64,000 bases of DNA, taken from Negaprion brevirostris. Lineage: Eukaryota. Positions 1 through 64,000 of the stretch are shown one piece after another. The notes beneath the pieces were generated by a model. The model searched no databases and was not told where the DNA came from. It was given only the letters and a program-made list of their open reading frames with translations. The DNA lies in NCBI GenBank assembly GCA_030324005.1, contig JARDVH010000106.1, positions 42,740,599-42,804,598 on the forward strand, given 5' to 3'. Each line of letters opens with the position of its first letter. Within the stretch, counting starts at the first letter, position 1. A program made the translations under genes and the position numbers.

Positions 1-290
1 CAGAAAGAGGACCTTCGGCCCATCGAGTCTGCACTGAACACAATCCCACCCAGGCCCGACCCCCATATCCCTCTAACCTATGCATCCCCTGGATACTTAG
101 GGGCAATTTCTTAGCATGGCCAATCAACCTAACCCGCACATCTTTGGACTAGGGGAGGAAACTGGAGTACCCGGAGGAAACCCACGCAAACACGAGGAGA
201 ATGTGCAAACTCTACACAGACAGTGAATCGAGCCAGGAATCAAACCCAGGACCCTGGAGCTGTGAAGCAGCACTGCTAACCACTGTGCTG
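1..290 (-). mobile_element. HE1-type tRNA-derived V-SINE
   Basis: The reverse complement reads cagcacagtggttagcagtgctgcttcacagctccagggtcctgggtttgattcc (A/B-box tRNA head), then the V-domain gtgggtttcctccgggtactccagtttcctcc and a CR1-like tail. It is the same family as 52036-52347. Confidence 0.85.
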
Positions 291-1859
291 AATGAGTTTT
301 ATGCAGCCTACATGTTAATGATTTTTTTCTGTAGTTTATGAGAGGAACCACCAGGGCCAACATCCCTGGTTAACTAATTAACCTAGAATATCCAGATTAG
401 GAGCCTAACATCTGGCAAGCACAATTTATACAAATTGGTCACCTCAAGCAGATATTGAAGCAACTCCTCTGCAACTCTACTGGCTGACAATCAATAGTAA
501 ATTGTTGATTTTTTATTAACTGTCAAAAACCACTTTTGGAGCCACAGGAATCATAATCAAAGCAACCTCAAGTTAGTTGCTGCAATGCATCCTGCAGATG
601 ATGCATACTGCAGTCACTCCCCTCACTGCTCTGGTAGTCAACTTTTCTTTGTGGTTGTCGGGTCCAGTAAGCTTTTCTGTCCTGAAAGTCTTGAGCTGCT
701 TGATGTTGTTACTTTTGCAACCATTCAGAACAACTGCTGAGTATCCTATCACATTCCTGACTTGGAAACCTTCTAGATTGAGGAAAGGCCTTGATGGAGT
801 AGGAGTAGTTTAACACAGGGTACTCAACCTTTGCCTTCATCCTGGCTGATCCAGATAAGCTTCTGGCAAGTGTTATTCCTGAACATGTCGACAGTGGGGG
901 GGATATGGCAATGGTAGTGCACATATAAAGAAACGTGGAGGTGGCTAGGCTCTCTTTCTCAAGATGATCATTACCTGACAAATCTGTGGAACGAATGTTG
1001 TTTGCTACTAGTTAGCTCCAACTCTAGATACCAGTCACCTCTCACTGTAGGTGGTTTCATTATTGGAGGAGATATGAATGGAGCTATCAACTAAAAAATT
1101 GACAGCTAATTGGAGAGAAAGAAAAGATGAAGCAACTGAAAATGGTTGAGAAATAGATGCTCCTATTTCCTAATGAACTTCTGAAATGATGCTCGACGGC
1201 TGTGGTAACTGGCCTGTGACAACCACTGCCATCTTTCTTTGTAACAGATATACTCCAACCATTAAAGGGTCTTCCACTCAATCCAGCGACTGACTTCAGT
1301 TTTGTTAGAGTGCCTTAGTGTCATGCTCAGCTGATTGTTGCTTTAATGATGAGGGCAATTACTCTTACCTCTCCGCTGGCATTCAGCTCCTGTGCCATGT
1401 TGGGTTGAAGGTTGTGATAAGGATTGGAGCAGTGTGGTTCTGCTGAAAGCATTATGAATTACTTCATTTTTCACTTGCAAAAAGTGGCAATAACCCAGAT
1501 TTGATTTATCCAGTTTTTGGGACAGACTTGGGCGACCTTACTCATTGTCAAAATAGATAAAAATCAAAGAATGCTTATACCACAGAAGGAGGCCAATTGG
1601 CCCCTTGTGCCCTTGCTGGATCACTGCAAGAGCAAAATCAGCTAGATCCCAGAGTCAGAACTTCAACAGTTTGGCTAAGAAAGCAGCTATTCTTATGTAC
1701 AGATCAGCATCACTATAGCCAAGGTGTCATTTGGACGCATAGCCTTTACTGTGCAAATGCGCTCAGCAAGTTCTCATGTGGGGTTAACAAAATTGGCCAG
1801 ATGTGAGTATTTATAATGGCAGACATAGAAGAAGCCAAGCAGCATTATCCACGCAACAG

Positions 1860-2330
1860 TTTTTGCTGAAGATACTTACAAATGCTTCAAATTTGGTGTC
1901 TCAGACACTCAGATAACAGGCTAAGGAACACTAATGGAGAAGCTTTCCCCTCTTGTTTACTGATTTGTGATCCATCAGCATTCTTAACTAGATGTGGTCA
2001 GATCATGGTGCATTGTGCTGATCTGATTGTGTAACTTGTTAGCTCTATCTACAACTTGATGCTTTTGCGGTTTAGCATACATGTAGCCCTAGTGAATCAA
2101 ACCAATTGTGCCTGATGCTGTTCCTGGCCATGTCTTTCTTTATTCCCAATGAATGACAATCTATCTCCTGACTTGATGGGGATTGAGTGAAGGAAACACC
2201 AGACTACAAGACTGTTAATTGTTCTGGGATACAATTTTGCTACTGTTGATTTCTCACATTGTTTGATCAATAATCAGACTTGGGCTTTCATATCTGTCTT
2301 TAGTGTGCCCCATTTAGATTGCAATTGTAT
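1860..2330 (-). mobile_element. Degenerate CR1-group LINE ORF2 fragment (may extend left toward ~540)
   Basis: Aligns by eye to 10380-10700 (same strand) and 40330-40800 (opposite strand), e.g. tgcctgatgctgttcctggccatg vs tgcctggtgctgtcctggcatg. Confidence 0.6.
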
Positions 2331-3037
2331 TTTGCTGCAAGATAGAGGAAGAGGTGAGGTTGTCTTCTTAAGGATATTGTGACGCTCACTTCTTCCAAAT
2401 GGACAGATGGAAAATTATATTCCAGGCAAAACTGAATGCAAGAGATGTTAAATTTAAGGCTACATCAAGTAAATATTGGAAATAAACTGAAGTTGGTCAA
2501 GGTTCATGGCTTTAAAGACTGACTCCTCATGAGTGGTACATCATTATCTTCAAGGGAGCATTTCATGATACTATGTGCAAATAGACCAGTGCTAAGTTTA
2601 TATCTATTTCTTATATAGAAAATGCTAAATATATTGTGAACTTCCTGTGTTTACAAGATCACATCATACTCTTCACCACATATGGTGAGGTTTATGTTTC
2701 CAATTTATTCACTTTATGTCCCACCAGGTTTCCGAATGTGCGCCTTTGAGGTAGACAGCATTGTGAACTTTACAGCAACCCCGTCCCTGCCGCCTCCAAC
2801 TGCGAAGTTCCAGCATGGTTTCCTCCCCTCATTGCCAACCAAAATTACAGCCTACAGGCCCAATACTTACCTCTGCTCACTATCCACCAAGCCTTATAAT
2901 GTGTTCTCTACTAACCAATCTATTCAAAAATACCTTCTTCAAGCTGAATTCCTCCCCAACCCATGGCAAGCAAACATGGCCTCCAGAAATGCTCCCTTTC
3001 CTCCTCTCCAGCTGCCACTTTAAAAAACATCCAAATA

Positions 3038-3114
3038 AACATAAGAACATAAGAAATAGGAGCAGGAGTAGGCCATCTAGCCCTTCGAGCCTGCCCGGCC
3101 ATTCAATAAGATCA
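3038..3114 (-). mobile_element. CR1 LINE 3' end with (AAGAACAT)n tail, running into an N gap
   Basis: aacataagaacataagaaataggagcaggagtaggccatctagcccttcgagcc. Near-identical copies occur at ~15857-15980 (same strand) and 24594-24663 (opposite strand). Confidence 0.75.
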
Positions 3115-5630
3115 NNNNNNNNNNNNNNNNNNNNNNNNNNNNNNNNNNNNNNNNNNNNNNNNNNNNNNNNNNNNNNNNNNNNNNNNNNNNNNNNNNNNNN
3201 NNNNNNNNNNNNNNNNGGTGCAACTTGATGGGCCTCCTTCTACACTGTAGGGATTCTATGAAGATAAAGGGGTAAAGAGGAAAGTAGAGATAAAATGTTC
3301 ATGTATGTTTGTGTGAAAGAGAGAGAGAGGGAGGGAGAGAGAAAGAGAACACCAAATGACAAAAGAAACTGAAGCAATAAACGAAAGGTAAGAGCAGAAA
3401 TAATAGGGAAGGAGAGCGGAGATAGAAAAATTAGCAAACGAAGAAAGCAGGAAAAGGCATCACATATCTTCTGACATATAGGACGGGACCCCTTGGCCGC
3501 ACTTGCCTAAAAATCGGAAAATCCCACCTGAGGTCAACATATATTTCCATAGTCTGCCCACTATGATTCCTGTGGCGGGCAGAATGGCAAAATTTGCTTC
3601 ATAGTGTATCAGCTGTATTTGTAATATTTGCATATACACACATATGCAAAGACAAACTCAGGGGAGGGAAGGAGAGAGGGATCTAAAGGCCATTATTGAA
3701 TTATGAGCAGTCTTGGGAGAAAACAAATTTTGAAATCGGGTAAAAATCTTTTTTCTCAAATTGCCTGATTTGTTTACCAATCACGTTAAATCTATGTCCT
3801 CTGGTTATTGACCCTTTCACCTTTGGAAAATTTCTCTTTTCCATGAACGTAGATGAATAAGCCTGACCACCTCCGCCTCCCTGCCCCCCAAAACCCCAAA
3901 TACGTTGTGGGAGAGATTTTTCAACTTATAGGCTGAGTAAAAGTTAACTGCTGGCGTGCATGTGATTAGTTGCCATTTTGAACAGTTACTGACATCTGAC
4001 GCAAAGAGAGAGCATGACTTAAACTCCTGTACGTCTTCGCAACACAGCCTGTATTGCCTGTTTGATCCCTTGTGCCAGTTACAAGTATAGTCATGTACAA
4101 GATGCATTTGCATTTATTGGGTGAAAAATTGGGTTGGATGCTAATGCAACGATAGCAAGTTGTGGCTGAAAGTGGGTTGTCCAGGCTTTTGGGGGGTGGG
4201 GGACGGTCAACATATTTGCTGCGTACATTTTGACATTGGGGAAATAGGGTTGACCTTTGTGCCGGGTCGAGTTATATGATATTTATCCTATCTGAATCCT
4301 TCATGAATTTGAACACCTCTTATTAATGCCCTCTTCAACTTTCTGCTCCAAGGATAGCAAATTTGGTTTTTTCAGTCTATCTACACAACTGTAGTTCTTC
4401 ACCACTGAAAACATTTTCATAAATTTTTTCATTAGATAGGACGTGAAGGCTTTGGAGAAGATAAAGAGTGGTGCCCAGAACCAGACACAATGGGCATGAT
4501 TTTACAGTACTATGCGTGCTCCAAGACCAGAAATTCCCACGCCAGATCAACACCAGCTACAATTCCTGCAGTGGGTGGGACAGGAAAAATTCCATCCAAT
4601 ATTTTAGCTGGAGCCAAATTAGTGTATTTGCTATAGATTTTGTATAACTTCCTAGCGTTTGTATGCTGTGCCTCTATTTTCAGGGCAATGTGGTGCTTTC
4701 ACTTTGGCCTTTTGAGACACTGTAAAACATTACTTAGCTGATAATTTTAAATAATTTTTGTTCTTTTTCTACTACTACATCCTATACTGTTGAAATCTCT
4801 CCATAATCTGTAATGGGCTTCCCTTTGGACTTGCATTGCAGAATCAGCTCACTATTCCTACTGAACGGTGATACAGCAAAAAAAAAGTCTCATTCGCAAG
4901 CTCTTCAGTATTTATCAAATGATTAGGTGGAGAAAAGGAAGCAAATTCACACCTTTTGAAATCTGTTTCATGGGAGTGGATTCATTACTGAGGAAAAATA
5001 TTTTGTAACAGGTTGAGAAATTTAGCAACGCCTTTTCAAAACAATTTCATCTGAAGTGAACCACTTTGAACAAGAAGATATTAACTAACAGATGTCCTTG
5101 ATTGAGGCAAGATTGGAGATAATACTGAAATTTTACAAGTTGGAATTGACTGTGGCCAAAACAGAAAGCAAAAGTTTCCCAGAGAATGTGCCCCTTCCCC
5201 GAGAGTAAAGATAATTCCATCCTCGCCTGCATATAGTTAAGCAATGAGGGAAGTGATAGTATTCTTACAAGACTTTTGGCAATCCAAAACTCTTTGGAGA
5301 ATACCACTTGTACTTCTTGTCCAGTGGGCCATGGTTCTTCTCTAAAGAATGCCAATGATAAATAAAGAACTGAGAGATTTTAAGGCAGACAGTTTTATGC
5401 TTATTAGGGTGAAATGTGATTACAGCACAATTTAGACTTCTGAATTTGTACACAACCAGAATGACTAAAGTGTCCATCATAGGAATAACTACAATAATAT
5501 TATCAAGCAGAAATACTAAATCATATTCTAGAAATTATGAATGAAATAATATCATTTTAGTTTTATAATCTACAATATGGTAAAAATATTTAGCTATTAT
5601 TAAATGATGGTACAATATTTACTCACTTAC

Positions 5631-7230
5631 CTGTATGGACAAACATGTGTTTCACATAGTTTTGCTTTGCAGTGAAGGTTTTATTACAAAGAGTGCATTC
5701 ATAGGGTTTCTTTTCAGTTTGTCCACTTGTACCCTGGATTGTTGACTGAGATTGTTGGGGATGCAACTGTGTAGTAAAATTTGTAATATTGGGTTGAGGA
5801 ACTGTTATAAATTGTGTCTGTTGGCTTGTCAGTGGTTGTGGCAAGGTGAACTGAAACAGTTTGCCACTGGTAGTGCTCTGAGTGGTGAAAAGTGTTGGTA
5901 TGTAGGTACTCCCAGCAGTGCCGATGACTGGAGTAGTGCTGGTTAAGGTCAGTGGCATTCTCAAATTGGTGGCAAGGGTGTCTGATTGCCTCAGATAAAG
6001 CTGGGTGGTTGTCAGTGGCTGAGTGTTTTGCGTCACTGAAATTACAGAGTTTATCGCAGATTGCTGCAACTCTTTGTCACTTGCGATGTTTCCATCACTG
6101 CTTTGAGGCCCTGTGGTGTCCATTTCAGTTTCATAAGCCCTATCCGGGGAAGAGGGATTTATGCTGTCGGGCTGCTGGCTGTCTTCAGCAGGAAGCTCAT
6201 TCTGTTCGGCTGGTCTTACGTCTGATTGTCCCCCTCTGCTCATGCCAGCAATGAACTGCTGGTCTATTGGATCGGTTTCAGTCCCATTGGAAGAGCTAAC
6301 GCCAGAGTCAAAGCTTTCTCCTTTTGGCTCACTCTCAGTACCTTCAGCTTGGTCAGTATCCTCATTGCACTCTTCGGATTCATTTTGCTCTGAAGTGTTT
6401 TTTTTCTGCTGCCCATAATAATCGTAATCATATTCATCTTCAGCCTCCTGCTTGATGTGAACGTTGCCTGCTATGGTCTGGATACGAACTGGTCGTGGTT
6501 GCTTGCGGCAGTGTGTGGTTTCTGGGGTGGAAAGATATCTCTCCATCTGCTGTGTGCGTTCTTGTATTCTTGTTATCCATGCTGGATCATTTAGATTCTC
6601 TTCTCTCTGCATAACTAGCTGTGTGCTGTGATGGCTGACCACTGGTGCACTGTAGTGGGATCTCTCTCCTGTGCCATTTTGTACTGGCACTCCAGAGCAG
6701 GCATAAAGGGAAGAATAAATTCTTTCGACATTATGCTGTGAGCGAGCTTGAACATAGCCAGATTCTGTATCACTACTCTGCCCCGATGATCCAGACTCTG
6801 GTGTTCCTCGTGGTGTTATTTGGTTCGATTCCCTTGTTGTAGAGTAACCACTGCTCACCACCGTTTGTGAAACAATGCGGGTGCATTCATCAATAACTGT
6901 TTTGATCTGCAGAATGCTGGCTGCTGTGAGGATTTGTAAGGCTTCACTTTGGGACACTCGGAGCACTCCACTGTACATGAAGTCAATCAACTTCTGAACA
7001 GACTGCACTGAGACGACAGATGGAATCTCAATGTCACTGTAGCCCAAAAGCAGTTTGTCTTGGAAGAAGGGGCTGCCAGCGGCCAATACACAGCGATGAG
7101 CTCTGAGCATACTCCCATGGATTCTGACGGTCACATCGCAGAAGTGCCCCCGGTTTCGTTGCTCATTTAGTGTCTCAAGCACAGAGTTGCTGAAGTTGTG
7201 AAGGTTGATACTGTGAATGCGCTCTGTCAT
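5631..7230 (-). CDS. ZBTB20: ZBTB20 main coding exon (BTB/POZ domain, linker, first C2H2 zinc finger); the full exon is 5631-7250
   Basis: The ORF begins [61 protein letters not shown] (ZBTB20 BTB) and ends [28 protein letters not shown]. The acceptor is tattttctgttcaaaaccag|GT (AG at 7252-7251) and the donor is CATACAG|gtaagt (GT at 5630-5629). The remaining fingers must be in an exon outside the window. Confidence 0.98.
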
Positions 7231-9299
7231 TCCCTTCCCATTGATGTTACCTGGTTTTGAACAGAAAATACTTGTTTTTACAGTTTCAGAAAAGTTAGCT
7301 GATGACCTGTGCAGAAAGATAACATGCTACTTTAAGTTAACAATCCAAATGCCTTAAATGAAAACAGTGAAAAAGAAAAACACAAGCAATTAAAAACAAC
7401 ACTGATGGTATTTTACTGCTATTAAAGTTCCAAAATTAATGCAGAACATTGTTGCTCTACAATTGCTTGATGGTAAGGAGAATATTAAAATAAATGTTTA
7501 AAATTAGGAACTGTTATACTTGAGAGTGAATAAAAGATATAATATACAAAAAGAGAGAGTAATATGTCACATTGTAGAAACCAGGATCAAGCATCTGAAT
7601 GATGGAATCAGATGCTTAGTATTACATAAGTATTGATTAACAATGCTTAGAACTATCATATTATTTTAAATGTATATAATTTCAAATTTAGTCTGGGCCA
7701 GCACTAATGCTGAATGCCCATGTGCTCTAGAAGCATGGCGCATATTGTAGGAGATAATAAATTATGATACCATTTCAGGTTCTCCAAATAACATCTGCAG
7801 GTGATTACTGGGATAATCTACATTCAACATCTATTCTATGCCAATAAAGATACTGTTTATCGTAGAAAGATTAATTTCATGTGATCACTGTGAAACAATA
7901 TTATTGGCATTGATGTCAACATTTAAAAATTATCTTTTAAGTCCAACTCTTTAAAAAAGGGCTGGCAGTATTCTTTCTACCTAATCTCCTGTAAAATGTA
8001 CATGCATAATTATTTCAAATAACATATTTTGATTTTATTCAAGTATGTGTAAAAGGTTCATCAGCATTTTCCAGTATTTGTTAAATACCAATATATTGCA
8101 AATTAAATGGATGCTCATGGCTGTGATCACACCAAACACTTAATAGAGAACTAGGAATATATTTGAGCGAGGAAAGGAAAAAAATGAACAAAATGGGTAA
8201 GTGGGAATGATTACAGCCTAATCAAATGATGACAAAATGAATCCAAAGCTTAGGTGATTCATGACATCCAAATCTAAGGATCAAATCATATGATTTGTAA
8301 TCATTCCTTCCTGTCCAATACATTGTATAACATATAGACTAAAATTTGTAGGAGTGCATTTTTTAATCTTTCTTCCCTCCCTTTCCCATAGGGGACAGGC
8401 ATCAATAGCCATGATGCTCCATTAGATTAACATATTGTACAATCATTGTAAGATTACATATTTAATTAGATTTTTAAAAAATACTTCCATAATTAAAAAA
8501 GTTACAAGGGCAGAAGTTTCTCACCACTGCAGATGTATGTGGCCACCATCTTGAAAATCTCCTTGTGTGAAGAAAGAAATTCATGGGCCATCTCCTCTCT
8601 TGCAATTGAGCATATTACTGGAATGATTCATGGAGCTAAGATGTTTGACCTTACTGTATATAAAGACAAAACAAAGTTCAAATACTACAGATCTACTTCA
8701 TATGGTACAATTTTGTACAGCAGCCAACACTGATTTTACCAATTAGATGATTCAAAGCAACAGAGCTAAAAATCTAGCTAAAATTCTTGGTCCAATGCAG
8801 AATTTGCTCACTTAATGACCTAAGGAGGCCAGGAATTTTATTTTTCACCGATACTACGGAGATTCTCAAAATGGTGGTCAGAAATGGAGGATGAGGAAGG
8901 CTGGATGCCAAGAAAGATGAATATTTTTATTAAAGATTGTTGGAGCAATAATGAATTCCAGTTATTTTGTAAATACTGATGGTAAAACAAGATACATAAC
9001 ATATCAAAAAGAAGTTCTGAAGCCCAATTAATACATTTATATGAAATAATATTAACAAAATAATCTGAAATAACCACTGGCCATTTTTCAAAATTACAAT
9101 AAACACAGCACCACAAATTATAAATCAAAAGCTCTGATTAGAATTTAGTCTAGGAAATTTGACAAATTTTCATTGTTAGTTTTGATTTCTTATTCATTCC
9201 AATGGGATAATTAAATAGAATTTCACCAAAACAAAAATAATACAGAAACAGGAATACAGTTTTATAGCTTCACATGTATGCTGACAACAGACAGCTCTA

Positions 9300-9750
9300 C
9301 CTCACTTCCACTGTTACTGCTTATCAGACATCCAGCGCTGGATGAGTAGAAACGTCCTCCAATCATACATTGGGAGGACGCAAACCATCATCTTTGCTCC
9401 CTGCTCCGAACTCTGCTCCTCACCTACTGACTTCATCCATCTCCCTGGCAACTATCTGAGATTAAATCCGACCTTTCACAACATTGGTGTCATATTTGAC
9501 AGTGAGACAAACTTCTGAACACATATCTGTTCTATCACAAACACTGCTTACTTCCACCTCCATGACATGGCCAGACTTCGCCCCACCTCAGGCCACCTGA
9601 TGCTGGAATCCTCATTTGTGCCTTTGTTACCACTAGATTTGATTATTCCAACACATTCCTCATGTTCTCTCACAATCTACCTCCGTAAACCCACGGTCAC
9701 CCAAAACCCCACTGCCCAGGTCTTCACTCAAACCAAATTGCCTTTCACTG
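9300..9750 (+). mobile_element. L2-like LINE RT C-terminal fragment
   Basis: Typical L2 motifs: cttacttccacctccatgacatggccagacttcgccccacctc and gttaccactagatttgattattccaac. Similar to 18150-18785. Confidence 0.6.
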
Positions 9751-10029
9751 AAGGAAATGTGAACGCTCTTATACTTCTTGCATCTTTTACAGTTTCCATA
9801 CCTTTTGTATTATAAATTGTGTGTGTTTTGAATAAGGGTTAATTCTAAATGTATACTTGACATACTTGAATAAGATCTGTGCGACTTAGAATCGCAGAAT
9901 CTCTACAGTACAGAAAAAGGCCATTTGGCCCATTGAGCCTACACTGACAACAATCCCACACAGATTTACCCTGCTAATCTCCCTGGCACTAATTGGCAAT
10001 TCAATTGTACATTGTGGAACATTGGTACA

Positions 10030-10780
10030 GAGTGTGTATACCATCAGGTAAATGCCAATATTGCAGTTGTACTGGAACAGCTTGGCTAGTGGCATGATTT
10101 GTACAAGTCTTCATACTACTGATGGAATGTTGCCAGAGTTCATGGCCTCTTCATTGCCTTTAGCTGTTTCTTGATACGAATCGAATTGGCTGAAGCCTAG
10201 CAAAAGTGATGCTGGGGCCTCTGGAGGGGGCTGCAATGGATTATCCACTTGACATTTCTGGTTGCAGATGGCTGCTAATACTTATGCATTGTATTTTGCA
10301 CTAGGCTAGACTCCCCCTTCATTGAGGATGGGGACATTTCCTGCTTTGGCTAGTTGTTTAATTTTCCACCACCATTCACAACTGGATGTGACAGGATTGC
10401 AGAGCTTTGGTCTGATCTGTTGATTGTGGGATTTCTAAGTATTGTCTATTCCATGCTGCTGCTTCTGTTTGGCATACAGCTAGTCTTATGTTGTAGTTTC
10501 ACCAGGGTAAGACCTCATATTTAGGTATGCCTGGTGCTGTCCTGGCATGCTCTCCTGCACTCTTCATTGAGCTACTGATCATTTCCCACTTTGATGTGAT
10601 ATTACAGTGGGAAATATGATGGCCATGAGGTCACAGATTGTGGCTGAACACAATTCTGCTGTTACTGATGGCCCACAGCACCTCACAGATATCCAGTTTT
10701 GAGCTGCTAGATCTTACCTAAATCTATCCCCTTTAGCATGGTAATAATGCCACACAATAAGTTGGAGGATATCCTCAGGG
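10030..10780 (-). mobile_element. Degenerate CR1-group LINE ORF2 fragment
   Basis: Reverse-complement homology to 40300-41000. Confidence 0.7.
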
Positions 10781-12622
10781 ATTTTAAAACCAAAGCCCAA
10801 CCTGTCTCTTCAGGTGAATGTCATAGCTCAATGCTTCAGTACATTTTGAAGAAAACAGGTCATTCACCCCAGTCAATTGTAACTAGTAAAGGATATTGGT
10901 AGTTCGGTTCCAAACAGCTAGAGAAGATGGATGATAGAAATATGGCAAATGGGACATTGCTTTCAGAAAATAAAAGCATGGATAGGGGTTTCAGCAGCAG
11001 CGTGCAACAGGTAGAGTGGATCTGGGTGATGTTGAAAAGTGCTGTACATAATTGATAGCACATAGGCCCAGAATCTCATTTTTGTTTTGCATAATATATC
11101 AAAGTTTTGTCAAGTGATCTGGATAAAGACAAATGGAGATAAAGCACAGATCAGATTTGTTGTAAAACGGTGCATGGGAGACAAGAGAAAGAGTAGGAGG
11201 AAGAGAAGAAACTAATGTAATTATTTGAAAATCAATAATTAGGAGGGAAAATAAAATCCTTCATAAACACTATGTTACATATCTGTTGCCAAAGTGAGGG
11301 ATATCTCAAATCAGCTTGAAAGAATAATGGAGAGGGAGAAGGAGGAGGGCACAGTGATTTGAAACACATTGAGAGTAAGAGCGGCTAAAGAGTATACAAG
11401 AGGACCTTTTTTTTAAATTTATTTTTTCATGAGATCAGGGTGTTGCTAACTAGGCCAGCATTTGTTGCCCATCCTCAATTGCTCTTGAACTGAATGGCTT
11501 GCTANNNNNNNNNNNNNNNNNNNNNNNNNNNNNNNNNNNNNNNNNNNNNNNNNNNNNNNNNNNNNNNNNNNNNNNNNNNNNNNNNNNNNNNNNNNNNNNN
11601 NNNNGGCCATTTCAAATGGAAGTTAAGATCACGTTGCAGTGACTCTGAAGTCACATGTGGGTCGGACAGGGCAAGTAAAGCATACTTCTTTGCCAAGAGG
11701 ACATTTAGTGAACCAGATGGGTTTTAGTTTAATGACAGTTAATGATAGTTTGCTGAGACTAGCTTTCAGCTCTACATTTATTAACTGAATTCAAGTTCTA
11801 CCAGCTGCCATGGTAGGATTTGAACCATGTCCTCAGAATCATTAATCTGAGCCTCTGCACTACTGATCCATTGACATTATCACCATGCCAATATTTCTCC
11901 CTGACTGGAGAGTTTGGGGAGCACCAGAAAGGAGGAACTACATTACAGAACAGGATCTCAGGAGTTATAATCCCCAAATTATTGCCTAAAGTCCACATAT
12001 AAATTGCTGTAGGGTTAAAAAGATTAGGGGGTGAACACACAGCTGAAAGATTCGGTTAGAAGAGATGAGTCCCAGATCATGGGACACTCTCACCAGTACA
12101 AGTTCAGGAATGAACTGTATAATTAGGATGAGATCCACTTCAGCCTAGCTGGGATCATATAGAATCATAGAACGATAACAGCTCAGGAGGCTGTTTAACC
12201 CATTGTCCCTGTGTTGGTTCCCTGCAAAAGAGCTCAGCTACTTCAACTCCCTTGCCTTTTTCCAGTAGCCCAGAAAAAAAACAATTCTATTGTGACAATT
12301 ATCCAATTCCCAGTCTTAGTGGAAAGAACAACCAGAGCAGTCACAGGAATTACAATCTAGTAAATGAGGGGTGGTAGGATAGCTCAGGTGGAATTCGTAG
12401 TATGACATAGTTCAGAAACAAACGAGAGAGTACTGATCAGACGGAAAACAACAGCAAAGCAATTGAACTAGAAGAGAGGAATAACAAACATGAGTAAAAT
12501 ATTAGAGCAGAATCATGCTTTAGGGTGTGCAGCCCAAATAAGGATTCTTTGCACAAACATACTGAATATAAGGTACAAATTGGATGAATTCAGGGCAAGT
12601 TCAACTTGGAGGGTAAAACACA

Positions 12623-14531
12623 TGTCACAAAGCTATGCTGTTTAGTTTTGAAAATATGATTTTTCATCTTTCAATGGCTGGAAATTTTGCAATTCAAATT
12701 GAGACACAGCAAGCTATTTAAAATGCAAAGCTGCACTCCAAGGTGAAGGTGAGAACCAAATACATCAGCCTCAGGGGACTGTGGAGAGAGACAGTTCCTA
12801 TAATGCAGCCACCCATTCAAACTTGTGCCGAAGGAAGAGATATTAATAATGCAAAATACTGGATATTGAAACACTGGCTGCCACAGGCAGACACACCCAA
12901 AATCTCTTGGAAATTCACACTGGTGAGATATTTCAAGACAAGGCTGCTTAGCCACTGGTGATTGCAAACGATACAGGCAATGTTAAAAAGTCTTCAGCAC
13001 AGGAAACAGGCTTAAGGCTACTCATACTCCCTCTCCCTCTTCTGGAGCAAGTGTGTCACCTGGTTTGAGAAGCCAACTCTACTAATAACCTACCAACGAA
13101 CAGAGATCTTGTAATACTTCCAACATCTACATCTGACCACATCCAAGAAACCAGCTAACAACAGTGTTTAAAATCTATGCCGTAAGGCCAATCAAAAAAT
13201 GACTAACCATTTATCCCTTCACTATTTTTACTACTCGAACTCTCCTGATTACTGATACCTCTGTGATGTGTGTGCATCTCTGTGAGAATGTGCACAACGA
13301 CTGCATGAGGGTTGACTGCTTGATGTCACATTTTTATTATTTTTCTCAGGTTAAGTGGTTAATAAATTTAGTCTTTCTTTGACTGAATAAACCTTTATTT
13401 GATCTGGCCTTATTGTTTCCAGTTTAAACAGTTAAATACATTTATGATTTAGAAAAGCTATATCATTGTGAAAAAGAGGATTTTTTTCACTTGGTCATGG
13501 GATGTAGGTGTCGCTGGACTGGCATTTAATGCCCATTCTTTGGGGCAATTAAGAGTTTCTATAGAGGAAATAGGAGTGGGATACTGGAGAGTATCCCACT
13601 CATGATCAGCCATGATCATGTTGAATTGTGGAGCAGACTTGAAGGGCCAAATGGCTGAGTCCTGCACCTAGTTCTCTAATGTTAACATCGCAGTAGATCT
13701 GGAATCACATGTCGATCAGACCAGGCAAAAAAGCCAGAAATCTTTCCCAAAAAAACGTTAGTAAACTAGATGGGTTTTACAACATTCTACAATGATTTCG
13801 TGGTTAGCGTAAGACTTTTAATTTCAGATTTTCATTGAATTTAAATTCCACCATTCGTCTTGGTGGGATTCGAGCCTGGTCCCCAAGCATTACCCTGGGT
13901 CTGTGGATTACCAGTCCAATGACAATACCACTACACCACTGCCTCCCCCTTAAATTATATAGGTTGTGACCAACCAAGGAGGTTAGATCACAAGATATAG
14001 GAGCAGAATTAGGCTGGTCAGCTCACTGAGTCTGCTCCACCATTAACCATGGCTGATAAGTTTCTCAACCCCATCCTCCTGCCTTTTCCCTGTAACCTTT
14101 GATCTCCTTACCAATCAAGAACCTATCTATCTATCTCCGTCTTATATAAACTCAATGACCTGGCCTCCACAGCCTTCTGTGGCAATGAATTCCAGAGCTT
14201 CACCATGTTCTGGCTGAAGAAATTCCACCTCATCTCGGTTCTAACAGGTCGTCGTTTTGTTCTGTGGCTGTGCCCTCAGATCCTAGTCTCACCTACTAAA
14301 GGAAAGATCATCCCCACATCCACTCTATCTAGGCCTTTCAATATTCTGTAAGTTTCAATGACACCTGCCCTCATCCTTCTAAACTCCATCAAATACAGAC
14401 CCAGAGTCCTCAAATGCTCCTCATACGCCAAGCTTTTCATTCCTGGGATCATTCTCATGAACCTCATCCGGACTCTCCTACATTGAATGGAGGGGAGCTA
14501 GTTCACCCCCTTCTCACCTGGTTGTAAAACA
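12623..14531 (+). mobile_element. Possible solo LTR (TG...CA), itself carrying nested LINE tails
   Basis: Starts tgtcacaaag, has aataaa motifs near 13360-13390 and ends ctcacctggttgtaaaaca. Host CR1 sequence resumes on both sides. No TSD was seen. Confidence 0.4.
13985..14478 (-). mobile_element. CR1 LINE 3' end (ORF2 C-terminus + 3'UTR)
   Basis: ORF 14276-14467 RFMRMIPGMKSLAYEEHLRTLGLYLMEFRRMRAGVIETYRILKGLDRVD matches the CR1 ORF2 C-terminal pattern (YEERL..LGL.SLE.RR.RGDLIE). Confidence 0.9.
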
Positions 14532-17500
14532 TGCCCAAGACGTGACTGCAAGATGGTCAACTCTGAGAACCAAATATACTAAGTTATAAAGGAAATATGA
14601 GAAAATAATCAAGAGATGTAGCTTTAGTGCTTAAGGATGAAAACATTTCAATGAAAAGACAGGATATGAAGAAAGGTAAGCAGGCAGTGGAGACCTTATG
14701 GGTAGAAATAATCAACGAGGATTTAAGAGTGTAGTGGTGGGGATGCATAAACCCTCCAGTCGCAGGTGTGAAGTACAAGATTGCAAAAATGCAGAATGTT
14801 TATAAGCAAGTGGCGAAGGAATTGCTGTTTGAATGGGGAATTTTAATTTCCATATCATTTGGGATAAACAGACTCTAGCACATTTTAGAAAGAGAGTGAA
14901 TTTGAGTGTGGCCAGGATAGAGTTCTGCAAAAGTATGTCACAGATGTATGAAGCGGGCATGCTAAATTTTATTATGTAATGAGTAATGAAACAGATTTAG
15001 TTAATAGCCAAACAGTGAGAGACCATTTATCTAATAGTGATCACAAGATTGAACTCAACACAGACTTTGAAAAGGAGAAGCACAATATGGGGCTAAGAAT
15101 TTAGATTTTAGATAAAGTTGACTTCAACGCGGTGAGACAGAGACTGTCCACAGTTAACTAGGCAACTCTGTTAATGATCCGTTAACCAGAAAATGAATGG
15201 GTGGCATTCAAAAATGAATTTGTGATACACAACCAGTTCATTCCCCCAAGGCTTTACTTGCTAAATAGGGCACGAGTGACTCAGGAAGTAAGAGATAACA
15301 TAAAACTAAAATAAAAAGCATATTGAAATACAAAAAGTAGCACAGATCCTTGTTGAGGATAGATACAAGGAACAGCAAAGGATGGCAAAACAAAGGGAAA
15401 ACCACAAAATGGGAGATTGGAAAAAAACTGGCAAGTGATATCAAAATGAACACATTTTTACAAGCATGTTGGGGGAAAAGAGGCAGGTCAGGCCAATGTG
15501 GATCCCTTGAAAACTAACAACGGTGATATTGCCAATGGGAAATGGTGGACATGCTGAATAATTATTTTGTGCCAGCATTTACTGTATAGGAAGAGGTCAG
15601 TATGCCAGACATCGCAACGAAGCTAGCACTGAATCAGGGACATGTGGGAAAAATAGAATCATGAAGAAAACAATAGTACTAAAGAGTGGTAAGTACCCAA
15701 AACAAGATTGTTTCCATCCCAGTGTTTTAATGGAAATAGGTGAGAACAATGCAGATGCCCTAACTATAATCTTCTAAAGTTTCCTTGACTCTGGGATTTT
15801 TCCTTTTGATTGGAAAATTATTCACGCTACTCTGTAAAGTCAAAAGGGGGAAATTAAGAACATAAGAAGTAGGAGCAGGAGTAGGCCACCTAGCCCTTTG
15901 AGCCTGCCCCGCCATTCAATAAGATCATGGCTGATCTGAAGTGGATCAGTTCCACTTCCCTGCTTTCTCTCCATAACCCTTAATTAGAAATATAGACCAC
16001 TTCACCTAACATCTATTGTCAGAAAATGAAAAGGTCTGTAATTAAAAACAAGGTGATGGAAGCACCTTAAATATTTTTAGCTGATGGGACAAAACTGCAT
16101 AGATTTGTAAAAAGTGAATCGTGCTTGATGAACCCGATTAAATGTTTTGAAGAGGTGAGTAGTGGAGAGGGAAATGATTACGGAATGTGTACAGGCTTCT
16201 AGAAGATACTTTATAAGGTCCCTTGTAAGACACTATTAGTTAAAGTTAAAACTCAGAATCGAAAGCAAATTGATGATTTGATTAAAATTGGCTGACTGGC
16301 AGGAGACAGAGGATAGGTATCCTAAACATAGAATCACAGAATGGCCTCCAGTGCTGCAAATGTTCAGCCCATCATGCTACACTACGCTCTGTAATTATTT
16401 TCCCGGAGTATTTCATCCCTTTTTGAAAGCCACAATCTGACTCCCCCACCCAGTGCATTCCAGATTGTAACCATTTGCTACATTTAAAAAATTTCCTCAT
16501 TTCACCTTTGGTTCTTTTGTCTATCATCTTAAAGCTGTATCCTCTAGCTATTGACCCTTCCATCAGTCCTAACATGTCTACCACTCACGATTTTTAGTAT
16601 CTCTCAAATCTAATTTCAATCTACTTTGCTCAGAGGGAAGAACCACAGCTTCTCCAATCTGTCCATGTAACTTAAGTCCCTATCCCTGGAACTATTCCAG
16701 TAATTTTTTCCACAGTTTTTCTCAACAAAATCTTCATGTACTTCCTGTCATGCCCAGGACTGAAGATGGTGTTTCAGATGCGGCCAAGCCTTTTTTTTTT
16801 AAACATAAACTTTCATCATTATACTCTACAACCTTAAATTAAAGTCCAGAATCTAGTATGGTTTCTCCTGATTGAGGAGTCTAGGACTAGGGGGCATAGT
16901 CCAAAATCAGAGCCAGACCATTCAGGAAACACTTTATATGCAAACGATGGTAGAAGTTTGAAACTCTTTTCTGCAAACAGCAATTGATTCTAACTAAACT
17001 AATAACTTGAAATCTGAGATTGATAGTCTTTTGTTAGCCAAAGGCAGAAAAGGCTCACAAATGTCCTGGCCAAGTATAGGACCAAAGAGCCTTAGTAAAA
17101 CTGAAACCGACGGGATCCGGGGATGGTAAGGCTCTCCACTGGCTGCAGTTACACCTAACACAAAAGAACACAGGGACAAGGAGCAGAAATAGGCAAATTC
17201 AGCTCTTCGAGTCTGCTCTGCCTTCAATCAGATCATGGTTGATCACTCCCTGGTCTCAAATCCACCTCCCCATCCATTCCCCATATCCCCTTATCCTTTT
17301 TTTTAAAGAAATATATCCATCTCCCTCTTGAAACCATTCAATGATTCAGACTCCACAGTGCTATGGGTCAGCAAGTTCCACAAATTCACCATCCACTGCA
17401 AGAAGTAGTTCCTCCTCAAGTCAGTTTTAAATCTATCACCTCTCAACCTCAAACAGTTGAGGTCTGAGGACTGACCCCCTGTGGCACCCTGCTAGTTACA

Positions 17501-18149
17501 TTTCACCAGCCAGAGAAGGACCTATTTATCCTGATCCTTTGCTTTTCTGTCAGTCAGTCAATCCTCAATCCCATCTAATACTCTACCCCCAATCCCCTGG
17601 TAATGATTGCTTCTATGGAGACTAGCCTCCTCAGCCTCACAACACAGCTAGTAATCAAGCCTGAGGCACAATTACTTTCATCTGCCTTACAAGTAGCTTT
17701 CCCTCTTTTATAAAGTCTGAAATAGGGATATTTGTTGATGAGCACAATAATGTTCAATTCCACTTGCAGCTCCTCAGAAAATAAAGCAGTCCATGACCGT
17801 ATGCAACAAGACCTGGAAAATATTCAAGAGAGCACCTAAATACTTCTGCTGACGTTTGTCAGTTATACCATCTCCAAATTTGCCAGCATCAAGATGCTGA
17901 CCAGGAAATTAACTGGACCAGCTTTACAAATACTATGCCTACATTGGCATGTCAGAAGCTGGATATTCTATGGAGAGTGAATAATTCCCAAAAGCTCATC
18001 CACTATCTACACAACACTTGTACAGAGACAACACCCAGCTCTATTCCACCACCACCTCTCCCAACCCCTCATCTCTATATCATCAGACTTGTCTCACACT
18101 CTTTTTCTTTGGACTCTGTTATAAAATCCATTTCCTAAGTACCAACTCC

Positions 18150-18785
18150 ATCCCTCTCTCCTGGCAACTGGTTGCGGCTGAATCAGACTGCTCACAATCT
18201 TGGCATCAATATTTGCTCATATCTCTGTCATTGCCAAGACCCTGTATTGCCCTTGTCTGATCCTTGCCTTGGTTAAGACACTGCTGCAATCCTCATCTAT
18301 GTTTTTGTTACTTCTAGATTTGACCATTCAAGTGCACTCCTGGCTGACCTCCCATGATCACTAGCTTCTGCCATCCATGTTTTAACTTGCATCAAGTCCC
18401 ATTAACCTAACATCTCTGTGTTCAGTGATATTTTGTGCCTTTCAGTTAAGCAATGCCTAGATATTAGAATGCTCTTCCAATCCCTATTTCCCCTGTGTCT
18501 TCAACCTTCTACATCTTATAAAACTCTGTGCTTCTCCAATTCTGGCCCCTTGAGCAGCTCCAATTTTAATCATACTGCCACTGGGGGCTGCCCAGGCTCT
18601 GAGCTCTAAAGTTGCTTTCTTAATCCTCTCCACCTTTCTTTTCCACTAAGCTTTTCCTTAACATTTACTTTTTGACCGAACATTTGGTCACTTGCCCCAA
18701 AAACTCCTCATGTGGCATGTTGCTAATGATGCACCTGGGACATTTTACCATATTGAAAATGCTATGCAAATAAGCTGATGCTGAG
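18150..18785 (+). mobile_element. L2-like LINE 3' fragment
   Basis: ttgttacttctagatttgaccattcaagtgcactcctggctgacctccc, with the 3' tail gcacctgggacattttaccatattgaaaatgctatgcaaataag. Confidence 0.65.
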
Positions 18786-19689
18786 TAGAATTCACTTCAG
18801 TTTAAAATAAAATTCAATTTAGTAACTTAAAGTAAAGAAATCAATGCTTGGTGACCCGGAAGAACAGTGATGCCTTACACCAAAAAAAAACAAGCAACAG
18901 CCTGGTATAGTCATACTCATGGAATCATATCTTACAGATAATGTCCCAGACACTACCATTATTATCCCTGGGTACGTCCTGCCCCACAGGCAGGACAGAC
19001 CCACCAAAAGTGGCAACGGTACAATGGTATAAAGTCTGGAGGGCGTTACCCTGGAGTCCTCCAAATTGACTCTAGACTTTATGAAATCTCATGGCACAGG
19101 TCATAAAAGATGTAAGACCGATAATTCTACTAATTTTTGAGGTTTGTTGTGGATCTGTAACATCTATGGGTTTTATTCTTTAGCCACTTTTTAAATGGTT
19201 TAGTTAGTGAGATAATGGATAATCAAGGCAGGTGGAATTCTTTACAGGAAGGCTGTTGTTTGCATTGATTAACTACATTTATAGGGCAGCGCATGTGAGT
19301 TAGAGGGATACTTTTCTGTCCTCTCTGACATTAGGTATGAAGTGTTGTTAACAAGAGATGTGACTGTGAATCTTGTATCCAAAGGAAATGTATTATTTGT
19401 TTGCATTGGATTGTAAATTTTGAGGAAAGAAGAAATAAACATTTGTCTTTAGTCTATATGGTTCTATTTACAGAGATGGGGTGACATGAGATGTCTTGCA
19501 TCCAAGCCAATTGGAGAGGTGAATTTGGATTATTTCCAAATGTGGCTGCAGGAAAAATGAGAAATGTGGATAAAAATTTGAAAAATCAGTCTTTATGGGC
19601 ACAGTTTTACCATGGCTTAATCATAGAACCATAGAATCCCTACAGGGCCAAAGAGGCCATTCAGCCCATCAAGTCTGCACTGACTCTTC

Positions 19690-20860
19690 AAAAGAGCACT
19701 CCAATGTTAGTCGGAATCAGGGTGAAAACTTTCTGCTGGTTGCAGTCACACCTGGAAGAAAGAAAGATGATTGTGGTTGTTGGAGATCCATTACCCTAGC
19801 TCCAGGACATCATCGCAAGAGTTCCTCGGGATAGTGTCCTAAGTCCCAGCCATCAATGGCTGCTATGATGACCTTCCTTCCAACATAAGGTTAAAAGTGG
19901 GGATGTTCATTGATGACTGCATAATTATCAGCATTGTTCACAATTCCTCAGATAATGAAGCAGACCATGTCCAAATGCAGCAAGACCTGAACAATATCCA
20001 GGCTCGGGTTGACAAAGTGGCAAGTAACATTCATGCCACACAAGTACCAGGTAATGACCATCCCAACAAGAGAAAATCCCTAACTATCGCTCTTTGACAT
20101 TCAGTGGCAGTGGAATTCCACACTATCAACATCCTGCGGGGTTATCATTGACCAGAAACTGAACTGGATGAGTCATATAAATACTGTGGCTACAACAGCA
20201 GTTCAAAGGCTAGGAATTCTGCCGCAAGTAACTCACCTCTGGACTTCACTAAGCTTATCTACTATCTATGAGGCACAAGTCGGGGCGTGATGGAATATCA
20301 TCCGATTGCCTGGATGAATATAGTTCCAACAACAATGAGGAAGCCTGACACCATCCAGAACAAAACCATTTTCTTGACTGGCCCCTCATGCACAAACTTT
20401 CACTCCCTCCACCATCGACACATAGTGGCATCTACGGAATGCACTGCAGGAACTCGAAAGCTCCTTAGGTAGCTTGCCTCAAACTCTCCCACCCAGTAGG
20501 ACAAGAGCAGCAGATGAATGGAACCACCACCACCACCACCACCTAGAAGTTGCCCTTCAAGTAACTCACCATCCTGACTTGGAAATATATTGCTATTCCT
20601 TCACTGTTGTTGGATCAAAATCCCGGAATTCCATCCCTAACTGCACTGCAGATGTAGCTACACCACATGGACGGCAGAGGTTCAAGAAGGGAGTTCACCA
20701 TCATGNNNNNNNNNNNNNNNNNNNNNNNNNNNNNNNNNNNNNNNNNNNNNNNNNNNNNNNNNNNNNNNNNNNNNNNNNNNNNNNNNNNNNNNNNNNNNNN
20801 NNNNNAGTTAGGAATGGGCAATAAATGCTACCTAGGCAGTGACACCCACTTCACAAAAAA
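19690..20860 (+). mobile_element. CR1-group LINE RT 3' half and tail
   Basis: RT remnants VGMFIDDCII and tatgaggcacaagtcggggcgtgatggaatat (YEAQVGA/VMEY, a degenerate YKAQVR..EY motif), with tail ttaggaatgggcaataaatgc. An endonuclease fragment of the same family is at ~18890-19100. Confidence 0.75.
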
Positions 20861-21116
20861 TACTCCCACTCCTTGACAAGTAACTAGACATAAGATCACA
20901 AGACATTGCTAGGTAGAACTGAAATTTTGTTTTTTTAAAGCATAATAATACGTCCCGAAGCTAAGACCTCACTCTATGTGCTGGATTTTACATCCCAACT
21001 GCCTGTTGGGATCATCGACTCCCAATGGACTTTTAGCTGGGTCACTGAATCTCCCCTGACCAGACCCATCATGATGACACTGAAAACTCCCAATCTATAT
21101 TTTTATAAGAATTACA

Positions 21117-22039
21117 TGTGACATCACGGCTAATTAATAAATTGAAAAAAAATACTGGACAAAGGTTCAAAATGACTAAAGCCGTTGCTGGCCATGACTG
21201 TCCTGGCATTCAGAACAGCCACCACCTCATTATCTCTGAAGTCATGCTAATGACCCTGTGTGACTGAAGGGACCAAATCCAAGGCCATTTATGTTTTGAA
21301 GATCAAGGTCTGGCCAATGGAGCCAACTAATCTGCGATGACAGATCTGAAGAATCTAGACACAGGAATATACACCTTTTGTCTGAACCAAAGTGGAGAAA
21401 TGGGAATCATATCCCATGACCTCATTACTGGGAGAATCAGTTATGCCACCTTGTAGAGCTGCAAGATTAACACCTCCTCCGATATAGCAAGTAGCAGCTC
21501 AGAACTAGGGCTTGGTCCAGATGAATGTTTGGTCCCCATTCACACTGTTTCCACTGGAACTTCTCTACAAGCACCCACAAGATATTCATCTCTATGTGCC
21601 CATCTTGCCATGCAAGTCATCTCTACTGGAAAAATGAATTATCCAGCATTAATCTTCAACCTGTTATCACTGTGAAAGAACATACCATTGTACTTTTGAG
21701 TTTGGATTCTGGACTCACAAACCAACTGCACCTTTTTCTTTTCTATATCCCTATTTTCTGGTATGAATGTACTGGGGGATACTCCCTCCATGTTTAGTGT
21801 TGTTATATAAACTAACCCTCTAATTTCACCCTATCTTGAGTTTGCTGTGGAATTGTTGACAGAAACTAGATGACACCAAAACCTAAGGGTTTGAGGGAAA
21901 TACACCACCATTCCTTAAGGACAAAGTCAAAATCAAAACACTTCTTTGTTTAAATGTTTGCGGGGGTGGGGGGGGAGGCAATGTTGGTGAGAGGAGAAAT
22001 CAGAGCTGTTTAAATTAATCCCCCCTCCTGGCTGTGACA
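21117..22039 (+). mobile_element. Possible solo-LTR-like element (5' boundary uncertain)
   Basis: Ends cccccctcctggctgtgaca, resembling the end of 12623-14531. The interior is non-coding and not recognisably LINE. Confidence 0.3.
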
Positions 22040-22099
22040 AATACAATATTCCTAATTTAAATGGGTTCACTTTGAATGCATTTAAAATAAACATGAGAC

Positions 22100-22725
22100 C
22101 CTTGATTTCTAGGGACATAGAGAATTGAAAAGTAGGAAAGTTATGTTAAAATTATATGAAACCTTGGTAAGATTACACTTTGAACTGTACTGTGTACAGT
22201 CCAGTTCTTCATATTTTTAAAGGGATGCACAGATACTGGAACAGATACAAATAAAGGTTCACAAGAATGATGCAGAAAGTGAAGATAATATACTTATCCG
22301 GAAAGGTTGAAAATAGGCTAGGTGGCTCTTCTCCAGAAAAAGAGAAAGCTAAAGGGTGACCTGACAGAAGTCTTCAAGATTATAAAAGGGTTGGTGGGAT
22401 AAACATAGAAAAGATGGCTCCACTTTTGAAAAGAACAAAACTAGGGGCGATAAATCCAAGATTGTCACAAATGAATCCAACAGGGCATTCAGGAGAAAAT
22501 TTTTTAGCTACCAGGGGTCAGAACATAGAACATGCTATCACAAGTAATAGTTCAGGAAATCAGGATAGATACACCTAGGAGGAAGCTACATGAATATATG
22601 AAGGTGAAGGAAATAAAAGGATATATTGTTAGGGTTATTGGAAGAATGGCAGGAGGAGGGTAAGGAAGCATAAATATTGGCATGGACTTGTTGGGCCTGA
22701 ATGGCCTATTTCTGTGCTGTAAATA
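22100..22725 (+). mobile_element. CR1 LINE 3' fragment
   Basis: agagaaagctaaagggtgacctgacagaagtcttcaagattataaaaggg (RKLKGDLTEVFKIIKG) and the tail gggcctgaatggcctatttctgtgctgtaa. Confidence 0.8.
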
Positions 22726-22922
22726 TTAATGTTTCTGAAATCATTATTTGATTAATTGCCAATGCAAGCCTGACTGATACATTATGGCTCATAAGTTAAG
22801 GTGTGACTTACTTGCACTTTTGACTACTAGATGCTCGCCCCCAATCTTAAATGCAACTAGATGTATCCATTTAAAAAATAAATAAATTGATTAAGAAATG
22901 TACAATCGTTGAAGATACGTAC

Positions 22923-23090
22923 AATCAGAGGAGAAGGTGAGTAAAGCAGCCGTCTCTCTGAATTTTCACGTGGACTACAGTCTTCTGTTGTGGAAGACTA
23001 GTCCTGGAGCATTATCTGTTTGCGCAATTCTCATTCTTCAAGGACTGCAGTTACTCCAATCCTTCATTACTCAGTTGATCTTTATTTTTG
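22923..23090 (-). other. ZBTB20: Probable ZBTB20 upstream exon (168 nt), apparently non-coding/uORF-only in this species
   Basis: Acceptor gtttctatttattctttctttcag|CAA and donor TCTGATT|gtacgt. Joined to the BTB exon it reads TCC TCT GAT T|GT AAC ATC AAT GGG AAG GGA ATG = SSDCNINGKGM, matching the recalled human junction SSDCDISCKGM. The sequence is unique and repeat-free. Confidence 0.75.
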
Positions 23091-23517
23091 CTGAAAGAAA
23101 GAATAAATAGAAACTAAGCACAGATCTCAGCAACTCAGTCTTCTAAAATATCAGCAACAGCAGCAAATGCAAAAGAGCAACAAATGATGTGCATTTGTGG
23201 TGCTGTGCATAAACTATTCATTACTGCTACCACACCATGTAGAATTATTTGCATCACTGCCTCCTAACCAATTTCATTAACTGTAATTTTTTGTAAGTGA
23301 CATCAGCAGGCAGCACATTTCTCACTAAAGGCATCAAAGCTAATTTTAAAATATGCCTCACTACATATCAAAAATGGGTGAAAATTCAAAATCATCCATC
23401 CTACATTTTAGTGGAAGGTTATAAATCAGTACTGGATACTATTTATAGTCTTCTGATCTCGGTCTGAAAATCAAACAAGAATTCCCATTCATGAAAACTG
23501 TACCCAAGCTTACTTAC

Positions 23518-23613
23518 ACAGAGTGCTGCTTGATCAAGGGACCAGAGGGCTGCTGCACCCAGAGACTCTTACCCCAATATGCATCAGGGCTACAGGAGAA
23601 AAGGACGATAAGG
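23518..23613 (-). other. ZBTB20: Candidate ZBTB20 leader exon (alternative acceptors at 23613 or 23589)
   Basis: Acceptors ttttatttttattttgctttag|CC and ccttttctcctgtag|CC, consensus donor CTCTGT|gtaagt (23517-23512) and an internal donor GGG|gtaaga (23572-23567). It lies 427 nt from the 168-nt exon. Confidence 0.5.
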
Positions 23614-25180
23614 CTAAAGCAAAATAAAAATAAAATGTTGAGGAACTTCCATAATGGTTCAGTGGGTCACAGTAATGCATGGGTCATTGAGCCATGTGGA
23701 CTGCAGATGTACACCTTTGACCCGAGTTTATGCTGAATGGACTAGATCTAAGCCAAAGTGGACATGGCACAACTTAACTTCAGTTTCCTTGGGAAGGGGA
23801 GAGGGAATGAGTGGTCTATTTCCTCACATTCAAACATTATCCAGCAACTGTTGAAGTTGCGTGGGGACTGCTCTCACATTTAATCAATCATTCTCGAAAT
23901 CTGTGCTCAGGTTTGAGTCACTGATTTAGACGGAAACAAAAAAGACAGATTATTGATCACTAGACTTTCTGAAATCTTTTACAGTGCCATGAGGAAATTC
24001 ATAAAGGGAAAAGGATAATAAATTATATCCTGTCCCACATTACCTTCCCATATCCTTTATACAACGCCTCCAGAGGTACCATCTTCAGCATTTTGAATCA
24101 AGAAAGATAAGGATATAAAGACCAAATTGGTACTTCACTATAATCTTTGAAATAATTTTGAAATCATAATTTTTCATCTTGCTCTGCATCTCAATGGAAT
24201 CGTAAAACTAGATTCAACAGTAAAAGTTAGATTTTCTTTTACATAATTGCAAAACGTTTGGCATTTATCTCACAAGGACACCAAGATCTGAATCCTGTGG
24301 TATCTTGTCTAACATCTGCAATTTGTTTACCCTGTGTGACAGTGATGAGCTCTATATATTTCATCCTGAAATGTCAATGACAATAGAAGCCCTATGTTCA
24401 CCCTTGATGATTTCTTAGGCGGTGCTCAGCAGACTGGAGGGACTGATTGTGGACAAGTCCCCAGGACCGGATGGAATGCATCCGAGGGTTCTGNNNNNNN
24501 NNNNNNNNNNNNNNNNNNNNNNNNNNNNNNNNNNNNNNNNNNNNNNNNNNNNNNNNNNNNNNNNNNNNNNNNNNNNNNNNNNNNNNNNNNNNNATTGAAT
24601 GGCGGGGCAGGCTCGAAGGGCTGGATGGCCTACTCCTGCTCCTATTTCTTATGTTCTTATGTTCAAACTGCCATCCATTTTCTCAAGGAAGGGCAGTCAT
24701 ACATTGTTACTTTCTTGACAATTGATTAGCTTGATGTGAAAGATGGGCATCATCTTGATACAAAAGCATTTAGTTAAACATCTCTAACTCCTTGCAGGCT
24801 AACTGTAATATTATCTACACTATTATGTAAACCCACTGCTTGGCAAACTTCAGAACTTTTTAAGCAGAAGTCCTATAGGTCACCGTGCCATGATCTTATG
24901 GACTGTCAACTCAGATTCATTTGGCCACTTTGTATTTGGGTGCTTCCCAACACCTTCGAACTAAGCAAGGAGAATGCACCTCAAATATTCATTTTTATGG
25001 GCTTCAAAACAATTTCCATTATGGTTCAGTGGGTCACATTAACAACAAGACTTTTCACAACAACTTCATTGCAAATGTTAATGTATGCTTACTTGTGACT
25101 AATAAATAAACTTTAGCAAATATATCTATGTCTTACATTGTTGTGTTATGTATCCTGCCTGTTTTGCATGCAGATAATTT

Positions 25181-25396
25181 AAAATGGCTGGAGTTACAGG
25201 CCAAGATTTCATATGCTAAATAAAAAGCTGACGATATGAGTTTTTAAATTATCCACTAGATGGCACTGTATTGAACTATGGCCAAAGTTGATTATGCACT
25301 AGATGGCGTTGCAAGTTGTTCAATACAGTTTGCTCTTTACATACATATTATAATAATCAAGTCAAGCTCCTTTCAACTCAAAAACTAAAATGGCAG
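25181..25396 (+). promoter_or_regulatory. Tandem CTCF motifs flanked by YY1-like motifs (candidate insulator/loop anchor)
   Basis: CCACTAGATGGCAC at 25253-25266 and GCACTAGATGGCGT at 25296-25309, same orientation. AAAATGGCTG at 25181-25190 and AAAATGGCAG at 25387-25396. The surrounding DNA is non-repetitive. Confidence 0.6.
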
Positions 25397-25639
25397 CTGT
25401 GCCATTATTTTTATTTGCCTACAAAACAAATGTAAATTTTGAAGTAATTCAATGCATGTGAAGTACTTTGAGATATTTAAGGCATGATGAGACTCAAAAT
25501 AAATACGTCTTTTTCCTTTCTTAATCTGTGATGTAATGGTAGCAACAATGATCAACACGAAAATATAAGGTGTTTGGAATTTGCCACAGCTATACTTAAT
25601 AATGCAAAGTCTGTCTTTTTACTCCCAGCTGTCCTTTAG

Positions 25640-25938
25640 CTGAGCTTAATTATTGGTATCACAAGTAGGTTTACATTAACACTGAAGTCACTGTGAAAAT
25701 CCCCTAGTTGCCACACTCTGGCATCTCTAGGGACACTGAGGGACCATTTAGCATGAACAATGCATCTAATCAGTATGCCTTTTGGGCTGTGGGAGGGTAC
25801 TGGAGTACCTGGAGGAAACCCACGCAGATAAGGGGAGAACATGTAGATTCTGCACAGACAGTGACCCAAGCTGTGAATTGAACCCGAGTCCCTGGTGCTG
25901 TGAGGCAGCAATGCTAATCACTGTGCCACCGGGCTGCC
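25640..25938 (-). mobile_element. tRNA-derived V-SINE (variant with ...cttgtgactaataaataaacttt-type tail)
   Basis: The reverse complement starts gggcagcccggtggcacagtgattagcattgctgcctcacagcaccagggactcgggttcaattc and the V-domain is present. The tail is shared with 44715-45060 and ~25070-25115. Confidence 0.85.
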
Positions 25939-27289
25939 CCATCAGTTGGAAGGCTGTGGACAGTGGGAAAATTACAAGTAAATTCAGAGTTTGAGCAAAC
26001 AGGTAGATGCAGTGGGTGATGTGTCAAGTCTGGCATTGAGATTGGGGGCGGCAGAAAGGTGTCGGGAAAAGAATAGAAAAATCAATCGATGGAAAATGGC
26101 ATACATGTGGACTCAGCAATGGGATCCTTTATTCTCACTGAGGAATTTCCCTCTCGCCTGACACAAAGTCTTTTCTTCCTGCATTTTTGCTCAAACTTTC
26201 TCTCCTCCCCTCAGAGCGGAAGGTTCTCCTTGACTTCACCTTCCATGTCAGCGGCCCACTACCTTTACAATTACTTTGATACTTCCTTTACTTCTCTCAT
26301 TACTGTCTGCTTTTGTCACACCACTAAACTTCTGTCATTTCATCATCTCATGTTGTCCACCTTATCTCGGAGTGTTCAGCTCTTCCCACCATTTTCCTTG
26401 CCTGTGTCCCTCCATACAAACTGTTCATTGGCTGAAATGTTAACCCTAACTTTCTCTCCCTGCAGATGCTCTCTGACCAACCTGTTTCCACCATNNNNNN
26501 NNNNNNTTATCAAGATTTATTCACTTGAATGTGTAATTCATTATATTAGAAATTATGATTAAATATTATACAATGCTATAATGGGCTTGGCTAACTTAAA
26601 TAATGGATAGAACTTAGAGGAATTCCCATGGTAGCTGTAGTTTATTTTTGCAATCCCATTGTAACATTTTTGCAAGAAGCCAATGACTGATTTAGAATTT
26701 TTTCTGGCACAATGTGATTGTATCGCTCATAAAAATGTTATTGATAAAGAATTACACTCATAATATAGTGACATGGAACAAACCAGAAAACTTCTACATG
26801 AGATATCAGGCAAAGAATATAAAACTATTCCAAACCTGACCTTTCAATATTCTATTACTGAATAACTTTAAAATGTTTTCCATTATGATTATTTCTATTC
26901 AATCACAAAAATGCCAACTGGGAGAAAACAGCCTGTTTCACTAGAAATCTATCCACCACTGTGCACAGGGTGCAATGCAGCAATTTCCCAAGGCTCTTCT
27001 GACAGCACACAGCACTTTGCAAACCCACGGCCTCTACCACCTAGAAGAACAAAGGGCAGCAGGCGTGTGGGAATAAGACCACTTGTAAGCTCCCTCTAAG
27101 TCGCAAACCATCCTGATTTGGAAATATAACACCATTCTATCACTGTTGCTGGGTCAAACTCCAGGAACTCCCTCCTGTAACAGCTCTGTGGGTATATCTA
27201 CACCACATGGATTAAAGGTGGTAGTTCATCAACACCTTCTTGAAGCCAATTAGGGATGGGCGATAATGCTGACATTACTGGTAACATCC

Positions 27290-28900
27290 AACTGACAGAT
27301 TTTTAAAAAACGATACACTGGCTACCTTTTTGTCCCATCCTTCCTTTGATCTCCCTTCTATTGTTCGTTCAAAAAAAACTTCTGGATTCCTTTTTATTTT
27401 GGCTGCTAATCTGTTCTTTGCTTTTCCTTGCACCCCTTACATCTTGCTTAAGATCTCCTCTGTGCTTTCTATATTCAGTTTGGTACCCTGCTGTATTATG
27501 AACGTGACAATTATCTTAATCTCCTTTTTTGTCTCACCTTAATCTCTACTGTTGGAACTATCTAGGGAACTTTGAATACCATTTCTTTTCTCCCTCATAG
27601 GAATTTACCTACTCTGTACCTGAACAACCTCCTCGTTGAAGACCTTCCAATTACTGTTTTGCCCACGAAAACATGATTCCAATTCACCAGGGACAGATCA
27701 CTTTTCAACTCATGAAAATTATCCCTCCTCCTGTTAAGTATTTTTATTTTCGATTGTTCATTGTTCTTATTCGTAACTATTCAAAACTTAATATTACAAT
27801 CACTGCCCCCAGTGAGCTCCCACTGAAACACGCTCTACTTCACTCCCAAGAACAAGATCTAACACTGCTCCTTCCTCGTTTGGCTAGAAATCAAGAATGT
27901 TTTCGTGTGCATGTTTCAGGAATTACTCAAATTCTGATGCAAGGCCATAGGCCTGAAACGTTAACTTAATTTTTCTCACTACAGATGCTGCCAGATTCCC
28001 CACTTTTATTTCAGGAATTCCTCCCCCTTTTTGTCTTTTATTTGGTTACTCTCCTAGTCAATATTAGGATAATTAAAATTCTCCATTAATACTCCGCTGT
28101 AGTTTTTGAAGTCTTTTGAAATTTAGCTTCAAATTTATTCATCTATCTTTTACCCAGTATTTCAGGGTCTGTAGTAAACACTCCATAGTGTTGTATTTTA
28201 ACAAAACATACCATCTGTGTCTATAATTCCTTAACTACATTATACCTCTCCAGTGTTATAAGTTTTTTTGGTCACTAGCTCCAATTTTCTCTTTTTTTCC
28301 TCAATTGCTGGAAGCCAGAAATATTAAGTTTCCAATCCTCCTTTGTGTCAGGTCTCTTGTTGCTACTATATCTAGACCTATGTGATTTGCAGCTAACCAA
28401 CTTTATTTACTGTGCTCAGCATATTTACATATATATTCACATAATATATATAGTTCATTTCAGGCTACCTTTGATTTACACTCTGTCTGATTCTACTTTT
28501 TTTTTAAACTATCCCTGACCTGAGTACTGCTGTATTTTGCCTCTCCCAGTCCTTTGGGCACCTTATTTCTTCTGTCTAAGCTATCCTGGTGTCTACCCTT
28601 GCCAAACCAGTTTTATCTCTTCCCCACAGGAGTACCTTCATATGGAGGTACTGGTCGCAGCTGTGTTGATGTGTAACTTGTTCATCTTGAACAGGTTCTA
28701 CCCTGGAACTGGTTCGTATGCCCCAGGAACCTGAAGCCTCACACCTCCACTTCCCTGCACTATTTCTCAAGTCACAGATGACCTGTTTTGTCCTAATATT
28801 CTTGTGCTCACTTGTGCATGATACAGAGAGTAATCCAGAGCTTACAGCATCTTCAGTCTTACTTTTTAACTACCTCCCTAGTTGTTAAAAGTATGCCTTC
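27290..28900 (-). mobile_element. Degenerate CR1 LINE (ORF1 esterase end and ORF2 5' part)
   Basis: The reverse complement of 28650-28780 parallels the ORF1 segment at 57384-57572 (ggcttcaggttcctggggcatacgaaccagttccagggtaga). Confidence 0.55.
27925..28008 (+). mobile_element. Short Penelope-like pLTR insertion with minimal hammerhead-like core and 11-bp TSD
   Basis: ctgatgc-a-aggcc-ata-ggcct-gaaacgtt at 27934-27962. The flanking direct repeat tttcaggaatt is at 27914-27924 and 28009-28019. Confidence 0.7.
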
Positions 28901-30309
28901 AGGACCTAGAAATATATAACCATATTCAACATGTTAATACGGTAACCAGGGTGGTCACCATACTCATATCATATAACAGACTCAGTATCAGCCTCTATAT
29001 GTGAGTGTAGGAAACTGAAAAACAACCACCAAAGTAGTTCAATTTCAGTTCACTAAAGCTTTAGGAAAAAGAATCTATGGTTAATTCCAGATTTCATAAA
29101 GGACCAGTTTTACTAAAATTGTGTAACAGTTAATCAAATAAATTGGTGAATTTAATGGGGATGATGCGGGTACTGAAAATAAATGAGGAAACCACATATA
29201 TTCCAAAAGTCAAAAGAGGGATGGAGTCAGCCTAAGCCAAGGTGGCAAGCTAGTCATATCTAAATCTATGAGACAGATTAACGGATCAGCTGGTCTTTAC
29301 CAGTTGGATATTTTTTGAACCCCTCTCCCAACTACCTCTTTCACTTTCTCCCTTCTTTAAACGCCTCGCACCCATACTTTTGACTAGAATCTCTCTCCCT
29401 CCCTACCCCAAAACATTTTTTTTGCAAAACAAATGGAGGAATTTGTAGAAACTCCAGATTGCATAACTGTCAGGTGATACACTCTCATTTTAATGTACCA
29501 CACATTGTGCAAAGCAATGTGACATCTTGAATATTTACCACAGCATCACCTGCAGGAGGAAGAGATATTACTGTACTTGCAACAATTCCCAATGAAACAT
29601 GCACCAATTATACTGACTTGCATATACAAGATAAATTACCTTGAAAATTTGCAATGTAGCCCCTGTATTGCACAATCTGGTTTCTGGGTCCACAAAATTG
29701 TCTCATACTTTCCAAAAATATATTCCAGCTGTCATTTTATTTCTCAGAAACCTAAAATAGAAATGTAAGTGGAATTTTTACAAAAAACACATTTTGCAAT
29801 TGCATGATTGAATATATTCAGTGAATTGTCTTTCGAATATTTCACTACCCTCATTCAGGCCTCTTCTTGTCTCAAAAAAGATAGACTCTGAATGAATATT
29901 TTTATCTGATAACAATTAAGCTACTGCAGTTATATATTTTTATGCATTTTGAGCATGTGCAGTTTGCAGATTTTTCCAGAATGCAATCTGTTTACCATCA
30001 GGGCAAGAAGATATAAAGGTATGTTCACTCATGCTTTAACAGTGAGAATTAATTAAAAAAAACTAAAAGATTTTGAAATGAATTCAAATTTTGAAGCTTC
30101 CATTCAGGCAATTGACATATTCATTTAAATATATGAATTTATGTTATGAAACACTGAACAAATTCTCAAATCCCAAATGGTGCACTATTGATGAGAGTGA
30201 CAAAATTCTAACCCACAAATTTCTGACCTTTAGTTTAAAAATTAACGTTCATATATTTGAAGACTAGAATGGAGACTGAACCATCTGATGATAGGGGAAT
30301 CAGTAGTGC

Positions 30310-30790
30310 AACTGACAGGTATTTAGGAACAGGAGTCAGTCCATTCCCTCCTTGTCAAAGGATCCATCCTCTACTTCCAATCACTTGCCAGGGCTCTGCA
30401 TTCCTTAATACCCTTGGCAAACAAAAGTCGATCGATTTCAGATTTGAAATTATTAACCAAGTTGGAATGCACTGTTTTTTTTGTGAGAGTGCGCTCCACA
30501 CTGCTACCACCTTTGGTACGAGGAAGTGCTTCCTAACTTCTCTCCTGCATGGCCTGGTTCTGATCTTAAAATTATGCAGCTTTATCCTAGAGCTCCTCCA
30601 ACAATGGAAAAGTTTCCGTATCTATTCCTTTCAGATATCCTAAAAGCCTTATTAAAACACGCTTTAACTTTCAGAGAATATATGACTAGCAGATGTAATT
30701 TCTCTTCATAATCTAATCCTTGGGTCTCTGGTGCCATTCTGGTAAATCTGTGCTGCAATCTTCCTAGGCCAAGATATAATTGCTCAAAAA
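30310..30790 (-). mobile_element. CR1 LINE 3' fragment
   Basis: ORF 30582-30899 contains RLQHRFTRMAPETQGLDYEEKLHLL (CR1 ORF2 C-terminus). Confidence 0.75.
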
Positions 30791-31966
30791 CAGTTAATGG
30801 CAGTACGAGTCCTTCTCTTTCACGAGGATATTCTACTCTGTTCCATCCAATATCAAACCGCAGAAACTCCCAATACTCCCAAATTCCCTCCCAGTCCATA
30901 CAGCTAGATCATGTGATATCACCTACATCCATTTTTCAGAAATAGTATTCCCAGTTCTGGCTAATCTCAACTATTCCAATCATTTCCAGATCTCAAGGAC
31001 ATTCTTTCCAATGGCTCAAAATTAGGAGCCTTCTCCCAGCAGTTACAGATCCCAAAACTTGACAGACTTCCTTTCTTGACTTCCTTTTTAGTTCTTATAA
31101 AAGTTATGACTCAGTGTAAGTGATGCCACAGGACACTTACTAGTTTACATTAAGTATTGAATGACAGTTGTTATATGAGACACAATGTGATGCTTCAATA
31201 ATGAAAATACCTCTCATAGTACCACCTATGTATACTGATAGGAGATAAATACTGCAGGTATTTACAATGTATTTTCAATGGAATGTGGGCCCAAGTACCA
31301 ATTCTGATGCCATTTTAGTTAATTTGCACTGACATTGCTTTTACCTTTTCTTCTGCCTTTCTCTTCTGCTCCTCTCCCTGAATCTCACCACTTGGTGGTG
31401 GTTAAGAATCAAAAACAGTGTATCGTCCACTATCAGTGAGTGATCTAATTCCTCTGTCTCCTTAACCAATCAGACTGAAGAAACCTTACTGAGGCATGCA
31501 AAGTATAAACCATGAGGTGTCAATTAGAGTACTTAATTCTTGTACCGAAAATGAGAGAGGAAAAGATGAGATTGAAAGAAATAGGAGTGAGAAAGAAAAA
31601 GTACGTGTTTTCCAATTCAGAAATGAGACTCCACTTCTGTGAAAGTGAACTTCCAGTGCTAGAGAGCTTATTTGGTAATAATCAACTTTATTGCACTGAT
31701 AAAAGAAAATATCCACATTTAATTGACAGGCCAATATTTTTTGTTGATTTTAGTGGGTATCTAAGTCCATGCCCTTACACTGTGTTTCAATGTTCAATCT
31801 CTGGGTGAGATCATGGTATAGCACACCTTTTGGAGGAGGTGGGAAACTCTGACAGCAACTGCCTGTTTGTATATTCTTTCATGGAATGTGGGCCAGTATC
31901 ACTAACTAGATCAACATTTGTTATCCATACCTAATTATCTTGAAAAGCTGGTGATGAGCCACCTTC

Positions 31967-32538
31967 TTTTTTTCATACAAAATCATATTTAATAACCTCA
32001 TGGTCCCCAGAGTACAAATAACCTATTCACAGAAATAATAGCTTGCAGCTCATGAACAAACTGACTAATTCCCATCTTTAACCAGAAAAACAAAGGACAA
32101 AATTCTGGACTCAAAAATTATGTCTGTGTGTGTGGATTTTGCCACGTTCTTGCCGTGTTTCCAGATCCAGAGTTGTCTTCACCATACTCGCTCCAAGGTT
32201 TCTAACATAATGATGCTATTCCCTCTAATCACAACCATGCCGATGCTGTTCTGCTGGCCCCCCCCCGCTGCCATCTCGACAGATTTGTCCACAACAAGAT
32301 TCATGACGGGGTCAAAGCCATTCAGTATGTCTTGCGTATGTCTCCCTCCACTCAGTTTCAGTGACAGCTTCTCGTCCATGAACTTTTTGAGCTCGGGCAG
32401 GTACGCTTTGCTTATGCCTGCGAGCTGGCATAAGCTGGGCTGAGTGCGCGGTGCGGCTGCAGCCGGAGCTTCGGCGCTGACGCTCTCTCAGGGGGCTTTT
32501 CTCTGGTACTTTCTCCTGCCACCGCTCTCTCCCCCGTC
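31967..32538 (-). pseudogene. SNRPG: Processed retrocopy of small nuclear ribonucleoprotein G (Sm-G)
   Basis: Intronless frame 32415-32179: [78 protein letters not shown], versus Sm-[42 protein letters not shown]. The start codon is ATA at 32415-32413. ATTAAA is at 31993-31988, an A7 tail remnant at 31973-31967, and a GC-rich 5'UTR extends to ~32538. Confidence 0.93.
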
Positions 32539-33899
32539 ACTGCAGTATTTAACTGTGCATGTGCAGCTACAACCCAAATTATTCCTTAATGCTAATTATT
32601 TCACCAATATTCTTTCTGCAAAATACAGGCCATTATGTAATTATATAAAAGATGCACATTTATCTCCTGTTACATGGCACATACTTAAGAACAAGTGTAG
32701 CAGTGTGGTTTTCAGCTGAAGTGGGACTACAGGATGAAAGGTAATCAAACAAATGCACTGATGTGTAATTTAGGCCCCTTTTTGACTTTAATTTAACATT
32801 TTTATTGTAAACTCTTATGTCCATATTGGAAATGAAATTCTTCCATATAAATTTAACATGCTCAATTTACACATTCCCAACAATGATGGTGCTGTAGTGC
32901 CTCTAGATCAGTGGCATTCAACAGGAAAACAGTGATGACCGATTGGGATATTGGAAAATCTTAACTGGACTGTAAATAGAATTTTAACAAATTCATTGCA
33001 GTTCATTTCGTTACAAAGCACCTTAGTCTATAGAATAAAAATGATTCTAAAAGGTAAATACATTAGTAACTATACACAATCCAACAAGTGTGATCTAACC
33101 AAGGCTGGATATATATTGAGCACAACTTTCCTACTCTTCTTTACGCACGGCATCCTTGCCTTCTGATTGATGCTGGTTGTCGAAGTTCAATTTTTAAAAT
33201 TTTTGGTAACAAATGATAATCATTATAATATTTATGTTATTTACTTATATTTTTATTCTCTTATTCAATTAGCTCCCATACAGCTATCCTTTGTTTCAAA
33301 TTCCTAATATATTCGTGAAACAATGGCAGCTAAACGAAAACAAGCTACACAAGTCACTTTTACATAAGAAATCATGTAAATAATTTTTACATTAAAAATC
33401 TATTGACTGCCTTGAACCTAACTGGCCCCAAAATCCCCTCATTAATTTTTAACAACTTACTAACTCTTTCTATTTATCTGCCACTGGGTGACCCTCACAC
33501 TGACCAAAAGATGATTAAAGAGATCTTTGAAAAAAATTCTTTCATTGGATGTGGGCATCACAAGTAAGGCTAGTATTTGTTACTCATCTCCAATTGCCTT
33601 TAAACTGAATGGCTTGCTAGGCCATTTCAATCAAAGAGTCAGCCACACTGGTGTGGATGTGGAGTCGCATGTAGGTCAGGTTAGGTAAGGATGGCAGATT
33701 TTGTTTCATAAAATACGTTAGTGAACCAAATAGCTTTTCACAATTATGACCATTGTCTTGTTCACCATTATAACCTGCTTTATATTCCAGATGTATCAAC
33801 TGAACTTAAATTCTATCTGGTGGGATTTGACTCCATGTCCACAGATTATCCAGGGCCTCTGGATTAAGTCAGTGACAATACTACCACTCCACTGTCTCC

Positions 33900-34800
33900 C
33901 CTGTTTTAAGCAGCATATTAAAAGAAGAAGAGAGGCAAAGAGATTTAGGGAAGGCATTCCAGAGCGAATGTCCCTGGGCTGATGAAGGCACAGCTACTAT
34001 TTGTGGAATAATTACAATCAGTATTGCTTAAGAGACCCAAATTGAGAGAACACATATTTTGGAGGGTTGTTCGTTCGGAGATTATTACATGGATGTGGAG
34101 GGATTTGAATACAAGAACGAGAACTTAACATCAAGGGATTCCTTAACTAGCAGCCAGGATAGGTGACTGAGCTCAGAGGTGATGGGAAAACATGACAGTG
34201 TGAGTTAACACATGAGGTCATCCAAAACTATGCTGCCTAAGTTTACAAGTATGAGTAAAAGGTTGGCCAGGAATGGAATAGTCAAGTCTAGGTTAACAAA
34301 AGGCATAGATAAGAGTTTTGGCAAGAACTGAACTGAGACAGTTGTGAAGTTGGGTGAAGTTAGAGGGGGAAAAAAAGGCAGTTTTGGACAGATAGGAAGA
34401 AACTTCTAATTGGTAGAAGGGTCTAGAGGCAAGGGACTGCGACTTAAAGTGAATGACAAAATAACAAAGGAAACAACATTTCTTTTTTTTTTGCACAGTA
34501 GTTATGAATGCTTTGCCTGAGAAAGGCACATTCAATACAGGCAAAAAGAGAATTTAGGGAGTTACCTAAAAAGGAAAGATTTGCAGGTCTACAGGGAAAG
34601 GATAGAGGCATGGGACTGACTGAGTTACTTCTGCATGGACACCACATGTCAAATGAACTTGTTTTGTGATATGACCATTTTATAGTGATATCTGATCTGA
34701 AGCTCACTTTGGGATCAAAAATGTTGCCTAGATTGTGAAAAGTCTGGTTTAACTTCACACTGTACCCAGGGAGAAGAATACAGTTGATTTCTAGGGAACG
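33900..34800 (-). mobile_element. L2-like LINE fragment with a nested CR1 tail (~34420-34680)
   Basis: gaatggaatagtcaagtctaggttaacaaaggcatagataagag is the reverse complement of the L2 motif at 18290-18330. Similar to 46040-46620. Confidence 0.6.
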
Positions 34801-35921
34801 GAGTTAGAAGTTACTAGGGTTGAGAAGGGGGAGAAAAGAACAAGTTTTTATAGTGAAGAAGTCTGAATACTAGACACATGGATCAGGAATTAACAGCTAA
34901 ATAAAGAGAGAAAACTAACATGCAACCTTTCCTCAAATGTCTACACATATTATTGTCATAAGTTAGAATGAAGAAATAAGTGACCCCAAAACATTACGAG
35001 GGAGGGCCTGGTATACCAGTTACAAGGATATTCCACAAATCTAATGGAAGAGCTGAATACTACTGATCCAATTAAATCCCCACTACATGTTAAATCCTCT
35101 TAAGGTTTATCTGAAAGGAGCTGATACCGTGTACATTCACAGTGGGAATCTGGGTGAAAATTATTTAAAGGATGTCCTCAGGTTACCACCAAGATTCCTA
35201 GCATATAACCAAAGGAAAATAGCTTTAAGGTAGGCAGTGACTCAGTTGCTCGTTGTCAAAATACTGAGAGAGAAAGAAAAGTTCAGGTTAACTAAGGACT
35301 CAGTACCACATCATACCAACCATGAATTCACCTAGTGGGCAGGAGAAATGCCACCATTTAATACTTGTAAAACTAAAGAGACAACTATTAAAAAGTTCAG
35401 AAAAGCAGAAGAATGCGTATTTTCCCTAAATCAATCCATTCCTTTATTGGATCTTGGTCCAAGACTTCTGTTCTCCACTGTTGCAGGAACTGCACAAAAT
35501 GATATCCACCAGTGTCACAGGTGGTGGTGGGCAAGTGCTTCTCAAGCTCACCCCTGCTGCCCCCCCATCTCAGACAGACAGCCAGTGAAGCTCAGGTACT
35601 GACAGCGACAAAGATTAGCTGGTGCACACCTGTAAGCCATCCACCTACGTGACTCCGAGATTGCCCAACCATCCAAATCACCTCTGTGAGCACTTCAGCT
35701 CCAGTTCCATAAGCCAAGGAGCAAGGCACTGCCACAAGGTGGGACTTCAAACGCAGGTTGTGGGCCCCCAAGTCTTGGCTCTCCAGAGGAAGCCTGCCAT
35801 GGTCATCACAGACAACAATGCACAGCAGTCAGCAGGTTGCCTCCTCCTCGTCTGTGGATGTTGGGTATGCACCCAGATAGAGTGGCAGGATAAGGAAGGC
35901 CAAAGATGTTGTAGCTGCATA

Positions 35922-36093
35922 CTAAGAAGTCTTACTAAGTCATACTAAGAAGGTGAGTGACCTCATCTGTAGAAGGAGCCTGAGACTCGAGTTCCCAAAG
36001 TTTGTGTTGCCAAATAAACCTGTTGGACTTTAACGTAGTGCTGAGACACTTGTTACTGCGCTTACCCAGTCCAATGCCTGCACCTCCACATCA
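35922..36093 (+). mobile_element. Short Penelope-type 3'-end insertion
   Basis: ccaaataaacctgttggactttaacgtagtg...ccagtccaatgcctgcacctccacatca, flanked by tagctgcata (35912-35921) and tagttgcata (36094-36103). Same family as 36868-37018. Confidence 0.6.
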
Positions 36094-36103
36094 TAGTTGC
36101 ATA

Positions 36104-36660
36104 GCACAGGTATGGGTGTTAATCATGTGCACACAACATTCGCTACTCCTGTAAATACACTCCCACAAATTTGACTCTTTCTATTGTTCCTGGCTGCTCT
36201 CATCCCTGAGGAGCCAATCCTGCAGCCTTGTGGACCCTGAAAGATGTCAGGTATCTGAGAATAGCTGAGAATGTAGGAGTCATATATACGCTTTCGGAAT
36301 CAAGCACACGGATGTGTTTGGTGTGTGGTCACAGACCAGATGAATATTCAGGGAATAGAATCCCTTGCGGTTCACATAGTTGACAACTTGACACCACAGA
36401 GCTCCAAGCGCCACAATGACACCCTGAACCAATGGAAAAGACAGATCGGCACAAATCCTAACATTCTTGCTTTCTGGCTTGGCTGATCCCAGTTGTAATG
36501 CACTAAGTTGTATGCTCTTGTGAAGATTGCACCCTTGACCTCCTGATTGCACTCATGTGCAGAGGCTTGCAAAATTTCACAGGGGATCCTGTGGACCACT
36601 GGCAGGAGTCCCTGGTATATGAATTCAGTGCTGCAGTCCCTTTCAGTGACAGTGACAATT
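36104..36660 (-). mobile_element. PIF/Harbinger DDE transposase relic (HARBI1-like), frameshifted; the element probably spans ~35450-37400
   Basis: Collinear motifs across frames: TAALNSYTRDSCQWSTG, CEILQASAHECNQEVKGAIFTRA, FPLVQGVI, YVNRKGFYSLNIHLVCDH, DSYILSYSQIPDIFQ and DWLLRD. These correspond to the Harbinger motifs FP.V.G.ID, Y.NRKG..S.N.Q.VCD, HDS and WLLGD. Confidence 0.88.
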
Positions 36661-36867
36661 GATGCCTGCCTGCCACCACCACCTCCCCCCCCGGCCCCAC
36701 CCGCCCCCGACCCCCACCAAGTCCCTATGGGGCCAAATCTTGAAGCAGGTGACAGGTGTGATCAATCAGTTCCCTAGATATGATGTATTCTGCAGATATG
36801 GCAAATGCCATCTATAGTCCGGGTTCATCCTTGGTGTGCACAGCACACCCTGCCACTTCTTCCTCTT

Positions 36868-37018
36868 TTTAGTCCAACCGATTTATTTGATAGTAAACGA
36901 AGAGGGAGTCCCCTCGAAAGCTTGTGAGTTTACTATGAAATAAATCGGTTGGACTAAAACTGGGTGTTGTCAGACTTTTTACTGTGTTTACCCCAGTCCA
37001 CCGCTGGCACATCCACAT
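36868..37018 (+). mobile_element. Penelope-type short insertion with 5' inverted arm and 14-bp TSD
   Basis: A 32-bp inverted repeat at 36867-36898 / 36928-36959 (1 mismatch). TSD cacttcttcctctt at 36854-36867 and 37019-37032. Confidence 0.8.
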
Positions 37019-38439
37019 CACTTCTTCCTCTTGACAGTCCTGCTCCTGCCTTTGATGAGTCAAGTATTGCTGTTGATACCTTCTTGTTCTTCTCCCCTAC
37101 CTATAAGCAAGTAGAAGGACAGCGAGATCATCAGGCTCCATGTTCCTGATGGCCTCCACAGTGCAGTATCAAAGATAGAGACTTGATGGCTAACATCTGT
37201 CTACTAAGGGCTACTCTTTATGATAGGGGGACCACCAATTTATGAAGAGCTGATAGCAGCAGCAAAGTGATTATGGAGTATGGTGCCAAGAAAGGAGCAG
37301 ACAATAAAAGCGTATATGACATTTGCGGTGGACTCTGGGTAAATAGGGCNNNNNNNNNNAAAGATTGAGATTTTTACTGGATCAGTGATCAAGAACAGTG
37401 GTTCTGACATGCTGAACTTTAAGTATAGATTGGCTTTTTCATGATCCCCATTCAGAGCTGTCAACTGAGTCCAAACCAGAATACCAGGAGGTGGGAGATT
37501 GAGTAAGAGTGACACTGACAGGGGAGCCTAACTGTAGTGTAGTACAGGAAGATGCTAGCTTTAGTTAAAAGGGTGAACATTAGTGGATATCACATCAAGG
37601 TGCAACAGTACTGTTGTTAGTCATCAATGCAGTCTTGGTGAATAATTAATTACTGATGGAATCAAATTTCCAGTCACCTTTGGTTTTCGTCTGCAAGTCC
37701 CTTTCCCATCTTTGGTTTTCCCTCCTCCCTACCTCAATCTCTCTTTAGTTTGACTTCTCACTGTAATTCCCCCTGGATCTTTGAATCTATTGCACAGCAG
37801 CTGCTGACACACATCTATGAGCTACAAGGAGCTTACAACCTTTTATTTGGCAAATGCAATAACTTGAATAGGTGTCACATGGTCAAAGCATGTGATTAAG
37901 CATCCAGGAATGCCTCTAGAGTTGAAAAATCCAAGATTGAGCAAAGTTGGCAAAGGAGGATAGTATGTTTTTCAAAATCAAACCTGTGCCAAAACTTATT
38001 ACATTTGGTTATAAAGACTGGCAAAATATTTTTGCATTATGAGTAACGACACAGCTTTTAAGATCAGATATCTGTTCCCACTACTGTTATGATGGAGGTG
38101 GGTGGGGTGGTAAGGCCTTCCTGTTTGCAATATAAACCAAAGCCTCTGTCCCATCAAGTTCCTAGTCAGAACATTGAGGGTGGGCTTAAAAAGTACTGTC
38201 ACCAGAACACGAATGTTAGAATGTGAAATAAAACAGAAAATACTGGNNNNNNNNNNNNNNNNNNTACACAGTAGGTCAACTGGCATTGAAAAAAGATAAC
38301 AGATTAATGTTTCAAATGGATATCTCACTCAATATTATCTTTTGGGTATTTCTATTAAGATAGCTACCATCTCTCAAACAACGCAATCATTCCGCAAATA
38401 AATCTGTACGTAAAACAACAATTATTATTGCTCAGTGTA

Positions 38440-38960
38440 ACTGAACAAAATTAGATCTAGGTTCCCAAAAAACTGTTCACAGTTAGAAAGAGTGCAGAGC
38501 AGTTCTCCAGGGTGTTACCAGGCCTGAGGGACATCAGTTATGAGGAAATATTGGAAAAGTTAGGATTGTTCTCCCTTGGAAAGGAGAAAGTCAAGAGCTA
38601 ACCTGATGGGAGGTTCTCAAGATGATGAAAGGTTCTGATAGAATAAGTAGAGAAAAATAATTTCCTCTGGCCTGTGGCTCAAAAACCCGAGGTCATGAAT
38701 TCCAAATTATTGGCAAAAGATCTAAAGGGGCAATGAGAAGAAATCTTTTCACTCGAGAGCTTTTGGGATCTGGAACTTTCTACTTCAAGATGATTCTATA
38801 AATAAGCTTAACAGCTAGTTGGACAGGTAGCTGGGGAATGAGAAACTTACAGGATTATGGACAAAAGGCAAGGACGCGGTAATATGCATGACTGCTCTTC
38901 CCAAAAGCCAGCACTGGCATTATAGGCTCTGGGCCCTCATCTATGCTGAAAGTTTCTATA
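38440..38960 (+). mobile_element. CR1 LINE 3' fragment
   Basis: ttagaaagagtgcagagcagttctccagggtgttaccaggcctgagggacatcagttatgaggaaatattgg (LERVQ...PGLRDISYEEIL). Confidence 0.8.
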
Positions 38961-39758
38961 ATCAGTGGTGCCAAGTAGGCAGCATCATTAGGAAGATCAA
39001 GGTCAGTTATCTTTTAAACACAACCCAATTTCCCAGTCCGCACTCACTAATCAGATGGACCCAATTAATTTTTGAATTAAATGAGAACATTTCATTTTTT
39101 CAAGTATATGTCAGGAAATTCCTATAAATTATAGTAGAAGGAGAAAACAGTACACATTTTAAAACTAGTGATATTCAAAGTAATATGATTTTGTATCGAG
39201 TCCTAATTACTGAGTTATTTTGAAAGAATCTGGAAGGCCAAAGTAGACCAGGTAAACTCATTCAGTCTTAAAATGTGACTTGAGGTGCAAAAAAAACTTA
39301 CACACAAGCAAAGGTAGTTTTAAGAAACAATTTAAAGTTTACTTGCTATAAAAAATTTGCTTCCACTTTTTTTCCCTCCCTCACTTGGCTCCAAGTGACA
39401 CTGAACATTGTTTAAAACGGTGCGGATACTATCCTTCCTCCTCAGCACAAGTAAAAACCATTTAAGCTCTCTGTATATTATGGGGGATTTTCAAATACAC
39501 CAAGGGCCACAATTAAGTCCCACCACCATTTTGAGTACAGCATAACCTAAATCTGAAGCCTGGACTGAGATCAAGACAAAAGCCCACATGGAATATGAGG
39601 AATAATTTGTACACGACTGAGTTTAACCAGTAACAAGTGAAATATCATTAGGGGTTTAAAACTGGGGATAGGGCAAAGCAATTGTACACAACTATGATTT
39701 TCACAGGCATCAGAGTTGCAGAAATGCAGCTGGACAAGACACTAGGCACTTAACGCAC

Positions 39759-39858
39759 ATGTAATTTAGATCCGTTGACACCTTGGAGCAATCCATTTCT
39801 AAAATAAGCGAGCTGCAAACGGTGAAAACAAGGCAGCTTTAAACATGAACTTGTAATC
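39759..39858 (-). other. ZBTB20: Candidate ZBTB20 5'UTR exon (100 nt) containing two uATGs
   Basis: Acceptor tgttgtttttggtagctagctgcag|GAT and donor TTACAT|gtgcgt. It sits in a unique, repeat-free, CpG-retaining island within AT-rich intron. A ~100-nt non-coding exon at this rank in mammalian ZBTB20 is recalled, not verified. Confidence 0.55.
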
Positions 39859-40299
39859 CTGCAGCTAGCTACCAAAAACAACAGGCTCTTCGATTTGAAA
39901 AATGCCTGTGTTTAGAATGCAATTTTCTGGCCAACAGCTGTCACAGTTGGGTCCTGTACAGAATGCATACTTGGAGGCAATAAACAGTGGATGGCAAGAA
40001 ATAATTCCAAATTAAAACTGTTCCCGACATATTGAATTACATACCATTTATATTCACACTAAGTATATAATGCAACTGTTATGACCTGCTGTAAAATAAA
40101 TGATTAACATCTTTTACCACTGTGGTTCCTATGAACTGTTTTCATTGCCAATACAAGTTCCTCAGGTCTACTCCACTAAAACTATAAAACATTAGATTTG
40201 ATAGTGAATAAAATAAAACATATTCATCTTTAAAGAAAAGATTAATGGTAGTTAACAGATGTGAAAATCAAATGTGTATTTTTGTCATCTGATAAAAGC

Positions 40300-41345
40300 A
40301 CCGTGTTAAGTGGGATAGATTTTGAGCACAGATTCTTACAAGGCATCCATGAGGCTCTTTGGGACATCAGCAGCAGCAAAATTGTACTCAACCACAATCT
40401 GTGATCTCATTGTCCGGCAAATCCCCCACTCCACCATTGCCAGCCCGGAGATCAACCCGTGTTCAAGGAGGAGTGCAGGAGGCATACCAAAATAATGAAA
40501 TGTTAACTTGATGAAGCTACAATGCAGAATACTTGCATGCCAAGCAGCATAAGCAGAATTCGTAGACAGAACTAAATGATTCCACAATTGATGGATCAGA
40601 TGTAAGTTCTGCAGTCCTGCCATTTCTCCTTGAGGGGAGCGAACAATTATACAACTCCCTGGAGGAAAAGGCTCCACAAATATCCCCATCCTCAATAATG
40701 GGTGAGCCCAGCACATCAGTACAAAAGATGAGGCTGAAGTATTTGCAAAACTTTTCAGCCAGAAGCACTTAGTGGATGATCCATCCCGGCCTCCTCTGGA
40801 AATCTCCAGCATCATAGATGTCAGCCTTCAGTCAATTTGGTTACTTCACATGAGAGCAAGAAACAGCTGAAGGCACTGAATATTGCAAAGACAATGTACT
40901 CTGATAATATTTTGGTAATTGTACTTGCGCTCTAGAACTTGCCATACACCTAGGCCAAGTATAGCTACAGCAGTCGTATGCATCTACGCCGCAAATGTGG
41001 AAAATTGCCCAGCTATGTCCTGTACACACCTAACCCGGCCAATTACCATTCCACCAGTCTATTCTCAACCATCAGCAAAATGATGGAAGGGGTCATCAAC
41101 AGCACTATCAAGTGGCAGCACTTAGCAATTACATGCTCACAGACACTCAGTTGGGGTCCTGCCACGTTCATTGAGCTTCTGACCTGATGACAACCTTGGT
41201 TCAAACATGGACAAAAGACCTGAATTGCAAAAGCAAGATGAGTTTGACTGCTCTTGACTTCAATGTTCAACAAAGTGTGGCATCAAGGAGCTCTAGCAAA
41301 ACTGGAGTCAATGGGAAACATGGGGAAAACTTTCTGCTGGTTGGA
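40300..41345 (+). mobile_element. CR1-group LINE ORF2 central fragment (RT domains)
   Basis: NPANYHSTSLFSTISKMMEGVIN (NYRPISLLS..SK..E) and FNKVWHQGALAKL (FDKVWH.GL..KL). Confidence 0.88.
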
Positions 41346-43539
41346 AGCATTGTTATATAAGTGTTGCATGATTGCCTTAACAGAGAGTCACATAATAGTG
41401 ATGTCATTGGGATGCTTCAAAAGATCTGGGTTAGCTTCATTTTATACTCAGTCCAGGCAACAGTTCCTACAATAAATCTATTGTTATTTTGAATCTACGT
41501 GCACAAATCACATCCTTTTCCTTTTTGCTTAAAATCCTCAACCCTTAACATAGTTAGGATATTACAGGAATGGAGGCCACCGGCAACACTGGAGCTCAGA
41601 ACACTGCCACAGTGGGTGGGAGAAGCAGCTACTATATGTGAATCTTCCAAATTCAGTGTCATCAGGAAGGTTCATCTTTCAGCCTCAAGAGTGTACCCAG
41701 AGATTCATTCTTTTTAGGAGTTCTGTCTTCTTTCTTCAATAGTGAGTCAGTGGTGTTAGATGCCCTTTATTATGTTACCCAGATATGATGGCAGGACTCA
41801 CAGCATCATCCACCCTGCCATGGAATGTGCAGCTAAACGCCCAGATGCTTAATTAATGAGCTCAGGGCCAGAAGATATAGAGTGGTTATCCCCTGGAATA
41901 ACAGCAGTTTCCTTTTCAATTTACCAAACANNNNNNNNNNNNNNNNNNNNNNNNNNNNNNNNNNNNNNNNNNNNNNNNNNNNNNNNNNNNNNNNNNNNNN
42001 NNNNNNNNNNNNNNNNNNNNNNNNNNNNNNACCAAACAGCAACTTCTACAGTTCAATCACGTCGAAGAGGATGCACTTTAGGGTACATCAAACCACTCTT
42101 CACACAGGTATTTTAAGAGCCAAGACAACCGTTGTCAGAGGACTTTTCATAGCAAACATAAGGAGGGAGTGTTAACAAAGTAATAACATATACCAAAACT
42201 ATATTTGTAACATGATCAACTTCTACAATGCTCATTTAAAATGTGCGGACATAGCTTTCCCAGAGAAATGAATTTTTAAAACAGAAATAAAATCTATCTT
42301 AAAGCTTAGAAGACAATATTTAGTCAGAAGGATGTGGAACTTTTGAATTAATAGAAGTCAAATTTGACCATTAATTACTTTTGTACTTAGATACTACAGA
42401 TCTTACTTTCCTTACTGATCCTACCCTCAGACAATGTTATGATTACAGAAGTTATTTTTCTATTTTTTTTTCTCAAGAGTTTTACTGGCCAGAGTGAAGG
42501 ATTATTTGAGTTGGTAATGAATTACTTACTCCTCTCCTCTCCCCCACCCAATTTTCTCACCGAGCATCATGATCACATATTCCCAGGTTGAGGACAGCAT
42601 AGTTTCCTGCAGAGTAAAGTTATCTCTGATTTATCCCAACACCATGTCTTAACACAAGCTCAAAAGAACACCAGCTGCAATGATATGGCATTCCTTCATT
42701 TCTAACATTTGGCGTTTTTATCTGTCAGTGCGAGACTGTCAGTTTGTTGTGCCAAATTAGGATACATTTTGTACAACTTAACTCCTACTTATAAATCAGG
42801 TTAAGTTTGTCCAACTCATTTCACAAGAAGCTTTATTGTCAATCAAGGGAAGGAAATATTAACGTATATGAACCTCTTTTCCTATCTGACATTTGGACTA
42901 TGGTGCCTTCAGGTATGAATTACTAGGATTATCCATCATCGACAATAACTAAATTACATTTTTTCACTTGGAAACATTTCATACACTTACTTAGAAAATA
43001 TATTGAGAGGCTATCAGGTGCAGAAAAAGAATACTAGTGAGTATAACTTGCTTAACCACTATATTGCTATACTGAACAACACTTTAGTTTATACATTTGC
43101 TATCTTTTATACATGAAAATTTTAAGAACCACGAAAAGAGACAGTACTCTTGTCCAGAACTACTAGGGAAATAATAAAACCTCATCCATTCCAGCAGGCT
43201 GAGATCATGAAGTGTCAGAAATCATTTTGTGAGACTCCAATCATGATGTGGAGCATGCTTAATGGGAGTATTAAAACAGCCCTGACTGTAATAGCACTAT
43301 CTCCAACCTGTAATTTCATAGACTGCATCCATATAGTTAACATTTTTTCTCATGATAAATTGTTGTGGGAGCTATTCTCAACGGACAAATAATTAAAGTT
43401 AATTATCGATATATTTCCTTGAATGAAAACAATATTACTCCTGCTCAAGTGTTACTAATGATTTCTGTCATAAAACCTTCTTTACCTAGGAATAAGTAGT
43501 AACCACAGGCAGGAATTTGTTTTATAAGTTGTGGGAGAA

Positions 43540-44050
43540 CTTGAACCATCTCCAAAGCCTTCACATCCTGACTGGATTCTCTCTTGTTGGGGAAGATGAT
43601 TGCCTAACAATGATGTTACTTGCCATTTAGCAGCCAAACCTGAATGTTGTCTAGTTCTTGTTGCATTTGGGTGTGGACTGCTTCACTATCTGAGAGGTTG
43701 CGTATGATACTGAACTGATCATTGTATAATGAGGAATATCCCCACTTTAGAATTCATCATGGAGGAAAGGTCATCGACGAAGCAGCGAAGATGGTATGGC
43801 CTAGGATGCTAACCTGAGGAACTATTGCACTGATGTCTTGCGACTAAGGTGAGTCACCTCTAACAAACATAACCATCTTACTTTGTGCCAGGTATGAGTC
43901 TCTCCCCTGAATCTCATTGACTTTAATATTGGTCGGGCTCCTTGATGCTGCTTGGTCAGATGGTGTCAAGCTCATTCATCCTCACCTCTTAAATTCAGCT
44001 GTTTCATCTATGTTTGGACCAAGGCTGTGGGTTGAGGTCTAGAGCCAAAG
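43540..44050 (-). mobile_element. CR1-group LINE RT fragment
   Basis: Reverse-complement homology to 19700-20100 (cctgaatgttgtctagttcttgttgcatttggg vs atgcagcaagacctgaacaatatccagg). Confidence 0.7.
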
Positions 44051-44714
44051 ATTGTGGCCAGCACTTTTGCAATTTCAAGCTTATTTCCCTCATTAACCAA
44101 GGATACATACGCGGTGGAGTATATACTTCACAGCACTTACCAGGATTGTACGTTTGAGTGAACAAAGAAAACATTCCCCTTTATGCCTGCACTGCAGCTA
44201 ATGTTGTAACATTTTGTTTCGCTGGCCAGAAGTGAAAAATCTGAATAATTATGCATTTTTGGAATCTATTCAAAAACTGATTTGATTAACAAGTTTATTG
44301 TAGTATAAATTGGATTATAGAGTCTTAAAATCTTAAAAAGAAACTATGAACTGTGCAATCTTTGTGTGTAAAAATTTGCATGTTCATTCAAAATTACTGT
44401 GCTATTTTAGTTAGATGATTGCTGCCTCCTCTGAAAAAAGCATACATATGTACATGTAATATTGCAATGATTTTTGTGCTTAAATTTCTCAGCTTTGTTG
44501 AATTGGTAATATCAGTCTATTCATGCCTAATTTATACCCTCTTCTATGTGATCACTAGACTGACAGGTTTTCAACTGCATTGTATGAGTCACTCGGCCTC
44601 ATCCAGAGAAGAAGTGAAAAGAGTGAGGTCAGTTAGATTAACTCCAGAATCCGCCAAAGAGATTGACTACTGGTATTATGTAAGAAAACAAGTACAATAC
44701 TGCTTATATATTCC

Positions 44715-45060
44715 CGTCACTGTCTGTGCATTCTCCGTGTCTGCGTGGGTTTCCTCTGGGCATTCCAGTTTCCTCCCACAATTCAAAGACATNNNNNNNN
44801 NNNNNNNNNNNNNNNNNNNNNNNNNNNNNNNNNNNNNNNNNNNNNNNNNNNNNNNNNNNNNNNNNNNNNNNNNNNNNNNNNNNNNNNNNNNNGTTTCCTC
44901 TGGGCATTCCAGTTTCCTCCCACAATTCAAAGACATGTTGGTAAATGCATTGGCTATGCTAAATTCTCCCTCAGGTGCCAGAGTGTGGTGATTGGGGGAT
45001 TTTCACAGTAAATTCATTGCCGTATGAATGTAAGCCTACTTGTGACTAATGAATAAACTT
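44715..45060 (+). mobile_element. V-SINE (head-truncated, spans an N gap)
   Basis: V-domain tctgcgtgggtttcctctgggcattccagtttcctcccacaattcaaagac and tail gtaagcctacttgtgactaatgaataaacttt. Confidence 0.8.
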
Positions 45061-45081
45061 TACGTTAATAAATAATAGACA

Positions 45082-45200
45082 CTACTGGAAATACTCAGCA
45101 GGTCTGGTCGTAACTGTGGAGCGAGAAACAGAGTTATGTTTCAGGTCTCTAACCATTCTGAATGTGACCAGTCACATTTGAAACGTTAACTCCATTTCTA
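45082..45200. mobile_element. Penelope-like pLTR remnants in inverted arrangement
   Basis: A minus copy (ctggaaatactcagcaggtctgg...gagaaacagagttatgtttcaggtc) is followed by a plus copy (ttctga...gaaacgttaactccatttct). Same family as 27925-28008. Confidence 0.55.
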
Positions 45201-45550
45201 AGAATGCAAGAAATAAAAGCAGGGATAGACAATTCAGCCCTATTCCTACTCTGCCATTCAATACGATTATGGCTGATGTTCTGCCTCAACTGCATCTTCC
45301 TGCATGCTCTCCATATCCGAGACACCATAAATCCATGTCAACCTCGGCACTTCAAAAATATCCACTGTCCCTGCAGTTAATTCGTTTGGAGCTCAAGCAT
45401 ATCAGGTGCCCTGGATATATTGGTTTGTAGCCCTTTAAACTTCAATGCAAGTTCCCTGCTGATATTGCGTAAGTTCCTCACTCTTTTCAACTCCTTGTTT
45501 ATCCTCTTCTGGCACGTAATCATGTTTTCTTTTGTGAAGACACTCACAAA

Positions 45551-45680
45551 TGGGTGGGATTTTCCAGTCCTGCCTGCTGCTGAGATCATCCAGTGCCACC
45601 AAAAGTCAATGGATTTTTGGCTGGCCACCAAGTCTCCCATGGCAGTTGCCCTCAACAACAGAGCTGGAAAATCCCAGCCA
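45551..45680. mobile_element. 130-bp MITE (Harbinger/Tourist-like) inserted in a CR1 fragment
   Basis: TIRs gggtgggattttccag (45552-45567) and ctggaaaatcccagcc (45664-45679) match 15/16, with 3-bp aaa on both flanks. Related degenerate copies are at ~3480-3600, ~4492-4598 and ~20980-21095. Confidence 0.7.
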
Positions 45681-46039
45681 AAATATTTGTTCAATGTCTC
45701 TGCTATTTCATCATTCCACTGATTAATTTCTCCTGTTACTGCCTATAAGTGACTGAAGTTTACTTTAGCTACTCTCCTTTTGATATACTTGTGAAAGCTC
45801 TTACAATCCTTTTTTAAATTCTTGACTCATTTCTGTTCATATGCTTTTCATCAACTTTTCAGCCACCTTTTCAAGATTTCAAAAATACTCCCAATCTTTA
45901 ACAACATTAAAATCCTCTTCTTTTAACCCAACAACATCCTTAAATTCCTTGACAAGCCATGGGTAGATCTTTCTCGCTGTGTTTTAAGTTTTAACACATT
46001 TTTGTTGAACATTATGAAAATTCAGGCTGATCCAACAAT

Positions 46040-46620
46040 ATTAGCCACTGCATTCAATTCATGTAACATCTTTAATGTGCAAAAACAACCCCAAGAACTT
46101 CACAGATGCATCAAACAAAATCTGACAACCAGCCATGTAAGAACATTACAGCATATGATCAAAAGCTTGGTCAAAGAAATATGTTTTAAGATACATCTTA
46201 AGAGAAAAAAAGAGAGATGGAGAGCATAGGGAGGGATTTCCAGAGTTTAAAGCCTTGGCAGCTGAAGGCATGGTCACTATTGATAATGTGAATAAAATCA
46301 GGGAGGCCCAAGAGGACTGAATTGGAGGAGCGCAGATATCTGAAGGAGGAAGGTAGAGATAGGGAGAGGCAAGGCCATGGAGAATATTTGAAAACAAGGA
46401 TAAGAGCCTTAAAATTGAAAAACTGCTGATCAGGAAGCCACATAGGTTAGTGAATACAGGGGTGATGGGTAAATGGGATTTGCTGAGAGTTAGGAAACAA
46501 GCAAACTTTTGACTGACTTCAAATTTATGTCCACATCATGACTTCAAATTTATGGACAGTGGAAATGATAAGCCCACGAATAGTCAAATTGAGAAGTAAC
46601 AAAGACATATGCAAATGAGT
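46040..46620 (-). mobile_element. L2-like LINE 3' fragment
   Basis: Reverse complement of the 18400-18785 type sequence (LRSSNSVLL; FKALIL). Confidence 0.7.
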
Positions 46621-49600
46621 TGGGGATTGGGTGGAGGCGGAAAGAGAGGGGGAGGGCCTCTTAAATCGCGCTCTCTCCTGCCATTTCCACCCTCACATCC
46701 AATAACAAGTACACAAGACTTATTAGTTTTTTCATCATCAAGGTGAAAGCTGTTGGATTAGCTGCTTCAGCTGCATCTCATTTTCTCTTATAATAAAATA
46801 TGCCCAATCCACTGCTGCTCTAGTCCTGAATACAGTCCTTGTTCCTTCCCTCATCTACATTACACTCACCTTCTTTCCTTTATTCTATTCCTACTAAATT
46901 TCTGACCAACTCCTGACACCAATTAGCCTGAAGTGTGAAAAATTCCTCTTCCTCAGCACTATCTCTACCTTCCCATCCTCATTCCGTCAAAACAGACATC
47001 ATCACTCTTTCCTTAAAACACCACTTTCAATCCTTCTGTGTTCCCTGACAATGCTATATCAGCAACTTCCTTTCACTTTTTATGTTCCTTTAACATGTTG
47101 CTTTCCAAATCTGCGCTTGTATCTCTCACAGCTTCCAGTTTAAAACCCTTCAGTCTGGCTTGCATCCTTTCCATGGCTGCAAAACTACCCTGACTACAGA
47201 TTCTGTTAAGCTTGTTGATTGCACCACCTTCCTTCACCCATTATCCCACTCACTGGGAACGCCTTCACTTTCAATTTCGCCTATTTAATCACAACCGGAA
47301 CATACCNNNNNNNNNNNNTGCTTCCCACTGATGCAACATAATCTCCTCAATTATCCTTTGCTCCTCTCACCTTTTCCTTATTTGTATGCTCCCTTTCGGC
47401 AATGCCCATCATGAGATAAGGTTCACTAATTATTCTCCATCAGCTTTCTCAACTCTGCATCAGTGCTGTCAGATTGCCCATCTTCAAATATGGAATCTAC
47501 ACTGCACCATGAACTTCTGATTTCCGCTCCCCACTGCCCCCACCTCCCAAAAACCACCCAACCAACCCCTGCTCCTATTTCTCATCCACATACTGTCCCT
47601 TGGTAATATCATTGGAAAGCACAATGTGTGCTTGCTTCCACATGTATGCTGACTACATACCTCACCACTATCATTCTTCTACTGTCCCCAAATTGCCATA
47701 CCGCTTGTCTGATATCCAGCACTGGATAAGCAGCAAGTTCCTCCCTCATTGGGAAGATTGGAACCCCATTGCCTTCAATCTGGCCCGAGAGCTATTCAAG
47801 AGCTTCCTGACTTGAGGGAAAGTGAAGTTTGATTTCTATTTCTTGGCCTCTGAAAAGCCAGTGTTGACCATTTCTTCAGTTTCCCTGAAGATATTCCATT
47901 TCCACTTGTTCCCATTCTGCTGATTCTGCTATCAAATGACAGTGGGCTGCCCCTTTCCACATTGTTGCTGATGATCTGCCTTTACTGATATACTAGATCC
48001 AGTATAGTCGCTACTTATCTTCACTGGACTCCTGGACTGATCTATTGCTAGCTCAAGGTTGATTCTCTATGCCTACCCCATTCTCCATTTTGTACACCTT
48101 AGACTGTGTGACACCTAGCAACTTGCTGCTCCAACAGCGCTTGGACAATAATTCATCATTCTCCAAGTTGGACTCAGCCCATTTACAGATTAATTTCATC
48201 TCACCATGACTAAGTTTTGACTCTTTATTATTAATTTCTCTGTTTACAACCAGGACATATCTATCCTAACCTTTACAATGTCCATATAACCTGAATATTC
48301 TCCAGGTTCACTCACTTAAGCATTTTTGGTTATCTCTCTGGACCAGAGCTAATTCTTCAGCCTCTTTTTAAAATTTCTCTTCTCATTTTTTCTTATGGAT
48401 CATTTTCTCTCCTTCTATGTCTGTTACCCACTTGTGCTTCCTTCTGTTCCTTCTCCTTCCCCGCGCTACCAAATCTCTTCCACTACCCTACTCTATTCTT
48501 CTCCTACCACCTTCTGGGGCTCAAAATTTTCTTTGATATACCCATATAGTCTTTGCCTCTCTCAAGGTTCTCCAACTGTTCCATCAGGCATTTACTGTTG
48601 CTTCCTTACAACAACTGCCCTATCTTATCCTTTGGCTGACTTCCCTATCCAGAAAACCCACTGGACATTATTCATGCCAATTTTCTTTCCATCTCCTCAC
48701 CCCTCTGCCAGTGGCTCAAGGATCACTACCCCTCTTTGTATGTCTATTGTGATTTAACCCTTTTTCCTTTCATATGTTTTTTTAAAATAAAATCAATGAC
48801 GGTGTTCACATCATAGTTTTAATATATGTTTGATAACATTTTTCCATTATTGAAGACTACCTACTTGGCTATTTGTTTTGCCGCCTACTTTGCTCAAACT
48901 GCAGTGGCCTCATCACAAATTCTCACCTGGATCTGTCCCAACACTCCTTTTACACTTTCTCCTCCTTTGAGCACCTCCCCAACCTTCCGATATTTCCTTA
49001 ATGCGCTGTCTACCGCACATTAAGTTCCATGTTGCATTGTTCACTAAGATATACTCACTTCTTTCCTCTGCACTCATCAGTATCAACCTTCTCAACTTAT
49101 CTTGCCTTCTATCTGCTGAGTTTACTTGCCACCTTTGTGATCTCAGTTTTGGGATAGGCTCAAATTTGGTGGAATATGGGACTTAGCCAGAACGGAGTTG
49201 GGTCTGGAGGTAACTAAAGCATGGCTGAGGGTTTAGCAGAAGACTAAGCTGAGGCTAGGGCAAGAGATGGGCAATTTACAATAATGGAAGTAGTTGGTCT
49301 TAGTGATGGTGAGGAATGAGGTCAGTAGCTCAGTTCAGGATCAAATCGAATGCCAAGATAATAAATGTTCTGGCTCAACTTGAGATTGTGGTATAGGGAA
49401 GGGGATGGAATTAATGTAGAGGGGATAATGTCTTTTAAAGGTAAAATACGGTAAATAAGCCACACAAATTTCTCAAGATTTCACAGTGCTTTATGTAACC
49501 TATTAAATTTGGCTTTGCACCTTCCATTTATTTAACAAAATTGAAATGTATTTCAACTGATCCAAGTATGAAGATGAAACACGGGCCTAGACTTCTTCAG

Positions 49601-52035
49601 AGTGGTAATTAGCAATGGATTGCCACTCTATGCCCAATTACTTCTGTACATTTCTAAACCCATCCAGTTTAGCCAGACGGTGCAGTGCATCCCCAGGACC
49701 CAGCATGAATGTGGCCACACTCCCTTTTCAACATTACTGGCTGCTGTAAACCAGATGTTTAAAAGGATTTGGGGAATGGGAGGGATAGGAGTTTGCCAGC
49801 AGGGGTGGGGGCAGGGGGTTGATCAGAGGCTGGGGTAGGAGGAATCAGTGATTGGGGAAAATCATGAGGNNNNNNNNNNNNNNNNNNNNNNNNNNNNNNN
49901 NNNNNNNNNNNNNNNNNNNNNNNNNNNNNNNNNNNNNNNNNNNNNNNNNNNNNNNNNNNNNNNNNNNNNNNNNNNNNNNNNNNNNNNNNNNNNNNNNNNN
50001 NNNNNNNNNNNNNNNNNNNNNNNNNNGAGGGAGGGGGTAGTGAGAGGCACCTGGGGTTGAGGGGTGGGAGACCCATTGGTGGGGTGGGAGGAGATACTTT
50101 TCAGGAAACTGGGGATAATTCTGCGATTGGGGTAGGCAAGGTGTAGAGGCAGAGATCCCTGAAGCACTGGCAGGTTGGAAAATCTTGTAGATGAGATGGG
50201 AGGGGGAGTCAGTCAGGGTCTATACAATTATTTACCCAGAACTTAGAAGGGGTTTAACTTACTTTAGCTTTTTCTGGGTAACAGTTAACATAACCCAGTT
50301 GCAACCAACCAAAGTTTGTGATTCTAACTCACATTTTTGGATGGTTACCAGCGCAGTGCAATTTCCCAGGAGATGGTTGCATTTCTGGACAATTGCTGTG
50401 CAAACCCTTAACTGTGAATGTTCGAAGGGGATCTCCCTGGTCCTCCACCTGCAGCCCAGTGCTGGGGAGCCTGGAAGCTCCATTAAGGCCCATTAATTTG
50501 GGTATAGTCCAACGAGAGAAATACTGGAAAATGCCTGACAGAACTCAGTATTGACATTTTAGATAATGAATTACCAAATAAGTTCTGAAAAGAAAAGTCA
50601 TTTATGTTAGTTCAGCATATGGTTATTTAAAATTTGATTAGCATGCAACATTACAGTGGAAATATTCCAGAAAGCTTTTCTGCATATTCCAGGGAATGAA
50701 TAAATGTATTCATTTTTGTTGACGTAACTCCTGTACTTTTATCACTTAGAAGCTTGCGGGTTAAAAATCATCACATCGTTCAGCCTTGGTGTCTGAACTG
50801 AAATACTGTTCTCAGATTATAATATATCGCAAATACAATTGCAGTACCGCACATAGTGTTGGCTGCTTAAAAACTGCAAAATTTAACTTTTTAGTGCTTC
50901 AGATTTATGCCACAATAATGCTAGATAATATCAACATTTAAAGCTTGAAGCATGCTAGAACATTAGATTTCAGAGCAGGTTATCATTCAAAAGAGGAACA
51001 TGTAACTGTTTCAATAATGCAGGATTCCACTTTTAAAATGTTTCAGTTTTCGTTAAGCAATCAACATTTTCTTTGTGCTGCCCCCCCCTCCCCCATTCCA
51101 CTGCAGTTTGTTCCATTGCATTTTACATTTAATTTTATGCTATCGATGTCTGCTGCCCTTTTATTAACATATTGATATAGTAATTTAGCTATGAAGCTCA
51201 AGCTATTATAGGACAGGGTTACACTCTTTGGGTAATGATCCCCAAGTCAGGCTCAAATGGGATTCTGACCCCGCATGATCTCGGAGCAATCATCCAGCAG
51301 TCATGCTCATTTGACCAGCCTACTAATGGCCAGAGGGCGTGCTTGTTGTCAATAAAGGGTGATGGGTGGGCTCTTGAAGCTCGAGGGCCAACAAGAGGTC
51401 CCCCAGCACAAAAGGAACTGCAGCTTGTCGTTGCAAGTAAGGAAGAGAGAGAGGTCCTCCTGATGTGCGTGCTCAGCAACTTCCACAGCTTCAAATTACA
51501 ACATTGTCAAAGGTACTGGGTCACCATTGTGGAGGATAAACCCCCAAAGATGGTGACTTGTGTGTGCAACTGTGGCCAGCTGGGTGAGGAGGATGTCAAA
51601 GGTATTTTGAATCACTGGTGTCCTAGGTCTGCCACCAAGAGATTGCCTCCGGGCAGCTGGCTCGTTTCCAATGCTGCAGAGGGCCTCATAGGCTGACTGC
51701 AAAATTCCAGTTGGTCTCTAATATTTGGTCTTTAATGGACTTCAATTTGTTATCCACTGCTTAGAGGCAGGTAGTCCTTCTGAACCTGATGCCACCTCAA
51801 GGAAAATGTCTCAGGGGCAGCATGGTGCCAACAAATTTCAGACAAACTACCTACTCGCCCACCTCTACTCTTGTCCCCATAACTAGGCAAAGATTTCACC
51901 CCAACCCTAAGTTAATGTAAATATAATGAATAAAAACATGTTAAATGATCTTTAACAGGGATCTTTAATAATCTAATTTGCAAAACAGACTACTTAAAGC
52001 AGTAACACAGGCAAATAAAACTATACAACTATACT

Positions 52036-52347
52036 GGTGGCACAGTGGTTAGCACTGCTGCCTCACAGAACCAGGGACCCAGGTTCAATTCTGGCCTTGG
52101 ATGACTGTCGGTGTGAAGTCTGCACATTCTTCCTGTGAGTCTATGTGGGTTTCCTCTAGATGCTCCGGTTTCCTCTCACAGTCCAAAGATGTGCAGGTTA
52201 GGTTGATTGGCCATGCTAAATTGACCCTAGTGTCAGGGGGATAAGCAGGGTAAATGTGTGGGGTTACGGGAATTGGGCCTGGGTAGAATCCTGGTCGCTG
52301 CAGACTCGATGGGCTGAATGACCTTCTTCTGCACTGTAGGGATTCTA
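52036..52347 (+). mobile_element. Full-length HE1-type V-SINE
   Basis: A-box tggcacagtgg, B-box ggttcaattc (52082-52091), V-domain gtgggtttcctctagatgctccggtttcctctcacagtccaaagatgtgcaggttagg, and CR1-derived tail gggctgaatgaccttcttctgcactgtagggattcta. Confidence 0.9.
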
Positions 52348-53399
52348 AGATACCGGTGATTGGNNNNAGGTGTTACAATTTTTAAAAAGTTAAAATCTTT
52401 GTAGATTGAGGATGATATTTACAAAGGGAAAGTGATGTATTTGTTTCCACGCTGTGATATGGTAGTGGCAAATATTCTCAACACAGCATTTACCAGGTGG
52501 GCACATTAAAAATGTTGATGAGTTGTGCCACTTTATAGGTCACTTTAGCATTACCACAAAATGGCTATCTTCTAAATCTATTTGATTGTACAATTTAATT
52601 AATTCTCTTTGTATTTATGATCAACTGTAATTGTATTTGCTGTACAGTTTAACACAAGCATTTTTACTGAAAATAGTACAGGATATTTCAATTCATATCA
52701 TGACTGAATGATAAAAGTAAAGGTGTTTGCAATTAAGGCCTATGTAAATAATAAAGATACACAAGTAATGTGGCCAGGATTTAATAGATTTTAAAAATTT
52801 AGAGACATTTCTTGGGTCATAAAAGGCACAAAGTGCAATTTTTTCTTTATTTTAATTTTTGTGTGTAGAGTTTTCTTTAAACTAGACTCCATTACTCACT
52901 TTGCAAGCTCTGTATCCTGTAAGCTTTTTGGTCTTTGACTCTTACAAGTTTGGGTTGAAGTCTCCATTTGTTGATTACGTTTGTGTACAAGTTTTCCAAA
53001 ACTAAATACAGCTGTGGAAATTGCTCTATTCAAAAAAGTTTAGTCTCTTATTTGGTCATTTTATTTTCAAAGTGTGATTATTTATTTAGAAAAGTTGCAG
53101 TTATTGATGGAGAAATAAAAGAAAGATAAGGGAAATGAAGAAGAAACTAAATACTATTGTCTGTATTTTCTGAACTAAATGTTCTTAAAGCTTGGAAAGA
53201 CTCAGAGTCAATAAACAATCAAGCCAACTGACTGTGTACAGTTTATGCTGTGCTGGGCCCAGAGGAAGAGAAGTCACCACCAAACAAAAAGAAATCCCTG
53301 AAATAATTCCCAAAAATAAATTCAAGGAAAATCATGAATATCAATTTAATAATGTTCAATCTCAACTTTGTGTGTTCCACAAGACCAGTCCAGATATTT

Positions 53400-53715
53400 G
53401 AATGTATAATCTAGACTGAGGTTTCAAAGCAGTATTGGGAAGTGCTGCATTTTCAGGAGTACTAATCTTTTGATTTGTGACTTTAAACTGTAGCCTATCT
53501 GCCTGTTTAGGTGGACATAAAATATCCCATGGCACTATTCAAAAGAACAGCACCAAGTTCTCCCAGCGTCCCGACCAACAATCAAAATCAATCAATGTGT
53601 CCAAAAACCAGATTCATTCATTAACATTCATTCATCATATTTTGTTTTTGAATTTGCAGCATCGAACAACATGAAAATGAATACTTTTCAAAAGTAATTT
53701 GTTGACTGCTGAATC
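53400..53715 (+). mobile_element. DeuSINE-like element (SacSINE1/AmnSINE1-related Deu domain)
   Basis: gtgctgcatt...ttaaactgtagcctatctgcctgtttaggtggacataaaatatcccatggcactattcaaaagaacagc...gttctcccagcgtcccgaccaac resembles the recalled Deu-domain consensus. Confidence 0.6.
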
Positions 53716-54056
53716 ATCGAATACAATTTTTTCCTACTATAAAGGATATACTGATCAATTTTTTTAAAATTCAAAGTTCCATTGCAAAAGAGATAGTACA
53801 AATCAAGAAGGATGAAAACATTTTTCCCAATTTATTACATCATGGGATATATGTTATTGTTTTTTTTAAATGACCAACAGAAATAGTATCAACAGATTGA
53901 TACAAAGCAAAGTTTGATAGATATGTACAATAAATTCAGTGAAAGGAACAAAATCCCAAGTTTTAGATAATTAGATTTTTGATCAAAACTTTTTGTGTTT
54001 AAAGTTCTGCTTCTGACCACCAAATAAATCAACTCCATGAGTCACACCCATATACT

Positions 54057-55062
54057 TATTAAATGAACTCTAACAGCAGAAATATTATACACTGGCACAA
54101 GGATTTTTTCCCGTTAACCAAAACACTAGGTGCAAGAACAGCATGCCGGAATGATTTGTACTCTGGATTTTCATTTTCTTAAATCACTCACCAACTCGTA
54201 GAACTAGGTAGTGAATCTCCTATGAAACAAACCTAGCAAAATACCAGATGGGACAGACATTTACAAAACAGCACTAATAAGAGTTGTATCAAACGAGGGA
54301 ATGTTTAAAAAATTGTTAATTTGAACAAGATCAAAGCCAAATATGTAGTCATCAACAGTTACTGTAGCATTAGCTATTAATGCATTAGAGTAAATGCAAT
54401 TATTTTATAGCACTATTCAAATATTAACTGTCATCATTTTCAAAGTGCTTTAAAAAATTCAGAACTGAAAATAGTTGGGAAGAATTCTCGTTTTATACAG
54501 TACAATTATCCTCTGATGGCGCAGACAACAACAGAATACTAACAGTACCACAAACAAAATCTGCACTCACTCCCCTTGTTTTTTAAATTAAACTTTTCAA
54601 AAATCTTGCATAACCTGAGGTTTTTATTGACAAATACAGTTCAATCTCCTCATTAACATCACCATCATAAACAGATCGAAAGTTCAGATCAAAAAAATCT
54701 GTGGACTTGACCACTTTCGAACATTAACATTGTGATTGGATAGATAGAATAGTAGCACTGTCAATTACAAATATTTTAAAGAGACAGAATATCTCTTCCC
54801 CATAGTGCATGTTGACACATCTCCCCTGCAGTGCATGACTAATCTATCAATATGATCGTATGTTGTCACTCAAGACTTTGTTCTTTTCAAGCTTGGTTCT
54901 TGAACCCAATAATATGCTTTTGTAATCATATTGCCTGAATTCTTGTGGAAGAAAATGGGCTGAATTTTGCCACACATTTCTTGCACCTAGTGTTTTGGTT
55001 AACAGGGGGAAAAAATCCTTGTGCCAGTGTATAATATTTCTGCCGTTAGAGTTCATTTAATA
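54057..55062. repeat. ~1 kb segment bounded by 82/85-bp inverted repeats
   Basis: 54057-54138 is the reverse complement of 54978-55062, with one substitution and one 3-nt indel. Confidence 0.92.
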
Positions 55063-55279
55063 TGTCACCACTATTTAGGTGGAAATTGGATTTTCTGGTG
55101 TCTACATGTGTTATTAGTTGTGAGAATCAGAAATTTGCTGTCCAAGATGCTCCTCCAAAAGCTTCCCCCCCAAAAAGTAATCTCAGTGGAAAAACTTGGT
55201 ATTGCAATACATTTCCAGGCATGAATTTGTTGCACTGAACTCAGATAGGATTAACTACAAAATAAGTTTTTTAAAAATG

Positions 55280-55660
55280 TTTTTTTTAAGGGGATGTGGG
55301 CACGTCTGGTAAGGCCAGCATTTGTTACCCATCGGAACTATCCTTGAACTAAATGATTTGCTAGGCTATTTCAGGGGTAGTTGAGGGTCTGAAGTCACAC
55401 AATGGCCGGACCAGATAAGGAAGGCAGATTTCCTTCCCTAAAGAACATTAGTGAACCATATGGCTTTTTAAAAAAATAGCAATCACTTTTGGTGTCATGA
55501 TCACCATGACTGAGACTAGCCTTACATTCCAGATTTATTAATTGAATTTAAATTCCATCAGGTGCCGTGGTGGGAATTGAATTCATATCCCCAGAGTATT
55601 AACCTGGGCCTCTGGATTACTAGTCCACTGACTAGTACCACTCCATTACCATTTCTCCAA
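55280..55660 (-). mobile_element. Abundant SINE/LINE-tail repeat
   Basis: gggatgtgggcac..ctggtaaggccagcatttgttacccatc...ttagtgaacca...gtggtgggaattgaa. The same family occurs at ~11420-11900, ~13485-13950 and ~33540-33900. Confidence 0.7.
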
Positions 55661-55699
55661 AATACACCTTTTTAACAACATGGTAAGTAATGCTGAAAA

Positions 55700-57360
55700 A
55701 AAAGAGACATAATGAAGCTTTTTGTTTGGCACCCACGAGGACACTTCGCAAGAATACCATTACAAGGGGAAAACAACAATTTATATTGTATGAGAACCCA
55801 GATACGCACATCAATAAGCCTGAGAAAAAAAGTGGGAATCGTCATCCTTAACAAGGGTAACATATCAAAAAAATGTATACCATTCTTAATCATGGGTCCA
55901 AATTTGTACCCATTGGACCTACTACTCAATATGACCGCAAAGCCCCGCTCAAAGTGGAAAGAAATGCTTTCTGGACTTGTGGTGATGAGCTGCTGTGTGA
56001 TGTATATGATAGGGCTCATTGCATCACTCAGACGTGTATGGGCAGCCAAAGATACACAAAAGTGACGTCCCTTTATCCACATATTTTTTATGGCTAGTTC
56101 TGAACAGCATGAACTGTCCAAATGTTTGGGTGAATTGTTACAACCAATTTTAAGTAGGTTTTTCAGATACAGTGAAGGATTCTTTCATATTTACCAAGAA
56201 GGATAACAACGCTGTGTCCATGTGCTCATCTGACATTGTTCGCCTGTTCACCAATGTTCCACTTAAGGGAGCTATAGATATTTGCTCCTCAGCATTATAT
56301 TGTAGCGATCTAGACCCGTTACCATTTAATGAATCTGTATTCACTGAACTTATCAACACAGAACTCACACAGTTGAGTTCAGTTTTATTGACACATGTAC
56401 GCCTTAATAAATGGTGTTGCCATGGGATACCCTCGAGGGCCAGCTCCAGCAATCTTCTTTGTTGGGTTTGATAAGAATTGTGACTTTGATGGAATGATAC
56501 CTAACCTCCTACTACTCACATATTTGGATGATGCAGCTATATATAAATTCCCAGGGGCATATAATAATTGCCTTACATGTTTTTAATGGGTTCCGTCCTG
56601 CGCTCAACTTCACCTTTGAAATGGAGCAGTCAAATGAGCTCCCTTTTCTTGATGTACTGATTGAGAACTTTGGAGCAGTCTACCACAACTACCTTCACTT
56701 ATCAGCAACATTGTAATGCGAGTCTGATGCTAAAGTGTGAAGCACCAAAGACATCTAGTGGGTTAATTTTGTGCTGTATATCATACAAACTCATGGAAGG
56801 GCCTAACACCGTCACCTCTTGCTCTGAAGAATGCCCTGGAAAGAAACTGTTTCCCAACTATTTGAAATACAGGTATTGCTAACTGTTTCACACTGCTACT
56901 ACGCTGAAGCAACATGAGTGGTATTCACTATTAACAAGATGCTGCCACCAAGCCAAAAAGACATTCTGCTTACCACAGAAATGAGTACAGTAGTGTATAA
57001 ATTCCAATGCAAATATAATGCAAGTTATGTAAGGCTGAACATCGCGAAGACTGGTGGATTATATCAAATGGCATGTCCCAATCGTGGTTCACAAAGGGTA
57101 AGATACAGACTGTACCCAACCAGCCCGTGCTTGCAAAACTCAAAACACATTAGATGCAATTCCATGATAAGACAACATTTGCTAAATAATCCTCAGTGTG
57201 CTAAGAATTATGCTGAAAACTAACAAAATTGTCAGTGTGGTGCATTTGTGTGTTCTGAAGCTATATATGTTAATACATAGGGCTCTATTCTTGACAGACA
57301 GAAAGGACAGGTAGACACATTGTGCCTGTTTCAGCTAAACAAAATAAGTGGCAGCCATTC
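55700..57360 (+). mobile_element. Penelope-like retroelement relic (RT + GIY-YIG endonuclease), frameshifted
   Basis: SSDIVRLFTNVPL (S.DV.SLFTNVP), INGVAMGYPRGPAPA (GVAMGSPL.P), TYLDD (YVDD), LNFTFEMEQSNELPFLDVLI and STVVYKFQCKYNASYV (GIY-YIG), in canonical order. Confidence 0.92.
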
Positions 57361-57383
57361 TTTGACTCATTCCTTGGAGATTA

Positions 57384-59710
57384 GTGCAATCAAAGTGGCT
57401 CAAAGATTGGTGTGGGAGAAGTGGGTTTTGGTTCATGGACTGGCATCAGTACTCGGGTAAGTGGGGGCACTACCATTGGGATGGTCTTCATCTGAACCTT
57501 GCTGGTACTAGGGCTGTTCCAAACTATATAACATGGGAAATAGACAGGGCTTTAAACAAATCAAGGGGGTGAGGGATCAAGCTTAGACAGATGTAGCAAA
57601 TCAAGGGATTATAGTAAAGGACAGCAAAACAGGAATGTGGGAGACAAAGACCAAAGAATGGCAGGAACGAGGGACAGAAGAAAAACTTAAAATTCAGAAA
57701 CTGTCAGAATTAGATGTTATAAATATAAGAAAAGACAAAACTAAAGACTGTATTTGAATACATTTGCATTTGTAACAGAGTAAATAAATATGAAGTAAAT
57801 AAATAGGATCTGAAAACCATTACAGAGACTTGACAATGATTGGGTCCTGAATTCTGGGGCGGGGGCGGGGGTATGTGACATTCAAGAATAGGAAGCTAGA
57901 TAAATTTGAGGGTAGCACTGTTAATTGTGGACAGCATTGATGCAACAATTAGAAATTACCTTGTTTCAGGAAGTCAAGATGCAGAATCGATTTGGGTGGC
58001 GATGAGGAATAGTAGGGGAAAGAAGTCACTAATGGAAGTGGTTTATAGGCCTGTCAATGGTAACTACAATGCAGAATGAAGTATATACAAATAAATATTG
58101 GGTGCCTGTGATAAATAGCAGGCAATAATAACAGATGATTTAAATCTAAATAAAAACTGGAAAATTTAAACTGGCTTGGAAAGGGTGTTCGTATAATGCT
58201 TTTAAGATTGTTTCTGAGAAACATTCAGAGAACAGGTTATATTAGACTTGGTATTGTGTAATTTGGCAGGATTAAAGGCACCCCTAGATACGATTGACTT
58301 TTACATCCAGTTTGAGAGGGATAAGAGTGGGTCTGGAATACTCAGCTACAGATTAGATCAATAGAGAAATATTGGCAGACATTTCGAAGGATACTTCAGA
58401 ATACTCAGAATATATTCTTACTAAAAAGAAAAATTCCAACCATCCACAGTTAACTAACGAAGTTAAGGAAAGTAACAAAGACAAAACATGTAACTGCACA
58501 AAGATGAACGGCTGGTCAGATGACTGGTCAGTCTATAAATAACTTTATAGAACGACTAGATGATTAATCAGGAGAAAGAAATTAGAGTACGAGAGGAAGC
58601 TAACTAGAGATATAAAAAAACAGGTAGCAAGAGTTTCTAAAGGTATTTAAACAGGAAAAATGTAAAGTATTAGTCCTCTTGAGTGACAATAGAAAATTAA
58701 TAGAAGTTAATAGTTTTTAGATATGGGTAGGGATGGTTCCAACCGATTGGAAAACTGCAAATGTAAACCCTTTCTCAAGAAAGTGGTGGATAAACTTAGC
58801 AACACAGGCCAGCTTAACTTGGGTAATCCAAGACAAAAAACACTTGTTGTCAAGACTGGATTAAAGAAAGTCACTGCATATTGTTAAAAGTACCTTGGGG
58901 GCAATCCTCCGGCTCAATCTTTTTTTAACTGAAGGAGTAGATTTCATATGGCATACATGGACTTCCTAAAGGCTTCTGGCAAAGTCCCACATAACAAACC
59001 TGTCAGCAAAGAGGTAGTCTATGGTGTGAAGCAATATATTTTGGTGAGGAGAATGAGGAGAGGCAATAAAAACTAAAGGGGATTCAGAAAGAGAGACAGC
59101 CAGAGTTGTGTTTGCAAATGTGGCAAGGCAGGTTGAGAAATTGATTAAAAAGGCATCAAGAACCCAGAAGCAAGAGTACAAAGGCAAGTAATCCACGAAC
59201 CACCTGTATGAAACCCTGGTTTGGCCTCAACTGGGCACACACTTTAGCAAGGATATGCAACCATTACATAGGGTGAAAAAAGTTTTCCAAGAATGGTTTG
59301 TGGGATGAGGGATTTCAGTTCGTAGATTGACTGGAGAAGCTGGGATTGTTCCCCTTAAAAAGGGGGTTGAGGCTTGATAGAGTTGTTCAAAACCTAGAAG
59401 GATACATAAAGAGAAACAGTTTCCATTGGAAGAACGGTCACAAATATAAAGTGACTGGCAAAAGGCGTTAAGGCGAAGCAAGGAGAAAACCTTTTTACTT
59501 AGTGAGTGGTTACAATCAGGGTTACATGGTCTGAAAGGCTGATAGCTGCAGATTCAGTCTGGCTGTTAATAGACAACTGGATAATTATCTGAAGAGAAAA
59601 AAATGCAGGGCTACGAGGAAAGGGCAGGAAGTGAGACTAGAGAAGTTGCACTTTCAGAAAGCTGGCATTAACTCAACTGGCTGAATAGCTGCCTCCTCTG
59701 CTGTACCCAT
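57384..59710 (+). mobile_element. Internally deleted CR1 LINE (ORF1 SGNH-esterase end, endonuclease/RT remnants, 3'UTR)
   Basis: WLKDWCGRSGFWFMDWHQYSGKWGHYHWDGLHLNLAGT (CR1 ORF1 esterase DGLHL motif), later tacatggacttcctaaaggcttctggcaaagtcccacat (YMDFLKASGKVPH) and a CR1-type tail. Confidence 0.85.
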
Positions 59711-62700
59711 TATATTACCCCATGAGATTCCAGCTCCCTGTTGAGGGTGTGGTGCTTTTTGATGTTTGGCTGATAAGTTGCTGTGCAAGACTCTGTAGAC
59801 AATTTATAGACAATTTGGTTTGCTTCTCAGAGCAAACCCCAGCTCACTTACAGAATAACACTTTGCAGCTATATCAGACAGTGATCTGCAGGAAATGTAT
59901 GATATTTCACAAATAAAAAACATTATTTTTTGTCTCTGCTCAACGTGATTTCAGTAATGTCAACCACAAGTCATGACAATCCTAACTGACGGTGACTAAA
60001 AATGTGTTATGTGAGTAAGACGACTATCGAGGGATGCGGGCCAAGCACAAGAAATTGGAATTAATTTAATCGTTTAAAAAAAGGGCAGCATTGACATGTT
60101 GGGCTGAAGGGCCTGTTTCCACGCTGTAAACCTCTGACTCAATGTGTAGCATCTGTTAATATCTTGCCCCATTGCTGGAGTTGGGATTATGTCTTACAGT
60201 CATCTTTCTTCTTGTCCAAACCCTTACTTTCTCCAAGCAATCTTCCTCCATCTCCACTGCCACCCAACTCCACATTGCAGTACCACAACATTTAGTTTTA
60301 GATATGTTTGTGACTGTTGGTAGAAATGCAAAAAATTGAGAGATGCATAAGAAGGCAGAGGGAAAGAGATAGAAAAAAATGGAAGAGGGATCAAGAAAAA
60401 GAGAACTGGAGACAGTAGAAAAGTCAGTATATTGAAGCCAGAGATTTGTTGAGTTCCAGAAACAAGCAATAAAACAAAGACTTAGGTTGAAAGAATTAGA
60501 AACTGGAGACTGCATGATTATGAGGGGTGTGACATTAAAACTCAGAAATGTTACTAAAAGGAAGGGAACAGTTCTTAAAGCAAGGTGAATTCTGGCTGTA
60601 GTGACACAAAAAAAAACAAGTTGCTCCACATATAGCTGAAGGAAGGACTGAACAAGCAACAAGATTTTCCCATGACACAGGCAGCGGACAGGACGCCAGG
60701 CATCCTTCCAATGTCAGCAACACCTCTGGGCATCAGCTCAAGACTGCAGAGGGGGAAGAGATGAGATAACATGACATTGTCATGCTCAGCTAAGGCCAGG
60801 TGCAAACTGTGCAAACCATTCTGTCCTAAGTGGTCACATCCAGCAACATCGAAATGGAATCCCCTATGACAATTTCTATACCAGTTCATGCATGGGGTTA
60901 ATATGTTGGTTCACATTGTTGACATGGAAACTTAAAAAGATGACATATCATCATTGTAGACCATGGTGGAAAATACCTTCCAGGACATTCCTTCACTCCT
61001 TGTTTAATAATGAATTTTTTGTCTCCACAGGCATCTAAGTCCACCTTGTTGACCAGCAAGGGGCACGCATGCGGCAGGTTGTAGTGGGCTGCTCTGGGAT
61101 GTTGCTTCGGGAGTTGCCTATTGCTTCATGTCGTTAGAGTGCTTAAACTGGACCATCTCGAGGGCAGCATGACAGCTCAGAGACTATCTCTGTTGCTGTG
61201 CGNNNNNNNNNNNNNNNNNNNNNNNNNNNNNNNNNNNNNNNNNNNNNNNNNNNNNNNNNNNNNNNNNNNNNNNNNNNNNNNNNNNNNNNNNNNNNNNNNN
61301 NNTGACAATGGGACGGCGGCGTGGGCTCGTTGGGCCGAAGGGCCTGTTTCCCGTGCTGTGTTGTTCTTTCTTTCTTACTCCTGACACTCCATTCTTCAGC
61401 TGAGACCCAAGGTCTGTTGAGGTCATGTTTTTAAAAAATTGTTCAAACATTATTTAAATGTCTCATCTAGAACATATATAACTAAAATTGTTAATGTTGT
61501 TCCACTAATTTTCTGGGATTTCATTTCTGCATTGTAATGGGGATCATGATACCCATTGTAACCACTTCACATTACTGAAGATCTTAGAAGCTGTAAACCA
61601 ATTTTAATGTTTTGCTTGCTCGCAGGTTCTGGGAAATAAACTCTTCTTGAGTTGACCAACCACCTTTCAAGCTATATGTTATGAATTACGCAACATCAGA
61701 ATAGAATATTACTTAAATATTCAGAGATTTACAATTTTATTAACTTCAACTGCAAAGAAACCTAATCACAATTCTATATGAAAACAAACAAACTTTAAAC
61801 ACCAAATGTGCTAACCTCACCATTCAATTTCTCTCCCATTTAAAAAATTTTTACCTCCGTCTTCCTTCTTTTAATCCTTTTCTATGTTTTGTAGGTTCCC
61901 CTTCCTCTTGGTTTCCAAATCCATTTCAAAAGTGGGAGCAGCTTCCAAAAATAGATATTTCATTGGCTAAAAGCACATTTTTTCAGCCAATTGTAAAGCC
62001 AAGCTAAAATCAACATGGACGAGTCAGACATAACCAGCTCAATCCACTGACGCACAAACATTCATCAAATCATAGAGGGACTTTGCCAAATGAATGTACT
62101 TGGCAATATTCCTGGAGGCTAACATTGGATGGATAAGTGAGCTAGTCTGTGGCAGAATATACGTTAAAGATTATCTAGTTTTAAAATATTCTCTAATATT
62201 GTGAGTGCTGACAAGTTTAAAAGGGCTGCTTTGGCCTCATTTTCATAAAGGACCTTCAGGTCATTTAATCCCCAAGTGAATATTTAATGTCCAATTTTTC
62301 TACATTAAGAACTAAATCAAAAATGTCTGGGATCAAAAGCGTAGATGATGATTAATCACTAACTAGGCGATTTGCTCCAAAAAATCAGGTGAACTCAGAA
62401 GACTAAAAATAACAGGAATAGTAGCTACAAAATGGACATCCCACTGCTATTGACACCTGTTTACTTGACTTTAAGACAAATGCTCATTTGTTTCTCTCTA
62501 CCATTTCTTCATGTTCCCAACACCTATGAGGTAAAGCTTTAAGCAATGGACAAATTGCTCGTTAATATTTTAGATTGCACAAAGATGCAAAGTTTTATAT
62601 ATATTTATATATTTTAAATATTTATTATACATGAAAATAATAGCAACTCTATAAGGGTCCATGATGTGAAAAGCAAAATACATGCCATTTTCTGGCATTA

Positions 62701-64000
62701 TGATTTCTGAGTTTCTTTGTCATTACCAATTATGACAAAATATCAAACCAGACAGCTCCATGAATTCATTGCAAGACTAGATTGAATTCCAAGCATCATT
62801 TATGCCTTCAAGTATGTAAAATGCCACTGGTTTATAATTGTTTTCTTTACATTCATTAATTTTACATTAGACGGCTATTCATTCAGATTACATTAATTGT
62901 TGCAACAAAGGCAAATGGGCAAACAAAAGTAATAGCTGCAAAAGTAGAAGATAGTGAACGTGAATTTCAAAAGAGTTAAATTCTTTGCGGGTGACATTTT
63001 CTTTAACAATGTTTTCTCTACCGACTTAAAAACGTCAAAGCGAATCAAGCTATTCAAGATATTGCAAGACTCTTTAAACATTCATTTTGAGTGATGTGAC
63101 AAAATCACAACTTGTTTTCCACCTGCAGAAAACGAGAGAGAAATGTCCAGAAGGTAACCTTATGCTACTATTACAAGGGGCAGTGTGACGGTGCTTCTGA
63201 AATAGCTAAATTGTATTCATGCTTTTAGGTACATGGCAATGTGACATGTTCAGGAATTTTCGATAAACATTTTAATGTGTTTATAACTTAAGACATATGT
63301 AGGGCTGTAAAACTATAACCTGTATGTAACATACTAATACCCTTTTATGTCCAATAAAGTTGCTCCTGTGTTCATAGCAGCAAAGAATTAAAACTTGCAT
63401 TTTCTTATTCAATTCCTAAAACTATACTTTAATAAATATTTTGATAATTATTTTTTGAGAAAGCAAAGTATTGAAAAATGGTTTTGCACCAGTCGATATA
63501 ATTCCAGAGAGGTTACTAAATTAATCATGTCATAATGAGTCAAACCTTTTTGCTAAAATCAGGATGACATTTAAAACTAATTGTGTCATTATAAGCAATT
63601 CCCTGAGCTAAATGCATCATAAAACTATGAATTTGGTAGAGATAGTGATTTAATAATCAAATAGGAAACTGGTAATCAATAATTTTACTTTATTAGCACC
63701 CAAAGCCACATTTCTTTGAAATCTGAAGCTAGCTAACGTTGGATTTATTGAACGTTTTTAATGCTTCCTCAGTCAGTGAGATATTAAAACTATCAATAGT
63801 AATCAGACACACATACGATCTACACAACTATACCAGGGGAGTTATATTTTTAGTTTAAATGCATAGGGCTCTTACTAAAAAGAATGACATTTATTTTTGG
63901 GCCCTTTCAAAAATAGTATTTTTAAAAACATGCTGGTCATATTCTTTACTTTTTTTCTAACTAAACTGGTACAACATTTTATTTTGCTTCAGCAAAATCC

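What the first reader, a model, noticed from the sequence alone, without database searches (positions are those of the whole stretch)
22923..23090. Exon that encodes the mammalian ZBTB20 long-isoform N-terminus is present but closed by a stop codon here
Seen: strong splice sites, and a junction with the BTB exon reading SSD-C-NINGKG-M in the same phase as the recalled human SSDCDISCKGM. However, in that frame a TGA lies 15 codons upstream of the donor (TGA AAA TTC AGA GAG ACG GCT GCT TTA CTC ACC TTC TCC TCT GAT T) with no ATG after it. The exon holds only short uORFs: MKDWSNCSP*, MRIAQTDNAPGLVFHNRRL* and MLQD*. Inference: the exon is an ancient leader exon, and the long-isoform extension either arose from 5'UTR in bony vertebrates or was lost in this lineage.
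Basis: partly seen in the sequence, partly recalled or inferred. Interest (0 to 1): 0.7.

Follow-up and report, generated by a model that had tools for sequence, protein, structure and literature searches.

The report
Sharks' separate long ZBTB20 start exon
In sharks, the exon that is likely the counterpart of the one giving mammals their longer form of the brain regulator ZBTB20 is spliced into the message but blocked by stop codons, and the next exon is predicted to supply a different long form that is almost unchanged across sharks, rays and chimaera, so the two branches of jawed vertebrates likely built their long forms independently.

Summary
The 168-nt exon (23090-22923, minus strand) is real. 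Spliced contigs from two other species cover exactly this exon, and three different upstream exons join its acceptor. It is closed by four in-frame stops, not one; they are shared by relatives, so this is no assembly error. That exon carries a strong-context ATG and a 22-residue in-frame N-terminus, invariant at 21 of 22 columns in 14 elasmobranchs plus Callorhinchus. Of 29 cartilaginous-fish proteins, 19 carry it and none carries the mammal-type extension; of 231 others, 41 carry the mammal type and none the shark type. One lamprey model and the ZBTB45-like paralogues start at the short Met. Orthology of the closed exon to the mammalian one is likely but statistically modest. Best reading: an old uORF-bearing leader exon that became coding in bony vertebrates, while cartilaginous fishes use another exon. 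Translation is untested; no bony-vertebrate DNA was available.

The parts
22923..23090 (-). Leader exon eL (the finding), 168 nt, phase 1/1, likely orthologue of the bony-vertebrate long-isoform exon
23071..23073 (-). In-frame stop 1 (TGA)
   Evidence: unchanged in X1, X6 and DNA run X15, not checkable in X13
23038..23067 (-). uORF1, 9 codons, ends at in-frame stop 2 (TGA 23040-23038)
   Evidence: unchanged stop in X1, X6, X13, X15
22975..23034 (-). uORF2, 19 codons, A at -3; its ATG aligns to the invariant Asn-Glu codon pair of the bony-vertebrate peptide; ends at in-frame stop 3 (TAG)
   Evidence: start and stop kept, 3 codons changed in X13
22998..23012 (-). uORF3, 4 codons, other frame
22966..22968 (-).
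   Evidence: no listed change in X1 or X13
8525..8653 (-). Exon eP, 129 nt, the observed splice partner downstream of eL; single copy in the genome
8525..8591 (-). Predicted cartilaginous-fish long-isoform N-terminus: ATG 8591 (G at -3, G at +4), 22 codons plus one base; second in-frame ATG at 8549 (A at -3, G at +4)
8581..8631 (-). Out-of-frame uORF (ATGs 8631 and 8613) that overlaps the long start at 8591 and stops before the second in-frame ATG
   Evidence: sequence only
29640..29750 (-). Upstream exon eA, spliced to eL in X1; holds ATG 29706 whose frame stops early in eL but is open if eL and eP are skipped (Stegostoma model, 17 of 23 residues alike); acceptor predicted
23518..23589 (-). 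Upstream exon eB, spliced to eL in X13 (match by eye); acceptor predicted
5631..7250 (-). Main coding exon (BTB domain, linker, first zinc finger); short-isoform ATG at 7230

Best explanation
The exon is a spliced, stop-closed 5' leader exon of an intact shark ZBTB20 gene that is likely the orthologue of the exon encoding the long N-terminus in bony vertebrates, and sharks are predicted to make their long isoform from the next exon (8653-8525) instead. Shown: several alternative upstream exons splice onto it, it splices onto eP, and every frame entering it in the main phase stops. Inferred mechanism: ribosomes scan through it, some translate its short uORFs and reinitiate, then start at a strong-context ATG in eP (29 or 15 extra residues); transcripts that skip eP give the short protein. 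Inferred history: the ancestral protein began at the short Met; in bony vertebrates this leader exon acquired an open frame that different lineages enter from different ATGs, while cartilaginous fishes fixed a different extension in eP. The deeply kept element of the leader exon would be the uORF2 start, not a peptide.
For: Spliced contigs end exactly at both splice sites and continue into eP (X1, X13). Stops and uATGs untouched by the listed changes; the only indel in X13 is +3 nt. DNA run identical over 23022-23287. Gene intact: last exon 118 of 119 residues as in catshark. eP peptide 21 of 22 columns invariant, 99.4% mean identity in 15 species, against 98.3% for the BTB region and 88.4% for the linker; the eA peptide, as a control, differs at 6 of 23 from Stegostoma. 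Census: 19 of 29 versus 0 of 231 eP-type; 0 of 29 versus 41 of 231 mammal-type. Short forms annotated in cartilaginous fishes (8 of 29). Lamprey model and ZBTB45-like paralogues start at the short Met. Orthology: eL alone of 4 exons matches a back-translated bony profile at its 3' end (0-1 of 150 shuffles reach it, 4 profiles) and collinearly in its 5' half (0 of 150 for the 13-row profile; 6, 22 and 9 of 150 for subsets); rank 8, 12 and 93 of 8172 AG..GT candidates. N-E-I is the only invariant run among 33 distinct bony extensions and the shark uORF2 ATG aligns there. The human long start is listed as conserved poor context with an out-of-frame AUG or no in-frame AUG downstream (PMC8892498).
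Against: The orthology signal is not the best in the window: a frameshift-tolerant protein profile did not list eL among its top 8 per strand, and the nucleotide profile ranked four other places higher. No bony-vertebrate or lamprey DNA was examined; protein databases show only open frames that a gene finder chose, and 149 of 231 non-shark entries are short. The outgroup is one lamprey model. The eP->BTB junction and all use of ATGs rest on annotation, not on reads or ribosome data seen here. eP's invariance could be DNA-level constraint; the locus is rich in ultraconserved elements (PMC11276968). An overlapping uORF covers the 8591 start. A human Ribo-seq catalogue lists ZBTB20 as without uORF (PMC8036502). 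uATG number is at chance level.
Confidence: 0.66

Rival explanations
1. Loss, not gain: the jawed-vertebrate ancestor already encoded the mammal-type extension in this exon and cartilaginous fishes let it decay, perhaps after eP took over.
For: The frame is open across the exon in tetrapods, a sturgeon model and a bonefish model, so it is at least as old as bony vertebrates. The shark exon keeps collinear traces with two frameshifts in the best alignment.
Against: Lamprey model and paralogue are short. Bony lineages enter the exon from different starts (mammals, squamates, turtle), and most amphibian, lungfish, gar, bowfin and teleost entries have no extension. Only 6 columns are invariant among 33 extensions.
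Confidence: 0.17
2. eP is a non-coding ultraconserved exon; its 'peptide' is an annotation by-product, and sharks make only the short protein under uORF control.
For: The untranslated start of eP is also conserved (29 of 30 letters in X13); an overlapping uORF covers the first ATG; the locus has about 50 ultraconserved elements (PMC11276968); no related peptide outside cartilaginous fishes.
Against: Two in-frame ATGs in strong context and an open frame in 16 named species including chimaera; scanning ribosomes would meet them before the short ATG.
Confidence: 0.1
3. eL is not the orthologue of the mammalian exon; the shared SSD ending is coincidence and eL is a shark-lineage leader exon.
For: Window-wide scans do not rank it first.
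Against: Two separate collinear signals, right position and phase, among only 4 exon candidates in the window.
Confidence: 0.07
4. Assembly error or pseudogene.
For: Fragmented assembly with 13 N runs in the window; the DNA run leaves 22929-23021 uncovered.
Against: The same closed frame in contigs of other species; four stops; intact single-copy gene.
Confidence: 0.01

Closest known systems
Mammalian ZBTB20 long (741 aa) and short (668 aa) isoforms (PMC4010913, PMC6169859, PMC10530547; passages seen)
   Same: Same gene, same short start Met, a long form made by an upstream exon joined in phase 1 to the BTB exon; exon choice and start choice set the ratio.
   Different: In sharks the likely orthologous exon is closed; the predicted extension is 29 (or 15) residues from another exon, unrelated in sequence, with a strong start context where the human long start is poor.
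RefSeq/GenBank models of cartilaginous-fish ZBTB20 (677-681 aa X1 forms, 648-652 aa short forms)
   Same: They already contain the eP N-terminus.
   Different: They are automatic predictions; the seven literature searches found no paper that notes the different exon, its near-invariance or the closed leader exon.
Conserved inhibitory uORFs and poor-context starts in developmental transcription factor mRNAs (Hox; PMC8892498)
   Same: uORF positions kept while the peptide changes; ZBTB20 is on that paper's poor-context list.
   Different: Translation and repression are untested here, and conservation to mammals is inferred from protein, not DNA.
ATF4-type leader with an overlapping uORF (recalled, not from a call)
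   Same: Short upstream uORFs followed by an out-of-frame uORF that overlaps a start codon (eP).
   Different: The overlapped start makes an N-terminal extension, with two further in-frame starts downstream; no evidence of stress control.

Membership tests
ZBTB20 orthologue | BTB domain plus five C2H2 fingers, best matches named ZBTB20 | tested here: met
   96% to catshark, about 72% to mammals; last exon 99%
ZBTB20 orthologue | Intact reading frame from the short Met | tested here: met
   533 open codons in the BTB exon; open last exon
Bony-vertebrate long-isoform exon | Lies upstream of the BTB exon, phase-1 donor, ends in S-S/P-D | tested here: met
   partly circular, as this is how it was spotted
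Bony-vertebrate long-isoform exon | Sequence homology along the exon | tested here: inconclusive
   significant against shuffles and top 0.1-1% of candidates, not first window-wide
Bony-vertebrate long-isoform exon | Open frame continuous with the BTB exon | tested here: not met
   four stops, kept in relatives
Bony-vertebrate long-isoform exon | Splices directly to the BTB exon | tested here: not met
   2 of 2 contigs go to eP; contigs drop rare forms, and annotated short isoforms leave a minor direct join possible
Bony-vertebrate long-isoform exon | DNA alignment and synteny with bony genomes | not testable with these tools
   no vertebrate relatives are held
Regulatory uORF leader | AUG-to-stop frames in the spliced leader | tested here: met
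Regulatory uORF leader | Start and stop positions conserved while the peptide varies | tested here: met
   uORF2 in X13: start and stop kept, 3 of 19 codons changed; only sharks or close kin compared
Regulatory uORF leader | uORFs translated and affecting main-ORF output | not testable with these tools
   needs Ribo-seq or reporters; one human catalogue lists none
Protein-coding alternative N-terminus (eP) | ATG in good context, open frame, conserved peptide | tested here: met
Protein-coding alternative N-terminus (eP) | Synonymous variation or direct proof of translation | not tested
   no eP DNA from other species beyond 30 untranslated letters

The most novel reading that the evidence does not exclude
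Bony vertebrates and cartilaginous fishes independently turned different 5' leader exons of ZBTB20 into long N-termini; the shark one has stayed nearly invariant since the chimaera split and is a functional module, while the exon that mammals translate was first a uORF cassette whose AUG survives, out of frame, inside the mammalian peptide at Asn-Glu.
Probability: 0.4. Interest if true: 0.62.

Novelty: new variant of a known kind. Interest (0 to 1): 0.44.

Why it matters
ZBTB20 patterns the hippocampus and is mutated in Primrose syndrome; its long N-terminus has been called functionally indistinguishable from the short form (PMC4010913) yet changes spine shape and hosts an autism-linked variant (PMC6169859). 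If the exon began as a uORF leader, variants there may act on translation as much as on the peptide, which is testable. It would also be a datable case of coding sequence arising from 5' UTR in one gene twice, and a 22-residue peptide as conserved as the BTB domain points to an unknown shark-lineage partner or an overlapping RNA/DNA signal.

Tried and rejected
tblastn of bony N-termini against the window and 200 kb of neighbouring DNA: no hit on eL at E 0.02 (output was cut). Frameshift-tolerant protein profile: eL not in the top 8 per strand. Region search with the mammalian extension found only 4 mammal/bird representatives among 8 candidates, too word-limited for a census. Region search for short fragments with the eP peptide: 1 hit, shark-type. 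Representative search was swamped by zinc-finger repeats; 4 of 150 rows were followed up and gave the lamprey model. AlphaFold model of the catshark long form: pLDDT 35, residues 1-536 under 50, so the helices drawn over residues 2-21 are no evidence. ESM Atlas: best 0.83, chance level. PDB search: no ZBTB20 chain, no match to residues 1-22. A match of the squamate start peptide at 27275 was judged chance (E 0.24; one search shows the DNA). No run is on record as RNA (no RNA holder listed); the contigs are taken as RNA because they join canonical splice sites. No reads were laid over eP or the BTB exon, so the eP->BTB and any direct eL->BTB junction are unobserved. Pattern searches for the X6 partner exon failed in the window and at 1 mismatch in the genome; it was then found with 2 differences. 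Place look-up in earlier findings: nothing.

Full report
Gene and exon. The window holds the large coding exon of ZBTB20 on the minus strand (7250-5631). Its product is 96% identical to catshark, 86% to Callorhinchus and about 72% to mammalian ZBTB20. The last exon lies just outside the window and is 99% identical to catshark, so the gene is intact. The finding's exon (eL, 23090-22923) has a pyrimidine-rich AG acceptor and a GT donor and is single copy. It is 168 nt, so it keeps phase. In the main frame it has four stops, at 23073, 23040, 22977 and 22968, and three ATGs. Shuffled copies give 3.5 stops and 2.9 ATGs on average, so these counts are ordinary for untranslated DNA.

Four of 22 listed runs were laid on 22700-23320. 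Contigs of X1 (2 changes) and X13 (8 changes, one 3-nt insertion) cover the exon from end to end and nothing of the introns; X6 covers its 5' 78 nt without change. At the donor both X1 and X13 continue with letters that match the start of an exon at 8653, not the BTB exon at 7250. At the acceptor three different exons are joined: eA (donor 29640) in X1, eB (donor 23518, matched by eye) in X13, and in X6 an 81-nt exon about 120 kb upstream (L013:9742-9662). The runs are only guessed to be RNA; joins at canonical sites are why I take them as such. Contigs drop rare forms, so a minor direct eL->BTB join is not excluded.

The stops are real. No listed change in X1 or X13 touches a stop or an ATG. 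Two of X13's eight changes are not listed because they lie near the contig's ends, so the first stop and first ATG cannot be checked there; X1, X6 and the DNA run X15 (identical over 23022-23287) cover them. X15 leaves 22929-23021 uncovered. In X13 uORF2 keeps its start and stop while 3 of 19 codons change residue, as expected for a regulatory rather than a peptide-coding uORF. A rough hand estimate: X13's word share of 0.18 on the coding exon means about 5% divergence if fully covered, and eL differs by 8 of 165, so the leader is about as conserved as the coding exon on average.

The missed exon. eP (8653-8525, single copy) holds an ATG at 8591 with G at -3 and +4, then 22 open codons and a phase-1 donor. 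The peptide, MAHEFLSSHKEIFKMVATYICS, is the N-terminus of the X1 models of 15 named sharks, skates and rays and, with one change, of a Callorhinchus model; a later Callorhinchus model starts at the second Met. Across 15 aligned species 21 of 22 columns are invariant (99.4%), against 98.3% for the BTB region and 88.4% for the linker; 35 of 348 linker 22-mers are as invariant. The eA frame, used in one Stegostoma model, differs at 6 of 23 residues and stops six codons into eL when eL is included. In eP an out-of-frame uORF from 8631/8613 overlaps the 8591 start and ends before 8549. The eP->BTB junction is taken from the annotated proteins; I did not see it in reads.

Census. Among proteins fetched (database entries, several per species, not a sample of species), 29 are from cartilaginous fishes: 19 eP-type, 8 short, 2 other, 0 mammal-type. 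Of 231 others with a locatable short start: 41 mammal-type, 149 short, 41 other, 0 eP-type; 152 rows without that motif were left out, about 149 of them unrelated zinc-finger proteins. Only 15 of 29 members of the largest shark cluster and 15 each of the clusters of about 660 bird/reptile and mammal entries were listed. The mammal-type frame is open across the exon in mammals, birds, turtle, alligator, lizards, snakes, one Xenopus model, one Huso and one Albula model, and over its 3' part in three teleosts. What precedes the exon differs between mammals, squamates and turtle, and bird entries are partial. One Lampetra model and the ZBTB45-like paralogue of rays begin at the short Met.

Is eL the mammalian exon? 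With no bony DNA in hand I used profiles from 13 fetched extensions. A protein profile with frameshifts did not single it out. A back-translated base profile matched eL alone among four exons at the 3' end (0-1 of 150 shuffles for each of four profiles) and, for the full profile, locally (0 of 150; subsets 6, 22 and 9 of 150). The local match is collinear over 23057-22975 with a +1 and a -4 shift, but four other places in the window score higher. End-to-end, eL ranks 8, 93 and 12 of 8172 AG..GT candidates. I put orthology near 0.9. In that alignment the uORF2 ATG falls on the Asn-Glu codons, and N-E-I is the only invariant run among 33 distinct bony extensions. That these codons spell an out-of-frame AUG in bony vertebrates is inferred; it fits the listing of the human long start as 'obligatory poor context' (PMC8892498: one section and two supplement rows seen) and is not supported by a human catalogue that gives ZBTB20 no uORF (PMC8036502, passages).

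Mechanism. Shown: exon order, splicing into and out of eL, closed frame, intact gene. Inferred: scanning through eL with uORF translation and reinitiation; initiation in eP for a form 29 or 15 residues longer; eP skipping for the short form. Inferred history: short ancestor, two independent extensions. Rivals are decay of an ancestral coding exon (0.17), a non-coding eP (0.10) and non-orthology (0.07).

What is known. Mammalian long and short isoforms arise by splicing and start choice and were called functionally indistinguishable (PMC4010913, passages; PMC10530547, passages); they differ in effects on dendritic spines and a variant in the long-specific region alters spines (PMC6169859, passages). 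The locus has about 50 ultraconserved elements (PMC11276968, passages). Seven searches (listings only, apart from the papers named) showed no paper on cartilaginous-fish ZBTB20 isoforms; the library lacks most subscription journals, and the original isoform paper was not read. The eP peptide is already in automatic annotations. Earlier scan notes on KLF4 and CPEB2 in another genome describe similar turnover of N-terminal extensions (unchecked). Divergence times and the ATF4 comparison are recalled.

Verdict. Real, partly misread, and more interesting for the exon next door: a new variant of a known kind, interest 0.44.

Noticed in passing
L013:9662-9742 (minus), about 120 kb upstream of the finding: An 81-nt exon with canonical AG/GT ends that is spliced to eL in run X6, skipping eA and eB.
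   Followed up: yes
L003:7359-7715 (minus): Last coding exon of ZBTB20 (zinc fingers 2-5), 99% identical to catshark.
   Followed up: yes
window 7241-7227 (minus): A 4-codon out-of-frame uORF at the start of the BTB exon whose TGA overlaps the short-isoform ATG; it depends on an Asn codon that elasmobranch proteins have where chimaera and bony vertebrates have Ser. A weak-context uORF from 8584 would end at the same stop.
   Followed up: partly
window 8555-8543 (minus): The second in-frame ATG of eP sits in a stretch that resembles the YY1 binding motif (recalled), which could add DNA-level constraint.
   Followed up: no
window 29706-29640 (minus): An ATG-led open frame in eA that would give a third 29-residue extension if eL and eP are skipped, as in one Stegostoma model; same length as the eP extension.
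   Followed up: partly
window 4318-4151 (minus) and 36526-36720 (plus): Places that outscore eL with the back-translated profile; probably compositional chance; the first lies downstream of the BTB exon.
   Followed up: no
window 22700-22741: A repeat: many unrelated contigs of the DNA run align here and run on unlike.
   Followed up: no
proteins P0406, P0415-P0423: Ray proteins named 'ZBTB20-like' (about 611 aa) look like the ZBTB45 paralogue by their start and BTB sequence; naming may mislead isoform surveys.
   Followed up: no
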